A DNA stretch of 64,000 nucleotides from contig CBFDEM010000058.1 of NCBI GenBank assembly GCA_965603825.1, positions 434,001-498,000 on the forward strand, given 5' to 3'. Numbering within the stretch: the stretch's first letter is position 1; each line of letters begins with the position of its first letter. Shown in pieces: positions 1-64,000 of the stretch. The notes beneath the pieces are model-generated. The model saw only the letters and a program-made list of their open reading frames with translations. It ran no database searches and was not told the DNA's origin. This DNA is from Blepharisma stoltei ATCC 30299. Taxonomy: Eukaryota; Protista; Ciliophora. Made by a program: the position numbers and the translations under genes.

Positions 1-8
1 ACAATAAA

Positions 9-1655
9 ATGGACACTCCGATTTTCCAAGACAAAGTTATTTGCATTCTCTGTGGCTTTTGTGGTTTTACTAAAGTAAGCAAAGACATCATTTCTAATAA
101 TATCGAAAAATTAGGGGGAACCACAGTCAAAAAAATTTCTCAACTCCCCGAAAATTTAACCCATCTTATAGTCCCTTACTTTTCAACTGAATCCAAACTG
201 CTTAAAACATTGAAAATTTCGCAGCTTCCGGACTGCAAAATAGTTACCCAAGACTGGGCAATTCAAAGCATAAAATTAAAAACTCTTTTGCCTGAAGACA
301 CATTTTTATGAAAATGCTATTTTCAACGACAACAAGAAAAAATGGCTGAGGTTGATGAATTAAAAAGAAAAAGTCAAATAGATGAAGAGTATCATATAAA
401 TAAACAGTTAAAGCTACAAAGTAACATAAAAATCGAAGAAAACTTTGAAGAAAATGAAAATCAAATTAAAATTGAAGAAAATCTTGAAATAAAAAATGAA
501 GAAAATGATATAAAGATTAAATTAGATCCTGATATTAAAATAGAAATAAAGCAAGAAGACGAAAGCTCTAGGTTTATTTCTGATAAAAGGAGGAGAGCGA
601 ATTGGAAAGAAGATGAACTATCGAAATTTAAATTTTACACAGGAAAACAGAGCATAGATAATAAAAACGACCATATAATACAAATGTTAGAAGAGCTTAA
701 GAATAATTATACAATCCTCAAAGATAAAGGCAGAATTATAGGCTACCAGAAAGCTATATCAGCCATAAGAAGTTTTCCAGAAAAAATAACCTCAATAGAG
801 CAGCTTAAAGGGGTTAATCAAATAGGCAAACAAACACTCCAAAAAATCAAAGAAATTCTAGAGACAGGGTCTTTGAGCAGAGTAGAAGCAATGGATGAGC
901 ATGAAAGGCTAGGCCAATTAAAATTATTTTTAAATATCTGAGGAGTTGGAACAGAAGCTGCAGAAAAACTTGTAAGAAAAGGCTATAAGACTATAGAAAT
1001 GATAAAAGCAAATCCTCCTGATTTTTTTAACGAAAATCAAAAAATTGGCCTTGCCCTTTATGACGAGCTTTTAGAAAAAATCCCCCGAGAAGAAGTCAAA
1101 GAAATTTCAGAAAAAATTACCAAAGTAGCCGAATCTTTAGCAAATGGAAGACAATTAACAGCGATTACTTGCGGATCTTACAGAAGAGGTCGCCCACTAT
1201 GTGGAGATATTGACATTTTGATGACTTTCGAAGATGGGGGAGCCCATACTGGCTTACTATCAATTTTAGTTGAAGAACTAAAAAAAATTGGTTTGGTTAC
1301 CCACACTTTAGTAATTACTGATGAAGAAATTAAAAAGAAGCACGAAAATTCCACCTTTGAAGGCATTGCAAAACTAGAAAATGGACTACATAGAAGAATT
1401 GATATAAAAATATACCCCAGAAAAACCTATGCATGGGCATTATTATATTTCACTGGATCTGCTATGTTTAATAGAAGCATGAGACTTTTCGCTAAAACTA
1501 AAGGGTTTAGGCTTTCTGACGAAGGAATATTCCCTGCAATTCGCTATAAAACGGAAACATTTACATGTGCACCAATTGCTGACTGTTATACAGAAGAAGA
1601 AATTTTTGAGTTTTTTGGGATGGCTTATAAAGCTCCGGAAGAAAGAGACATGTAA
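9..1655 (+). CDS. DNA polymerase family X (lambda-like) with N-terminal BRCT domain, 548 aa
   Basis: ORFs 9-311, 342-941 and 999-1655 share a frame and join through TGA=Trp (NI-W-GVG HhH motif at 939-941). Motifs GSYRRG..CGDID, RRIDIK and YFTGS..FNR; BRCT with 'VTQDW'. Confidence 0.93.
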
Positions 1656-1668
1656 TTTATAACGAAAA

Positions 1669-2472
1669 TTATCTAAAATATCTCATAAGCCCACCAGGGC
1701 GGGTTATAACTTGTTCTTCATCTTTAAATTTCCCTTTGATTGCCTTTTTAAATTCTTTTTTAGTGCTTTCATCCAGCTTTGAAGATTTTACAGGAGATGC
1801 AGTTAATCTTGAAGAATTTATAGACTGCGATGAAGGCGTAAATGGGATTGACGTCAAATTTAAGCTGAGTTGGGCATCTGAAGATTTTCTTGATTTTAAT
1901 ATCAAAGCGTTCTGAATCCCTCTCATTTTAAATACCAATAAAGCTGAAAGCAAATTTCTCTGATGAATTCTTCTCCATTGACGCAAAAATCCTGAGATTT
2001 TTTCTCCTCAAGAATTCATTTTTCTTTTATTTGTTTTCCGCATCGTTGTATTGCATTTTCATTTTCTTAAATTCATACGCAATATCATCCTATAAGCAGC
2101 CAATACTAAAGGTTTGAATTTTCTTATAGCGTATATTATATTCATGCACATGATTTTCTTATTCCTCAGCAAAGCTCTTTTTAATTGGTCATACATTTGT
2201 ATATAACGAATTTCTGAAATTGCTAGAAGCTTTTCATATTCAAAGTTTGTAGGGCCTTTAAATGTATATTTCTTTTTAGGGCTTCGTTTGCGTTGGATTT
2301 GATTTCGTTCTGCGAAACGCCTTGCGGCTGATTGCTTGGAAAAACTAAAAGAGTCATAAAGGCTTAAGTCTGACCCGTCAACACTGAAGTCTTGCTCAAA
2401 GATTTCAATTTTACTTGAGTTAAGAGAGCGATCTGTGTGCATTGAATCTCGCCCGGAAACATATCTCTCCAT
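1669..2472 (-). CDS. hypothetical protein (MERYVSG...), 267 aa
   Basis: ORFs 2059-2613 and 1669-1986 are in frame through TGA at 2059-2061; ATG at 2472 follows an AT-rich leader. Confidence 0.65.
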
Positions 2473-2624
2473 ATATATTCTATTGCTAGTATTAGCAAAC
2501 CCGTTAGGAATTTTCGTAAAGAGATAAAATTGAATAAATATATGAGAAACTGAGACTGAATGAGATAAGAAGTAAATAAGCGGCTTTAGAAGCGAATTTA
2601 TAAATAATATCAAGATTATAACTT

Positions 2625-3497
2625 TTAACTTTTTTCTTGGATTAATTGCTCAATAACCTTATAGACAATCTCAGGTGTTGGATTGCTTGGGAGCTTTAGC
2701 TGCAACTCTAACTCCCTTTTTTCTCTTTTACTTTGCTGCAACTGCAATTGTAAGCATTTAGTTAACATATTATCACTTGGAATTTCAGTGGTTTCTGTAT
2801 TAAAAGTTGACTTTAAATGATGCAAATGCGCTCGTGCTTGTTTTATTGAATCTAAAATGTTTGTGGACCCTTTTATGTCTTGGGGTCTTTTAATTTGGAT
2901 TTTTTCTCATGTCGCTGTCTTGCTTAAGATTTCTATATTTTTGGTTAGTCCTCCTATTGTTTCTTGTGTGAGATTTATTAAACTTCTTAGTTCTAAAATT
3001 CTGAAACCAACTTCTGTTATTTCTAATTTACTTTTTTCCGCTTTAAAACCTCGTTGCTTGTAATTAAAACTGGTCATTTCTGCTTCTTTTCATGCATTAA
3101 CAGCATTCAAAATAGCCTTAATTTCATTAGATATTTCAACAATTGCTTGGACACATAAAACTTCTTCTTTTCTCTTAAGTAGTTTACAGCTAGGACAATA
3201 AGCTGAATTTTCAGCAGAAAACTTGCCTCCTGAAGAAAAGGACAGGTCTTCAGTAAATTCATTTGAGTCTAATGTAGGAGTTTTGCTATGCAAATAAAAA
3301 GAGTTGCTGTTAAGAGAATCAGATAGAGGTTGAGAATCACGAGGAGTAATCATAGGAGACTTTAGAGATGAATTTCGGGAATTGTTTAGGAGACTTTCTT
3401 TGGATGGAGGGAGAGATTTTGTAGTTTCTCTTTTTTTGACAAGGTCTGTATGCAGGCTAATTGATTTTGAGTGAGCTCCTAGTCTTCTATCTTGCAT
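2625..3497 (-). CDS. hypothetical Ser-rich/coiled-coil protein, 290 aa
   Basis: 3090-3497 reads through two TGA codons into 2625-2825 with no TAA/TAG. Confidence 0.7.
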
Positions 3498-3705
3498 CGA
3501 AATGAAAATTATTTTGAGACTAGAGAGAGATTTATTATAGAACCTTTATTGTTGTTCATATGCTACTAAGATTATGAATTCTACTAAAAAATTATTAATT
3601 GTGCTGTTAAAATAAATTTTCCTTTCGTCAAAAGTTATATTTCACCGCTATTTTTAATATCAATAATTGTTTTAATCAATAAATTCTAATTAAATATTGC
3701 AGAAC

Positions 3706-5614
3706 TTATTTATTTTTTCTATTTTCAGATGGGACCATCAACGGTGGCACGGTTTGGTCTTTAATGTTAATTCTCATATCTTGTAAAAGTTGGGCCTGCA
3801 CTTTTCTTTCATTTTCTATTTGTTCCCTCAATGAATCTGCCATTGTAAGAAGCCCATTGATTTCTTCGTCTTGCTCTTTTAACTTATCCATTGAAGCAGG
3901 GTCAAGTTCTCCCCATATTCTTCTTAAGTGTTCATTATATTTCTCAATAGCTTCTCTTTCTAATAATTTTAAATTCTCAAACATCCCTATTGGTAAATCC
4001 TAAATTAAAAAATACCGGTGAATCTGAGATAAATGCCAGCAATCGCTGATCTGTAATTTCTCTGAAATTCCCAGACACCGAATAAGTGCTTTGCTGTATT
4101 AAAATTAAATAGTCAAAAATGATTTTGTCTAAATCGTTTTCATATATTGTTATATATTCACCTTCGTCGCCCAATCCTTCTGTTGTCCTGACCACAAAAA
4201 TTAAAAAATTCCCTTTTTCATCTCTTAAGCAGTTCATCAAATTAGTTCTGAGATCCAGCCCATCTGTCAAACTTTTATCAATTAAAATCGCTTTTAAATC
4301 GTTTTCTGACACTTTTATATAATAATAAGTGAATGATGCTTCTCTAGGGACAGAGTCTGCAATTTGGTAAATTTTCCTGATCTCTACATAATGATTTTTA
4401 AAGTTTTTTATTTGACAGATATTTTCTACAAATTTGTATTCAGGGTTACTTGCGTTAAGTTCGTTATAAATAATTTTACCTTCCGTTGAATATAGGATAT
4501 CAATTAAAGAAATCGCAACTTTTTCTTCAAATTCTAATGCTTTTATGCTTTCTTCATATAAATCAGAATCATTTTGTGCTTGCTCTTGGAGATCTCTAAA
4601 AGTTCTATCTAGCTCTTTATTGTATTTTCCTTTAACTACTTGCAAATCTTGCTTCAAAGTCTCTTCACTTTTGTGTCTTAAGGCTTTTAAGCGGGAGTTT
4701 TCTTTTAAAATTTTAGATTTCCCGTTTTCAATTTCAGTGCGTAAAGCATGCAGGTCATCTACAAGCATCCGCTGAATATATTTTAATTGCTCCTCGTTTT
4801 CTCTATTTTTGCTATCTAAATGCATAAGAAGAGTTCTATGCTCATGCTCAATAGAGCTCAACCTTTCTTGCAGCTTTAAAGCCTCTTGGATATAATCATT
4901 CTTGGCGGAGTCTCGAGTTTCTTGACTTATTCATTTTCCGTCTAAAATTTGAAGATAAGGAGATGAAATTGTGCTTAGTACGAATTCTGTATATCCTTCA
5001 AGCTCAGTTACAGGGCAAGCTTGAAAATCAACTCCTCCAAAGCTGAGGTTTCGAATTACTGAAAGCTTTGAAATCTCCCGGATGTCATTAAAAGTAGCGA
5101 TTGGGTTTTCAGATAAATGCAAATCTTGAAGATTGACTAAAGTGCTTAGCGCTTCTACTGTTTCTATTTTATTTTCTTGAAGCCATAGTTCTCGAATATA
5201 GGAATTGCTTTCTAAGTTTTCAATTTTGGTGATTTGGTTGCCAAAAAGCCAAAGCTTTGTTAAGAGCGGGCATCCTTCTAAATTTTCAATTTTTGTGATG
5301 CTATTTCGAATCAAAATCAGTTCTCTGAGCTGATGTAGTTCGTTTATAAAAGGCTCTATTGCTGGAAGTTCGCAACCTATTATACGAAGGATTTCTAGAG
5401 AATGAGCAACTCTTTCTACACCTGATAATGTAACTAATTGGCCAGTTTCGATCAGAGATAATTCTTGAAGATTGTAGCAGTAATGTAGATTGTCTAAGCG
5501 ACTAATATGAGTAAATGCAACTTCAAGCGTTTTTAATGTAGCAATTTGTTCATTTCCAGAGCAGACTTGCTAAATAAAAATTACGATTAACTCAACACTA
5601 AGCGCATCTTCCAT
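3706..5614 (-). CDS. SDS22-type leucine-rich repeat + coiled-coil protein (LRRC9-like)
   Basis: ATG 5614; 15-nt intron 5570-5584; LRRs (LWLFGNQITKIENL) with LRR cap (CPVT..EGY..FV); TGA at 4931; 16-nt intron 4000-4015 restores the frame into 3706-3984. Confidence 0.8.
4000..4015 (-). other. 16-nt spliceosomal intron (gtattttttaatttag)
   Basis: GT..AG with A at -6; its removal is needed to join two reading frames (SP|DLPIGMFEN). Confidence 0.8.
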
Positions 5615-5793
5615 TTTCAAATAAAAATAATGCTAAAGAATCTTTTTCAATACCCTGAAATAGTTTAAAATTTTATTGAATTTTGAAATAAAAGGACTCA
5701 CAAAATGCTTTATTAAATTAAAAAAATTGTTTATTTAATTATAAATTTGTTTTTAAATAATAACCAATTTTTCATTTAATTATTTAAATATTA

Positions 5794-6516
5794 TTAAATA
5801 TCATAGCATCCACCTAAATCAAGAGCTGAATTTGGGTAATCTTCAGAGAAACCTATATCAGATTTTTCATTTAAATATGGCCTTTCATAATTATTCGCAG
5901 GTTCTGATCTTAATTTCATACAATTATCGATAGACTCTGCAATAGTTTTCTGGCTTTCTATTGTCTCTTGAATGTATTCTTCAGCTTCAGCACTGACCTC
6001 TAAAATTAAGTTTTGACTTTCTTTTGTCTCTTCATTCTCTTTGCCTATATTAGCAAGATGGTGGACAATCAAGCATTCCCAAATTCTTTTTCTAATCGGG
6101 GCTTTCTCATCAAACCTAGAATCTAATTTGCAATTAAAAACCTTTTCTAGCTCTTTTTCACTATATTGTTGAGCCAGATCTTTCGCATATTTGTCAACCA
6201 TGCTGCTAAACACATTTTTGTAGAAGGACCTTAAATTTCTACTTATTCCTATATTGAAATAAGACTTTTCTTGCCGTGTAAAAACTTTAATTTCATCTTT
6301 ATTTAGAAAAGATTTCGGCCAAAATCGACTTGAATAGAGATCATAGGTGTCTTTGCTCAAGTTTAATTTCAGCATGTTGTAAAAATTGTGGTAAAAGGAA
6401 TTAGTAAGTTTTTGGTTTAAAGATCGGGAATCTTTTTTTTTGGGGCTCATGAAATAATGCAATAAAAATCCAATAGGATTACAAGGTCTTCCTCTGCTCT
6501 TGTAAGTTTTTACCAT
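5794..6516 (-). CDS. hypothetical protein with N-terminal AT-hook-like RGRP motif
   Basis: 240-aa ORF ending in TAA; start uncertain because the frame is open further upstream. Confidence 0.65.
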   Translation of the reverse strand: MVKTYKSRGRPCNPIGFLLHYFMSPKKKDSRSLNQKLTNSFYHNFYNMLKLNLSKDTYDLYSSRFWPKSFLNKDEIKVFTRQEKSYFNIGISRNLRSFYKNVFSSMVDKYAKDLAQQYSEKELEKVFNCKLDSRFDEKAPIRKRIWECLIVHHLANIGKENEETKESQNLILEVSAEAEEYIQETIESQKTIAESIDNCMKLRSEPANNYERPYLNEKSDIGFSEDYPNSALDLGGCYDI

Positions 6517-7146
6517 ATTTTTTATAGATATGAATGATAACTCATATTGCTTTGGACATTTGATATCTTTCTCTTGAAAACGACAAAAGCCTGTTGTATT
6601 TTCATAATTTAGGGATTTGATAATGATTCATAAATTGGATATTTTATTAAATAATAAAAGTTTCTGTATTTTGAAAAAGTTGCTTATTATATACCCTTGC
6701 TTGCTTATTTTCTGGACTTAGAAGAGAAGGATAAGCCAGATAGAGCATTTAATGAAATATTATTGATTCTCAAATTTATGAATTTAATCTTATTAAAAAG
6801 CAATCTAAAATAGGTATTTTATGTAATTATATCTGAAGCAATGCTTCCTGTGTCTATACTTTTACTTCTTCTAGCTCTAATGCATTTAGATCACAGAAGA
6901 AACCTTAAAATTGCTCATATCCTAAAAATGTCGATCTTCAAATCATTACCTTTGGCGGCTGTTACAAAATTTCATTCGAAAGATTTAACTTTTTATATGA
7001 GAATGCACAATGCTTTGTTTTTACAATAAGCCATCAATTCTTTTGTCTTTACCTAAAAATGATTTCTTTTCTTAAAATTCGTTTCAGATTTTCTCTATTC
7101 CCGCATCAAATTTGTTCCATCTTAAAAACGTTACAATAATTAAAAT

Positions 7147-9822
7147 ATGATAAATACAAAGAAAGCAGCCTGTCTACCGCTCATCAGCAGATCTGCAAGG
7201 CCTAAGTCAAAATCGTCAAACATTTCTTTGGCATCAAGTCCTACTTCCCCAGACATTGATATTCACCTTTTCGAAAGAAAAGAAAAAATTAGGCAAATCC
7301 ACACAAGCCAAAACAAATTTTCAAGATATGTCGGCTCAATGAGCAGCAAAGACTCAGATTCCAACTCAAGCGGAAGTCCAGATAATGCTTCTGCTAAGCT
7401 CAACTTCTTTGAGTCTTATAAGAAAATAGGAAAAGAGACTGAAAGAGTCGAGTTCAGAAAAATGAAACAGTCGCCAGAAATTGCATTTCTCAAAGAAATT
7501 GATAAAGGAGGTTTAAGTCCTAAACCTTTTGGGCTCATCAAGTCTGGCACACCACAGTCAAGAAGCTCTAAATCAAGAAGCCCACAGTCAAAAAGTCCTC
7601 AGTCAAAAGGCTCCGTTGTTGGGTCATTCGATTTAAGAAATATCGGAATGGGAGATACTTATGCAAAGGCATTTTCGAAAGGAATTAAGCATATTCCACA
7701 GGTAGAAGAGCTAAATTTAAAAGAAAATCGACTCAGTGAGAAAGGTGCTTTGAAAATTTTGTCAAAGTTAGTAGAAAAGAAAACAAAATACCTTGTTTTG
7801 ACTGGGAATCATTTAGGTGAGCAGTCAGTACAAAAAATCGTTGAAATTTTAGATAACCCAAAATCTTATCTGAAGCACCTAAGCCTAGAAAACACAAAAC
7901 TAAGCGAATCCGCTATTATTCAGCTTTGTAACAGCTTAAAAGAAAATACTACCCTGACCAGATTGAATTTGGCGAAAAATGAAATCAGAAATGGAGCTGT
8001 CAAAGCCATAGGTGAGATGCTCTCTAAAAATTACGGCCTAAGATATTTAGATCTTCACTGGAACTTAATCAGAGGCGACGAAGCAATCTATTTATTCAAT
8101 GGCCTAGAGCAAAACCGATACCTAAGACACTTAGACTTGTCATGAAATGCAATTGGCAACTCCACTAACCTAGAAATCATCAATTCCATTGGTAAAGCTT
8201 TCAAAGAAAACACACTCCTAATCCATGCAGATTTATCATATAACAATTTTAATCTCCAAGAATGCGAAATCCTTGGAAAATTTTTATATGATAATCACAC
8301 ACTTATAGGTCTACACATGCTTGGAAATGATTGTAAAATCAATTCCAAAGGCTTTATTATTCCAATGAAATGCAGAAAGGAAAAAGACGCCCACAACTTC
8401 CAGAGAGTCATTAATGAACCTACTTTTATGATTCATAATGAAGAAAGCTCGAACTGCTGGATCTGTGAAAGGTGGGTCGAGGCAGAATTTACTGTAAAAT
8501 CAGAAAAAGCTGCTTTTCTGCACTTAGAATGCGATGGATTTGCAGGAGAACTAATGGAAAACAATAATAATGGGACTTTTTATATAAAAAGAGTGGTACC
8601 CCCTGGAGTTTTGAAGTTCTTCTATAGCAATGAAAATGGTGTAATTGCACTAGAAGATACCCCTAGTGAGCCTTATGACAAACCTATAGAAGTTATTATA
8701 GGTGCTAATAAAAAGGTCTTAGAAACTGTCAATGTAAGCTATGCAGAAGGAATTGTATGTGACCCTAGAAATCTTTTTGAAACACAAATTAGGATCCCTG
8801 GGACAACTTATACGATTAGTAAGCCCCCTCCAGCAGAGCCTGAAGAAATCATATATGAAAGGATCATATGGGATATCTCTATTAGTTCCTTTAAAGACTA
8901 CAAATTTGATACAGAGCAAAGACTTCAAGCTAATTTTGAGACAGATTTTAAGCATTCTAGGATAAATAAATTTGTTAAGGATCCACTTGATGTAATGAAC
9001 TCTAAAGAGTGTTTGGAAAAGGTTTATCATCAGTTTAAAGAAACCTATAGGCATTTAGCAGCATTGGGTGGGAATGATTTGTTCTGCTTTGGCTCTAATA
9101 TTTTTTCTGATTTTCTAACACAATGCAATGTGTTTGATGAAAATTTCGGAATAAATGATCTCGGTATCTGCTGGAATGCGACCAAATGCCAGAGGTCGAA
9201 ATGTGAAGCTGTGATAGGAAACAGACTTTCTAAGCATGAATTCATGGAAATTATTGCTAGGATAGCAAATGATAAATACGTCAGAAACAATCTATGCAAA
9301 AATACAGCTGAAGCTTTGCAGAGATTATTTGATGAGAGCTTGATTCCTATTATGTCTCAATTTGATACAAATAGATGGAGAATGGAGAAATACTGCTGTG
9401 AAGAAGTTGACCTAGAGCTTAAAGTCTATAAGCCAATTTTTGATGAAATATTTAGACTTTACACAGGGAAAATCTTTTGCCAGTCAAAAGGATTCATGTC
9501 ATTAGACGAATTCAGAAATCTGTGTATTGAGTCTGGACTATTGAATGACTCAAGAGAAATTGATTTTTGTGCTTATAAGGCAATTATGTGCCATAAAGAA
9601 GAGATTCTTGAGAAAAAACATGTGAAACTCAGCTATGTAGAATTTTTAGAAGCAATTTGTAGAGTTTTCGATCAGTGTGGGAATAAAAACGAGAAATTAA
9701 GAGACAAGGTTCGAGCAGGGGTTACTCAGCTTATCAATTTGTGCTCTGATGCTATAAAAGGATCATTTACTATACCAACAGATGAGGCCTATTTTAAACT
9801 TATGTATCGGCCTAAACTTTAA
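7147..9822 (+). CDS. RI-type (NLRC3-like) LRR protein with central beta-domain and C-terminal EF-hand-like helical region, 891 aa
   Basis: 7147-8145 and 8317-9822 join in frame through TGA in 'LDLS-W-NAIG', matching the preceding repeat 'LDLHWNLI'. Confidence 0.85.
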
Positions 9823-9926
9823 ACTAATTAATTATTACCAAATTTATTCAAATTTAGGAATTGAATAATTAAGTATTTATAAAATTTAAAGAAGGCTATA
9901 ATTATAAAAATATTAACTTACTGAAG

Positions 9927-11237
9927 CTATAATTTAAATAGCGATGTATGTAAGGCAAATAGCACTTCTTTATCAATTGCTTTTAGCTGCTTATAGACAG
10001 TCTTTCTTACTGCTACTGCATAAGTAAATATTGTCTTCTCTACATCACTCTTAAAAAAGTTTGATGCTTTATAAACTTCAGCTAAAGGCCATCTATTTCC
10101 TCCATACACAACTTGGCAAATATAAGACCTATAAATCAAAAGAGAATTTGCAAAATCATGCTGAGTTTCTCCATCGAAAGGTAGCATCTGGAAGAAAGGT
10201 CTCAAATTTTTATTGCTAACTTCAGTGCGTTCCCAAGCTCCATAATTCCCTCTGATATTCCTTAGTAAATTTACATTGATTTCTACCGCATTTAATTGGA
10301 ATTTGCAGGATCCATCAGATAAAATTTTTTCATAACAAATTTCATAGGTGATGCTTACTGTAAAACTATCATCATGATTGTTAGGAATCGTAAACCCATA
10401 CATAGATAGCAAATCTATATTTGGTAGTTGCTTATATTCATACACAAGCTCATTCCCTCTATTTAAAGTTCTATCTGCGATTAATGTAAATCCTGGTGGC
10501 ATTTTGTCATCAAATACAATTGAAGAAGTTTTCATGGTCGAGTTTAGAGGTCTTGGCCAATGATTGATAAAATCAATTCCAGGGATTAACACAGGATAAT
10601 TATACTTTTCATCGAGATCTTTAAAGCCATACATTCTCATCATTTCTGAAGCTGGGTATAATATAGCTCGCGTTTGGATAACAGCATCTGCCCATAAAAA
10701 TGCTTGATAATTGAACATCTCAGCTGGCAAGTCGTAGCGGTTTTTAATTTTCGATAAAACAAGCTCATGGTCAGCTGTAATATTCCTTATAAAATAGGAT
10801 CTTGTATAGTCATAAATCCCTAATTTTTCAAACACATCAAATTCGGCATCACTTCATAATAAAGGTGTTGTGTACTTTAGAGGGAAATTGTGCACAAACT
10901 CCGTGAGAAATGGCCCTCTAGGTGCTATAAATTTTTCATAGAGAATTCTCATACGAAGCATTGAGTAAGGGGAAATACCTTTTAGGACTGATGTTAAAGG
11001 GAAAGGAGTGACTGGCTCGAGAGTGTCAGCTAAAGGAATTTTAAAGAGAACTTCCCCTTCTTTGATGTTAGATAAAAGCTTTATTCCTATACCTCGGCCT
11101 TCAAAATAAGCTATTCCATGACTATTGATGTGGGACCGAAGTTGACAGCTGAAAGAGCTTGCTTGATCCCTTGTCGTTGTGAGTGGAACTTCATATGCGT
11201 GTGCAACAATAAGAAACGAAATAAAATATAGCATCAT
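9927..11237 (-). CDS. SET-domain methyltransferase (Rubisco-LSMT/SETD3-SETD4 class) with predicted signal peptide, 436 aa
   Basis: GRGIG, PGIDFINH and 'ELVYEY...NIDLLSMYGF' motifs; TGA at 10854-10856; N-terminus MMLYFISFLIVAHA|YE. Confidence 0.8.
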
Positions 11238-11379
11238 TTCTGAATTATCAGTCAATTTTGTTATATAAAAAATTAATACTAGGAAAATCATAAAATTCTT
11301 TTTTCAATTCAATTAGCAAATGCACATTAAAAAACGAAAAAATTATTTATCAAGAAGCCTTCTAATTTATTTATTTAAG

Positions 11380-11757
11380 ATGTCAAATATCGATGAAGAA
11401 AACAAAGTCCCTCATTTTCGCAAAGTTTATGAGCAAAAGAAATCAGACCGCGAAGTCCAGTTACAAACAGATCAATATCCTCAAGACAGCTTCGAGTTAG
11501 GCCCTATGTCTTTTGATGAAGAAGTCAAAGCTCCTATAGGAATGATCATTATGCTAATTACAAGTTTTTTATTATCTTTTGTCCTTATTATTATAGGTGC
11601 GATACTTTATGAGCAAAAGCATGATACGAAAAATGCAGTTGGAATATGAGTTTTGGCCTTTTTAGTAATGATTCCGGGGCTATTTTCAATTTACAAAATA
11701 ATTGTGATTCTTGCACCGAAAACCCCGCAGGATAGAGTGAACATTTTACATCCTTAA
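11380..11757 (+). CDS. small two-TM protein, TMEM230/TMEM134-like
   Basis: ATG 11380; two hydrophobic helices; TGA 11647 reads into W-VLAFLVMIPGLFS; TAA 11755-11757. Confidence 0.7.
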
Positions 11758-11810
11758 ATTTATGGAAAGGAATAACTCATTATTTTTAAATGAAAATATT
11801 ATAATAAGAT

Positions 11811-12875
11811 ATGGAATCATCAATTTTTGAGGTTGATGGGTCTTTATATGAAGGGGGTGGCCAAATAATGAGAGTCGCTTTATGTTTAGGGATTATTAAA
11901 CAAATTCCAGTCACAATCAAAAATATTCGTGCTGGCCGTGATAGGCCTGGTCTTGCCCGAAGCCATCTTGCTTCAGTTCTGATCTTACAGCAAATCTGCA
12001 ACGGTCGCTTAGAAAACGCAGAGCTTGGGTCGACTACATTAACATTATACCCTAGCCAAATCTCTTCAGGGACTTTTATAGCTGATTGTGGCTCTTCAGG
12101 AAGCATAACCCTTATGCTCCAAGCAATCCTTCCTGTATTAATAAAAACTTCTTCAATATTGATTTTACGTGTACTTTTAATTTAGGGCGGCACTGATGTC
12201 CCGTTTTCTCCAACGACACATTTTATTCAAAATTCTCTGCAGCCATTTCTAAATAAAATCGGGGTAAAATTCAGCTATGAAGTAAAAAGGTATGGATTTA
12301 ACCCTATAGGAAGAGGAGAAGTAGAAGTTCGTACTGAGCTTTGTGAGGAAATTAATGGAATTGATATTTTATATAATAAAATTTCAAGAAATATTGAAGC
12401 AGAAATAGTATATAGCAGAAAAAGCAAAGGAAATATGAACTATGATGAAGAAATAAGGAAAGTTGTTGAGAGAGTTGGTAAGAGATATACAGTAAATGAG
12501 CTAGAAGTTAATAGAGAAATAATAAGTGTAAGAGAAGTCGATGCGGAATGCCATGGGGTAGTGGTAAATGTATGAAATAAAAGCGAAAATGGATGCTTTT
12601 ACCACAAATCTGAGGTTGGAATTTTTAAAGGAAAAAATGAATGGGAGAAACCATGTAGAGATCTGAAAAATTGCATAGAATCGGAAGCTTGCATCTGTGA
12701 AGAGTTGCAGGACCAGCTTTTAATATTTTTAGCAATGGCAAGTAGCCCTTCGAGAATAAAAATTAATCAGGCTACTGATCATTCTTTAGCTGTAATTGAG
12801 TTAATAAACAGGGTTGGCTTGGCAAGAATTTCAATGAATGAAGGGATTTTGGAAATAATTCCGCAGTCTAGGTAA
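11811..12875 (+). CDS. RTCA: RNA 3'-terminal phosphate cyclase
   Basis: DGS..EGGGQI.R, IRAGR.RPGL..H and GSITLMLQ motifs; 15-nt intron 12171-12185 then GGTDVPFSP; YGFNPIGRGEV; DQL and TDH (adenylated His position); TAA 12873-12875. The 3' half is missing from the ORF track. Confidence 0.92.
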
Positions 12876-12997
12876 TTTATGCTTTACATAATAATGTTCT
12901 ATAATGATTATTTCAGTTCTAACGATAAATTTAAATCTTTATACTTTATCTAGCATAATGTAGGCACTTTATAAACTGGTTATTATATGTCTTTTTA

Positions 12998-13069
12998 AGC
13001 GAAGTGGCGCAGTGGAAGCGTGCTGGGCTCATAACCCAGAGGTCGATGGATCGAAACCATTCTTCGCTA
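12998..13069 (+). tRNA. initiator tRNA-Met (CAT)
   Basis: AGCGAAG/CTTCGCT acceptor stem with A1:U72, CTGGG-ctCATaa-CCCAG anticodon arm, eukaryotic initiator T-loop GATCGAAA, downstream T-run. Confidence 0.97.
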
Positions 13070-13070
13070 C

Positions 13071-13076
13071 TTTTTA
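13071..13076 (+). terminator. Pol III terminator (T-run) of tRNA-iMet
   Basis: TTTTTT immediately downstream of the tRNA. Confidence 0.7.
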
Positions 13077-13388
13077 TTGTTTTTGCTTTTTTAAAAATGA
13101 AAATGCTTTAATAAGCTAATGAATAGAGAAGCAGGCTTTGTTTTTGGATTACTAGAATTATTTGATAGAAAATTGTTAGTGAGAAGGCATAGTAAATTTT
13201 AATATAACATTGAGTTAAATTGATCGCAAGCAATATTTTTTCTCAAATCATCTTAGAAGTAGTTAAAGGACTGAGAAGGCAAATATCTGCATATAGCGCT
13301 ATGTGCTTTATAGCTTTTTTAGTTATATTACCTAATCAGCCCTGACCATTTTCTCAAAAGTATGGACTCAATCAGATAATAATAGGAC

Positions 13389-14987
13389 ATGGACTATTTT
13401 CAAAGAACTCCAAATGCTGTGATTTGCATTATTTTTTCCTATTTAAATTCCACAGAAGTCGCAAGACTCGCTTCGCTAAACAAATTATTTTACGAATGCA
13501 CCAGCGAATGCCTATACAACATCTTCACACAAATGGGATGGGGCAATCCAAAAATTTCAGAAGCAATTCAAGCATTTGGACAGATTTACAGTAAGCAAGT
13601 GATCGTTTATAAAGACTGGGACTCAGATCTTATCCAGCAAGTCCAATTCCCAGGGCTAAGAAGTGTTAAGGAAATCAAATTTGGGAACCTCCATACCGCG
13701 ATTCTAAAGCATGATGGAGTCGTTCTGTCAGATCTAGGAAAAAATGAAGTCACTCCCTGCATGTACAACATAAAGCAAATCGAATGCAACATGGATAGAA
13801 TTATTGGCCTTACTGAATTCAATAAAATAGAATGCTTGTCAGTCATAGGCGGGCAGCTCATAAAATCCAATTGGGAAGGTGAAGGAAAAATCACCGCGAT
13901 CGCTGTTGGAGCTTCGTTTTTTGTAGGAACTGAAGAAGGAAGAGTTTTTGCGTTCAGCGAAACCCTTTCAGCAGAAGTCAACTTTGCGACGCCTAACACA
14001 GCTGCAATTAAAGACTTAAAAGCCACTCCAAAGGTTCTGCTTATTTTAACAGTCACAGGCAAGCTTTATCAATGTGAACTTTTCAATTTTACAGCTACAC
14101 AGCTATTCCCTACAAAATTCATTGCATTGATAGCACTTGGCTATTCACACTCTATTGCTCTAGCTAGAGAAGAATTCCCACCGCTGAAAGATTGAAATTC
14201 TCAGTTTCTGTGTGAATGGATGCAAAAAGTCGGCTTTGAAGACTGCTGCAGACTAATCACAAACCATCAAATAGCAGGAAGTGAACTAGATAATATGGAT
14301 GAAAATTATCTTTTTGAGACTTTAGGGATTAAAGAAGCAAATAGAAGAAACAAATTAAATCTGGAACTCAGTAGAGTTAAAAACTCAAGTGTTTCTATTA
14401 GCTGTGAACTATATGGCTGGGGCAAAAATTTAGAAATGCAAATTTGTACAGATACAAATATAGTGAAAAAGCCAGTGAAAATGAATTTACCTGAGTTTTA
14501 CGCTGAAGAAACTATTAAAGCAATTCATTGCAATAAATTTTTTACATTTTTATTTACAAGTTTTGGAAGGATTTTTGTAAAAGGAGGAGTGCCTTTCCGA
14601 AAGCTCACAAAAGACGAAAAAAAGAATTTTGTGCACTGGAGAACAATAGAAGACAAATTTTCTCAAAATTCCAATTGCAATATTTTATCAATATCAACCT
14701 CTACATATCAAATAGGAATCATATATAAAAATTTTTCAAAGAAAACTAGAGAAAAAACAAGAATGAGCATGGGTGATGACGTATTGAATGAAATCTTGAA
14801 AAATCCAAGATGGAATCCATCAGAGTTTGTGATAGGGTATACTGACAGATTTTTAGGCATTTTAGAACTTTCCGCAATTGAATTTAGTCAAAGCGAAATT
14901 ATTAAGCATAGGATCCAATACTTCAAAAGAAATGGAGAAATTGTTTGGGATCGACGCACGAGATTAGATCTAATGAAAATAAATTAA
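13389..14987 (+). CDS. F-box + RCC1-like repeats + SAM + C-terminal MJ1316 (LENG9/DUF504-type) domain protein, 532 aa
   Basis: F-box (TPNAVICIIFSYL..EVARLASLNK); RCC1-like GNLHTAIL, GYSHSIAL, LYGWGKN; SAM starting at TGA 14193 (W-NSQFLCEWMQKVG...HQIAG..L...LGI....R.KL); MJ1316 (FVIGYTDRFLGILE...HRIQYFKRNGEIVWDRRTRLD). Confidence 0.85.
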
Positions 14988-15001
14988 AAATAAATAAAAA
15001 T

Positions 15002-16687
15002 ATGTTCAATGAAGCATATGATTTAAAAGCTGACCTGAACATATGCATGCAAACATTAAATTCAGAAAAATTTAGAGAGCTTTTAAATTTAGCAAGAATT
15101 GATTTATATAAACTGACTGACCATTTAGGGTTTAATATTTTCCACGATATCGCATCTTGTATAATAAAAGAAGAAAAACTTGCTGAATATTTAGAAATCT
15201 TAAAAAAAGCCTTTGTAGAGAGATATCCTGATGACTGGCAAACAATGATTCTCCCAATGCTGAACTCTCAGGCTGTTCATGATAGAAATTCTCCTCTGCA
15301 CTGTGCAATCCTAAATAACAGAAAAGTAAAAAATATATAGAAAATCATTGAAGAATTCATTAAATTAGGATCAAACTTTAGACTGAAAAACGTTCACGGA
15401 CAAAATGTAATGCATTTATCTGTAATTGCTGGAAATATACAACTATTAGCCTATTTCAAATACAAACACGGAATGCCTATCAATGAGCTTGATAATGATG
15501 GAAAGAGCCTTCTTCATCTCGCAATTTCGAATAATAATGAATATATTTTATCGCTACTACTAACATGGATAGACGATTTAGAGATAAAAGATAAAGAAGG
15601 CCGAACACCTTTACATGCCGCTGTGCTTTCTAGGGAATACTATTTAGTTAGAAGTCTCCTTGTTGCTGGAGCTAAAAGGAAAGCTAGAGATAACAGCGGC
15701 GTTACTCCCCTAGATTTAGCAATTCAAAATGGCGCTTTCGAGTTGATAAGGATGCTGGTAATTTAGATTTAGAAAGAACCATTAGTGATCTGCAAGCTTA
15801 ATCCTTGCCAGTCTCCATTGAAGCCTATGGAGAAGACTTTTAGTGCTTATATTTTGTATATTTTTATATTCGTATCAAGGTATGGCTTGGTGTTTTATTT
15901 TATGCTCCCTCACTATCCTGTGCATGTTATTATTATTTCTTGCATTATTTTTATTATGTCATTTTTATCTTTTTTTTTAGTCAGTTGTATGAATCCTGGA
16001 TATCTATATCAAAAGCCAGATCAAGATTTACTTGTAAGTTTAATATAGACTCTATATGAAAAAATACATCCAGAGTTTTTATGTCCGAAGTGTATAGTTA
16101 AGCGAACTAGAACTACTAAGCATTGCCAGCACTGTGGTAGATGTGTTGATCGATATGATCATCATTGTCCATGAATTCGTAATTGTGTAGGAAGAAAAAA
16201 CTATAGAGTTTTTATCTGATTTATCACTATTTGCTTGATTGACTTCACATATCATATCGTTATAAGTCTCCTCGAATTTTTCAAAGTCTTCCATAGCGAA
16301 TTTAAAAGTTTTGAGTCCAATTCAGAATTCCATAGTGCTGCGACCTTGATGATTTGTATTATAAATTTTATTTGCATGCTATTTATTATTCCAGTAGTTT
16401 ATATCCAATATACAAATATTTTAAGAAAGACGACTACACATGAAAGGTTTGCATATCATAAGGAAAACAGGTCGACATTTATAAGTATTGATATTACAAA
16501 TATGCCATCTGCAAGTGAAACAACAGAAAGGGCGTCAATAGCAATGAAAGAAGCCAATGAATTTGAAAATTTCCAAAAAATGCGTAAAGATTCAAAAATT
16601 TCATGCTGGAAAAGATTCAAAAAAAGAAAATCAAGCAACTTAAGTCTCTCAACTGTCATAGAAAAATCCCTTATTAATGATATGTAA
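15002..16687 (+). CDS. ankyrin-repeat DHHC palmitoyltransferase (ZDHHC13/17/Akr1-like)
   Basis: Ankyrin repeats; 15-nt introns 15326-15340, 15758-15772 and 16034-16048; CxxC..KHCQHCGRCVDRYDHHCP-W(TGA 16172)-IRNCVG; TTxE motif (TTHE). Confidence 0.92.
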
Positions 16688-17254
16688 ATTTTTAAGTAAT
16701 GATTTTAATTAATTTAAATTTATCTCTATCTTTTAATAGAGTTTGAAGTGATAAAATTTAATTATATTAAAATAATTTAACTTTCAGGATAAAAATTAAA
16801 CGAGAAAGAGGTTTGAAGGCCAATTTCAATTTTTGCGTAGACTTGAGATGCTAAATAAATTTCAACTGATAAGATTGTGCAATGATTAAGGATTTTAAAT
16901 TATTTTTTTAATACAATCAATATAAATAAAATAATTTTGACTGGCTCATCTTAATTTAAATTAAATCAATGAATGAGCACCATAAATCAAAAAATAAGAG
17001 TAGTAAAAATTGTAAGCCAATTTATCTGAAATCATTTTTACAATTGAGATACGGCTCAAATAATGTTTAAACTTATGAAGCTCATTATCATAATTTCTAA
17101 AAGTGCTATTAACTTCAAATTTAGTCAAAAAAGATCTATTCACTCACTTACACAAAATTAAATATTTGAGAGCAAGTAATTAGTCTTTCTATCAAAAATT
17201 TCTAAAGTAAAACGTTCACGCTTAATATTCTGAATTATTATTAGTTGAATAATT

Positions 17255-18502
17255 ATGAAGGCCATCTTAATTTGTTGTCTTTTGATTCTAGTGGCCAGCC
17301 ACGAAAGTGATTACCAAAACCTACTTTATGGAATTTTGCAAGGATCAGAACTTATCACTCCTATTACTCCTCTAAATTGTAAAACATTAATATCCCGTTT
17401 CCAAAAACCTTATTTATTTGACAGGCCTTGAAAAAAGGTGATTTCTGATACAAGCGTGCTTTCAGAAACTTGCGGATTTAATGCTGCTTATGAGACTTTG
17501 CAAGGCTTTATGCAATTTCCTCAAATTTTTGAAAAATTCCTTATAAAACTTGATGATTCTATTGAAAATGATAGACTTTTCCCTGAAAGCAACCTACAAA
17601 AATACGGGATATCAGTAGGAATGATTATGAAGCCCTTTTTGGCTTTGGTTATACCTACTGTGCTGGACTTTGAGTTTTCTAACAAATTTATGTCCTTGAA
17701 ATCAGGAAAGCATCCTATAGCGATTTTTCATGGCCTAGGTGATAGCTGTTATTACTCGGGAAATATTGAATTTACAGAATACATTCGCAAAAACGTTGGA
17801 ACCTATACAAAATGCGTTGAAATTGGAGATGGGTCTAACAGCAGCTGGCTTGAGCCTTTCCAATCGCAAGCAATTCAAGCATGCGAAAGAATTAAAGAAG
17901 AAACAGAATATTCTAATGGACTTAGCATTATTGGCTTATCTCAAGGTGGATTAATTGCAAGATATATTGCAGAAGCATGTGGAGTTCCAGTTCATGTAAT
18001 TGTAACAATAGGAACACCTCATATGGGAGTAGCAACCATGCCCTATTGTTTAAATGGATTTTACTGTGATGTCATAAATGATGTCACTAGTAAAGATGCC
18101 TATGGTCTTTTTAGTCAAAGTAATATAGGGCCTCCTGGGTACTTTAATGACCCAAATAATTACGAAAGCTATTTAGAAAATAGCAGTTTCTTAGCTGATT
18201 TGAATAATGAGAAATTTATCAATACCACTTTTATAGAGAAAATGCAAAGCCTGAACCATTTAGTTCTCATTAAATTTACAGAGGATTCTGCAATTTCTCC
18301 AATAGAAAGTGCATGGTTTGGGTACTTTGAAGGGGGAAATGTCGTCCCCTTTAATCAAACTAAAAGCTATTTAAAAAACACACTTGGACTACAGCAACTT
18401 TATTCCGAAAATAAGCTTCATTTTATTGAGATCGAAGGTGAGCATTTAAATTTCAATGAAGAAGAGTTTACGGAACTGATTTTACCTTATCTTTTGGATT
18501 AA
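17255..18502 (+). CDS. PPT1: palmitoyl-protein thioesterase 1-like, with signal peptide and an extra N-terminal domain, 415 aa
   Basis: ATG 17255 (MKAILICCLLILVA) in frame via one TGA; HGLGDSC, GLSQGG (Ser), EDSAISP (Asp), GEHL (His). Confidence 0.88.
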
Positions 18503-19377
18503 TTTAATAGTTAAATTCGAAGCCACTTTAATTAACTCTATTTTTAAACTAATCCTGCTATAAATTGTTATAAATCTACATTCTTTATATATATTAATGA
18601 TAAAAATGCATTAAAGCGAAGTGGACAGTTTCACTTATCTGCCCAGCCAATTTAAAAAATAAATTATTTTATTATTCCTTTTTTTGTTTTTTGCAATCTT
18701 TTCCTTGTCTGTTATTCTCAAGTCTTAGCAAGCGTTTACCAAAATATTCTCAAGTTTTCAATAACTCTACCTCTCGAAATCAACATTTCTGAATGTTTTA
18801 TGACTTAAGAAAAAGCCAAGCAGTTTTCGGCTTTCTCTCTAATTTAAGCCTTCCAATGAAGAAACAGCAACCACTAGCATTTTTTTCGAAATTCGCACAA
18901 AAAAGTGTATAAGTATGATGGTAGATGACGAAAATACCAAAAATATTAATTATTATGAATAGAATAAAGAGTTATGAGTGGAGAAAGGTACTCCTTATCG
19001 ATTTTTTCCAATTATTTATACACAATAAGAAACATATGATAAGAATGATGCTGCTGCCGAGTATTTGCAGCTGTCATAAACAATTTAAAAAATTATGACT
19101 TGTTCTATAATTAGGTTTTATTGACAATACCTTATATGATACAATAAATAAATAAAAAATAAAAATTTATTAACCAAGAACAATATGGTGTTAGGAATTT
19201 TTGTTGACTATAGATTTAATGAGACTAGGCTGTGGTAAAAATTAAAAGCGTTTTCTCTTTTAAATCAAAATTAAATCACTATTAAAAGTTGTTTAATTAT
19301 CGATTTCATATTCTAGAAATTATATTAAAGTTATCATAATCACTGATCATAATCTTTTCATTTTAAGAGTTAATTTA

Positions 19378-20742
19378 CTATATAAGCGCTTTTGAGTTAT
19401 CAAGAGTATCGAGGAGCATCACCCAAACAGATTGCAATTTTGTATTATTTTCCATAATTTTAGTTGAGAACTCACAAAAATTGTTAAAAGCTAAAAGTAA
19501 AAGCGCATTAGAAACTTTCATGCTTTGTGTCCTAGACTGATTATTAAAAATGCCATATCTTTGCTTAGTCAGGTTTATAAGGTCTAAAAGATCTTTTCCA
19601 GCTGGCTTATTTTTTTCTAAAAGATTTTTTTGTTTATTTGCGTTTTTTACATAATCCTGATATACTTGATCTTTTTCTTTAATCAAATCAATTAAAACTG
19701 AGGGCTGATGTGATGAGTATTTTAAAACAGCAGCTAAATATTGATTTATAATACTACTTTGATTTTTATTTATTTCTGCCCATTTTGAAAAGCTCTCTGA
19801 AGCCTTTCCATATAGATGCTTTTCTAATTTTAGATTTGGCGAAAAAATTTCAGGTAATTTTTCTAAACTTTTTGAAATTTCCGAAAAATTGACTATTGAA
19901 GAATTTAAAGCTGCTATTTGGTTTGCAATTTTTCCTGCTTCTTTAGACAATTTTTGAATTAAATTGGTATAGCGAGTAAAATATTCATTGATTCTTGGAT
20001 AAAATTCATCATTTATATTATAATCGCAATTTATCATTCCATCTACAGAAAATATTCCTGTTAAATTAGCGCTTTTTCTCAATTTATTACTAGTCTGCTT
20101 TTTAAAGTCTTTAAATTCTTCAGGGTTTTCTTCTTTAAGAAATTTAATAAAAATGGGGCTTCTTTTGACAAATTCAAAAGAATTCAAAGCTTCTAAAAAA
20201 AATTCTAAAAATTTTTGCTGCTTTCCTAATTGAGAATCAGAAAATTTTACTTTGCATTTTTTATTTGGCAAATTTGGAATGTAATAGCTAGGAAATTGAA
20301 CAGCCAAAGCATCTCGAAGCCATATAAAATCTGGATATTTTCTGTTAACGTTTCATCCTATAGGTAAGGTGAGAACAGAGTAATCAATATGATATGATAT
20401 TGATTTCCTATCTAGTCCGGGATCAGAAATTGAGATTAGCATTTTAGTTGCTTGGCCTGTCAATTCAGTAGGAAGTAATTCTTGACAACCAATTGTGTCA
20501 TAAAGGCATTCCTGGCTATCAATGTTTTGACTACTTTCTGAAGTGCTATCGTGCTTTGAGTATAAAATTTGAAAATTCTCTACACAATTTTGAAGCTCTT
20601 CGAATGTCCAATTATCAATATCTGAACTCTTCACTTTTTCGCAATATGAAATAAATGTTTCAGAATCAAAATTTTTCCCGATAATTTCATCATGCAAATA
20701 TTCTTGCTTGGCCTTTCTCTGAGCTTCAATTTCACTCTCCAT
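19378..20742 (-). CDS. PX-domain sorting nexin with BAR-like helical C-terminus, 454 aa
   Basis: TGA 20353 reads as PIG-W-NVNRKYPDFIWLRDAL..FP...IP.LP.K, the PX signature. Confidence 0.85.
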
Positions 20743-20759
20743 TTATACCAAATATTTAT

Positions 20760-22817
20760 TTAAATCTTTAAACTTTTACTTTTAATTAATAGCCTGCTTA
20801 TTATAAGTGAAATTCCAAATCCTAAAGAAATTCCAAAAACTGGGACATAATGCATAGGATGAATGCTTGGGATGCTTTTCTTTATATTATTAGGATTAGG
20901 ATATCCCCATTGTTTCCAATTATTCGTTAACAATGTGTCATTGATAGATTTGCTTGGCAGCCAGTCCCTGATATATTTTCTTTTCCACCAATTTTTTGGT
21001 TTATTTTTTAAAATAGCATTACTGAGTCCTTCTATAAAAGTTTCTTTGCCATTTTTCCATTCATGCCCTTCATATGTAGTAAAATTATAATTGTACATTT
21101 GAATTCTTATATAATTTGGAGGATTTTCTTCAAATGGATTTTTTTCAAGTAAGGTATTCACACTTGGGCTACTATAAAAGAGCCTATTTAATAATGCAAC
21201 CATTCAAGGAGAGTTTCTTAAGTCTCCTAAAGCGGCAAACCACATTTGCCAGTCAAGACGTGGCTGATGAGGGATGTTAATTTTTGGTGAGAGTGTAATA
21301 TTTTGGGGTTTATATGTAAATTCGTAGTCTTTTCATGCTTTTTGGTCATAAGACCCTTGTATGATTAATTCAGGTCTGCCACCGACCCCAGTCATTCTTC
21401 GAAAGAGTCCATATGAATTTGTTAATTGGTAAGGAGATGTTCATTCATATGATTTTTCTATAATCATAGGGGTAGGCAAAATAAGTCCTTTATAATTGCT
21501 GTCAATACCTAAAAGGAATGGTGATAAACTTGAGCAATAAATAATTATCAAAATTAATAATGGAGGAATGCTAAGAGGGATTTGCTTTAGATGGTGAATT
21601 AGATAGCGCCCTGTATTTATGATAATAAAAATTGGAACCAAAGAAAGAGCATAAAGAAAATAAGGATGATTTAACTGATTGAAAATTACAATTTTTCTTT
21701 GCTGTGAAAGAGTTCAGTCAAGCTTTCCTTTCATTAGAGTATTAGGATTGAGAAAGAAGTATATAATTAAAGTTGAGAATAAAATCTAAATAGATATTAC
21801 TCAGGAAAGGTGATGCAATATTCAATGTTTTTCTCTTTTTACTTTTAGTTCGATAACAGGAAATCCCAAAATTTTCCCCAAAAATTTAATTAGCCACTTG
21901 AAATTTAATAAAAAATAATCATCTAGCATTGCGATAAGCCTAATTTATTTTTACAGCCCTATGGTCAAAATATTAAAAAAATTGTAATTCCCACTAGCAA
22001 GTATTAAAATTTGAGCTAAAAATTGCATCAAAACTCCAAAGATTCTAAGGTATCTTAAAGGAGAGTAGTATAAAATTGAAGTAAAAATCATTGAAAAATA
22101 AGCAAATCCGACAGATAATCTTTGAATTATATGAGGAAGTTGATGGAAATATCATGAAAAAGGTGTAGGCAAACATTGTGTTTCATAATGATAAAAAAGT
22201 GCAGATAAATTCCATCAAGTTGGGCATTCAGATAGCAATTTAACATTTCCACTGCTAAAAATATATCTAAATGACAGTCATCTAAGCATTTCTCTTGCAA
22301 ATAATTGTATAAAACTAGTGCTTTCTGCGCTTTGGAATATTGGAATCCTAGCATAAAATATCATTAAAAAGCCTGATTCTATAATTAAAATATCCCATTG
22401 AAACGATAAAAATGTTCTACCAATTGAAAAAAATGTATAAAAACATACCCAAAGAACCATAAAAGAGACCGCATTATTAAATCTATTGGTAAATAAACAA
22501 AGATTTGAAAAAATGATCCCAATCATGCATATCTATATAAAATTTACAATGTACATTGTCGTATCAGTGTCAGAAAAATCCAAAAGTATTGGAAATATTG
22601 ACTTCAAAAAATCAAGGATATGTAAGGAATCCCAATATAAAAAAGGAAGATGATAATTATTTGCGGTAGCATGGTCAACTACTATTTTTGCTGGCAAAAT
22701 TCCATCTGAGCCTCAAAGTCCTGCAATTTGCACGTAGTTCGAAATAAAAGCAGATAAATAGCAAAATGCAAAAATTTTGGTCACAAGTCCACGCTGTATC
22801 GTGATTTCAAGATCCAT
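20760..22817 (-). CDS. lipase maturation factor family membrane protein (LMF2-like)
   Basis: [53 protein letters not shown] and [13 protein letters not shown] motifs; introns 22533-22547, 21940-21954, 21786-21800 and probably 21675-21689; many TGA=Trp. Confidence 0.9.
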
Positions 22818-22838
22818 ATTCTATCCTTAAATTTAATT

Positions 22839-24875
22839 ATGGATTTTGGAGGCGTTATTTCAGTTGAAAATTTTGATCCTACTTCTCACACAGCTATAGA
22901 TTCCCCTCGCTCTCTCGAAGCTTGCAAAAAGCATGGCATCGAGCCTTCTGAGCTATTCCAACTTTCCCGAAATCAAGCTACTAAAAAGCTTGGCATAAAT
23001 GCCCCGTCAGATATGATAGATTTATACATAGAAAGATATGAACTTCGCCGTCAAAAAGAAGTAGAGCTTGTAAAGAGTGAAAGGAAAAATCTTATGAGGA
23101 CCTCTTCAACAAATTCATCCAGATCAGTTTCAAGACATCACTCAAAAAGCACATTTTTAATCCAAGAAGAAGAAAAACAATTAGAAAAATTAAAACGAAA
23201 AAGAGAAATTGAAGTAGCGCAGCTATATGAACAAGAAAGAATCAAACAAGAACTATTATCAAAATTTTCAGAAAAAGAAAGAAAGGCTCAAGAAAGAGAA
23301 TATGAAAGGAAAAAGAAACTAGAACAAGAGAGAAAAATGAGGGAAGTTAAAAGCCTGCAGGAAGTGGAAAGGAAAAGAATGGAAGAAGAAAATTTTCAAA
23401 TGGAAATTAAACGGAAGCAGAATGAGCAATTTCAACAAGAGCAGATGAGGTTAAGAGAAAAGGCGAAAATGGAAAAAAGGATGAAAAAAGAAGCCAAGGC
23501 AAGGGATGATGAATTAAAGAGAAGACAAGAAATGCTAAAGCAGCAAACTATGGAAATCGAAAGCCAGCAGCATCAAATGATTGAAAGTAAAAGAAAAGAA
23601 ATGATGCATAGAGAAAAACAGAGACTAAAGTCTTTGCAGTTAAAACAGAAAAGGCTGAAAGAAGAAAACGATTTAAAGCAAAAAGAAAAAGATGAAAGGA
23701 TTATGCTAGCTAAAACAAACTTGGAAAATTTAACAAAAGAAAAGCTGAAAGAATATAAAAGAAAAGAAGAAATGGCTGAGATGAAGAGAAGACATTTTGA
23801 AAAGAAAAGAGAAGCTTTAAAAAAGCTAGTTCAAGAACAGTCAGAAAGAAAAAAAATAGAAATTCAGCAGGTCATTGAAAATAATCAAGAGATGATTGAA
23901 GCTAGAAAAAATGATTATTTAAATAGCATGAAAGAAGCTGAATTAAGAAAAAAAATACAAGAAAGGCAGAAAAAAGAAGAATTAGAGCGCAAAAGAGAAG
24001 AAGAAAAAATAAAAGAAATGGAAAGGCAGTTCGTAAAAGAAAGATGCAATCAAATTGAAATGGAAAGAATTAAAGAAATTAAATTCAAGCAAAAATTAGC
24101 AGATAAAAAGCTGAGAAAACTAAATAAAATGAAAGACGAAGAACGAAAGCGTGAAGAAATCTTAAAGGAAATAAAAAATATTGAAAAACAAGATGAAATT
24201 AAACGAATTGAAAGAAAACAAGAATATCAAAGAGAAATGGTAAGGAAAAAGCTTCAGCAAGAAAATGAAAGGATAAATAATTTAATGAAAGAAAGAGAAA
24301 GAATCTACCAATCACGTCAAAAGGTTCGTTCTCAAATTGAGATGGAAAAAACAAAAATTGCAGAAAAGTTCAATTCATCGAGAAATAAAGGCGATTCACA
24401 ATTTCTCCTATCTTATGAAAACTCAATGGTTTCTACTGGAGATCAGTTCAATACTGCTTTAGAAAAGAAAAAAGCTTCTTCAGCTAAAAGCAACAGACTA
24501 ATAATAAAAGCTTTCTCAAAGCAAAGCCACGAATCGTCTAGAAGAACTTTTCATTCTCCAAAGCCTCTATCTGCAACAAGCCCAAACCGATATAAATCAA
24601 CCAAAGAGAAAATGAAAGCGGAAGCCAAAAAGATTATAAAAGAACTACAAAAGAAAAGCAGAAAGTCAATGAGAAGGATACTCAAAGAAGAAGTAAAAAG
24701 AGAAGAAGAACGACAGGCAATTTTAGATTCGATAAGGGATCCTGGGGAAAGAAAAAGAATTAATTTTATTTTTGATGAAGAAAAAGAAAGATGTGAAGAA
24801 CAAAAAAAAGAAATTAAGAGAAAATTAAAAGATGATGTCCAGAGAGTCTCTATGATGTATCATAGCTTGGAATAA
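22839..24875 (+). CDS. long charged coiled-coil protein with N-terminal 'DSPRSLEAC..GI.P.EL' motif, 678 aa
   Basis: Uninterrupted E/K/R-rich ORF. Confidence 0.85.
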   Translation: MDFGGVISVENFDPTSHTAIDSPRSLEACKKHGIEPSELFQLSRNQATKKLGINAPSDMIDLYIERYELRRQKEVELVKSERKNLMRTSSTNSSRSVSRHHSKSTFLIQEEEKQLEKLKRKREIEVAQLYEQERIKQELLSKFSEKERKAQEREYERKKKLEQERKMREVKSLQEVERKRMEEENFQMEIKRKQNEQFQQEQMRLREKAKMEKRMKKEAKARDDELKRRQEMLKQQTMEIESQQHQMIESKRKEMMHREKQRLKSLQLKQKRLKEENDLKQKEKDERIMLAKTNLENLTKEKLKEYKRKEEMAEMKRRHFEKKREALKKLVQEQSERKKIEIQQVIENNQEMIEARKNDYLNSMKEAELRKKIQERQKKEELERKREEEKIKEMERQFVKERCNQIEMERIKEIKFKQKLADKKLRKLNKMKDEERKREEILKEIKNIEKQDEIKRIERKQEYQREMVRKKLQQENERINNLMKERERIYQSRQKVRSQIEMEKTKIAEKFNSSRNKGDSQFLLSYENSMVSTGDQFNTALEKKKASSAKSNRLIIKAFSKQSHESSRRTFHSPKPLSATSPNRYKSTKEKMKAEAKKIIKELQKKSRKSMRRILKEEVKREEERQAILDSIRDPGERKRINFIFDEEKERCEEQKKEIKRKLKDDVQRVSMMYHSLE

Positions 24876-25255
24876 GAAATGGGATATAGGATAGTAATAT
24901 AATTTATATTAATTAAATATTTCATGAGTGTTATGAATTAAAATTTATTTTATAATACTCAAATTATAAAAATAATATCTTTTCCTTGAAAATCAATATT
25001 TTTCTTGGTGTTAATATATATGCACCAAATAGCGCACGTGGCTATAGCTTTATTTTAATTTTTTCAATTAAATATTCAAGCCCTTTACAAGTTCTTAATA
25101 ATCTAATTCATAATTAATAAAACCATTTATTTATAAAATTCCTGCAAACGCTTCAAATCGGAAAATTTTGTGTTATCACATTTCCTGATTATTGAATGCT
25201 TATATCTATTAAGTCTTACTAAACATATTTTCTGCCATCAAAATTATACAATTTA

Positions 25256-26050
25256 ATGACTTCTATCGAAGATGATTTATCAATTTTAGCGACCGAAGAG
25301 GATGATTCCCCTAATAGTTTCAAAGGGAAGCGCCGATCTAAAAGAGATCTTCAAGGTCGTACCTATAAATGCGGCTGCGAAAAAATGTATTTGAGTTATC
25401 CAGCTTTATATACTCATATCAAAACTAAGCATGATGGGATTACTCCGCCAGGGACAGAAACACCTAACTCTATAGGAAATAGAGGCAGAGGAAGGCCTCG
25501 CAAAATGCCGATTGAAAAAGAAGAGAAAAATGATATAAAAGAGAGTTTAGAGGAGAATCCTTTAGAAGATTTAGAAATTCTTGGCGGTCAAACAGACCCT
25601 ATAAATGGATTTGATGACCCCAACTCTGAACTGCTGAATAAGATAAAAGAATGAAAAAATAAACCAGCAGAAGAATTTTTTGATAAAGAAAACTTATCAT
25701 GTGACGATGCATTTGCGGCCTATCTTATAGAAATTTCTGAAAATATAGGAGAAGATACTTATAAAAATTTTATATTATTCTTTGAAAATTTAAGAATTTG
25801 CCTCAACCTTAGAGGATACCAACTTCACCTTGACGAAAACTCAGTTAAAATTTCTAATTACAGCAAAACTAAAGGCCCAGAAAAAATTCCAGGAATTTTC
25901 AATTACTATATCCAACAATACATGCCTCTAAACTTCCCATCTTTCAATAAAAGCATCGCCATAAAAATTTCCCTTCACTTTGACAAATGGCTTCTTAAAA
26001 ATAACTTGACTGACATGAAAATTCTTTTAACAGATGAAATAATTAACTAA
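25256..26050 (+). CDS. atypical C2H2 zinc finger + AT-hook protein, 264 aa
   Basis: YKCGCEKMYLSYPALYTHIKTKH and RGRGRPRK; reads through TGA 25652 to TAA 26048-26050. Confidence 0.8.
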
Positions 26051-26071
26051 TTTTCTTAAAAATAATAAAAA

Positions 26072-26515
26072 ATGCCCAGATCTTCATCATCTTCTTACAC
26101 ATCTTCATCAGGATCATGCTGCTCTTCTTCGTCACGATCCCCTTCACCTCGATCTAAAGTCCTCAGAGTTACAAATTTAACAGGAAATGTAAATAGAAAT
26201 CATCTCTATGAAATCTTTGAAAATTATGGAGAAGTTAAAACTGTGGAATTAGCTGAAAAAGAAGGGAAAGAAGGAAGATTAAAAAGAGGCTATGCTTATG
26301 TTGATATGGTAAGCGGAAAAGATGCTTTAGCGGCTAAGAAAGCTATGGATGGAGGATGAATTGATGGAAATGTAATTGGTGTTAGCATTGTAGATGAATA
26401 TAGAGGAAGAAGAAGGCCTAGATCAAGATATAATAGATATAAGAGGTCAAGGCCGCCAATAAATAGAAGAAAAAGAAGCAGATCTTGCTCGTGTTCGTCG
26501 TCTTCATCAAAATAA
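26072..26515 (+). CDS. RNPS1: Ser-rich RRM protein, RNPS1/SR45-like
   Basis: Ser-rich N-terminus; RRM (NLT.NV...HL.EIF..YG, RGYAYV, MDGG-W-IDG); Arg/Ser tail; TAA 26513-26515. Confidence 0.75.
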
Positions 26516-26518
26516 TTA

Positions 26519-27316
26519 TTAACTATTTAAAGAATCAATATCTCTCTGTTTAGCTTGGATTTTTGATAAGGTTTCAGCATAGGAATTAAGGATTTTCATT
26601 AAATTTGGATCAGATTCGTATCTGGCAAGTCTTGAAGAAAGAATTGATTTTAAATCAGATTGCTCGTCTAATGTTTTAATTAGTTCTTCTTTTATAATAT
26701 TTAAAGCTTCTAAAGTGGTTGGATTGTATAAATCATTTTCTAGAGACTGCTCTAAGCATTTTCTATTTAATATTTGTATATCTTGCTTTAATTCTAATTC
26801 ATTGCATTGCAAAGTATTTTGATTTCCATCGGCATAAAGTAGAGATATATCATGTAAATTTTCTGAAATTTCTTGTAAATTATCTATGTGAGTTTTTAAA
26901 CAATTTTCGGTTTTTGCTTGAATTTCGGATATTTTTTGCGGATATGAAGAATTTTCTGCTGAAATTCTTTGAATAAGGGTAAATGGGGATTTCGTTTGCA
27001 AAATCTTTTCAAGTCTCTCAAGTATTGACTGTAATGACATCTCTGTTTTTGGCAGGGTTTTATTTATATCATTTAATTGAGATTCATAAGACGACATATC
27101 AATATTTGCTTGCCAAAGTTCAGATGTATTTACCCCAAGAAATCGAAGATATGGTTCAATTTCATGCCATTCTAAATCATTTCTTCCTACTTCGTCTTTA
27201 TCAATTAAGCTAATATAACTTGACGATATACCTATACTTTTTAAATCAAAATTTCCCAAGCATTGCAATAATAATAGATTTTCATAGTCACTAATTGATA
27301 TTTTCCCGGTTTCCAT
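26519..27316 (-). CDS. coiled-coil protein, possibly augmin HAUS4-like
   Basis: 265-aa ORF; C-terminal 'LYNPTTLEALNIIKEEL...L..YE' resembles the HAUS4 tail (family call weak). Confidence 0.65.
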   Translation of the reverse strand: METGKISISDYENLLLLQCLGNFDLKSIGISSSYISLIDKDEVGRNDLEWHEIEPYLRFLGVNTSELWQANIDMSSYESQLNDINKTLPKTEMSLQSILERLEKILQTKSPFTLIQRISAENSSYPQKISEIQAKTENCLKTHIDNLQEISENLHDISLLYADGNQNTLQCNELELKQDIQILNRKCLEQSLENDLYNPTTLEALNIIKEELIKTLDEQSDLKSILSSRLARYESDPNLMKILNSYAETLSKIQAKQRDIDSLNS

Positions 27317-27330
27317 ATTATAAATTACAC

Positions 27331-29088
27331 TTAAAGTTTATTCATAAAACTCCTCATCCTCAACTCTGACATCTCTCTAGAATGCTCTGCATTTTTGAGA
27401 TCATCTTTAAGCTGCTTCACGTCTAGATAGCTTTTTCTTTTATGTGCTTCATATACATCTCTCAACTCTTTCAATTTTTTTTCATAGGTTTCTCTCATCA
27501 TTGAAAGCTCATTCCTCATGACATTTTCAAAGGTGTCTTCGTCTTCTCCTTCATGCATTCTGGTGAGTTCTTCTTGTAAGGTCTCATTCAAATGCTGATA
27601 AATTTTGATATCAGATTTTAATGAGTCTATTGAAGTGGTTAAATTTTCGATTTGATTTGTTTTCTCATATAGAAGCTCTTCTTTTTTCTCAAGTAAATTT
27701 TGATATTTTGATAATTCTAATGATAAATAATTTTCTGTATCTTTTTTGGCAGCTTGGATTTTGGATTCGTGCTGAAGCTTGTCGTTTTGAGATAATAATT
27801 GAGCAATATGGTCTTGATGAGTGCGATTTTCTTTTTGCAAGATATTTAACTGTTTTAGTGCAGAATCCCGCTCTGAGGTTAAATTATTGACACTCATCAT
27901 AATCAGATCTAGCTTGGATTTTAAAGTCTTATTTTCGGTTTTAGCATTTTCAAAAACTACGTGCTCTTCTAGATGCTCATTTTCATAGTCATCAAATTTT
28001 TTCTTTTGTTCTTGTAGCTCTTCAGTTATAGCTCGATTAGTTTTTAAGGATAATTCATTTTTCTCTTGCAATATACTGATTGAATTTTGCAAATTTGCTA
28101 TTATATTATCTTTCTCTGAAGCAATCACCACAATGGATTCATGATCTAACTTTTCTTTATGTAGAAGCTCAATATTTTGATTTTTCATTTTCAACTCAGA
28201 CCTAAGCTGTTCTATTTCTTGTTCATTTTTCTTTAAAATATTTTTGATTTTTGTTATCTCCTCTTCATATGATTTTACTTTTTTATTTATATCTTTCTGA
28301 GATTCTTCTGTAATTATTGATGCATCATCCAATTTTTCTGTCAAATTTTTCACAGCCTCAAAAATAAGTTTGAATTTGTCAATATTATTTATTGAAGCCT
28401 GAAACTCAACAGAAACCAGCCCAGCAATCTGGGTCAAATAATTATTGACAACACTATTTAATTTTTCATATCTCTCTTCTACATCCTTTCTTCCTTTGAT
28501 TTCTCCTTTTAATCTTTCATCATTTTTTTTTGCTTTCTCCTGCTCGATTTTCAGCATATCCATAGCTTGTGTAGCAATTTTGCTATTTGCTTCAATGTCT
28601 TCTTCAAATTTTTTTACTCTATTGAATTGGTTTTTTCACTTATTAGCGTCATTGATCACCCAATTGATCATATTTTTCATAGTCCCATTCTCTGTATGAT
28701 TTTCTGAATTTGTCTTAAAATAGTCACTCAGTATCTCAATGGCTTCTTTTTTCTCTTGATATAGTTTAAGATATTCCTCTTTTCAATTAGTAAAGTCTTC
28801 TACTTCAATTGAATCATTCATCCCACATTTTGATTTTGGCCTAGAGTTCTGCTGAATCGGAGCCAATTTTTTGGCTTGGCAGCTTCTACATTTGCAATTT
28901 TCCTGTGAGCCTTTGTTGTAAAGCTCAGTTGGGTTTGGCTTTGATAAGCTCCGTGATGGTGCTGGGAGATTTCTTGTTGATAACACTGGGGATTCGCTCA
29001 TAATTTTTAAATTCACTTCTTTTCTATTTGACCTGTCCTGAGGGAAATTATTAGAAATCATGGGGTTTCTTGGAGTTGAAGAATTCAT
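27331..29088 (-). CDS. long coiled-coil protein
   Basis: ATG 29088 (MNSSTPR); two TGA read-throughs join 28783-29184 to 27331-28563. Confidence 0.8.
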
Positions 29089-29128
29089 TTTGAAAATAAT
29101 AAAAAACTTGTCTGTTAATATAAAAGAA

Positions 29129-31372
29129 ATGTCTAGTGATACTAATAATAGAGAAAGGGCAATAAAATCATTAGAAAAAATCAAAAAAGAATGCTTAAAA
29201 AGTGCAAATGATTTAAAGAAAAAACTTGAAAATTGTGAGAGCGAAGCGGAAAAAGAAATAAGTAGTTTAGAAAAAAATTGTATAATGGCTATTGATTATG
29301 CAATGCATTTTATTGAAAAGTTACCTGAAAATAGTCGGGAAACACCAGAAAAAATTAAAAACTCTTATGAATCTCCAAGAAGTTTCAGCCCAAGTCAATT
29401 ATTAGAATCATTTAGACTAAAAACTGAAAATTCTCTATTAAATAACAAACTTAAACAAATCTCTCCTGCTAGAAAATCTCCAGCAAGAGCACCTGAAAGT
29501 CCAGCAGAAAATGAATTAATAGGGAGAATTAAAGAAGAAAACAAAGAATTAAAAGAAAAATGTGAGAGATATGAAAAAGAAATTAGTGAATTAGGCTATA
29601 AATTAGCTGAGGCTGACGAAGTTTATAAAGAGCAAGAAAATGCTGTAGAGAGGCTAATGCAAAATAGTTTTCAAGTCCGGGTTGAAAATTCTCAATTGAT
29701 TTTAGATAACAGGAAATTCAGGAATATAATAGAAGAATTAAGAATAAAAAACGAGTTTAGCAATAGTGAAAGCAGTAAAAAAACTTTGAGTGTAGTCTGT
29801 GAAAAGAGTATAGGAATTATTAGCAAAATGAAAAATAAAATAGCAAAAATTGAAAATTGTGGGAATATTATATGCTATCCTGTTATTAAGGCAAACAAAG
29901 CGAAATTTTCTTTTGGGAGTCTCGAAGAACTTGCGGATAGACATCATAATAGCAAAAATTTAGAAATTGAAACTCAAAGAGATATAAAAATCTATGGTAG
30001 AAGTGCAAAGAAGTTTCGACCCTACTTAGAGATTGATTTTTTATCGAGATTTAATATAAAGGCTAAGCCAAAAATTATGAGCGAAGATTCTATTAATGCT
30101 ATCTCTTTTCAAGTAAAGCCAAAATTGGCTCTGATAACTAAGAGCATACAAATATTTCCTATCAAAATGAAACTAAACAAACCTACAAATTATACGAGAT
30201 CTGATCTCAATCATATACACATTTTTCCTTTGAAAATCGAAGTGCTACAATTTTCTAGCCAGATATCCAGAGTAGAAACACAAAAATCTAACTGTTTAGT
30301 TATTGAAAAATTAATGCCAAGAATAAAAATCACCCCTCCAAAAAAGTGATATCAAAAAGAGCAAGCCACATTGACTCTTGACATAAAACTCAAAGAATCA
30401 TCAACCCATAGTTTGCCAATCTTTCCTACAATCCAAAAATTACATCAATATAGGCCAAATTTAAATATTTCAAAATCATCAATTTTTATACAGATTGCAA
30501 AGCAAAATTTAAGTGAATTTAGTAATAATGGTGCGATAATCCCATTAAAAGTAAAATCTTATCAATTGCAAAATCTCCCAGCATTATCTTTTAATAATGG
30601 CACAAAAAATAAAAATGTGCAGCTTGTTTTCGAAAATATCAATATTTTTCATACAGAAGAAGGAATTATTGAAGCTTGCAGGCCTAAAGACACGAGTGAT
30701 GAAGAAATAGAAATATCATCAACTTTAGCTTATATAAAACATCCTTTATCTATTACAACTTCTTTTTCATTTCAAGCTTTCCCTAAGCCGCTAAAACTTT
30801 TTGTGACAAATTTACCAAGAGTTTTCCTTAGAAAAACAAAGCCAAAATTTTCCTTTTCTCATGAGCGAGAGCTTACGCTATCCCCAATTCCTAAGTTGCC
30901 ATTAACTAAACATTTATTGCTCGTCACCTTAAATCATTTCGACGTCTGTCAAAAAGCTGAATTATTAGACATAAAATCCTTATATACCATGAACATTATT
31001 AAAGGAAAGCCAACCTTATCAATTTGCCAATTGAAGAAATTTAAATATGTTCCAATTAAATTGTTAAGTAGTGCTGGAGAAGAGGAATTTAAAACTGGAT
31101 CATCTAGTCCTGGTAGATCTCCAAGGAAGCAAAGGTCCGCAGCTAATAGAAAACCTGCAATTGAAGAATTTTTTGCTTTGGTAAAAATTATATAGACATT
31201 ACAATCTGTAATTATGAATATGAAAATTGATGAAAGCATAGGACCTCCAAAAGCAAACTCTGAAGAATTATTGAAAATTGCTCAAGAATCTAAAATCCCT
31301 TTTAATTTTTGGCATGATTGATTAACTGAAAGAATGAAAATTATTTATAAGCAAAGCAAAAAAAAGCGCTAA
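29129..31372 (+). CDS. coiled-coil/low-complexity protein with C-terminal 'EEFF...IPF..W..W' domain
   Basis: ATG 29129; TGA 30347; 15-nt intron 31181-31195; TAA 31370-31372. Confidence 0.75.
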
Positions 31373-31656
31373 TGTATATAGATGCAATAGTAAAATTAAA
31401 TTCATATTTATTCGTAAATATTATTTTTTAAAATACTTATAGTTATGGTGCATTTTTGATGAATATTTAAATTTCCTAGATAGCATTACTCATTCTGTCT
31501 TATAATTTATGTGCAAATCTATTTCATTTTTTTTTTAATTTCAAAAGCTATTATTATTCCATATTGTTTATTCTCATATTAAAAATATCCGATAATCTAA
31601 TCCTTATACTTATAAGAGCCTTAAAACTAATATATGATGTTTAATCTACAAACAAT

Positions 31657-32442
31657 ATGGGGAGCAGTCCCACCAATCATTCAAAGCCTTCAAACGGCAA
31701 TGAAGTCAAAGAAGAAGTGTTAAAATCACAAAGAAAAAAATCCTCAATCATAGGAGTCTTAGGAACAAAGCTCATCCAGAAAAATGAAACAAAACATCAA
31801 AGCCAAGATAACCCTTTTAAATTTTCAAGATCTCAGACTCAAAATAATTTGGACTCTGAGGCTTTCCACAGATCTAAAACGAAGATTGAGACAGAAACAG
31901 GAGGAATCTGTCCCAAATGCTTGACAAAATTTCCATGCATACACACTAGCTTCGAAAATTTTAAAAATGCTCTACATTCACTAAGTCCACAGCCAGCTGA
32001 AGAGTCGCCAAAATATTCATATAGACGCTCCTATACAAATAAAGCAGTTTTCAAAGAGCCAATGTGTATAACACTAGAACAATACAATGCCAATTTAACC
32101 AAATCGAAAACTATGCTAAAACTTCCTGAAATTGCATCTCCAAGATTGAGAAATCAGAAGGGAAATATTTATGAAAAAATTGAAGATGAAATAAAAAGAA
32201 ATAAAAGATATGATCATATAAAAGACAAAAAGGAAAAAGACTATGAAAAAATCCTCGAAGAAATTGTTGTTGAGGAAAATTTTAGAAAAGATACAATCAA
32301 GAGGCTGGAAACCATGAATTTTAATTCAGAGAAAAAATTAAAGGTTTTAGAAGGAAAAATCGCCAGGAATAATGATCGCTTGAGAAGTAATGTGAAAGGA
32401 AATGGTGGAAGGTATAATGGAGGTATGTGGGCACTTATTTAA
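31657..32442 (+). CDS. hypothetical protein, possible N-myristoylation (MGSS) and small CxxC..C.H motif
   Basis: 261-aa ORF flanked by AT-rich DNA. Confidence 0.7.
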   Translation: MGSSPTNHSKPSNGNEVKEEVLKSQRKKSSIIGVLGTKLIQKNETKHQSQDNPFKFSRSQTQNNLDSEAFHRSKTKIETETGGICPKCLTKFPCIHTSFENFKNALHSLSPQPAEESPKYSYRRSYTNKAVFKEPMCITLEQYNANLTKSKTMLKLPEIASPRLRNQKGNIYEKIEDEIKRNKRYDHIKDKKEKDYEKILEEIVVEENFRKDTIKRLETMNFNSEKKLKVLEGKIARNNDRLRSNVKGNGGRYNGGMWALI

Positions 32443-32780
32443 AATTAATTAATTAATTAAAATTATAAATTTTTTATTGAATCTCCTATTACATAGCTTT
32501 AATAAATAAAATCTATTACTAATAAACCTTTGCCTTTTTGAAGCTTATAATATAAAATGTATAGAATATTTCAAAAAAATAATTAAAATAGTTTCTTTAA
32601 AATAAATCATATATGGTTTTATTTTTTGATAATTTTTTTAAATTTCAAACATGATGCTTTAGCTGTTTATTTTTAATAATAATTATCTTTATTACTTATA
32701 TCAATTGAGTCACATATTTCTTTCATATCTAATATTTCCACTCGTTATATGGAGAAACATTAAGTAAATTATCATAAAAA

Positions 32781-33923
32781 ATGGGATGCTGTTTTAGTTG
32801 CCTCAAAAGTGATTCGAAAGATCCAGCAAAAGCTCCTCTAGTAACCATTGATGGTAAAAAAGCAGAAGAAATGGATTCTGCAATTACAGATGCAGCTCCA
32901 TCTCCATCGCATCCTATTTGTCTAGACGATTTTCAAATAGAAAGAGTTTTAGGCAAAGGCGCATTCGGAAAAGTGTTTTTAGTCACGAAAAAAGACACAG
33001 GGAAGCTTTATGCGATGAAATGCTTGAAAAAAGAAATGATTGAGCAGAGAAATCAAAGGGTTCACACCAAAACTGAAAGAGAAATTTTAGGCGATGCGGA
33101 CAGTCCATTTATAGTTCAGCTTCATTTTGCTTTCCAGACGCCTGAAAGATTGTATATGGTTCTGGATTTTATTAACGGTGGCGAATTATTCTTCCATCTA
33201 AGAAGATCAACAAGGTTCACAGAGCAACGAAGTAGATTTTATTCCGCTGAAATTTTGCTAGCCCTGGACTATTTACATGCTCATGGAGTTATTTACAGAG
33301 ATTTGAAACCTGAAAATATTTTGCTTGATTCTGAAGGACATATAAAATTGACAGATTTTGGGCTTAGTAAACAGTTTTTTGGAAATGAAAGCGAAAATAA
33401 AGCTTTTTCATTCTGTGGGACACCTGAATATTTGGCTCCAGAAATTTTGAAAGGAACAGGCCACGATCAAGCTGTTGATTTTTGGAGTTTAGGAGCTTTA
33501 TTATATGAAATGCTAGCTGGAGCTCCACCTTTTTATTCAAAAAATCGAGATCAGATGTTCAGAAATATGTTAACAAAACCAGTTGATATGAAGCCTCATT
33601 TTTCAGCTCAAGCAGTCGATTTATTGAAAAATTTGCTGCAAGTTGATGTAATTTTTATTTAGCCAAGAAAACGACTATCTTCAACCTCTGAAATTCAAGC
33701 TCATCCATTTTTTGAAGGAATGGACTGGGACAAGCTTAGTAAAAAAGAAATCGAGCCTCCATTCAAGCCAAAAGTGACAGGACCTCGAGATTTAAGAAAT
33801 TTCGATAGGATGTTTACAGATGAAACACCAGAAGAAAGCTTGATTACCACTAACTTAGATTCACAGCAAAAAGCAGCTCATAAGTGGGAAGGGTTCACTT
33901 ATCATGATCCTGCACACTTATAG
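32781..33923 (+). CDS. AGC-family Ser/Thr kinase (S6K/SGK/Akt-like) with MGCC dual-acylation motif
   Basis: GKGAFG, YRDLKPEN, DFG and SFCGTPEY motifs; intron 33648-33662; AGC tail PPFKP..NFD..F and hydrophobic motif WEGFTY. Confidence 0.93.
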
Positions 33924-33995
33924 GAAACCACAATAATTTATATAATTGGATATTTGTTGATAAAGTATAGATAATAAATATAAAATTATAGAAGG

Positions 33996-34343
33996 ATGGG
34001 AATCAAAGACAAACATCAGAAAATTTATGCAGAAGCCAAACCTAAGGGAAGCTTCAGAGAGCAAATAAATGATGAACTAAATGGGAGATATAAAACTGAG
34101 CTATGCAAGAATTGGATAGAAGGGAAATGCAACTTTGGAGAATTTTGCAATTTCGCTCACGGGGAATGTGAACTTACAACAGTTAATAAAAGCGTTTGTA
34201 AGCAATTTCAGAATTATGGATATTGCTTAAAAGGAAGCAATTGCTTATATATCCATATAGAAAGAGTTAAGGGAGAGTATGAGATGATAAATGATATAAA
34301 TCGAAGAAGGGCATTAATTTTCAATTCGATCAATTGGGAATAG
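33996..34343 (+). CDS. tandem CCCH zinc-finger protein (TIS11/ZFP36-like)
   Basis: RYKTELC-x7-C-x5-C-x3-H followed by a second CCCH finger. Confidence 0.85.
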   Translation: MGIKDKHQKIYAEAKPKGSFREQINDELNGRYKTELCKNWIEGKCNFGEFCNFAHGECELTTVNKSVCKQFQNYGYCLKGSNCLYIHIERVKGEYEMINDINRRRALIFNSINWE

Positions 34344-34707
34344 GATCATTTAATCAAGTGAGTAACAATTAATAAGAAATGATAATATTTATTTAAACAT
34401 CAAAAAAATCTTTCAATTAGAATCACCTTATCTTTTCATTTTCGTAGAATCTTGGCAAATAGGCAAATATATGTAGAAATCAATAAAATTTATAACTAAT
34501 TTCATAGTTTAAATAATTTAATAAGAAATATGAAGGAGTTGGCCACACAGAAAATAAAAATTGCAAGATAATTAAATATCAATTTAAAAATCAAATTTTT
34601 TTATAATAGTTTGTAATTGGAAAAAGCTTATTTAGTATCACCATATCTTTAAAAACTCTAAATATTCCTTTTTTAAATATTTTTTAACGTTAAATATTTA
34701 TAAAAAT

Positions 34708-35031
34708 ATGGCTTTCAAATTGTTTGTCTTAACGTTGTGTTTAACAGCACTGATTAGTTATGCTTATCAAGACTTCAAATCATCTGAACTTAAATTTTTG
34801 AACCAAATAAACGACATGCCAAGCTTTTTAGAGACAGAAGGAGATAAAAAAACTCTCCCAGGGCATACTCATGAAAATGCAATTAATTATTTTAGGGAAC
34901 AAATTGAAGTTGCTAAAAGAGATGGAACAGCTGAGTTAGATGATGGAATGATGTATACAGTCGAAGAACTTGAAGCAAAAATAAAACATATTGAAGATGC
35001 TGTAGCAAATGGAGAAGAGCTTGACTGGTAA
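34708..35031 (+). CDS. small acidic secreted protein, 107 aa
   Basis: Signal peptide MAFKLFVLTLCLTALISYA; 'SFLE' motif; clean ORF in AT-rich context. Confidence 0.75.
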   Translation: MAFKLFVLTLCLTALISYAYQDFKSSELKFLNQINDMPSFLETEGDKKTLPGHTHENAINYFREQIEVAKRDGTAELDDGMMYTVEELEAKIKHIEDAVANGEELDW

Positions 35032-35431
35032 GAATAAATTAAGATTTTCATAATATTTTGTTATTGCCTAGCTCCTTTAATGCTGGAGCTTTTATTTTAG
35101 TTATGTTTATTTTAATAGATAGAGAAATATCTATCAATTTTGAGCTATGGGAACTGGCTTGCTATATTTATTTTGCTTTAAGGTTTATCATACAGGTATT
35201 TCGCTAACAATTTTTTTCGGTTAACCAATTTAGTTTGCAAATTATGCTGCAATAGTGAAAAGCTTATCATTTTTATGAGTCGTTGCTTTAAAATTTCACA
35301 TTTTTTAAAAGATAGATGCCACTTATACTTCAGAGTGGTTTAGTTTTAAATAAAATTAAATACTATTTTATTAAATAAAGTTGGCTATCAATTTATTCTA
35401 ATTATATAGTTCAAACATATAATTGAAAAGG

Positions 35432-35760
35432 CTTTGATGTTGCTTTCATAGTGTTGCAAATGATGAAATGGCTGGACACTTTAAATTTTAAAGCTAAAAA
35501 AGAGTTAAAATATATATGATGCTTATTTGATTTAAGCACTTCCTGCAATTTAGACTTCAAAAATTATATTTTACTACTCCACTATTTTTTACATATTTTT
35601 GAAGTTACTTTCATAGCGTTCTAAATGATGAAATTGGCTTGACAATTTGCATTTCAAAGCTCTTAATTTAACATTATTTATTATTTTTTGGTTTTAGCAC
35701 TTCCTGCAATTTAGACTTCAAAAATTGCATTTTACCAATGCCGCCATTTTACGATATTTG
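35432..35760. repeat. diverged two-copy tandem repeat (unit about 165 bp) in intergenic DNA
   Basis: Shared blocks ctttcatag.gtt...aaatgatgaaat.ggct.gaca and an identical agcacttcctgcaatttagacttcaaaaatt. Confidence 0.8.
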
Positions 35761-36233
35761 ATTTGCTGCTACTGCGCTAGTTTCTTTCTTTTGAGAGAGT
35801 TATTACATAAATGATTTGATAAAGCGAATTAGATCATTTTTGGGCTCACAATTTATTTCTCGTGACGAAGTTAGATCGAGATTGGTCTAATATTTCATGA
35901 TAAATTTCAATATCAAGCTTCATTTACGCTCTCTTTTAAGCTATCTCATAATAGCTCAAATCAAAGTTTTGTCATCATAGCCATAGTTTGAATCTCTTTT
36001 ATAATTTCTCAGAATATTTATTAGAATGGGGCTAATTTGTGCTAATTAGGATCCTTTAAAAGTAATTATTTAAAGATTTTGCCGATTTGCGTTTGATTTC
36101 TCCTTTCTTTATAATCAAATCATGAATTTATCATCCTTTTATTAAAAAAAGGAGATTTAGTATAATAATCATAAACTGAGCATAATAATTTAAAATTCAT
36201 AGAAATAAGCCTATTAAATCGCAACAAATTATT

Positions 36234-38822
36234 TTATGAGTACAAAAACATAGATAATAATTGATTTCTTTGGGTTGGCAAAATTTTCACACTTGGATTA
36301 TATTCGCCTGCATTTTCCATCTCCATAAAATGAGTTATCGGCTCAGTAAACAGTTTAGCTAAAAACACAGCTGTGAGTCCATTGTATAAACTGTTATCTA
36401 TATAATTTTTCAAAAAATCTATAATATACAAAAAATTTTTCATTGATATTTGGTCTAAATTATTCACCAAATAGTTTCTTGCTGCAGGAAACGAATTTGT
36501 TTGGAAAATCTGGCAAGCTTCTGAAACTAAGTCAGGTAAAAGTAGAGGCTGCTCCAAACAGTCTAAAAATTCTAATAATATATTCGACATAGAAAAAATA
36601 TCTGCATCTTCTCTAAATGGGTCTCCAGTATCAAGCGCTCATCGAATATCTTTTTTTATTTCAGTATCCCCAGCTTCTTGGAAAATCCCTTTTTCGCGAT
36701 ATCCTTTTGATTTCAAAAAATCAACCATTCTTGCTAATTCTTTTGGTATTTCCATAGCTGCTGTTGATTTGTCTGCAAAAGTTGACAGCTTTTCGCTCAG
36801 TGATGCTATTGGCTGTGGAATTTTTATAAGATTTTGGATACTCGCTCCAAAGCAAGAACCGTTAATTTTGCATTGAATTTCTATAAAAAAATCAGATCCT
36901 CCTTTGACTCCTAAAACAAAAATGCAATTAGTGTACTCTGGATTTTTATTTAATTTTCGCGCCTGATTTTTTCCAAAATAAACGTTCAGTTTAAGCTCTT
37001 TTATTTGACGAGAAATTAAAGTACCTTCTTCTGGCTCAACAGCAAGCCAGCTTTTATGGAGACCCAAGTCTCGATTATGCTTTACCTCAAATTTCAAAAT
37101 GTTTGCTCCTACATTTTCTAAAGTCAACACTTTTGTAAGTAAAGTTTTATAACGGACTCCAGTAATTTCGACAAAATTTTCTGAAATTTTCAGCTTGGGC
37201 ATGCTCTCATGGTGCATGTCATCAACAGTTTTATAGACTTCACTTTTTACTTGTTCGAATAGCAAAGGGTCTGTATGCTTTGCTGGCACCATAAAACTGC
37301 TAAATACTGGCTTATGATCGCTTTGGATTATATAATTGCAAATCCCATATCGCATTAAAAAAGCTTCACCTCTTCACAATATCCGATCACATCAAGCAGG
37401 GTCTCTTTTATTGCTCGTATTAAATTGATTAGTCGTGCCAATCCGATATTTAAAACTTGGCATAAAGTCAATTTTTCCTTCATGAAATTCAGCTAATATA
37501 TCATTTTCTCTTTTTTCTATATTTAGCTGATCATATTCTAGTAGTTCAGAAAAATGCTTCGCATTAATTTTATTGATAATGCTGTCAGTTGACAAATTAT
37601 TAAGTCGATAATTTAAATCACCCGCTCAAAAAATAAAATCATGCTCATACACATTCCTGAATTCTTTACTACTCAATACAAATTTTCCTTCTTTCGATAT
37701 TGTTTTTATTTGTTCATTCCTAAGCTTGGCTTGATTTTTATGTGCTGCAAGGTGGCAATTAATTATACATACGCTTGACTCAAATAAGTCAAATCTCATA
37801 CAGATCGCGCCTTTATTCCCAACATATCCCTTAAATCCTAATTTTACACATGACGTTTTTATTTCATTAATATAATCCCTCATGCTGAATTTTACAAAAA
37901 TCATTGTTAAAAGACCCATCAGATGTTCGTCTCCTACCTAAATATCTCTTACTATTGTATACTGATTCCCTGGAAATGAGTCATTAATCTGATTGCAAAT
38001 ATGAGACATCCAATTCCTCATTCTTACATCGTCGCCTACAATGTTTTTTGGGCTGAGTTCACACATTTCTTGCAAACAAATTACAATCATGTCAGGGGAT
38101 TGTTCAGGCTCCAAATACACATCATTTTGGCAGCAGAACCACAAAAATAAATCTTCGCTTGGTCCTTTTCCAGCTGTATTCCAAGTCCCTATAATCATTT
38201 TTATATCCCTGATTTCTGTATATTCAGTTTCCCTTATCTTTAACTGGTCTTTTATATAAGCATTCATCATGTCTTTCCCATAATGTTCTGGAAGCAGCAC
38301 ATTTGATATTTTTTGTGTGGAGTTATTTTCTGTGTTGTACTCGATAGATCTTACTTGTATAGGAATCGCTGACTCATAGTACCACATCCATTTATGTGAG
38401 TTGGATAGTGCATGGAATGGCTCTCTTTGATATCTTGATACCTCTTCTATATGCTTTATAAGCGTATTGATTAATTTTTTATTATTTGTAGTGATATTTC
38501 AGAGAGTTGTATCGTAAGTCAGCCAGCGAAATAAAAATCCATCTGATTTTTGAATTATTTGGATTTCTTTTGTGAGAGGAAGCACTATCAGAAGTTCAAG
38601 TCCTCCGCTGAGAGAAAAGATTTTTCGAGGACGGAATAAGAAAATTCTGAATAAAAATTACGCTTGTTCATATGGGCAGGATTTATTTGATACTAATGCA
38701 AAAAAGCATTCCTTGGGGTTTCCTTTGTATTGAGTTGTGACTATTTCAAGCTATTTTGAAAATACTTTTAATAAGTTTTCTGAATTCCTAAGCTTGTTCT
38801 GAACCGTCTTGACTGGGTTCAT
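36234..38822 (-). CDS. OCRL: OCRL/INPP5B-like inositol polyphosphate 5-phosphatase with ASH and RhoGAP-like domains
   Basis: GTWN, CLQE, GNKG, CHLAAH, F-W-AGDLNYR, PA-W-CDRIL-W, SDHKPV, SCFG and IPKEL motifs; introns 38751-38765, 38647-38661 and 37938-37952. Confidence 0.9.
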
Positions 38823-39206
38823 GTTAGCTTTTTGAGATAAATATTAAAATGTGTAGTGAAGTTTTTCATTAAAAGGGTTTTTTATAGTGAAGAATAGAAG
38901 AATAAGATGTTAATATAAGATTTAATTAATCATAAGATTAAAAATATATGCTATTAAAATAATAAAATAACTGAGTATGAAGAAATCTCAGAAAATTTAC
39001 CTGCGTTTAGTCAGAAAATTCGAAATATTTCTAGGAAAATAAACTTTCATATAGAGAAATATTAATTGGGTTTCAAACAGATTTTACTTTTAAATAATTT
39101 GCGCCGACGATTAATATAATTATTTACACTAAGTCAGCATAGCAAAGCGCTTTTATAATTAATTTTAACTTTGATTTAGCCAAATTTTGAATTATTTTCA
39201 TTCAAA

Positions 39207-40385
39207 ATGGCACAGTCAAATCCACTTCTGCGAAGATCAAAACTTCCTCCTATCAGCGGGCAAGCTACAACAGGTGACATTCAAGATCGATTAAAAACAA
39301 TGCAAAACCCTGCAGCGTTACTGCTATCATATGCAAAACTAAATGGGCAAAATATAACCTTAAATCGCCCTAGACAAACCAAAACATCCGCGCCAGTTCA
39401 TATCGCAATTTCCCAAGATGACCAATTGCCTACTGATTTCGTAGAGGGCAAAGAGCCATACGAAAATATTGCATTTGCTCCTTTAAACCAAGACCCTGAA
39501 GGAATTTATACATTCGTGGAAAGTAATTTCTATTCAGATTTGAAAACTGGGAATTTTAGAAGATTTTTTAACAATAATTTAGTAATAAAAGAAGCAAAAC
39601 CTGTTTACACTTCGGTTTCTGAAGAAGAAAAAGAAGCTAGCGTATATATGAAGTTGGAAGATTTAAGTTTTTTTATTCATAGATTTTTTCTGTTTCTTCA
39701 AGGTATATGTGGAGGTCTAGGAATAGTTCATATATATTTGCTGCTATCTAATTTTGATGATATCGAATTTTTGGATTTTTATGCGCAACATGCAGTACCA
39801 ATTGGAACACTATTTCATATTGTAGTGTTTTTATCATTAGTCGGAGCAATTCATAGGGTGATTTCAGAAAAAAACCACTGTAAACAATATTTAGACACTG
39901 TAATCTCAAGAACTGAAGTAGACTACGACACGAGTAAGCATAGGATGCCATATTATATAGCTATGGTTTGCACAATTTGCTATGCAATTGCTTATATTTT
40001 TGTCACAGCTTGTGCAGCATTTGCCTCAAGGATGTATTTTAATGATAAAAATTACCAGCATGCTTGGAAATCTAATGTAGATTCGAGCATTTCAGATGGA
40101 CTTAAAAGCTGAAGATGGCTAATGATAATTGCAGACGCTTTAATAATTCTTGCATGGATTATTTGGTCAATGCAAAGCAATTGGAACATTGGTACACTAT
40201 ATAGGATGGAACTTGAAGCGCTGAAACGAAAAGAAGAAGCCACGGTTGTCAGCTATTTACAAAAGATTTATCGTCATTTATTTTATGGAAATCCATATTT
40301 GCCTTCTGGAGTTTATACTATTAATGATACCAAAGAGGAGAGCCCAACAAAAGAAAAGGCTGAAAAGGAAATTAAAAAATTATAA
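39207..40385 (+). CDS. four-TM protein, TMEM237-like (ciliary transition zone)
   Basis: Hydrophilic N-terminus, 'FLFLQGICGG' helix and four TM segments; TGA 40110 joins the ORFs. Confidence 0.65.
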
Positions 40386-40699
40386 TTATATAAAATCGTA
40401 TAATTAAAAATCTGCTTTTAATAATGATTTATAAATTTTATTTAAAGTATTATTATCTCGATCTAAATTTCTAATTAATTCGTTAGTCTATTACAAATTA
40501 TTTTGTTCTTGAGAATTATTGCAACCTTTAGATTTTATCTTAAGAAATAAGTAATGGATATTTATTTATATTTTATCAGGCTTTAAATATGCACTCAACA
40601 CCCTAAATTCTTAAGCTGCTAATTAATTCAGTGTGCATTTGCATATAATTAGCCTCCAATTTCAAGAAAATTTGTATATTCTTGAATATTTTATAATAA

Positions 40700-41533
40700 A
40701 TGGAGAGTTCTCGGGTCCGTGCTGTTCTATTCAAGAATGAGCAGCATCCAACTGATGCGCATCAAATCCTAATTAGCCCTAACATAACTAAAGAAGAGCT
40801 TTTACATTTAGCTTCTGAACAGCTCGGAATTTCAGCGAAAAAAATCTTTTCTGAAACAGGGCTCCTTTTAAACTCGCTCAACTCTATATCAGATGGCACA
40901 ACGTTTTACATCTCTCAAGGTGAAAATTTCCAAGTAAAATCATCCTCAAGCCCACAAAAAACTAGCAAAAAATATGTGATTTGTTTATTAGGTGCAGCGG
41001 CTGTAGGAAAATCAGCGATAACTTTGAGATATGTGTCTAATAAATTTGTAAGGGACTATGATCCAACAATTGAGGACTATTATACCAAAAATGTGGTAAT
41101 TGATAATGAGCCAACAGTGATATCAATTTTAGATACTGCAGGCATGGAAGATTACTCACCTTTAGTTGATGACTGGATTGATAATAAAGACGGATTTATT
41201 TTGGTATACTCAGTAGAGCTGCCTGATTCACTAACAAGATTGAGATTTTTTAGAGATAAAATATTGCATAGATATCAGCGTCAAGGAAATAAAGGACCTG
41301 TCACAGTTATGGCAGCAAATAAAATAGATATTCCTAATAGAAATGTATCAGCTGAAGAAGGAAGAAAGGTGGCTGAAGAACTTGATATGAAGCAGTTTGA
41401 AGTGTCCGCTGCTACTGGGCAAGGAATCGATGACGTATTTGCTGATATAATAAGAGTGCTTAGATCAAGAAGAGTTGTGCAAAAAAAAGAAAATAAAGAA
41501 TCCTGGTTTAAAAAAGCATGCAGCCTTCTTTAG
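40700..41533 (+). CDS. Ras-family GTPase fused to an N-terminal KHA/doublecortin-like domain; CAAX (CSLL)
   Basis: GAAAVGKS, YDPTIED, DTAG, NKID and EVSA motifs; N-terminal ELL..AS..LG..AKKIF...G...I.DG...YISQGE.F. Confidence 0.88.
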   Translation: MESSRVRAVLFKNEQHPTDAHQILISPNITKEELLHLASEQLGISAKKIFSETGLLLNSLNSISDGTTFYISQGENFQVKSSSSPQKTSKKYVICLLGAAAVGKSAITLRYVSNKFVRDYDPTIEDYYTKNVVIDNEPTVISILDTAGMEDYSPLVDDWIDNKDGFILVYSVELPDSLTRLRFFRDKILHRYQRQGNKGPVTVMAANKIDIPNRNVSAEEGRKVAEELDMKQFEVSAATGQGIDDVFADIIRVLRSRRVVQKKENKESWFKKACSLL

Positions 41534-42125
41534 ATATAAAAGTTAAAAAAATTACTCAAATTTAAATTATGGTGTATCGGAAAAAATTAATATTTTATTC
41601 TTGATTTACTTCATTTATTTTTAATATAGGAAAAGCTTAGTTCTAATAACAATTTTGATAATTATGCTTTTGGCTACTTTCAATAGTGATAAGAAAATTG
41701 ACCTCAAAAAATTATATTTAAAAGAATAAATCGAGCAATGTCGCAATTTTTTTATTTGAAAGTATAAATAAATATCATTAATGGTATAAGCACACCAGCA
41801 TTTTTAAATACTAAAATTTTTATAAGTAAACTTGTCTTTATTAAATTAAATTTTCAAATGTATAATAATATCTATTATATTAATTTCTTAATCTTTTTCT
41901 TAAAGGGATCTATCTTCATGCATTCTCTATAAATGGAACTAATTTTAAATAAAAAGGAAAAGTTCAATTTTAAATTTATATAGGATTGACTGGACATTTT
42001 TCATTTTTATAAGCCCAAATTTGTAATAATAAAATAGATTATGCAATTTCGATTAACATAAAAAACTGGGATTGGCTATTTTAGCGCTTCAAATTTAAAT
42101 AACTTAAATTAAGTTATCATTAAAA

Positions 42126-42599
42126 CTATCTGAATTTGACATTTTGATACTTACGAATAATTTGGTTGCAGGTTTTCATATGAGTACTCAGTGCGTATTT
42201 TATTTTAAATTTTTTTCCACAATAGTCACATGCGAAAGGCTTTTTCCCTAGGTCATGCATTTTCCCATTATGCTGCTTGAGACCTCTATAAGAAATAAAG
42301 CTTCTTTGGCATTCTTCACATGCGTATTTCATGCTTCCAGATGATTCTATTTCTGATTCATCAAGGCTTGAGTCCAGCTGGTTTTCGATTCCTTTCTCTT
42401 CTTTTTTTGTCATGTCTATAGACTTTTCATTAATGTGATACCCAAGCTCTCTATGCGACCCGAAGGATAAAATGCAATGGGGACATGGGTATAAAGAAGA
42501 AGCTTGCTTAAATGAAGCATTCAAAGTTAGCGGTTCTGGCAGTTCTGCTTGTCTATCGATGCCTATGGCGTTTGAGTCGTTTTCCATATTTATGGCCAT
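42126..42599 (-). CDS. C2H2 zinc-finger protein
   Basis: Three CxxC..F.....L..H fingers, with a KPF.C linker. Confidence 0.85.
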   Translation of the reverse strand: MAINMENDSNAIGIDRQAELPEPLTLNASFKQASSLYPCPHCILSFGSHRELGYHINEKSIDMTKKEEKGIENQLDSSLDESEIESSGSMKYACEECQRSFISYRGLKQHNGKMHDLGKKPFACDYCGKKFKIKYALSTHMKTCNQIIRKYQNVKFR

Positions 42600-43591
42600 T
42601 TACTTTATGTTTTTAGTTAATATTAGTTTTTCATAGCTGACCTGAAATGAGTTAATTTTTAAATAAAAAATCCATAAGAATCCCTAAAAATATTTAAAAT
42701 TTTGTATTTACCAATAGAAAATAGTGGACTTATAAAGATGCTAGTTTACTGAAGAAAATCTATTTCTTTTTCATCATTTGCAAACTGCAAAAATTTTAAA
42801 ATTGAAAAACAAAGCAATATTCTTATTTTGTAATACAAAAGAAGAATAAAACATTTCTAATAAATTTCCAGTTGAAATCTATGTTAATCAGACAATTTAG
42901 AGGCTTTGTTGCATCTATATTGATACTTGTTATATATATGATTTAATATTTATTTCAATTGCAATAGTTTATTAAAGGAAGTAAGAATTTGAATAATTTG
43001 ATAGAGTAATAATTCACATTGTAAAATTCAAAGTAATTAAAAAGTGAAACGAGTCAATGTTGAATTTTATTTAATATGATAAATATCTTTTATTGGGACA
43101 TATAAGCTAGTTAATTTATAAAGGTTAATTTTTACTTTAAAGTTAATCCAAATAATGAAAAAATATAAAAAAGACTCAATTAGCAAATTGATATAAACTG
43201 TAAAAAATGCTAATTTCTTTTATATAGAGAGAATCTAATGCTGTCAATACTTTGAAAAATATATTATTTGTGCTGCTTCAATATAGCACGATAGTTGAGA
43301 ACTTATAATACCAAAATATTACTCTTTTACTATGAGATAATAAAGTTGTATTAAGGCTAACTTAATTATAATTTTAAAGCTATAATACTTTTACCAAATT
43401 TTAGGGAGAATTTTTTATGGCTTCAAAATTCGCTTTAGATAATATGAAAAATATGCTTTTTAATTTTTATAATGTAAAAACAACTATCGTTACCCTCAAA
43501 GAATACTTGAAAAATTTTCATTAAAGTAATAGCTGCTTTCTTATAATTATATCAGCTTATGGCCATTATTATAACTAAAACTTTTATATTT

Positions 43592-46500
43592 TTAAAGATT
43601 TAAAATTTCATCAAGCACATAAAGTGTAATTTTTTTATTCCTATCCACAATTTCTTTATGAACATCAAACGTATATGGGCATTGCGGATTCTTCTGAAGA
43701 AGATTTTTTGCATACTCACTCACCACAATTTTTCCAGGAATCCCATTACTTTCACATTTATTTGCAATCAGCACATCTCGTCCATAAATATCATACCTCA
43801 CAATTTTTGTCCCAGCTACCCCTCCTATAACATTCCCAGAATGTATCCCAATTCTCATACACAAATGTGTAAAATATTCACTATTAATATCTTCTATAAC
43901 CCTCAGCATAGCTTCTGCAAATTTCATGATATTTAAGCACTCTACAGCTGGATTTCTATTGTTATCTTCAGTAAATCCAATGGCTACATAGCAATCTCCA
44001 ATAGTGTGAACTTTATATACATGGTGCTCTACACAAATCCTGTCAAATCTTGTGAAAAACTCATGAAGCATCCCTACAATTTGCTCAGGACTTTTGGAAG
44101 CAGATCATAAAGTATAGCCGACAATATCAGCATATAAAATTGTGACGTCAGATAAAGAGTCAGTTATAGTGTTTTCTTCTTTTAAATTGAAATAGACGTG
44201 AGATGGCATCATTTCTGTAAGAAGGTTCTCAGTTTTTTTACTTTCTTTGTGGGCTGCCTTTCTAAGAGCATATGATACTCTAAGTTTTTTTTCTCGATAA
44301 TAAATAGAATATGTCATAATTACAAACAGAATTAAGGACAAAGAAGCGATTTCTGCAGTATTGAATTTCATAAAAATTAGTACAATAAGCATCCAGAGGA
44401 TAGAGACAATAGAAATAGTTACGGTAATGTGTTTTAAAAATGATTCTGAGCAGTGTGTAAGATACAAAGCATGGAGAACCATTTTACCAAATTCTATATA
44501 ATTATCATAGGTCCAGTCTTCAGTTCTGGTTAAAACCATAAGGATTCCCATTCCTACAGCAAAAATTCACTGCAAAATTCACCCAGTTATGATATTTTGT
44601 TTTTCTTTTTTAACCAATTTTATCATCAATAGAAACAGCAAAAATTCAATGAATAGACTGCCAAGTGAAACGCTTCGATAAGGCGTTGTTTTATCATCAT
44701 TTATAAGAAACCTTGCAAGACTTAAAGCTGTAGCCACAGCAAAAAATATAGCTCCAATGATCAATCCATAAAAAACAATAGGAAAATTGCAGCTGATAAA
44801 ATATTCTCTGAATTTCTGGTCTTTTAGCTTTTCTTTGCACCTAAAGGAAATAAATCTGACTTTTTCTATTTTTGGGGTATTTGATCTTTTGAAAACTTCA
44901 TCTACATTTTCTAAGTCAAGAGTTTCCAAAAACAATGACTTTCGTCTTTCTCCCGAAATTATATGATGGCTTGTTTCAAAATAATAACTTGATTTCGACA
45001 TTGAAATCGTCGAAAGTCTTCCTCCTTCCATACTCAATGTAGATTTCTTAATGGTCATTGTCTCTTTGTCACCCAGCACAGCTTCTTTAACTAGCTTTGT
45101 CTCCATCGTCCCTTTGCCCTTAACCTCAACTGTTTTGTTTTCAAAAGTCAATCCTTCTTTAGAATCTATCAGCTCAAAAGTTTCATTGGAAATTTGGATG
45201 CAGCTTGAGTCCTGCAAAGTTGAAGCCATTCGACTTGCAGTGTTTACAGTATCTCCTACAAGTGAAAACTGTGGCTTATGAAACCCTACAACTCCAGCTG
45301 TGACTGGACCACTGTTAATTCCAATTTTTAATTTTAGCTGAGTGTCGTCATTTATAAAAATTTCTTCTGCTGCTTTTAGCATCCCAAGTCCAAGCTCTAT
45401 TGCTCTCCTTGCGTGAGAAACGCTTGCAAATACTGGATCTGACTCAGGCTCAGAATCTTTTAGACCTGCACAAGCCATATACGTTTTTCCAACGGTCTCT
45501 ATTTTCGTGACTCCAAATTCATCACATAATTGATCAAATTTTCTGAAAATCCCATCCAAGAATTCTATAAGTTCTTGAGGAGTGAATCTTGAGATAATAG
45601 CTTCAAAATCACATATGTCACAAAATAGCACAGAAACAGTCCCTTGGTTTTCCGCAATATATCTGGCTCCATCTTTTACTCTTTTTCTCACAAAAGCTGG
45701 GAGCAAGAAATTTAGGACGCTCATTGATTTTTCTACTTCTTGTTTATCATGCTGAATTCTTGCAAATTCTTCTCGTCGTGATTTTTCTATGACGTAGCTT
45801 ATAAGTGTTGTGACAGAGATTACTGATAAATATACAAAAATGTATTCGATTATATAGAGAACTTGATTATCATAGCTGATTTGGCTACTTTGGGTAATTT
45901 TTTCGATGATAATTGGAATTGTAATACTAAAATGAACGATTGTTAAAGCCACAAGATAAAACCACAATGTGCAGAAACCTAATAGAATAATAACAGGTAA
46001 TGATAAAACTGAGCTTATGGTTAGCCAGTCAAAAGTATAATATTCTATTACAGTTGCTGCTATATTCACTATATATACAGAAAGTAGCAGTTTTTTTTGG
46101 TATTTTTTAAATAGTGATTTTCATGTCAAAATAAAAAGGCTGAGATGATATAAGCCAAAAATTGTATTAAAAATTAGAGCTCCTAGCTCATCATAGTAAA
46201 TTAGTGAAAAGATGAACATGATAATATATCTTGATAGAAACAGCAAAATTAAGGCTCTATATTGGTTAATGTTTTCTCTGAGCTGCTCTCCCTGATATTC
46301 AAGTTCTCTTACAGGTGATATAAATAGCAATCTCCACTTATTTAAATCATACCTATCCAATCTTTTCTGCTCTTTTCATTTATCAGTTACTCTATACAGC
46401 TCGTGAATCTTATCTTTATATTTTTCCAGTCTTGAAATCACAGCAACTTGGTAAATTTTATTGGCTAGGGCTCTCATTAAATGAATGGTATTTGGGTCGA

Positions 46501-49500
46501 AATTTATATTGGCCACTCTTGCTGAGTAGCTCAATACAAAGCATATGCATGGTACCAGCAATATTTGAGCATAACTTCTTGGGCAGCTATTAATCATTTC
46601 CGCTCCCATAAAACTTGAGTTTTCATCGTTATCTGAAACTCCTTGAATATAGCCAAATGCTATTAAAATTGATATCGCAATAGAAGCCATTGTGTATTTA
46701 TTGAAAGAGTTCACTTGCAGTATAATTGTTATCATAGAAACCATATACCATTCAATAAAAGCCAATATTCCTATATAAGTAAAATTCTCAGTATATCCTG
46801 AAGAATTGATAGTTGAGCTGACTCCGAAATATAGGAATATGAATAAAATAAAAGCATGCGATACCCCTTCAAAAGCAAAATAAGTTAACTTCTTAAAGGT
46901 AAAAATTTCTTTTTTAATTCCTACATCATAAGATTCTGGATGCATTGTGATTTCGGCCTTCGAAATATCCTCGTCGAAAACTCCTATTGCCATAATGGGG
47001 AGCAGTGTCAATAAAAAATCCAAAATAAGGATGTACTGACTATCAATTAGACTAATCCCTGAAAATCCTACGCTAGTATTGTAGAAAAACAGTAGGCAAA
47101 CGAGAAGAATATCTCTATATATTATAAGAAACATAACTGACGCTATTCTCGTATAACAATAATGACCTTCAAATAGTAAAAGATGCTTCAATTGGGAAAA
47201 ATCTCTTAGGCAAATACATCCAGATAAAGAAGCATCTGGACCTTCATTTCCTTCAATCCCAACTCCTATGTGTGACTCTTGAATCATTGCAGTATCGCTT
47301 GGCCCATCCCCAATTGCCATGATTGCTGGCTTAAACTGGAAATTCCCTTTAAGTAGCCTAACGAGCTTAATTTTTTGATCAGTCGTAATCGAACTAAAAA
47401 TGACTGTTTTTGCAGCAAAAAGCAAAGCTACTAAATATCTTCTGCTTTCTTCTGTGTTAAAAGCAAATTGCAAGCCACTTCTATCGATTGATAATACATA
47501 AGACACGGTATCTGGATCAAATGAATATTTCAGTACATCCTCTAAAACTACATTTGGCACCAATTCAGACATTAGTGGGTGTATAGATCTTCTTTGAAAT
47601 GGCATATTAAAGCTTTTTTTGACTGGAGAGTCACAATAAGGGGATAATCCATTCACTTCGTCACGAAACATCATTAGCTCGCTTCTATTAGAAACGTTGT
47701 TCATTTCATCAGAATATTTCCTTTTTGGTGACATTATTGATTTATTAGGATTATCTGGAGACTCTCCTGTGTGATATATGAGCTGCTTGATATGATTTCT
47801 CATGATTCTAGTGCATTCCATCTGCGAAGTGACGCCTCGGATTCTTGCCATTTGAGTATGCTCTTCTGCAAGTCCAGATGAAATTGCAGCACAAATGGTG
47901 CTTTCTTCTGAATCTCCACTGGCTAGCCATATTTTAATTCCAGCTCTACTTAGAAGTTTCATGGTTTCTTTTGTTTCGTCTGACACTAGATCTTCTATTC
48001 CAACAATTCCGAGATATTTCATGCCTTTTTCATAGCGCTCGAAAACACGGTTCATCCTTCCTTCACTATTAACTGGAGAAAGCTTGGCATTTCCATAAGC
48101 AAATTTGAACTCATTAAGCTCTTTTGCGGTCAATATTCTATAGCCGAATAAAATTTGTTTTTTTCCTGAAAGACATTTCATGTAAGTGATAGACTCAACA
48201 TTGGAGTATTTATTTGAATCAACTGATAGCAGCCTGGCCATAGGATCTCTTGATCCGCGGATGTATAAAATAGCTTGGTCTGTGTCAGGGAATCTGATAA
48301 GGATTCTTATTCTTTTAGTTTCATGAGAAGGAGGTTGAAAAGCGACAACACTCAAATCAAGCTGCTTATCAAAATACAGCACTGATATTTTTCTATTTGA
48401 TCTTCTTATAAGCTGCATACCTGCTTTTTCACTAGTTCTCGCTAGTAATCTATCTTCATCTGACAAGGAAAAATATTCTCCATTTGATTTTGTCATAGTT
48501 TGATTGCAAATGGTCATATTTAACATAAAATGAAAAATGGGAGAAAACATTTCCGTTGACCTTAAATCATGCCTCAAGTTCAAAAAATGATTGTAATCTG
48601 AAGAGTTTTTTTTCATGTAGCTGTTTTCGCATTCGAAGCCTCTTGGAGTGCCCCGAGGAGTCGTGGGATAAGGATAAGAGTCAATGGTTTCTTCACTTTC
48701 ATTTATATACACATCATCTCCAACTACGCACACATTAGCTGTCAACAAATCTTTTGTTAAAGTTCCTGATTTATCAGCCAAAATGTATTCGACCTGTCCT
48801 AAATCTTCGTTAATGTTCCAAGTATGAAACCCAATATCTGTGTAATTGTGCTGGATTCTAAAAATTTGGAAAAATCTGATAATAATTAAACTCACAAAAA
48901 GCGAAATCGGTATGAGGTTGCTGAATAAAATTATTAAATTGCAAATGAGTTCTATTGCTGTGTCGTTATATTTTAAATCATAAAATAAAGTTCCCATCAG
49001 GGACGAAAATAATACAAGGAAAAATGCGAAAATTCAAAGGTAACGGATCCACTTCCCAAGCAATTTTTGACTAACCGAAAGTCGTCTGAATCTATTTCGC
49101 TTATGTGCCCAAGTTGTAGACTCAACACCTGTATAAATGATCATTCCTAAAATCCAATTGGTATTAACAATTCTGGTTCCGCTTTGCAGTAGGTTTTTAA
49201 TTGTAACTGGCGATGCTTTAGGGTTTGTGGTGAGTTTTAGAGATCCTTCGAAATTTTGGTTTTTATTAGCAGGCGACACTTTTATTGTGCCATTAATTTT
49301 GGTCAGTAAGGATACTGCGAGATTAATGTCGAGTTTGTCAAGAACTTCTTGAGAATCTTTGATCGATCGTTTGATCCTCAAGCTTTTTTCGCCATTTATT
49401 TTTGAAATATCTGTATAACAGATATGCTTCTTTGATCCTATGCTTAAGATCAGCATATCTGCTGGAACAGTTTCATTTTCGACAATGCACAAAATGTCGC

Positions 49501-49915
49501 CAACGCAAATATCCTTGCTTTTCTTTTCTGTTATGATATCTCCATTCCAGACTTTATAAAATTTATTATTCACTTCTTCATCATTTTTATATTTCCAGTG
49601 ATCGTTCAAAGCATCTTTTAAAAGGGTAAACAAAATTAATGTTAGAAATACACTGAAAATAAATCACTTATAAAGGAAATCAAAATTCAAAGGCATGAGT
49701 AGGATGACAAAAACCATCAGAAATCATAAATTGTAAGAATATTGCAATTGCTCAAATAAATTTTTGGGTATCAGATCTCACTTAGTGTACATAGAAGTCT
49801 TTATTAAGTTTGTGACATATAAATTGCTGGTTCGCGATAACCCTTCTATAAGTTGAATTGTTCGCCAAAGTTCTTTATCTTTTATTGAAGATCTACGCTT
49901 TGAGAAACTCGCCAT
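43592..49915 (-). CDS. P4-ATPase-like / guanylyl cyclase bifunctional protein (alveolate type), 2107 aa
   Basis: Single frame from ATG 49915 through TGA codons; N.IKTS.YT, PADM, IPISL, EDLGQVEY, DKSGTLT and AIGDG motifs; two TM blocks and two class III cyclase domains (KIETVGKTY/FSLVGDTVNTASRM; YADIVGYT/KVHTIGDCY). Confidence 0.95.
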
Positions 49916-50472
49916 AATGTATTTATAAACGAATAATTAAGTAATCTTGTCGTCACACTTTTTCAAATTAATGATTAATGAAATTTTTAGAGGCTGGGTA
50001 AGAGAAAATAGGAAGGATTTGTGTGAAAAAGGGGAAAAACTGGAGAAAAGGAAAGTTTTTGAAAGAGAGGCGAATAACTGGTCAATATGGATGTATAATT
50101 AGAGATTTGAAAAGAAGTGAAAAGATGAGATAATAAATAAGGAGAAGTAAAAATTTTGAAGCAAGAAATGATAAGGAGAGATAAAGAGAGATAAAGAGAG
50201 CGTCATTGATGGCTGATTGGAATGCAGATGAGAGTTCTTTGAGTAGATGTAGCAGTCAAACTGATAAAAATCAAACTATTGCTTTACGGTTTACTGCTTT
50301 GTTGAGTTTTTTAATTGCTATTAGCCTAGCAATACTGCCAGTTAAATATATATATGTCGATTTGAAATTATAGGTTCAATTATTTGCTATTCACAGCTAT
50401 TCCCACTGCAACCTAATTCTCTTTTCAGAGTTAAAATCATTACTTTAATATATTAAATATTTTTCACTAGAT

Positions 50473-51888
50473 TTACTCCTCTGTATACATGTCATCAACC
50501 CTATCCACAACAATTGAGCCTCTTCTAGGATCTTTAACTGCCACATCTCTCATAGTTGGCGCTCTTCTAAACTCATGCAAAACTTCCACACTCGGCACAA
50601 CTTCGGGGATTTTCCCAGGATCTTTCCTAGTAACTTTTATATTTGACTGGTTAAGTTCTAAAATTAGGCAGGAAATATCATCAATCATCACATCTTCTTC
50701 CTCAATGATCGTTTGCCATCGAATTCTTGCTTCTTCACATAATAGCTGAGCTATGCATGTATTTTCCGGCTTAATAACTTCAAGCATTGGTCTTGAGTCA
50801 AGACCTCTTATGCATTTATTTCTGTAATATTCGATGAAATGGACTACATCTTCATTTTCAAGCACGTCCCAAACTCCATCAGATGCAGCGACTATAAAGT
50901 AGTCTTCATATCCTGAGAGCTTATAGTTAGTGCATACAGGATTTGCAATAACTCCTACACGTTTACCTCTGGTATCTCCTATGGATCTGCTCATTGCAAG
51001 CCCTGGGCCGTTGGAGTAGAGTTCCCAGACTCTATAAGGCCCAATTCTGTTGCCAAGCTCATCTGTGAGTTGTTGGACTCTGCCGCCGTTTTTTATGATT
51101 CTTGATAATTCTTCAGGATCTTCGGGCTTTTGATCTCTTGTTAGCTGCAGTGCATGAATTGCAGGGTTTGGAACACTGTTTCTGCGCTTTTTCACTTCAT
51201 CAAGCATTTTTCGATCTTCGCCTATAATTGCAGGTGGGGCTGGGAGCACTTCTGGGACACATGAAGTGGCCAAAACAGCTCGAGAGTCACCTACACTTGC
51301 AGAGTATAAATAGTTACCATAATAATACACTAAAACCCCAGTACTGCATATACATTACCTTCCTGAGTTAGTAGCATTAATATTGTTTACTGGGTTTCTA
51401 ACCTCATCATCACATTTTTTGATGATTGCATTGAGGAATTCTGTTGGATTTGCCTATTTAAAATATACGGCATATTCGTGTTTATGAGCTGTAAAAAACT
51501 CATCTACAGTCGTTGCACAAAGATCTACAACCTTTTCTCCTTCAGATCCATGCCCGTCGAACAATGCCATTAAAACGCTGTCTGCATCATTGCAAAATAA
51601 GCATAAATCTTGACACTTTTTTTCAATTTCTCCATGTGGATCAAGCCCTGGCAAAACACAAGAAGATGCCCAAAAGCTCCGATTTTCGAACTCAATTTTT
51701 CTTGATGAGCATAAAACGGGCTCGGTGTGGTTATAAGATAAAGTATTAGTTCCAGCGATTTTCCCTGTATTTGTCCTTTGCTTTACTTGCACTGTGGCCT
51801 TACGGAGATAGTTGCGAATGTCAGCAGATTCCAACTTTTTTAAACTGACATGTCTTTTGCCTTTGCTAGAGCTAATGATACATCCCAT
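50473..51888 (-). CDS. protein phosphatase 2C (PPM) with MGC acylation motif
   Basis: CQD, FDGHG, SGST (across intron 51344-51358), VGDSRAV, GLAMSRSIGD, ASDGVWD and DDIS motifs; intron 51454-51468. Confidence 0.92.
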
Positions 51889-52217
51889 TTTGTTTATCAA
51901 GAAGTAATGCAACTTTGAGGGTTTTTTACTCAATATGGGGAAATTCTGAAATAAGCGGAATAGAAAGGAGAAGGATTTGATAAAGAAATACAGTTTTAAT
52001 GTTTATTGTAGAGAACTGAATAACAGTTTTTTTTAATGAGAAGATTTAATTTAATTAAAGTTTGTAGACATCAAATCAGTAAATTTTATAGAGATCTGAG
52101 AATTTTATTGCAATAAAAAATATTTATTTATTAATATTTTCATTTTAGCAAATAGAGCATCATATAGCCAGATTTATAGTCCATGCTTTTTGTATTAGAA
52201 AACAACCTGGAGTTTTT

Positions 52218-54156
52218 TACTAAATAAGTAAATATGATTTTTTTCTAATAAGTAATTTTTAGATATCTGAGTAAAAATTATGAACGAATAAAATAGAAAA
52301 ATTAATTTTAAAGACCCAATAACTTCACTCGATCAATATCTTATTTAGCTCAAAAAAATAACCAAACACATCGAAAATATTTTAGCATCTCTATTAACAA
52401 TAAATATTTTTATTATTGCAAAGATAATAATAATAATAATAAATAATATGGAATCCAATCAAATTCCAAGTGAATTGAAAGCAGACAATCAAGATCATGC
52501 TGATTTCGATGCGCACCCAAAGTATTCTGCGCATGGAGAAAATAGTGAAGTTGAGATAAATCACTTAAAAGAGCTTATTTTGATATTTCGAAGGTCATCT
52601 GAATTTCTCTCCCTTGAAGATTCATTAACACTGTTGTGCCTGAATAAGTATATAAGACAGCATATTGCAAACTCAGAATGAGAAACGATGGTAAGTGCTA
52701 AAGCTTTCTCAAAGTTTCTCGAAGAAAATTACCAGGCAGATTTTATTAGTACACTTCAAGAATATGATATAAACTTCCACAATCTATACAACAACTTTGT
52801 AAAATCTGAAAATTTACTTAAAAATCCTTGCGGAGAGCTTGGATTTCAGTATTGGCATAAGGATGGAGACTGAAGATTTTCTAAAAAAGGCACCTGGAAA
52901 AATAAATCAAGATGCTTTTGCACATCAAATAGTTGGGCTAAACTTTCTCAAGAAATTCAGTTGGAAGACAAGCAATCTCGTAAAATTTTATTGGCAAAGA
53001 GTTATGTTGCAAGAAGAGTTGATTGCGATAGCACTGCACAATTTACAGTCGAAGGTTATGAGTATGAAAGCTGAAATACAATTTTTGATACAGGAAAATT
53101 CCTTCATCCTTATAATGAAGTTGTTAAAAGCCCTTCATGTGGATGAATGAAAGTAGATTTTATGAAAGTAATCAACCCAAATAATAGAATTCTACTAAAT
53201 AAGTGAATATGAATACTTAATATTTTTCTAATAAAGTAACTTTTAGATATCTGGGTAAAATTATGAACAAATTAAATAGAAAAATTAATTTTAGAAGGCC
53301 CAAAACTTAACTCAATCAATATCTTATTTAGCTCAAAAAAATAACAAAACAAATCGAAAATATTTTAGCATCTCTATTAACAATAAATATTTTTATTATT
53401 GCAAAGATAATTATAAATAATATGGGCTCCAATCAAACTTCAAGTGAATTGAAAAAAGGCAGTCAAGATCGTGCTGATTCCGATGTATCACACCTAAAGT
53501 ATGCTGCGCATGGGGAAAATAGTGAAGTTGAGATAAATCACTTAAAAGAGCTTATTTTGATATTTCGAAGGTCATCTGAATTTCTCTCCCTTGAAGATTC
53601 ATTAACACTGTTGTGCCTGAATAAGTATATAAGACAGCATATTGCAAACTCAGAATGAGAAATGATAGTAAGTGTTAAAGCTTGCTCAAAGTTTCTCAAT
53701 GAAAATTACCAGACAGATTTTATTAGTACATTTCAAGACTATGATATAAACTTTCACAATTTATACAACAACTTTGTAAAATCTGAAAATTTACTTAAAA
53801 ATCCTTGTGGAGAGCTAGCATTTCAGTATTGAAATAAAGATGGAGACTGAAGATTTTCTAAAAAAGGCACCTGGAAAAATAAATCAAGATGCTTTTGCAC
53901 ATCAAATAGTTGGGCTAAACTTTCACAAGAAATTCAATTGAAAGACGAGCGATCTCATAAGGTTTTATTAGCAAAGAGTTATGTTGCAAGAAGATTTGAT
54001 TGCGATAGCACTGCAAAATTTACAGTCGAAGGCTATGAGAATAATAGCTGAAATACAATTTTTGATACAGGAGAATTCCTTCCTCCTTATAGTGAAGTTG
54101 TTAAAAGCCCTTCATGTGGATGAATGAAAGTAGATTTTATGAAAGTAATCAACCCT
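52218..54156 (+). repeat. recent tandem duplication of about 960 bp (about 52218-53178 and 53194-54156)
   Basis: Upstream region and coding sequence are both repeated at high identity. Confidence 0.92.
52448..53239 (+). pseudogene. 3'-truncated copy of the F-box/FBA gene (truncated paralog or pseudogene)
   Basis: Near-identical to 53422-54264 up to about 53178, then runs into the duplicated upstream region; lacks the GKD..FWSGYYG end; TAA 53237-53239. Confidence 0.7.
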
Positions 54157-54264
54157 GGGCTAAATAAAATAAAGGTAACTATAGCAGGTAAGGACAATAA
54201 ATTTTGGAGTGGATATTATGGGCCAAGATTTGGGTATACTGATATTCGAATAATAAATATTTAA
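53422..54264 (+). CDS. F-box-like + FBA (Fbs/FBXO2-FBXO6-type sugar-binding) domain protein, 280 aa
   Basis: NLLKNPCGE, ARRFDC and GKDNKFWSGYYGPRF motifs; several TGA=Trp; TAA 54262-54264. Confidence 0.82.
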
Positions 54265-54948
54265 GGTCTCTATATAAGAATTACGAAATTTGAGTTAAAA
54301 ATTTCTTTACAATATCAAGAAAAATTAAATATATGAAATTAGATTATAATTTTAGTAGATCACTGTGAAAATTTTATTCATACGATAAATAATTTATTAT
54401 TTAAATAATAAGTAAATAAAGAATATATAAAGCCATTTTTTAAATTATTTAATATACAATTAAAGAAAAAAAATTATTATCACTGATACTTTGTTTAAAA
54501 ATAATTCAGCCTCCTTGTTTATCTTCAATTCAGGGATGCTATTTTTTATAAATACAACTTCAATTAAAATCGTGATAACAAAGTAAAAACCACAAAGAAA
54601 AACCATTTCTTTATAATTAAGCTAATGAACTTTATTACAATCTATTTGCTGCGCATTTGAATTGAATAAACTCTTAATTATAGCAAAGCATGTTGACCCA
54701 TCAATAGCATGAAGTTAAAGAAGCTCCAATGCAAACTGTTCACTATTAATTACTAGTAAATTTCCTTAATTCAATTCTATGCTGTTGCAACTGCATTTAT
54801 TATATTCTTGAGTAGATTATAAATCGCAGAGTTCAATAAAATATAATAATATCTGGCCATTGCTCTTCATGCTATTTAATTTACAGAAATTATTATTTTA
54901 TAAAAATATAGAAAGCTGTAATAGCTTTAAAGAATTTATAATTATAAA

Positions 54949-56466
54949 ATGGTGAGATACTTTTACGAAGAAGGAAGAGTCTGCGAACCTCAAACAGATA
55001 TCAGAGAAATATTTTGGAATAAATTAAAATTAGATCAAGATATATCTCAAATGTCGTCTTGTATAGATCCAAAAATTCAAGAAGCTATTCTAAACCAAAT
55101 CGCTTCACTTCAAAATTCTATACATTCAACCAAAGAAAAATACACGAAAAAGGCTCAAAATCTGATTACTCTTATAAATCAGAAACTAAATAAAGCAATA
55201 GCGAAGCTCGACATCCTTGAAAAAAATTCAAATAAACTGATCAGAAATATACTAATCTCGCAAGATAATTTAACAGAAAGCGAAAATTTACTTGACTTTT
55301 CCAAAGCTGAAATCGAGCATGGGCTTGTTCACTATGAGTCTCCAAGCATATCCAGCAATGGGATTTATATAGAAATTTCAAACCTATTTAATGAAGAAAT
55401 TGGCACTACTCCTCTAGTTTTTAGCCTTAATAAGTTTAATGAGTCTTTTTCAATTAAACTAAAAGAGGCCTTAGACAAAAACGACATAAAGCGCTCTGAA
55501 AAATTGCTTAACGAATGATGAGAAGTTCTGAACAAGTGGGAGCCAGACAATTTAATCAGAAATATGAACATTCTTTATCAGAGCGTAAAACCATTCAATA
55601 ATAAAAATTTATTAGAAAAAATCGAGCCATATATAAATATCAGCTTGACGTCATCTGCGAGGTACGATTTAGAAAGCCTCAGCGAGCTATCTGAAATTTA
55701 TGCCGATTTAGGGCTTTACTATAAATCCAAGATGAGTTTTACAAAAGCAATTGAGTATCTCGATAAGTTTCAAAAAACAATAGAAATCATCCCTGGAAAA
55801 ATCAATAGAAGAGTATGGGCTTTATTTGAGCTCGGAACACTGAGCCTTTCTAAGAAAATCAAATTCTTTGATAAAGCTATCTCATATTTAAAAGCTTCAG
55901 AGGAATTAGGTGGGCTTAATGCTAATCCAGAAGGCTACAGGAATTTGGGCAAATTGTTTTCAAATAGAGAATTTTATGAATTTGCTTTAGGTTATTACAA
56001 TAAATATTTAAGTTCGCAAGGAAGGAAAAAACAGAAATATTTAGCAAATACTTATAGATGTATAGGTAATTGCTATATGAAAATTGACTCGTCTGATTTA
56101 GACAAAGCCAAAGAAGCATATGATAAAGCTGAAAATTTACTAGAAAATGCTTTAAATTTAGAAGATGAAAAAGCTGAACTAAGTCTAGACTTATCCCACT
56201 ATTATGAGGCGATTGAGAACTATAGCTTAGCTTTAAATTATATTTCTTATACACAAAAAGTTTATGAGGAAAAACGAAATAAAAATTTGATGAATCTTTA
56301 TTATACCATTGGGAAGCTTTATCATTTAAGCAAAGAATGGGAAAACGCAAAAAAATATTATGATAAATGCTTGAAAAATAAAGAAAAACTGAATGAACAG
56401 ATTCAGAAATGGCTAATTATACAAGCACATCAAGTTTATACGAGGCTGGGTTTGAAGTTTATATAA
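54949..56466 (+). CDS. coiled-coil + TPR repeat protein, 505 aa
   Basis: 54949-55518 and 55564-56466 are in frame via TGA-TGA at 55516-55521; TPR motifs (Y..LG..Y....Y..A..YY.K). Confidence 0.8.
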
Positions 56467-56629
56467 TATAAATTAAATTATTATGGAATTAGCCATATAA
56501 TCTTTAAAAGTAAGGCAATTATTTTTTGAATTAATGAAAGCGTATTAAATTTGTTGAAATAAAAATTTACAAAGGCGACTTTTCGATTCCATACAATATT
56601 TATTAAATATATCCATAAATTATCTTCAT

Positions 56630-57646
56630 TTATTGATTTACAACTCTAACTCTTTGTCTTCTCTGATCATTATCTTCCCCCTTTACTTCTTCAATCTCCT
56701 GCGCTTTTTGGTCTTCCGGAGCTCTTCTACTCTATATAAGCTTTACATGATTCATAATAGTCCAATCATAAATAAAATCGTATTGATATCCTTCTCTGAA
56801 AAATAAATCTTTAAACATCCTTTTCAGATACGAATAGTCAGGCCTATCCTCAAACCTCAGCCCTCTACAATAATTCATATACAACGAAAACTCAGCGGGG
56901 TGTCCCCTGCACAATTGATCTACAGTAGTAGCCATCTTTCTTTCCATAATTCTCTCGTATTTTTCTTTTTTATCCGCTGCTCTTAATCCTTGCCATGGCA
57001 AACTTCCTCTTAAAAAATATAGCAAAACGTATCCTAACCCTTCTAAATCGTCTCTTCTTGATTGTTCTATACCCAAATGTGTGTTGATTGACGTATATCT
57101 TGCAGTCCCCGTCAAATTTTTCCCTTCTCTATATGGGATGTGCTGTTGTGTTTTTGGGTCTCGGTATTTTTTGGCCAATCCGAAATCAATAACATAGATT
57201 TGGTTAGCTTTTTTGCCAAGGCCGACCAGAAAGTTATCAGGCTTAATATCTCGATGCAAGAGGTTCTTTGCATGGATAAACTCCACCCTTGATATCATTT
57301 GGTCAGCTAATATCAGAACCGTTTTGAGCGAAAATTTTCGATTACAAAAGGTCAACAGATCTTCTAAGGATGGACCTAAAAGGTCGATGACCATGATGTT
57401 GTAGTCACCTTCTATACCGTATCAATGGATTACGGGAACCCCTACGCCACCTTGGAGGATTCTATAGATTTTAGACTCATATATAAGCTGTGGATGCCGG
57501 GTTTGGGTTCTTTCGAGTTTGATCGCGACTTCTTCGTTTGTTTGGATATTAGTACCAAGGTAAATTTCCCCAAATGAGCCACTACCGATTTTTCGGCCTA
57601 GTCTGTATTTACCACCGACTCGTATTTCTACTCCTGGAAGATTCAT
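56630..57646 (-). CDS. casein kinase I
   Basis: IGSGSFG, HPQL.YE, H-W(TGA 57422)-[25 protein letters not shown] and EQSRRDD motifs; intron 56732-56746; TAA 56630-56632. Confidence 0.95.
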
Positions 57647-57892
57647 TTTTATAGCTGTGGATATATGAAAAGATAAAAGGCTGGGATTTGCATGTATATA
57701 ATTTAAAAGAGAGTTTATTAATTTTGATGGCTTCTATGAATATATTAAATATTTAATAATAATTTCTGCATAAAAGACTGAAATTGAAAAGAATTCAAAT
57801 AATTTAAACATTGCAGAGTCCTTTCATATTGAATGAATAAATCTTACAAAATAAATATAGCATAGAGAGATATTTTACAAATTTATAAATAA

Positions 57893-58473
57893 ATGGGATG
57901 CTCATTTGCTTTGTTGAGTAAAAAAGACCCCAAAGTATTTGCAAAATAGGTTGGCTACATTGCATTAGAAATAGAAAAAGGAACTCCTAAAGTCCTCGAA
58001 ATGCTAAAAAGCTTAAAAGACTGACCAAATTACAAGATGAGACAAGTAACAACGACTTAGACTTCTTGATCCTTTCTACATTTAGCTTGCTGATATGGGC
58101 ACGACTGGCTTGCTAACGAAATGATTAGCAACGGGGCTGACCCTCTGGCTCTAGATTGTGTAATATCTATAAAGAATAACGAAACTCCTTTACATCTTGC
58201 TGCCTATCGAGGCCACTTAAAAGTTATTAGCGTTTTGCTTAAAGCTGGAAGTGACCAAAATGCAGAAAATCTTGTAAAGCTCTAACATAGTATGGAAAAA
58301 CTCCATATCAATTAGCAAAAGAAAATGGCTTTGACAAAGATTACGACTTATTGGAAAACCTTGATATAACCAGAGATGATGCTTGATGTGAAATAAGGAA
58401 AAGTAAAGAACTCTGTAATGTGGACACTATGCTATGAAAAAATAGTCAAATAAATAATTTAGTTAGCATTTAA
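57893..58473 (+). CDS. small ankyrin-repeat protein with MGC acylation motif (absent from the ORF track)
   Basis: ATG 57893; introns 57935-57949, 58046-58060, 58160-58174 and 58274-58290; SFLHLAC-W-YGH, ETPLHLAAYRGH and YGKTP; first TAA at 58471-58473. Confidence 0.82.
58274..58290 (+). other. 17-nt intron (gtaaagctctaacatag)
   Basis: Only local GT..AG that restores the ankyrin frame ENL|YGKTP; A at -6. Confidence 0.75.
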
Positions 58474-58510
58474 TGCGAAATTTGAAAAATTGCTAATAAA
58501 TACAATAATT

Positions 58511-59086
58511 ATGCTTAAGAGCAAATCAAAAACCAAAAGAGTCCCAAAGCTTTTCCTCAATCAAATATTGACAATAGCTTCCCCATATGCTTCTTCATCT
58601 AAACCTACCACAAAGCGACATCAAGATACCGTTTTGATGACAAAACACCCTACACTTCATCGACGAATAGGCTCAGAGTGCATAATTCGTCCGGCCACCT
58701 CAAAACGAAAACTATCAATTCCTTACTCAGGGTCCCCTCAAATGCTCCCAAAACCCAAATCAGCTGCTCGAATTCATTCAAATAAGCCTATCAATGTTTT
58801 AGCTCCTTTAAATTTGCATGATAAAATCAAAGCATTTTGCGAGCCTGAAGTTAATTTTCCTATATCTCCAAGAAGTACAGCTATGAATGAATTAGCAGAA
58901 TATTATGAAAAGAAAGCAAGTTTAAAAATTGGGAAAGCTGTAAGCCAATCGCCATTAAAGCGCAGGGAAATAAAGACTAACGACGATGCTTTGGATTCTT
59001 TAAATTTATCGCCAATTTCGATAAAAGATGATATAACGTCTTTTTTGCTGAAAAGTTCAGCAGGATCTCAGCCTATAGAAAAGTAA
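58511..59086 (+). CDS. hypothetical basic Ser/Pro-rich protein
   Basis: ATG 58511 within the ORF 58490-59086. Confidence 0.65.
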   Translation: MLKSKSKTKRVPKLFLNQILTIASPYASSSKPTTKRHQDTVLMTKHPTLHRRIGSECIIRPATSKRKLSIPYSGSPQMLPKPKSAARIHSNKPINVLAPLNLHDKIKAFCEPEVNFPISPRSTAMNELAEYYEKKASLKIGKAVSQSPLKRREIKTNDDALDSLNLSPISIKDDITSFLLKSSAGSQPIEK

Positions 59087-59208
59087 TGGATATTTAGGTA
59101 TGACAAAAGTTTTAGAAAGCTGATTAAGGTTTTGGGAAAAGCAAGTAAATCGTAGCGATTTATTAATGGAATTGTATGAAGATTTATATATTTAAGAAAA
59201 GTTTTTAA

Positions 59209-61314
59209 TTAGTCTTCCTTGACTTTGTCATAATAAATTTTGATAATTGGACCATGAATATCGTTTTGAGAAGAAATATATGTATCAGGTCCTGCAGTGG
59301 TTTCTTTAAATTCGAATTTTGTGCAATCAGATCCTACAGCAAACTCTGGCTTATCTAATGGATTTCCTCTATAAACAAAGTTTGCATTAATTTTCATCTG
59401 AATTGTCCAGAAAGTGTTCATAGGAATTTCAACTTTTTCAGTAAAAAATATATCTTGGACAAATTCTTTAAAAACAAAATGCTCACCCCTGACCATAATA
59501 TTGTCAGGATTTCTCATAGAATTTTCACCTTCAAAGATTGCAATATGATCAATTACATAGTTTTCGTTGCAATCAAGGGGTATAGAAACTCCTAAGCCAG
59601 CAATTTTAATTCTGTGGTCAGCTTTAAAAGTGACAGCTTCAATTTGATGGTTTTCCGTATCAATGAACCATGGATTGTATGGGAAAGCACACTGGCCGTC
59701 CCATTTTTGAGGTGGCATAACAGTTAAAAATCTGCATAAAACTGCCCTTGAGTTCTCAAGTTTTTCATCTTGAAGGATTTCTCTGCCTTTAAGGTTTTCC
59801 GCAAATTGTTTCTCTTTTGCTGATCTTATATGCTTTATAATATCAACCTTTGCTTGATTTGAATACTTTCCATCTTCTAAATCTTGGGCGGAAACTGATA
59901 TTTTTTCTAATACTCTTTCCTTTTCATCAATCTTTATTATAAAATCCTTCAATAGAACTGATATATTTTCTCCATTATCCCAAATTTTTTCTGAATCCTG
60001 GCAGTTTTTATTGCATTCTTCACAAGCAAATTTCATCAATTTTTTTTGGTAATAACTTGCATGAATTCCTCTATGCAAGTCGCATTTTACCTGAGTGAAT
60101 AAGGCTAAATCGCAAAAAAATTTCGATATCGGATAGTAATTTTCGCCATGTAATTCTTGGCAGTAATCACAAGGGTGCTGGCTTTTATTATTTATACACA
60201 TAACGCATACAACTTTTTTACAAGGAAGGACTCTTGGTGTATGAAATTCTAAATTAAAATATAACTTGCATGCCGGACATTTAGGAGCTTCAAAATTGGG
60301 AGCAAAAATTTTTATTGGCGAAAGTTCTAATAAAAGCTCTCCGTTTATAGGACATTGAGGATTATCTTCGTTTATATTTTCGCTAAAGCAGACATTGCAG
60401 ATTATATGCCTCTCTCCACAAGGGATTTGAAGTGGGTATATTTCAGAAAAAATATAGCCTTTGCCACAAAGCTCACATGTGCTGCCATTAAATGGCAGAG
60501 CAACTTGAATTTCTTGCCCCTTTTTATTCACATCTATTAGCTCTTTAATATCTCCTATAAGCTGACTTAAAAGCATATGTTTGTGCTTTGCTAATTCTCT
60601 CTTCAATAAATTCGAGGACACATGAACAGGGAGCTCTTCTATTAACTCTTCTATTCGTTTTGCAAGGAGTTCTTTAAGTTCATGATTCCTTAAAATGGGC
60701 ACAAAAGATTGGCTGTTCCTTGGCATTACACAGATATCACAAAATGTTCTTCCTTTTTCTGGGTTGACCAATGTGGCTTGCCTATCTGGATGTCTGTCGC
60801 AGTTCACAGTGTTAGCGATCTCCACCAATTTTTTGTATGCTTTATATTTATGGCTTGTTGAATCACTTCTCGCATTTCTTATGGATCGATGGTCTTCTGC
60901 ACTCATTGCATTCTTGCATTCTTTATAGAGCTTTGCTATTCTATTCGAAAAATATTGATCTGCATTGTCTTCTAAGCTTTTTAAATATTTTTGATCTCTC
61001 GTTTGTGCGCACTCTAAACAAAGACATTGAATGCTATTTTTATCAAAGTACGAAGAAATTTTATCAGGATGATTATCACAGAAGATTTGGATATTCATTA
61101 TGCTAGACAACAGTCCCCAATTCACTGGTAGATCATCGATAGAGTCCAGAATTAAAGCTCCCTTACATAAAGGACAAATGACTTCAGGATTCTTTTTTCA
61201 TAAAGTCATTATACATTCAGTGCATAAAGAGTGACCACATTTCGGAAATATGCGAGGAGGCTTTGATACAGTGTCGAAATTGGATAAGCAAATTGGGCAA
61301 ACAATAGAATCCAT
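59209..61314 (-). CDS. RING + B-box + further RING-like fingers + C-terminal PHR-like domain protein (putative E3 ligase), 701 aa
   Basis: ATG 61314: CPIC...PR..PKCGHSLCTEC...CPLC; B-boxes C..H...C..C; C-terminal 'RF...W....EAVTF..D..I.I.G.G...F...V.I..N...F.F...GPI..IYY'. Confidence 0.82.
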
Positions 61315-61351
61315 TTTAATTTCTATAAATAAAATAGTAGAATTATTATCT

Positions 61352-63244
61352 TTATCTGTTATAATAGATTTTTATAATAGGCCCATGCAAGTAATTTTGG
61401 TATGAAATGTTCATCGACTTGTGGCTAGCAAGAACTTTACTAGAGAATTCAAAGCTGGTGCCATCAGACCCTATATTAATAAGAGGCCCGTCAAGAGGAC
61501 TCCCTCTAAACACCTCTTCAGCTTCTATTTTTACCTGAATTGTATATCAATCATCTTTATCAATCGGAAAATCTTCAAAATAAAAGTCTTCAACAATTTT
61601 TTCCCCAGTGAAATTTACGTTATTTATTAGATTATTGTATGGTATCATTTTTGCAACTTCTCCTTTTTCTATTGCAATATATCTAATGCAAGCATTTCGG
61701 GCATCTTTTAAAGGTGCTGAAATTCCAAACCCAGTAATAGCAACCCCAGGGGTAGAAGTCCTGAAAGTTAAAACTTCAACTTGGTCAAGAATCGCGTTAA
61801 TTTTTCATGGAGAGTAAATAGAGTTCTCATCATGGCTTATAAGAGGGGGCATAAGACTATGGAATCTGGTTAGCACAGTATTCCCATTTTCAATGTTATC
61901 GTTATAACACACAGAAACTCCTCTAAGAATGGGCCTAAAGTTTATTATATTCCCATTCAGAAGCCAATATATTAAATCAATCATTTGCTGATTTGAATAC
62001 CTTCAATGCTTCACATCATTAAAAACTGATCTATGATTGCTTTCTTTTCTTTCCAAAATAAAAATTCGAAGTATTTCTGCTATATTTTCATTAAAAAATA
62101 CTGCACCTTCATTTTCTGGCTCCTTTTTACAGTCTATGCACATTGGCTTCATGGAGTCAGATTTAATTGTGATGTCAGTTATTTTTGGGTGTTTATAGCA
62201 TCGAATTTGATGGAATAAAATAAAATCAGTTATTAGTCTGGATTGCTTAAAGTAAGATTCAGGATGTAATTGAGTGCAGAATCTGCAATTTGAGGTTGAA
62301 AAACCTGCATCGCTTACGCAGTTTAGGCATAAGGTATTTAAACAAGGAAGGATTTTGGGAGATTGAAGAGTTAAATTGAATTGAGTATTACATCCCAGAC
62401 ATTTAGGAATTTTTTCTCAGAAATATCGTATAGAAGTGTCGGGAAAGGTATCGAAGTCTATAGGACAATAATATCTTGAGTTTATTTTTGAATTCTCCAA
62501 ACACCTTTGACATATTAAATGCTTTTTTAAACAGGGTATTCTTATCCTCTCAGTTTCTGAGTCACATTTTTCGCATGTGTTTGGTGAAAATAGCCTCACT
62601 TGATTAGTTCTAATTGATCAAAGGTCTTTGAGATATTGCATGAGTTTTCTTAGGGATAAGTCATAAATAGAGTTTTTATCATTTCTGAGCCTCTTAACAA
62701 ATAAATCATCATCCTTACTTTCCCTTATATATTCTTTTATTTTCAAAATTAGCTTGCGATTTAGGTCCATCCGATTATCTTTAACCGCTTCTAGTCCACC
62801 AATAGTGCGTTGGGGATCATCACTGTACCAAGCCCCTGTTTGGATGTCAATAAAAGTGACTGGCAGACCATCGCTGGTATTAGGAATTATTTTATCAAAC
62901 TCTAGTAAATCAGTGAAAATTTCCGCTTGGGTTTGCTTTGACAGTCTTTTATATAAAATGCATTGCTCAAGCCTTTCAGGAGGTAATTGATTTTTATATT
63001 CATTATAAAACAATTCCACAAGTTGATACCTCAGATGCTTGAATTCTTTTGAATCTGCCCTAATTAAGTGGTCCTCTTTTGAAGAGTGATTTTTACAGGT
63101 ATCGCAGATAAACTCTTTAGATGTTCTGCAATACGAAATTGCAAGCTCATTTTGATGATTCCTACAAAAACCAAAATTTTCAGAGTCCATATTTCTATTA
63201 TTTTTATTAAATCGATTTTGAATATTCTGATGAGAATGATCCAA
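61352..63244 (-). CDS. paralogous B-box/RING/PHR-like protein, 630 aa
   Basis: Frame continues through TGAs at 62618, 62417 and further downstream; ends QNYLHGPIIKIYYNR*, parallel to the neighbour's QNDIHGPIIKIYYDK. Confidence 0.8.
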
Positions 63245-63431
63245 TATTAAATGCAGTAAAACACCCTTTCTTGATAGCTTAATTTTTAACTCTAATAAAA
63301 TTTATCTGAAATTCAAGAAAATATCCATTCGATACTAATTTTATCTTCTAATTTATTTCTATTTAATTTTCTATAAGCTTTTCCACGCTTTCCCTTTTAA
63401 TTCATTCGAACGAATTTCCATTAAAATTCAT

Positions 63432-64000
63432 ATGATCGCCCCAAAGGTCTCTCGGACCAACTCCATTCAAGAAATAAAAGATCTAGAAGAGCCTTCAAAT
63501 AATCTGGGAGATAACCAAACAACTTTTTATAATATCGATACAGATCGAGACAACAAGACCCCCAAGCCTGCACTCAACTTTCGCAGCAAAGTTGTCGAAA
63601 TTCTTGATTCCTACTACATGATGTGCTTTATGGGCGTTTTATCAATTTGAACATTATTTGGTGATGATATTCGTACAGCCGCTTGCACAAAATCAGATGA
63701 CGATACTTTCTACGCAGTTGCAACTGCTTGCTTTTCAGTTTTTGGATTCGAATTTCTTGTATGTTGTGCATGTAAGGACAAGTATATTTTCTCCTTCTAT
63801 TTCTGGCTTGATTTGGTATCCACACTTTCATTAATTCCTGATATAGGATGGATGTGGGATCCAATTATAGGAGTTGACGAAAATGATGAAGGAGGCGAAT
63901 CAGTCTATAAGCAAGCTAACCAGCAGTCAAGCTTCGCTACAAGTGCAGCCAAGGTGCTAAGAATTGTAAGGCTGATAAGGCTGATTCGTATTGTGAGGCT
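63432..64000 (+). CDS. N-terminal ion-channel/voltage-sensor domain, probably alveolate ion-channel adenylyl cyclase (partial; runs off the window)
   Basis: TGA 63648 reads I-W-TLFGDDIR; YIFSFYFWLDLVSTLSLIPDIGW; S4 helix KVLRIVRLIRLIRIVR. The catalytic domain is not in the window. Confidence 0.75.

Follow-up and report, generated by a model that had tools for sequence, protein, structure and literature searches.

Among the closest described systems, the bacterial rtcBA operon is represented by RtcA, RtcB and RtcR of E. coli. The MJ1316 domain has been described as recognising RNA 2',3'-cyclic ends and as being fused to RNA-repair domains (PMC6514570, citing Burroughs and Aravind 2016); this binding is a prediction, and what is said of the domain's function here rests on that source and on the Pfam name. 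In archaea the two families meet. Among 54 genomes of Thermoproteota, the genes for RtcA and MJ1316 (UPF0248, DUF504) were found 63-1372 nt apart in 18, the pairing involving at least three RtcA lineages, and in the other genomes 160 kb or more separates them, or they are on different contigs. The conserved archaeal block comprises MGMT, RtcA, (NOG1 GTPase), MJ1316 and a proteasome subunit. The recurrence makes a functional tie between the two proteins credible, and their adjacency is possibly useful. In the archaeal genomes examined, MJ1316 stands alone as an open frame of about 80-140 aa, which mostly converges on rtcA and often lies in line with a NOG1-type GTPase gene.

The same two families adjoin in the 64,000-nucleotide stretch of the Blepharisma stoltei genome analysed here (the window). 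An RtcA-type RNA 3'-phosphate cyclase gene (11811-12875), an initiator tRNA-Met gene (12998-13069) and a gene ending in an MJ1316 domain (13389-14987) stand side by side, all on the + strand, as an earlier note on this DNA had reported. Unlike its archaeal counterpart, the MJ1316 gene is co-oriented with RtcA, has a tRNA gene in between, encodes the domain at the C-terminus of an F-box/RCC1/SAM protein, and belongs to a linkage that is not kept in relatives. The remaining genes around the locus have no RNA-related functions. The earlier note had gone further, proposing a co-regulated RNA damage module with a maker of cyclic ends, a possible substrate and a possible reader. It is fairly probable that the three neighbours are instead independent transcription units arranged head to tail on a gene-dense Blepharisma macronuclear contig, and that the position of RtcA beside the tRNA and the MJ1316 gene is lineage-specific, a by-product of local rearrangement and not a selected, co-regulated module. 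This explanation builds on the gene models, the domains, the copy numbers and the absence of conserved linkage.

The tRNA gene is the simplest of the three to place. Eukaryotic initiator tRNA-Met is characterised by a CAU anticodon, an A1:U72 pair, three G:C pairs in the anticodon stem, A54 and A60. The window gene (+ strand, 12998-13069, with the end given by ARAGORN as 13069/70) has a CAU anticodon and scores 63.6 bits against the Rfam tRNA model; A1:U72, a GGG/CCC anticodon stem and the T-loop AUCGAAA (with A54 and A60) can be read directly from it. Judged by these marks, it is a eukaryotic initiator tRNA-Met, in agreement with the earlier call. Just 3' of it, a T5 polymerase III terminator can be read at 13071-13075 (+ strand). 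Because nucleases that produce cyclic ends often act on tRNAs, it might be imagined that the tRNA between the two genes is a dedicated substrate that is cleaved or end-modified and then sensed, although its position is all that this locus itself offers in favour of such a three-part arrangement. Four other initiator tRNA-Met genes, identical or 97% identical, lie on other contigs, for a total of five in the genome. Moreover, since mature tRNAs work in trans, the position of such a gene does not reveal the partners of its product. In the nearest relative, a tRNA occupies the syntenic site without RtcA, and no tRNA was found at any other MJ1316 locus examined. The idea of a dedicated substrate, very improbable and close to refuted, finds no support in a gene that is one of five identical or near-identical copies with its own polymerase III unit. 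Most likely, the tRNA is a separate polymerase III gene that is incidental to its neighbours.

The cyclase gene consists of two exons on the + strand, exon 1 of 120 codons (11811-12170) and exon 2 of 229 codons plus TAA (12186-12875), with a TGA read as Trp at 12573-12575. The GT..AG spliceosomal intron between them (12171-12185, + strand), read from the sequence, is 15 nt long and contains an in-frame TAG; B. stoltei introns are typically 15-16 nt (PMC9942806). An intron occurs at the same position in the paralog on contig C46. Database searches were run per exon or per stop-free piece, and the joined models (spliced, with TGA as Trp) were used for BLAST, alignment and tree only. Pfam RTC (PF01137) matches all three stop-free pieces, those of exon 2 included (E 4e-33, or 4.3e-33 in full for exon 1, 2e-12 and 8e-7). 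The NCBIfam RtcA model TIGR03399 does so at E 5e-38, 5e-14 and 1e-8, versus 2e-8, 0.045 and no match for the Rcl1 model TIGR03400. The pieces stay below the full-length cut-off of TIGR03399 because they were searched apart. By these profiles, the window cyclase is of RtcA type, being much nearer to the RtcA than to the Rcl1 models.

Alignment against 1qmh and 4o89, either directly or via the C46 paralog, places exon 1 on residues 5-110 of E. coli RtcA with E14, Q18, R21, R40, R43 and H52 all kept, and D287 and Q288 (E. coli numbering) are likewise kept. The histidine of the 'TDH' motif, which the earlier note had rightly called intact, aligns with the adenylylated histidine of Pyrococcus and E. 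coli RtcA (E. coli His309). The protein resembles that of the rtcBA operon in having the same catalytic His and the phosphate-binding Arg and Glu. Other columns are altered. A Glu stands at the column of Tyr284, which is presumably a residue of the adenine pocket in E. coli RtcA, an Asn stands at that of Y161, and the FYPxGGG motif reads FNPIGRG, leaving neither the aromatic residue nor the canonical motif in place. The aromatic residue is kept in the C46 copy and in P0174 and P0175. The RTC_insert domain (PF05189), seen in archaeal RtcAs, is not reported in the window pieces; the region is present, diverged and split by the TGA. To judge from these comparisons, the window RtcA is a diverged paralog of older origin, at 51% identity and with Glu in place of Tyr284, and not the conserved copy. 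Its reading frame has nevertheless stayed open over 349 codons, and a specialised role is therefore possible. The enzyme probably still turns RNA 3'-phosphate ends into 2',3'-cyclic phosphate via His-AMP, with an altered residue in its adenine pocket.

Across the 41.5-Mb genome, the RTC family has three members, namely two of RtcA type and one Rcl1, the Rcl1-like copy on C28 being without the catalytic His. No shared neighbours or wider paralogy were found between the surroundings of the C46 copy and those of the window copy on C58. The RtcB profile (PF01139) matched nowhere in the genome, and neither did PF09511 (Trl1-type ligase), for which the control genomes were equally silent. In contrast to the rtcBA system, this genome has no such operon, no detected RtcB and no RtcR, and its RtcA is paired with a predicted ubiquitin-ligase adaptor in place of a ligase. 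The window gene is the sole match to MJ1316 (PF04457) in the genome. The supplement of PMC9942806 holds no cyclase or MJ1316 entries.

Evidence on linkage comes from relatives. In the nearest of these, Logan SRR24908292, the local gene order is preserved on both flanks of the locus. Contig L024 is collinear with positions 1-11754 of the window, and the synteny anchor is the upstream neighbour of RtcA, an open reading frame for a small predicted membrane protein (11320-11757, + strand) that is 69% identical to L024 13090-13554. In L024, about 155 nt separate this gene from the initiator tRNA next to it, RtcA is missing from the interval, and the contig ends 122 nt beyond the tRNA. A second contig, L018, picks up 156 nt ahead of the MJ1316 gene and stays collinear from there on; the 122 and 156 nt together approximate the 318-nt spacing of tRNA and ATG in the window. 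As the two contigs do not overlap, an RtcA hidden in the relative's gap between tRNA and MJ1316 gene is, strictly, still conceivable. No window-type RtcA of SRR24908292 turned up in sequence searches, and a word search with exon 1 returned five candidates, none of them significant, with a length filter that left out full-length RtcAs. The C46-type RtcA of the relative lies on a different contig. Furthermore, the gene upstream of the membrane-protein gene differs between B. stoltei and the relative, indicating that this spot has undergone rearrangement. Intergenic DNA of the relative aligns to that of the window with scores at the level of shuffled sequence, so that a clean insertion or deletion cannot be shown.

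Looking further afield, neither RtcA nor a tRNA was found near the MJ1316 F-box gene in five more distant lineages (P0001, P0003/P0153, P0004, P0006 and P0016), within flanks of 1.5-10 kb. The conserved linkage expected of a functional gene cluster is accordingly missing from the nearest relative and five other lineages, an outcome that the earlier note had itself named as one that would count against its module. The absence of the cyclase from this spot in the nearest relative makes a recent juxtaposition more likely than a conserved RNA-damage module. RtcA and the MJ1316 gene probably came to adjoin by chance, and we infer that they are not co-regulated. The existence of a conserved archaeal block with both genes could also suggest direct inheritance, with the linkage kept in Blepharisma stoltei and lost elsewhere. 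This would, however, require independent loss in all other sampled eukaryotic lineages, the sister species included. It also sits poorly with the fact that MJ1316 is a short stand-alone open frame in the archaeal genomes examined and the C-terminal domain of a multidomain family in eukaryotes, and with the identity of the linked RtcA as the paralog and not the conserved copy. Such an ancestral origin is extremely unlikely.

The third gene (13389-14987, + strand, stop at 14985-14987) encodes a protein of 532 aa, with an in-frame TGA read as Trp at 14193-14195 (+ strand), in which an F-box, an RCC1-like propeller with an inserted SAM domain and a C-terminal MJ1316 domain follow one another. The MJ1316 domain (PF04457; 14763-14954, + strand) scores 49.8-53.8 bits against a cut-off of 26.3, and an alignment of the domain shows that it retains the conserved columns G, E, H, W, DRF, R and Y. 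The profile match that the earlier note had called for at 14763-14987 is therefore well over threshold. SAM_2 is matched at E 5e-8. Pfam matches to RCC1-like repeats and the F-box are weak in the window copy, the F-box reaching 19.1 bits, under the cut-off of 24.3. The ortholog P0001 reaches 30.8 bits, and an F-box-like match occurs in eight aligned family members. An AF2 model of P0001 (pLDDT 81.8) has a helical N-terminus, and its Foldseek matches include RCC1-like domains, HERC2 among them, and Fbw7-Skp1. The window gene, present once in the genome, belongs to a family of proteins of about 525 aa that is conserved among protists. By family membership it is an F-box protein, and it is a predicted SCF substrate receptor. 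The common design combines an F-box, as predicted adaptor to an SCF ubiquitin ligase, with one RCC1-like propeller broken by SAM and the C-terminal MJ1316. Such a protein may recognise an RNA end, predicted to be a 2',3'-cyclic phosphate, and thereby direct ubiquitylation to an associated protein.

With these parts in hand, it is tempting to suggest a lineage-specific pair of writer and reader. A diverged RtcA, recruited beside the MJ1316 F-box gene and co-regulated with it, would make cyclic ends on damaged RNA, MJ1316 would read them, and SCF would ubiquitylate a factor bound there, such as one on stalled ribosomes. The lone MJ1316 gene does adjoin one of only two RtcA genes, the naive chance of RtcA being its immediate protein-coding neighbour being about 1.6e-4, a figure that is based on 25,711 genes (PMC9942806) and ignores the look-elsewhere effect of a genome-wide scan for suggestive pairs. 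The neighbourhood also recurs in Thermoproteota, the fusion partners of MJ1316 elsewhere are enzymes that handle cyclic phosphates and RNA ends, and the RtcA paralog is intact yet carries altered residues. Nevertheless, the linkage is kept neither in the closest relative nor in the five other lineages, the two genes are split by a polymerase III gene that has a terminator of its own, fusions to RTC are absent from the 20 MJ1316 proteins sampled, and the mostly convergent orientation of the archaeal pairs speaks against co-transcription even there. Recruitment of this kind is rather unlikely. The fuller proposal, in which a specialised RtcA and an SCF-type F-box reader convert 3'-phosphate damage into a ubiquitin signal, as a eukaryotic counterpart, in B. 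stoltei, of the archaeal neighbourhood that owes its adjacency to co-regulation, is likewise unlikely. Of the module first envisaged, then, the domain calls and the logic of writer and reader stand, with the Thermoproteota pairs as independent backing for a tie between RtcA and MJ1316, and conserved linkage in relatives and the tRNA as dedicated substrate do not. A functional pairing would be without precedent in eukaryotes as a link between RtcA and a predicted reader of cyclic ends. It would also tie RNA-end chemistry to ubiquitylation and give a handle on the cellular role of eukaryotic RtcA, a question made sharper in an organism with no detected RtcB ligase.

Under the preferred reading of chance juxtaposition, the F-box-MJ1316 family is a more interesting object than the gene adjacency. 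It provides a testable candidate for an RNA-end-sensing ubiquitin-ligase adaptor conserved among protists, and the recurrence of RtcA and MJ1316 as neighbours in Thermoproteota is a second durable result. The nearest named Atlas clusters are F-box/RCC1 proteins of the FBXO24 type, which share the order of an N-terminal F-box followed by an RCC1-like propeller; the family lists of these clusters differ in being without the SAM insertion and without MJ1316. Elsewhere, MJ1316 is fused to 2H phosphoesterases, PAP-like nucleotidyltransferases, EEP nucleases and IMPACT-like RWD-UPF0029 proteins. The eukaryotic fusions among these (2H phosphoesterase/CCCH proteins of the LENG9/AKAP7-like kind, PAP-like nucleotidyltransferases with or without EEP, and RWD-UPF0029) have the same domain with the same conserved residues and pair it with RNA-end enzymes, whereas the Blepharisma protein pairs it with a ubiquitin-ligase adaptor module.

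The three genes that the earlier note had drawn together as a possible RNA damage module are real, as are their domains. Specifically, the RNA 3'-phosphate cyclase gene occupies two forward-strand exons (11811-12170 and 12186-12875) separated by a 15-nt GT..AG intron, with one in-frame TGA; all three of its stop-free pieces match Pfam RTC, and in these pieces the RtcA model TIGR03399 far outscores the Rcl1 model TIGR03400. In the window genes, TGA is a sense codon and introns are 15 nt long; UGA=Trp and 15/16-bp introns have been described for the B. stoltei macronuclear genome (PMC9942806). All database queries were single exons or stop-free pieces, and joined models were handled in local scripts only. 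The genome comprises 41,464,486 bases in 64 contigs, and the window is AT-rich; the published macronuclear assembly of ATCC 30299 is given as 41 Mbp in 64 telomere-to-telomere contigs with 25,711 genes (PMC9942806).

Alignment of exon 1 to E. coli RtcA residues 5-110 shows that E14, Q18, R21, R40, R43, and H52 are kept. Alignment by way of the contig 46 paralog shows the same for D287/Q288 and for the “TDH” histidine, which is intact as proposed and matches the adenylylated histidine of Pyrococcus and E. coli RtcA. Conservation is lost at two positions: Glu replaces the aromatic residue at the site of E. coli Tyr284, and the motif FYPxGGG has become FNPIGRG. The genome holds three RTC family members, namely the window copy, an RtcA on contig 46 that is better conserved and shares the intron position, and, on contig 28, an Rcl1-like gene that lacks the histidine. 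The contig 46 copy is 99.7% identical to the NCBI-named B. stoltei protein (P0173), and in a small tree these two group with P0174, the RtcA of the closest relative (Logan sample SRR24908292, from a different contig of that sample), with support 99/97 and the window copy outside. Since the window RtcA is only 51% identical to the contig 46/relative clade, whereas those two orthologs share 71% identity, and given its place in the tree, it is a paralog that is either older or evolving fast. That its frame stays open over 349 codons speaks for continued selection on it. Two word searches turned up no ortholog of it from the relative, although their length filters make this weak evidence, and the contig 46 and window copies in B. 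stoltei share no neighbours beyond RtcA itself. Five residues in the exon 2 translation of the contig 46 gene (L002 1462-2562, where L002 is G000:C46:246261-250268 of this genome) are missing from P0173, whose annotation may include a second 15-nt intron.

The third gene (13389-14987, forward strand) has 532 codons, including one TGA, and carries a clear Pfam SAM domain and a C-terminal MJ1316 domain, the latter borne out by a profile match well above the Pfam cut-off and the only occurrence in the genome. An exhaustive profile search with the C-terminal 263 residues uncovered a family of ~520-530 aa proteins aligning over the full length, at identities of 49% (P0001), 42% (P0003), 35% (P0004), 36% (P0006), 30% (P0016), and 28% (P0020). 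Among aligned members, nine match MJ1316, seven match SAM_2, and eight have F-box-like matches (P0001 at 30.8 bits, above cut-off). The AlphaFold model of P0001 (pLDDT 81.8) runs from N-terminal helices through beta-strand blades, a helical SAM insert, and further blades to a small C-terminal domain. In Foldseek, the blades flanking SAM align to single RCC1-like propellers (RPGR, RCC1, HERC2), and Fbw7-Skp1 is also among the matches. The nearest named Atlas clusters likewise combine F-box with RCC1, FBXO24 being an example. In the MJ1316 alignment, the window domain keeps the invariant G, E, H, and W plus the DRF, R, and Y columns. MJ1316 is said to recognise RNA 2',3'-cyclic ends and to be fused to RNA-repair domains (PMC6514570), and we infer that the gene product is an SCF substrate receptor reading an RNA end. 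A sample of 20 further eukaryote-type MJ1316 proteins shows SAM/RCC1, RWD-UPF0029, PAP-like nucleotidyltransferases with EEP or 2H, and AKAP7/LigT-type 2H phosphoesterases with CCCH fingers as partner domains, with RTC absent from all 20. Four shorter or longer proteins (P0009, P0010, P0011, and P0014) have the SAM, RCC1, and MJ1316 core, with the N-terminal half of the 525-aa family not aligned, and this core is thus wider than the F-box family.

Conserved linkage, the synteny check named beforehand, was seen neither in the closest relative nor in five distant lineages, and the idea of a conserved, co-regulated module finds no support there. In the five independent relatives, represented by metagenome and Logan contigs, the flanks of the MJ1316 gene homologs (1.5 to 10 kb) contain no RTC gene or tRNA by called-gene Pfam lists, tblastn with both Blepharisma RtcAs, or ARAGORN; as these share no neighbours with the window, they show only that the family as a whole has not kept the linkage. 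SRR24908292, which reads TGA as Trp and whose MJ1316 gene is 61% identical, is decisive. Its contig L018 starts only 156 nt upstream of the ATG of this gene and continues into the same ankyrin-DHHC and thioesterase genes. The upstream contig, L024, found through the LRR gene (window 7147-9819), is collinear with window 1-11754 and has an initiator tRNA-Met ~155 nt after the small membrane-protein gene (window 11320-11757, forward strand), with no RtcA between them; the contig ends 122 nt further on. The contigs do not overlap, but their loose ends total 278 nt, against 318 nt from tRNA to ATG in the window, and a hidden gene there is unlikely. The arrangement is probably a lineage-specific juxtaposition that arose by chance. 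Between the LRR and membrane-protein genes, the window has an unannotated gene of ~454 codons (9930-11291, reverse strand), where the relative has an EF-hand/protein-kinase gene (L024 11347-13035, reverse strand) that is matched best in the window by a paralog at 32778-33659; with different genes here in the two species, this spot has been rearranged more than once.

The tRNA (12998-13069, anticodon CAU) is indeed an initiator by its sequence, with A1:U72, a GGG/CCC anticodon stem, and the T-loop AUCGAAA typical of eukaryotic initiators. A role as a dedicated substrate finds no support: the genome has five initiator copies over four contigs, polymerase III transcribes this one as a unit of its own that carries a terminator (a T5 run after the gene), and the relative has it at the same place without RtcA. 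A tRNA product acts in trans. A reading that involves the tRNA is very improbable; its gene would sooner count as a separator of the two protein-coding genes.

For either of the two RtcA genes to be the protein-coding gene right next to the lone MJ1316 gene, the chance is small, at ~1.6e-4. The pair came from a whole-genome scan for any suggestive neighbours, however, and chance alone should yield a few such pairs. Another lies in the same window, where an ankyrin-repeat gene with a terminal DHHC palmitoyltransferase motif (15002-16687, forward strand; L018 1727-3446) adjoins a palmitoyl-protein thioesterase gene (17255-18502, forward strand; Palm_thioest E 1e-66; L018 6011-7264), so that protein palmitoylation has its writer and its eraser as neighbours. 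In the relative, the two likewise follow downstream of the MJ1316 gene, separated from each other by additional genes. The remaining window neighbours are unrelated to RNA.

A lineage-specific functional pairing, with RtcA writing the end and MJ1316 reading it, is a less likely alternative to chance juxtaposition. RtcB (PF01139) has no match across the whole 41.5-Mb genome, although ten control genomes matched, so an RtcB-type ligase would not be what seals any cyclic ends made by RtcA here; the genome has two RtcA genes. The Trl1-type ligase domain PF09511 likewise has no match, but control genomes were equally silent, and this negative carries no information.

A functional RtcA-MJ1316 link is made more credible by recurrent proximity in archaea. 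Searching from archaeal RtcA loci, MJ1316 open frames were found near rtcA in Methanosuratincola and a Bathyarchaeia genome, the common order being MGMT-like (-), RtcA (+), NOG1-type GTPase (-, some genomes), MJ1316 (-), and proteasome subunit (+), as in the Thermoproteota loci L029 (9385-14063) and L038 (9034-11672). Among 151 sampled Thermoproteota genomes, 54 have RtcA and MJ1316 above cut-off, and their distances are sharply bimodal: 63-1372 nt in 18 (16 pairs convergent), at least 160 kb in 21, and on different contigs in 15. Chance would give only ~0.1 close pairs, and the linked state requires at least three changes on the RtcA tree (14 genomes in one clade, a pair, and a singleton). 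Other archaeal genomes examined (Thermoplasmata, Methanobacteriaceae, Methanotrichaceae, Iainarchaeum, and others) had no MJ1316 at the RtcA locus. This linkage does not demonstrate selection on the ciliate adjacency, and descent of the latter from an archaeal block is highly unlikely. The archaeal neighbourhood may in part underlie the MJ1316 domain name and, together with the F-box/RCC1/SAM/MJ1316 family, is the part worth following. In L029, MJ1316 overlaps the start of the NOG1 gene, which suggests a tie to ribosome biogenesis.

Follow-up and report, generated by a model that had tools for sequence, protein, structure and literature searches.

The window analyzed here is a 64,000-nucleotide stretch of a Blepharisma stoltei contig with a GC content of about 32%, in which 15-nt introns are found and most of the long open reading frames (ORFs) contain in-frame TGAs. 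The published assembly of this ciliate consists of 41 Mbp in 64 telomere-to-telomere contigs, with an AT content of 66%, introns of 15/16 bp and UGA encoding tryptophan (PMC9942806); the genome sequence searched in the present work amounts to 41.46 Mb in 64 contigs. The gene under study (13389..14987, + strand) comprises 532 codons followed by TAA, contains no intron and encodes a protein of approximately 61 kDa with a whole-protein pI of 8.4; a TAG lies two codons 5′ of its ATG. From the N-terminus, the protein encompasses an F-box, a helical linker, an RCC1-like propeller interrupted by a SAM domain, a Lys/Arg-rich linker and an MJ1316 domain. Upstream, on the same strand, is a gene for an RtcA-type cyclase (11811-12875; PF01137, E 4e-33), the exons of which were searched singly, without a joined model, and scored 131 bits with the RtcA profile TIGR03399 vs 33.6 bits for Rcl1. 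A tRNA-Met gene (13014-13063) is located between the two.

A single gene with an in-frame tryptophan TGA

Within 13389-14987 (+), a total of 533 codons, the only in-frame stop-like codon besides the terminal TAA is codon 269, the TGA at 14193-14195. The original prediction, in which this TGA is read as tryptophan in a single 532-aa protein, is borne out by several lines of evidence, along with the published reading of UGA. The TGA occupies one alignment column located exactly between the two pieces of the protein, and this column contains W in 13 of the 13 orthologue rows; by the Pfam offsets, it sits at position 4 of the SAM_2 model, corresponding to W267 of the orthologue P0004. The identity of Trp269 (14193..14195, +) as the conserved W at the start of the SAM domain follows from this orthologue alignment and from the codons of the congener, which has TGG at the 14193 site and, conversely, TGA where the B. 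stoltei gene has TGG (codon 475), a reciprocal swap. Comparison with the congener yields pN of 0.16-0.28 vs pS of 0.71-0.92 in every segment, indicative of purifying selection on both halves of the gene, and the orthologues are collinear with the 532-aa protein over the full length. The pieces on either side of the TGA were searched separately, natural orthologues were used for the full length, and TGA was translated as Trp for the pN/pS and pI computations only.

Given the Pfam matches and the W column, the four domains, the sequence in which they occur and the read-through are all real, well beyond chance, and the originally proposed list and order of domains can be retained. We consider it virtually certain that this is a single macronuclear gene of a heterotrich ciliate with an F-box, RCC1-like, SAM and MJ1316 architecture. 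The alternative, under which a true TGA stop splits the region into two genes or a pseudogene, with a 268-aa F-box/half-propeller product and a SAM/MJ1316 product starting at ATG 14220, draws on the interruption of the frame under the standard code and on the similar truncation of the congener and metagenomic orthologue proteins by standard-code gene callers, but is extremely improbable and stands refuted to the extent that sequence allows: the SAM domain and a propeller blade would each be halved, organisms with the standard code possess the orthologue as a single ORF, and the W column, the TGA/TGG interchange between the congeners, the selection on both halves and the published UGA=Trp code all stand against it. 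The 15-nt GTA...AG intron motif is absent from the gene, and the sole GTA...TAG strings in it, of 18 and 20 nt, both lie within conserved coding sequence; inclusion of the TGA at 14193-14195 in an intron is ruled out, no GT...AG of 15-16 nt being present nearby. Standard-code callers break up or shorten genes with UGA=Trp, as this locus illustrates well, and several database entries of the family are truncated in this manner.

The F-box and its predicted contact with Skp1

The three-helix F-box (13398..13532, +; aa 4-48) is matched by the F-box-like family (PF12937) over aa 8-43 (13410-13517); the search with the whole piece gave E 1e-3. When only the first 80 aa are used, both scores are just under the cut-offs (F-box-like, 22.0 bits vs 24.3; F-box, 18.8 bits vs 20.5), whereas the orthologue P0004 is above both F-box cut-offs (PF00646/PF12937), with 30.8 and 23.6 bits, and the N-terminus encoded at locus L004 reaches 20.9 bits vs the F-box cut-off of 20.5. 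In six members of the family, the F-box is matched at E<=0.01. When the N-terminal profile of the family was compared with solved structures, nearly all matches were to F-box proteins, at their F-boxes, including FBXL5, Skp2, Cdc4, KDM2A/B, Fbw7 and TIR1. The F-box assignment made from the DNA is thereby upheld through the orthologues and the family profile, and further by the predicted Skp1 complex described below, the protein's own score remaining just below the cut-off.

The full-length AlphaFold2 (AF2) model examined is that of P0004 (41-48% identical; pLDDT 84.3, pTM 0.70). In this orthologue's model, the N-terminal helices 9-17, 21-28 and 32-48 are followed by a linker helix and then by the propeller; the linker of the B. 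stoltei protein spans aa 49-68 (13533..13592, +), and the corresponding helix in the P0004 model covers residues 56-67.

The genome encodes 11 copies of Skp1. The complex predicted for aa 1-80 with the canonical copy (L006:1492-1974:-) attained an ipSAE of 0.92 in three runs, vs 0.01 for the best control, a mark attained by 51 of 78 solved complexes and by 2 of 108 mismatched pairs. Because many Skp1-F-box complexes have already been solved and the predictor may simply know the family, this value is to be taken as a measure of likeness and not of binding. The runs have at least 96% of their contacts in common, the partner pLDDT is at least 82, and the predicted interface is canonical, involving Skp1 residues 95-160 and residues 1-38 of the 532-aa protein; aa 60-68, within the linker, also contact Skp1 in the predicted complex. 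Thus, in silico, structure prediction with Skp1 turned out as the original prediction would have it. F-boxes of this type engage Skp1 through its C-terminal helices, and hence the protein most likely serves an SCF (Skp1-Cul1-Rbx1) ligase as substrate receptor; we consider it quite probable that the 532-aa protein is a Skp1 binder with such a role.

A SAM domain within an RCC1-like propeller

The N-terminal part of the RCC1-like propeller (13593..14174, +; aa 69-262) includes approximately four and a half blades, and the C-terminal part (14385..14726, +; aa 333-446) is basic, with a pI of 9.1. The protein's own RCC1-like matches in Pfam are weak, with E 6e-5 and 8e-4 on either side of the TGA; in the N-terminal part, WD40_RLD is matched with E 6e-5 and RCC1_2 with E 5e-4. 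P0004 scores above both cut-offs (RCC1, 32.8 bits; RCC1_2, 31.0 bits; PF25390/PF00415 tested), and the profile of the C-terminal propeller part matched hundreds of multi-repeat RCC1 proteins. The P0004 model contains 26 strands, 19 of them within residues 70-260 and further ones within 333-446, the number of blades, seven, having been read from this strand list rather than counted on coordinates. A Foldseek search with the same model retrieved the RCC1-like domains of RPGR, RCC1, WBSCR16 and HERC2 at E 2e-15 to 1e-10, and the profile search against the PDB, the RCC1-like domain of HERC1 (E 2e-24).

The SAM domain (14184..14384, +; aa 266-332) lies within a propeller blade and scores 33.3 bits with SAM_2, vs a cut-off of 20.5; in the second piece, the match (PF07647/PF00536 family) begins directly after the TGA. 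The P0004 model places four SAM helices at 269-330, between the propeller strands 252-260 and 333-344. The closest solved SAM domains by profile are those of SARM1 and liprin-beta.

The MJ1316 domain

A Lys/Arg-rich linker (14727..14762, +; aa 447-458) with a pI of 11.2, modeled with low confidence, leads to the MJ1316 domain and the C-terminal tail (14763..14984, +), the Pfam match covering aa 459-522 (14763-14954). The match to MJ1316 (PF04457, formerly DUF504/UPF0248) amounts to 49.8 bits vs a cut-off of 26.3 and is the single one in the whole 41-Mb genome. The domain is small, of about 75 aa, with few invariant polar residues, and the entire C-terminal third of the protein is basic. The motifs DRF..G..E, HRI and WD are invariant across the ciliate family, stand-alone MJ1316 proteins and an IMPACT fusion. 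An IMPACT-like fusion of RWD, UPF0029 and MJ1316 was also observed.

The structural model built from the domain's own sequence (pLDDT 89.7) superimposes on the MJ1316 clusters of the ESM Atlas with TM 0.79-0.86. Every large MJ1316 cluster recovered by the Atlas shape search combines the domain with RNA 3′-end enzymes, namely 2H cyclic phosphodiesterases, poly(A)-polymerase-type nucleotidyltransferases and EEP phosphatases, and never with an F-box; the partners named at the outset, the 2H phosphoesterase of LENG9 and nucleotidyltransferases, are among them. Sequence and structure searches found no solved MJ1316 structure: comparison with solved structures gave no sequence match, and the best Foldseek hit had E 0.38. 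With VIA-align, the best match of the model was an archaeal fructose-1,6-bisphosphatase (Z 5.8), followed by small SH3-like barrels, SspB and WYL-domain proteins (Z 2.3-3.7), all within the noise of the tool, and accordingly no fold is assigned to MJ1316.

The comparative-genomics paper behind the name of the domain is reportedly that of Burroughs and Aravind from 2016. In a review that bases the statement on a comparative-genomics paper, MJ1316 is said to recognize RNA 2′-3′ cyclic ends and to be fused to RNA-repair and ribosome-rescue domains (PMC6514570); the literature searched contained no experimental paper on any MJ1316 domain. Because MJ1316 elsewhere rides on RNA 3′-end enzymes, action on RNA 3′ ends is the most likely one for this domain. 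That recognition of such ends is the input guiding the 532-aa protein is a tentative proposal by analogy with these enzymes and, considering the domain neighbors only, we infer that the guiding ends might carry a 2′,3′-cyclic phosphate.

A conserved family in ciliates

Full-length orthologues are P0003, P0004, P0011, P0041, P0086, P0121 and P0146. Of these, P0121 is a Nyctotherus ovalis transcript, and P0146 is the sole gene on a complete, telomere-capped nanochromosome of 2,507 bp. The orthologues of the Nyctotherus type possess a further Lys-rich segment, an insert of about 100 aa within the C-terminal part of the propeller, upstream of the position equivalent to aa 447-458. In the B. stoltei genome, the search returned the 13389-14987 gene alone, without paralogues. 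Judging by these sequences, the architecture is not a one-off but that of a conserved ciliate family represented in Blepharisma, Nyctotherus ovalis and on a nanochromosome, and its conservation as a single-copy gene under purifying selection in several ciliate lineages is strongly supported.

Neither piece of the protein has a match in NCBIfam, and an exact look-up of the N-terminal piece yielded no record. In word searches, the N-terminal piece had no match and the full family alignment retrieved P0004 only, outcomes that have no bearing on absence. The combination of F-box, RCC1-like repeats, SAM and MJ1316, which the earlier reader did not recognize, is likewise undescribed in the sources searched, a set to which the comparative-genomics paper naming MJ1316 did not belong.

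Comparison with known domain architectures

The N-terminal arrangement of an F-box followed by an RCC1-like propeller is shared with FBXO24, the cluster of which ranked third in an ESM Atlas feature search with a feature score of 0.87, to be taken as a lead only. However, FBXO24 lacks the SAM insertion and MJ1316, both of which are present in the 532-aa protein, and orthology is unlikely because FBXO24 is a chordate family and the family described here is ciliate. FBXO24 has been described as an SCF component whose targets, among them MIWI and splicing factors, are related to RNA (PMC10932545).

With LENG9, the 532-aa protein shares the C-terminal MJ1316 domain (superposition at TM 0.83-0.84, rmsd 1.6-1.9 Å). 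In LENG9, however, this domain is joined to a 2H cyclic phosphodiesterase (AKAP7/2H) and an RNA-binding CCCH zinc finger, whereas the ciliate protein bearing it is an E3-ligase adaptor without a catalytic RNA domain; Pfam searches with both pieces detected neither a CCCH nor a 2H domain. The same MJ1316 fold (TM 0.79-0.86) is present in fungal fusions with poly(A)-polymerase-type nucleotidyltransferases and in Actinomycetota fusions with EEP phosphatase and 2H or PAP modules; these are RNA repair or tailing enzymes, none of which possesses an F-box, an RCC1-like propeller or SAM. In overall layout, an F-box, a helical linker and a substrate-presenting β-propeller, the protein resembles Fbw7/Cdc4, and Foldseek aligned the whole P0004 model with Skp1-bound Fbw7 chains (E 9e-10). 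In Fbw7/Cdc4, however, the propeller is of the WD40 rather than the RCC1-like type, dimerization is through the D-domain rather than possibly through SAM, and there is no RNA-related domain.

Proposed function and alternatives

Taken as a whole, the locus is best explained, with a modest lean in favor of this reading, by an F-box SCF receptor in which MJ1316 tethers the ligase to RNA 3′ ends or switches it on there. The F-box would dock the protein on Skp1 within the SCF ligase, and MJ1316 would recognize RNA 3′ ends, probably those with a 2′,3′-cyclic phosphate. Such ends are left by metal-independent RNases. Proteins held on the cleaved RNA, such as those of stalled ribosomes and RNPs, would then be presented to the propeller and ubiquitinated. 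Many SCF receptors need self-association, and the SAM domain may provide it. The architecture is suggestive of a connection between RNA cleavage and the ubiquitination of proteins; its complete form, a ciliate cullin-RING receptor that reads RNA 3′-end chemistry (2′,3′-cyclic phosphate) or 2′,3′-cNMPs and ubiquitinates proteins situated on RNA, is still doubtful.

The propeller might instead select the substrate by itself, as proposed for FBXO24, with MJ1316 serving as a regulatory sensor of nucleotides, for example free 2′,3′-cyclic nucleotides, or as a protein-contact module. F-box proteins with RCC1 repeats but without MJ1316 do exist and act as SCF receptors (FBXO24, PMC10932545), and a small domain with few invariant polar residues would be equally compatible with a small ligand and with an RNA end. 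This possibility is an unlikely though credible one: the large MJ1316 clusters found all pair the domain with enzymes acting on polymeric RNA ends, and the Lys/Arg-rich linker preceding MJ1316, together with the Lys-rich insert in the Nyctotherus-type orthologues, favors binding of a polymer.

Chances are slimmer that the protein is a Skp1-binding scaffold outside the cullin ligase, such as one in an RNP or in a complex for trafficking, without ubiquitination. The yeast F-box proteins Rcy1 and Ctf13 work in this way, the evidence at hand extends to Skp1 alone, and 11 Skp1 paralogues leave room for specialized complexes. However, most F-box proteins are SCF receptors, and the predicted interface is canonical and involves the most canonical Skp1 copy.

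A co-regulated RNA-cyclic-end cluster of the RtcA, tRNA-Met and 532-aa genes, in which RtcA would make the ligand that MJ1316 reads, is very improbable and is rejected as unsupported. In its favor, the upstream gene encodes a genuine RtcA-type cyclase on the same strand, with only a tRNA gene in between, and the chance of a neighbor with related chemistry is about 1% (a rough estimate), but no RTC homologue was detected by tblastn or in the Pfam listings in the retrieved flanks of the orthologue loci L004, L011-L016, L018 and L019, so that the adjacency is not conserved there, and eukaryotic neighbors are separate transcription units. The congener is uninformative in this respect because its contig ends 156 nt upstream.

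If the SCF receptor with MJ1316 as its RNA-end module is the correct reading, RNA damage would feed into the ubiquitin system by a route not described so far, and MJ1316 would gain its first assigned cellular role outside RNA repair enzymes. MJ1316 is widespread, and the proposed reading of 2′,3′-cyclic phosphate is based on its fusion partners, hitherto all RNA-end enzymes; here, the only MJ1316 copy of the genome resides on a ubiquitin-ligase adaptor whose conservation spans ciliate classes. Stalled ribosomes and RNPs with tRNA or rRNA fragments would then be among the sources of ubiquitinated proteins, and one 61-kDa protein with a predicted Skp1 partner would provide a testable system for the marking of proteins on cleaved RNA and a handle on what MJ1316 binds. 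In Stentor, RNAi by feeding works. Even if the RNA-end part of the interpretation fails, the family is a clean case of a domain inserted into a blade of an RCC1-like propeller.

Gene structure and the in-frame TGA

The F-box gene occupies positions 13389-14987 (+), an open frame of 533 codons that contains, apart from the terminal TAA, a single stop-like codon (codon 269, TGA at 14193-14195); the start is fixed by an in-frame TAG two codons upstream of the ATG. No 15-nt GTA...AG intron motif was found within the gene; introns of this length are evident in the neighboring gene (e.g., 15326-15340). The somatic genome of Blepharisma stoltei ATCC 30299 comprises 41 Mbp in 64 telomere-to-telomere contigs (66% AT), with 15- and 16-bp introns and UGA reassigned to tryptophan (PMC9942806). 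The GC content of the window is ~32%, and most of its long frames delimited solely by TAA or TAG contain in-frame TGA. Four sequencing runs from one 2022 study, which are only guessed to be RNA, contain 84-88% of the words sampled from 13200-15100, a stretch of which the F-box gene makes up 84%.

Comparison of sequences indicates that TGA at codon 269 is a tryptophan codon. When the translated stretches before and after the TGA (pieces 1 and 2) are aligned with 13 relatives, the gap between the two pieces is exactly one column wide, and this column is W in all 13. The corresponding residue of the orthologue P0004, W267, falls on SAM_2 position 4 in the Pfam alignment; in the B. stoltei protein, the SAM_2 match begins two residues after the TGA-encoded position. 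The congener locus L017, which shares the downstream synteny (ankyrin and palmitoyl thioesterase genes) and encodes a protein with 61.8% identity, has TGG at the matching codon and, conversely, TGA at its codon 480 where B. stoltei has TGG (codon 475). Across five segments spanning both sides of the TGA, pS against the congener is 0.71-0.92 (saturated) and pN is 0.16-0.28 in each, and in standard-code organisms the orthologues are single uninterrupted ORFs. The W column, the TGG/TGA swap, pN far below pS on both sides and the uninterrupted orthologues together exclude, as far as sequence can, two genes split at 14193-14195, and the single protein of the original prediction stands.

Domain architecture and fold

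Database searches were performed with pieces 1 and 2 separately and with natural orthologues rather than with the read-through protein. Pfam matches comprise F-box-like (residues 8-43; 22.0 bits, cut-off 24.3), F-box (residues 8-39; 18.8 bits, cut-off 20.5), an RCC1-like domain on both sides of the TGA (E 6e-5 and 8e-4, cut-off not reached), SAM_2 beginning just past the TGA (33.3 bits, cut-off 20.5) and MJ1316 at the C-terminus (49.8 bits, cut-off 26.3). The weaker of these calls appear to be carried by the family: P0004, which is 41-48% identical to the two pieces and stands in for the full-length protein, exceeds the cut-offs for F-box-like (30.8 bits), F-box (23.6), RCC1 (32.8), RCC1_2 (31.0), SAM_2 (39.1) and MJ1316 (62.6). 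Against all solved chains, a profile of the family N-terminus (first ~80 residues) matches almost exclusively F-box proteins, at their F-boxes (FBXL5, Skp2, Cdc4, KDM2A/B, FBXO42, Fbw7, FBXO3, TIR1).

The AlphaFold2 model of P0004, built from the family alignment (pLDDT 84.3, pTM 0.70), contains three F-box helices (9-48), a linker helix (56-67), 19 strands (70-260), four SAM helices (269-330) flanked by two strands on either side, seven strands after the SAM domain (333-446), a low-confidence basic linker and a small alpha/beta MJ1316 domain (461-520). Foldseek aligns this model with the RCC1-like propellers of RPGR, RCC1, WBSCR16, UVR8 and HERC2 (E 2e-15 to 1e-10), with longer alignments also onto Skp1-bound Fbw7. 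We read the predicted propeller, from the strand list rather than by counting on coordinates, as seven-bladed with the SAM domain inserted inside one blade.

A conserved ciliate family

With the post-SAM part as the profile, a search of 1.84 billion representatives by HMMER retrieved the collinear full-length relatives P0003, P0004, P0011, P0041, P0086, P0121 and P0146 (518-752 aa), along with fragments; the remaining matches listed are ordinary multi-repeat RCC1 proteins. All full-length relatives share the order F-box, propeller, SAM, propeller, MJ1316, and three carry a Lys-rich insert of ~100 aa within the C-terminal propeller part. EukProt lists P0121 as a Trinity transcript from the armophorean Nyctotherus ovalis. 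P0146 (752 aa) is the sole gene of a complete 2,507-bp gene-sized chromosome (L015 1-2507) capped at its two ends by (C4A4)n and (G4T4)n telomeres and thus provides independent proof that the architecture is that of one gene. Another orthologue locus, L016, likewise terminates in G4T4 repeats.

The metagenomic orthologue at L004 4788-6371 (26% GC) needs two TGA codons to be read as Trp and contains a TAA in frame between F-box and propeller, where relatives carry ordinary residues; judging from this sequence, it seems to use a Condylostoma-like code in which TAA is sense. The corresponding database protein, P0001, is cut at this TAA and has lost the F-box. In the B. stoltei genome, a search for paralogues of the F-box gene returned none, and this gene carries the sole MJ1316 match.

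The architecture proposed originally, an F-box and RCC1-like repeats with an inserted SAM domain followed by MJ1316, is borne out by the Pfam matches of the pieces and P0004, the P0004 model and the collinear relatives, and is that of a real, conserved ciliate family. No description of this architecture was found in the sources searched. The architecture is a combination of known parts: the F-box and RCC1 parts resemble those of FBXO24-like F-box/RCC1 receptors, and the MJ1316 part resembles MJ1316 RNA-end modules.

Skp1 binding and the SCF

Skp1 genes in the B. stoltei genome number at least 11, and F-box-like matches at least 47. Four of the Skp1 genes are clustered on contig C19 (75501-88827; L005, L007, L008), including a tandem pair encoding proteins of 161 and 165 aa. 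Residues 1-80 of the F-box protein and the most canonical intronless Skp1 (L006:1492-1974:-, 161 aa) yield a predicted complex with ipSAE 0.92 in all three runs vs a highest value of 0.01 among three controls, with at least 96% contact agreement between runs and partner pLDDT of at least 82; the ipSAE mark is attained by 51 of 78 solved complexes and two of 108 mismatched pairs. The predicted interface is canonical, with F-box residues 1-38 against the C-terminal helices of Skp1. Because many Skp1-F-box complexes have been solved, this outcome of the check suggested originally demonstrates resemblance to F-boxes that bind rather than actual binding. Assignment of the B. stoltei protein to the Skp1-binding type of F-box proteins, with a propeller as the body, is well supported, and because of this combination the protein is probably an SCF substrate receptor.

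MJ1316 and the proposed mechanism

MJ1316 is the best conserved part of the protein, and its motifs DRF..G..E, HRI and WD are invariant in the family, in stand-alone MJ1316 proteins and in an IMPACT-like RWD+UPF0029+MJ1316 fusion. This fusion protein, P0145 (300 aa, from the representative search), is a further case of MJ1316 on a ribosome-linked protein rather than on an RNA enzyme. The model of the B. stoltei MJ1316 built from its own sequence (pLDDT 89.7) matches ESM Atlas clusters with TM 0.79-0.86 and rmsd 1.6-2.0 A, in which the partners of MJ1316 are PAP-type nucleotidyltransferases, CCCH with AKAP7/2H phosphoesterase (LENG9), and EEP phosphatase with 2H or PAP modules; neither F-box nor RCC1 repeats occur among the large MJ1316 clusters matched. 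Comparison with solved structures returned no solved MJ1316 and no convincing fold match. MJ1316 has been called a reader of RNA 2'-3' cyclic ends that is fused to RNA repair and ribosome-rescue domains (PMC6514570, a review); no experimental work on it was found in the literature searched. The F-box protein is acidic over its N-terminal two thirds and basic over its C-terminal third, where the last blades have a pI of 9.1, the linker 11.2 and linker plus MJ1316 9.5; this composition is compatible with putative nucleic-acid binding.

We infer that RNA 3' ends, probably 2',3'-cyclic phosphates, might be the site at which MJ1316 docks or gates the receptor, that the propeller would offer proteins bound to such RNA for ubiquitination, and that SAM may supply self-association. 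Alternatively, MJ1316 could be a small-molecule or regulatory sensor, the substrate being chosen by the propeller alone, or the F-box protein could act in a Skp1 complex without cullin.

Neighboring genes

Directly upstream on the same strand, 11811-12875 (+) encodes what its sequence indicates is a genuine RtcA-type RNA 3'-phosphate cyclase (PF01137, E 4e-33; TIGR03399, 131 bits vs 33.6 for Rcl1; exons scanned one at a time, unjoined), with candidate 15-nt introns at 12171-12185 and 12478-12492 (+). This adjacency is striking because the ends presumed to be read by MJ1316 are those produced by RtcA, and a functional cluster could be envisaged, the only gene in between being that of tRNA-Met (CAT; 12998-13070, +). 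However, no RTC homologue was found beside the orthologues of the F-box gene, the congener contig ending 156 nt upstream, and the adjacency is probably due to chance. The long ORFs at 8317-9822 (+; 501 aa) and 9927-10835 (-; 302 aa) have no Pfam match at E<=0.01.

Downstream lie genes for an ankyrin-repeat protein that weakly matches DHHC palmitoyltransferase (15002-16687, +; clear 15-nt introns at 15326-15340, 15758-15772 and 16034-16048, +) and a palmitoyl-protein thioesterase (17438-18502, +; PF02089, E 1e-66), an order kept in the congener. Provided that the DHHC assignment is correct, S-palmitoylation has its writer and its eraser encoded next to each other at 15002-18502.
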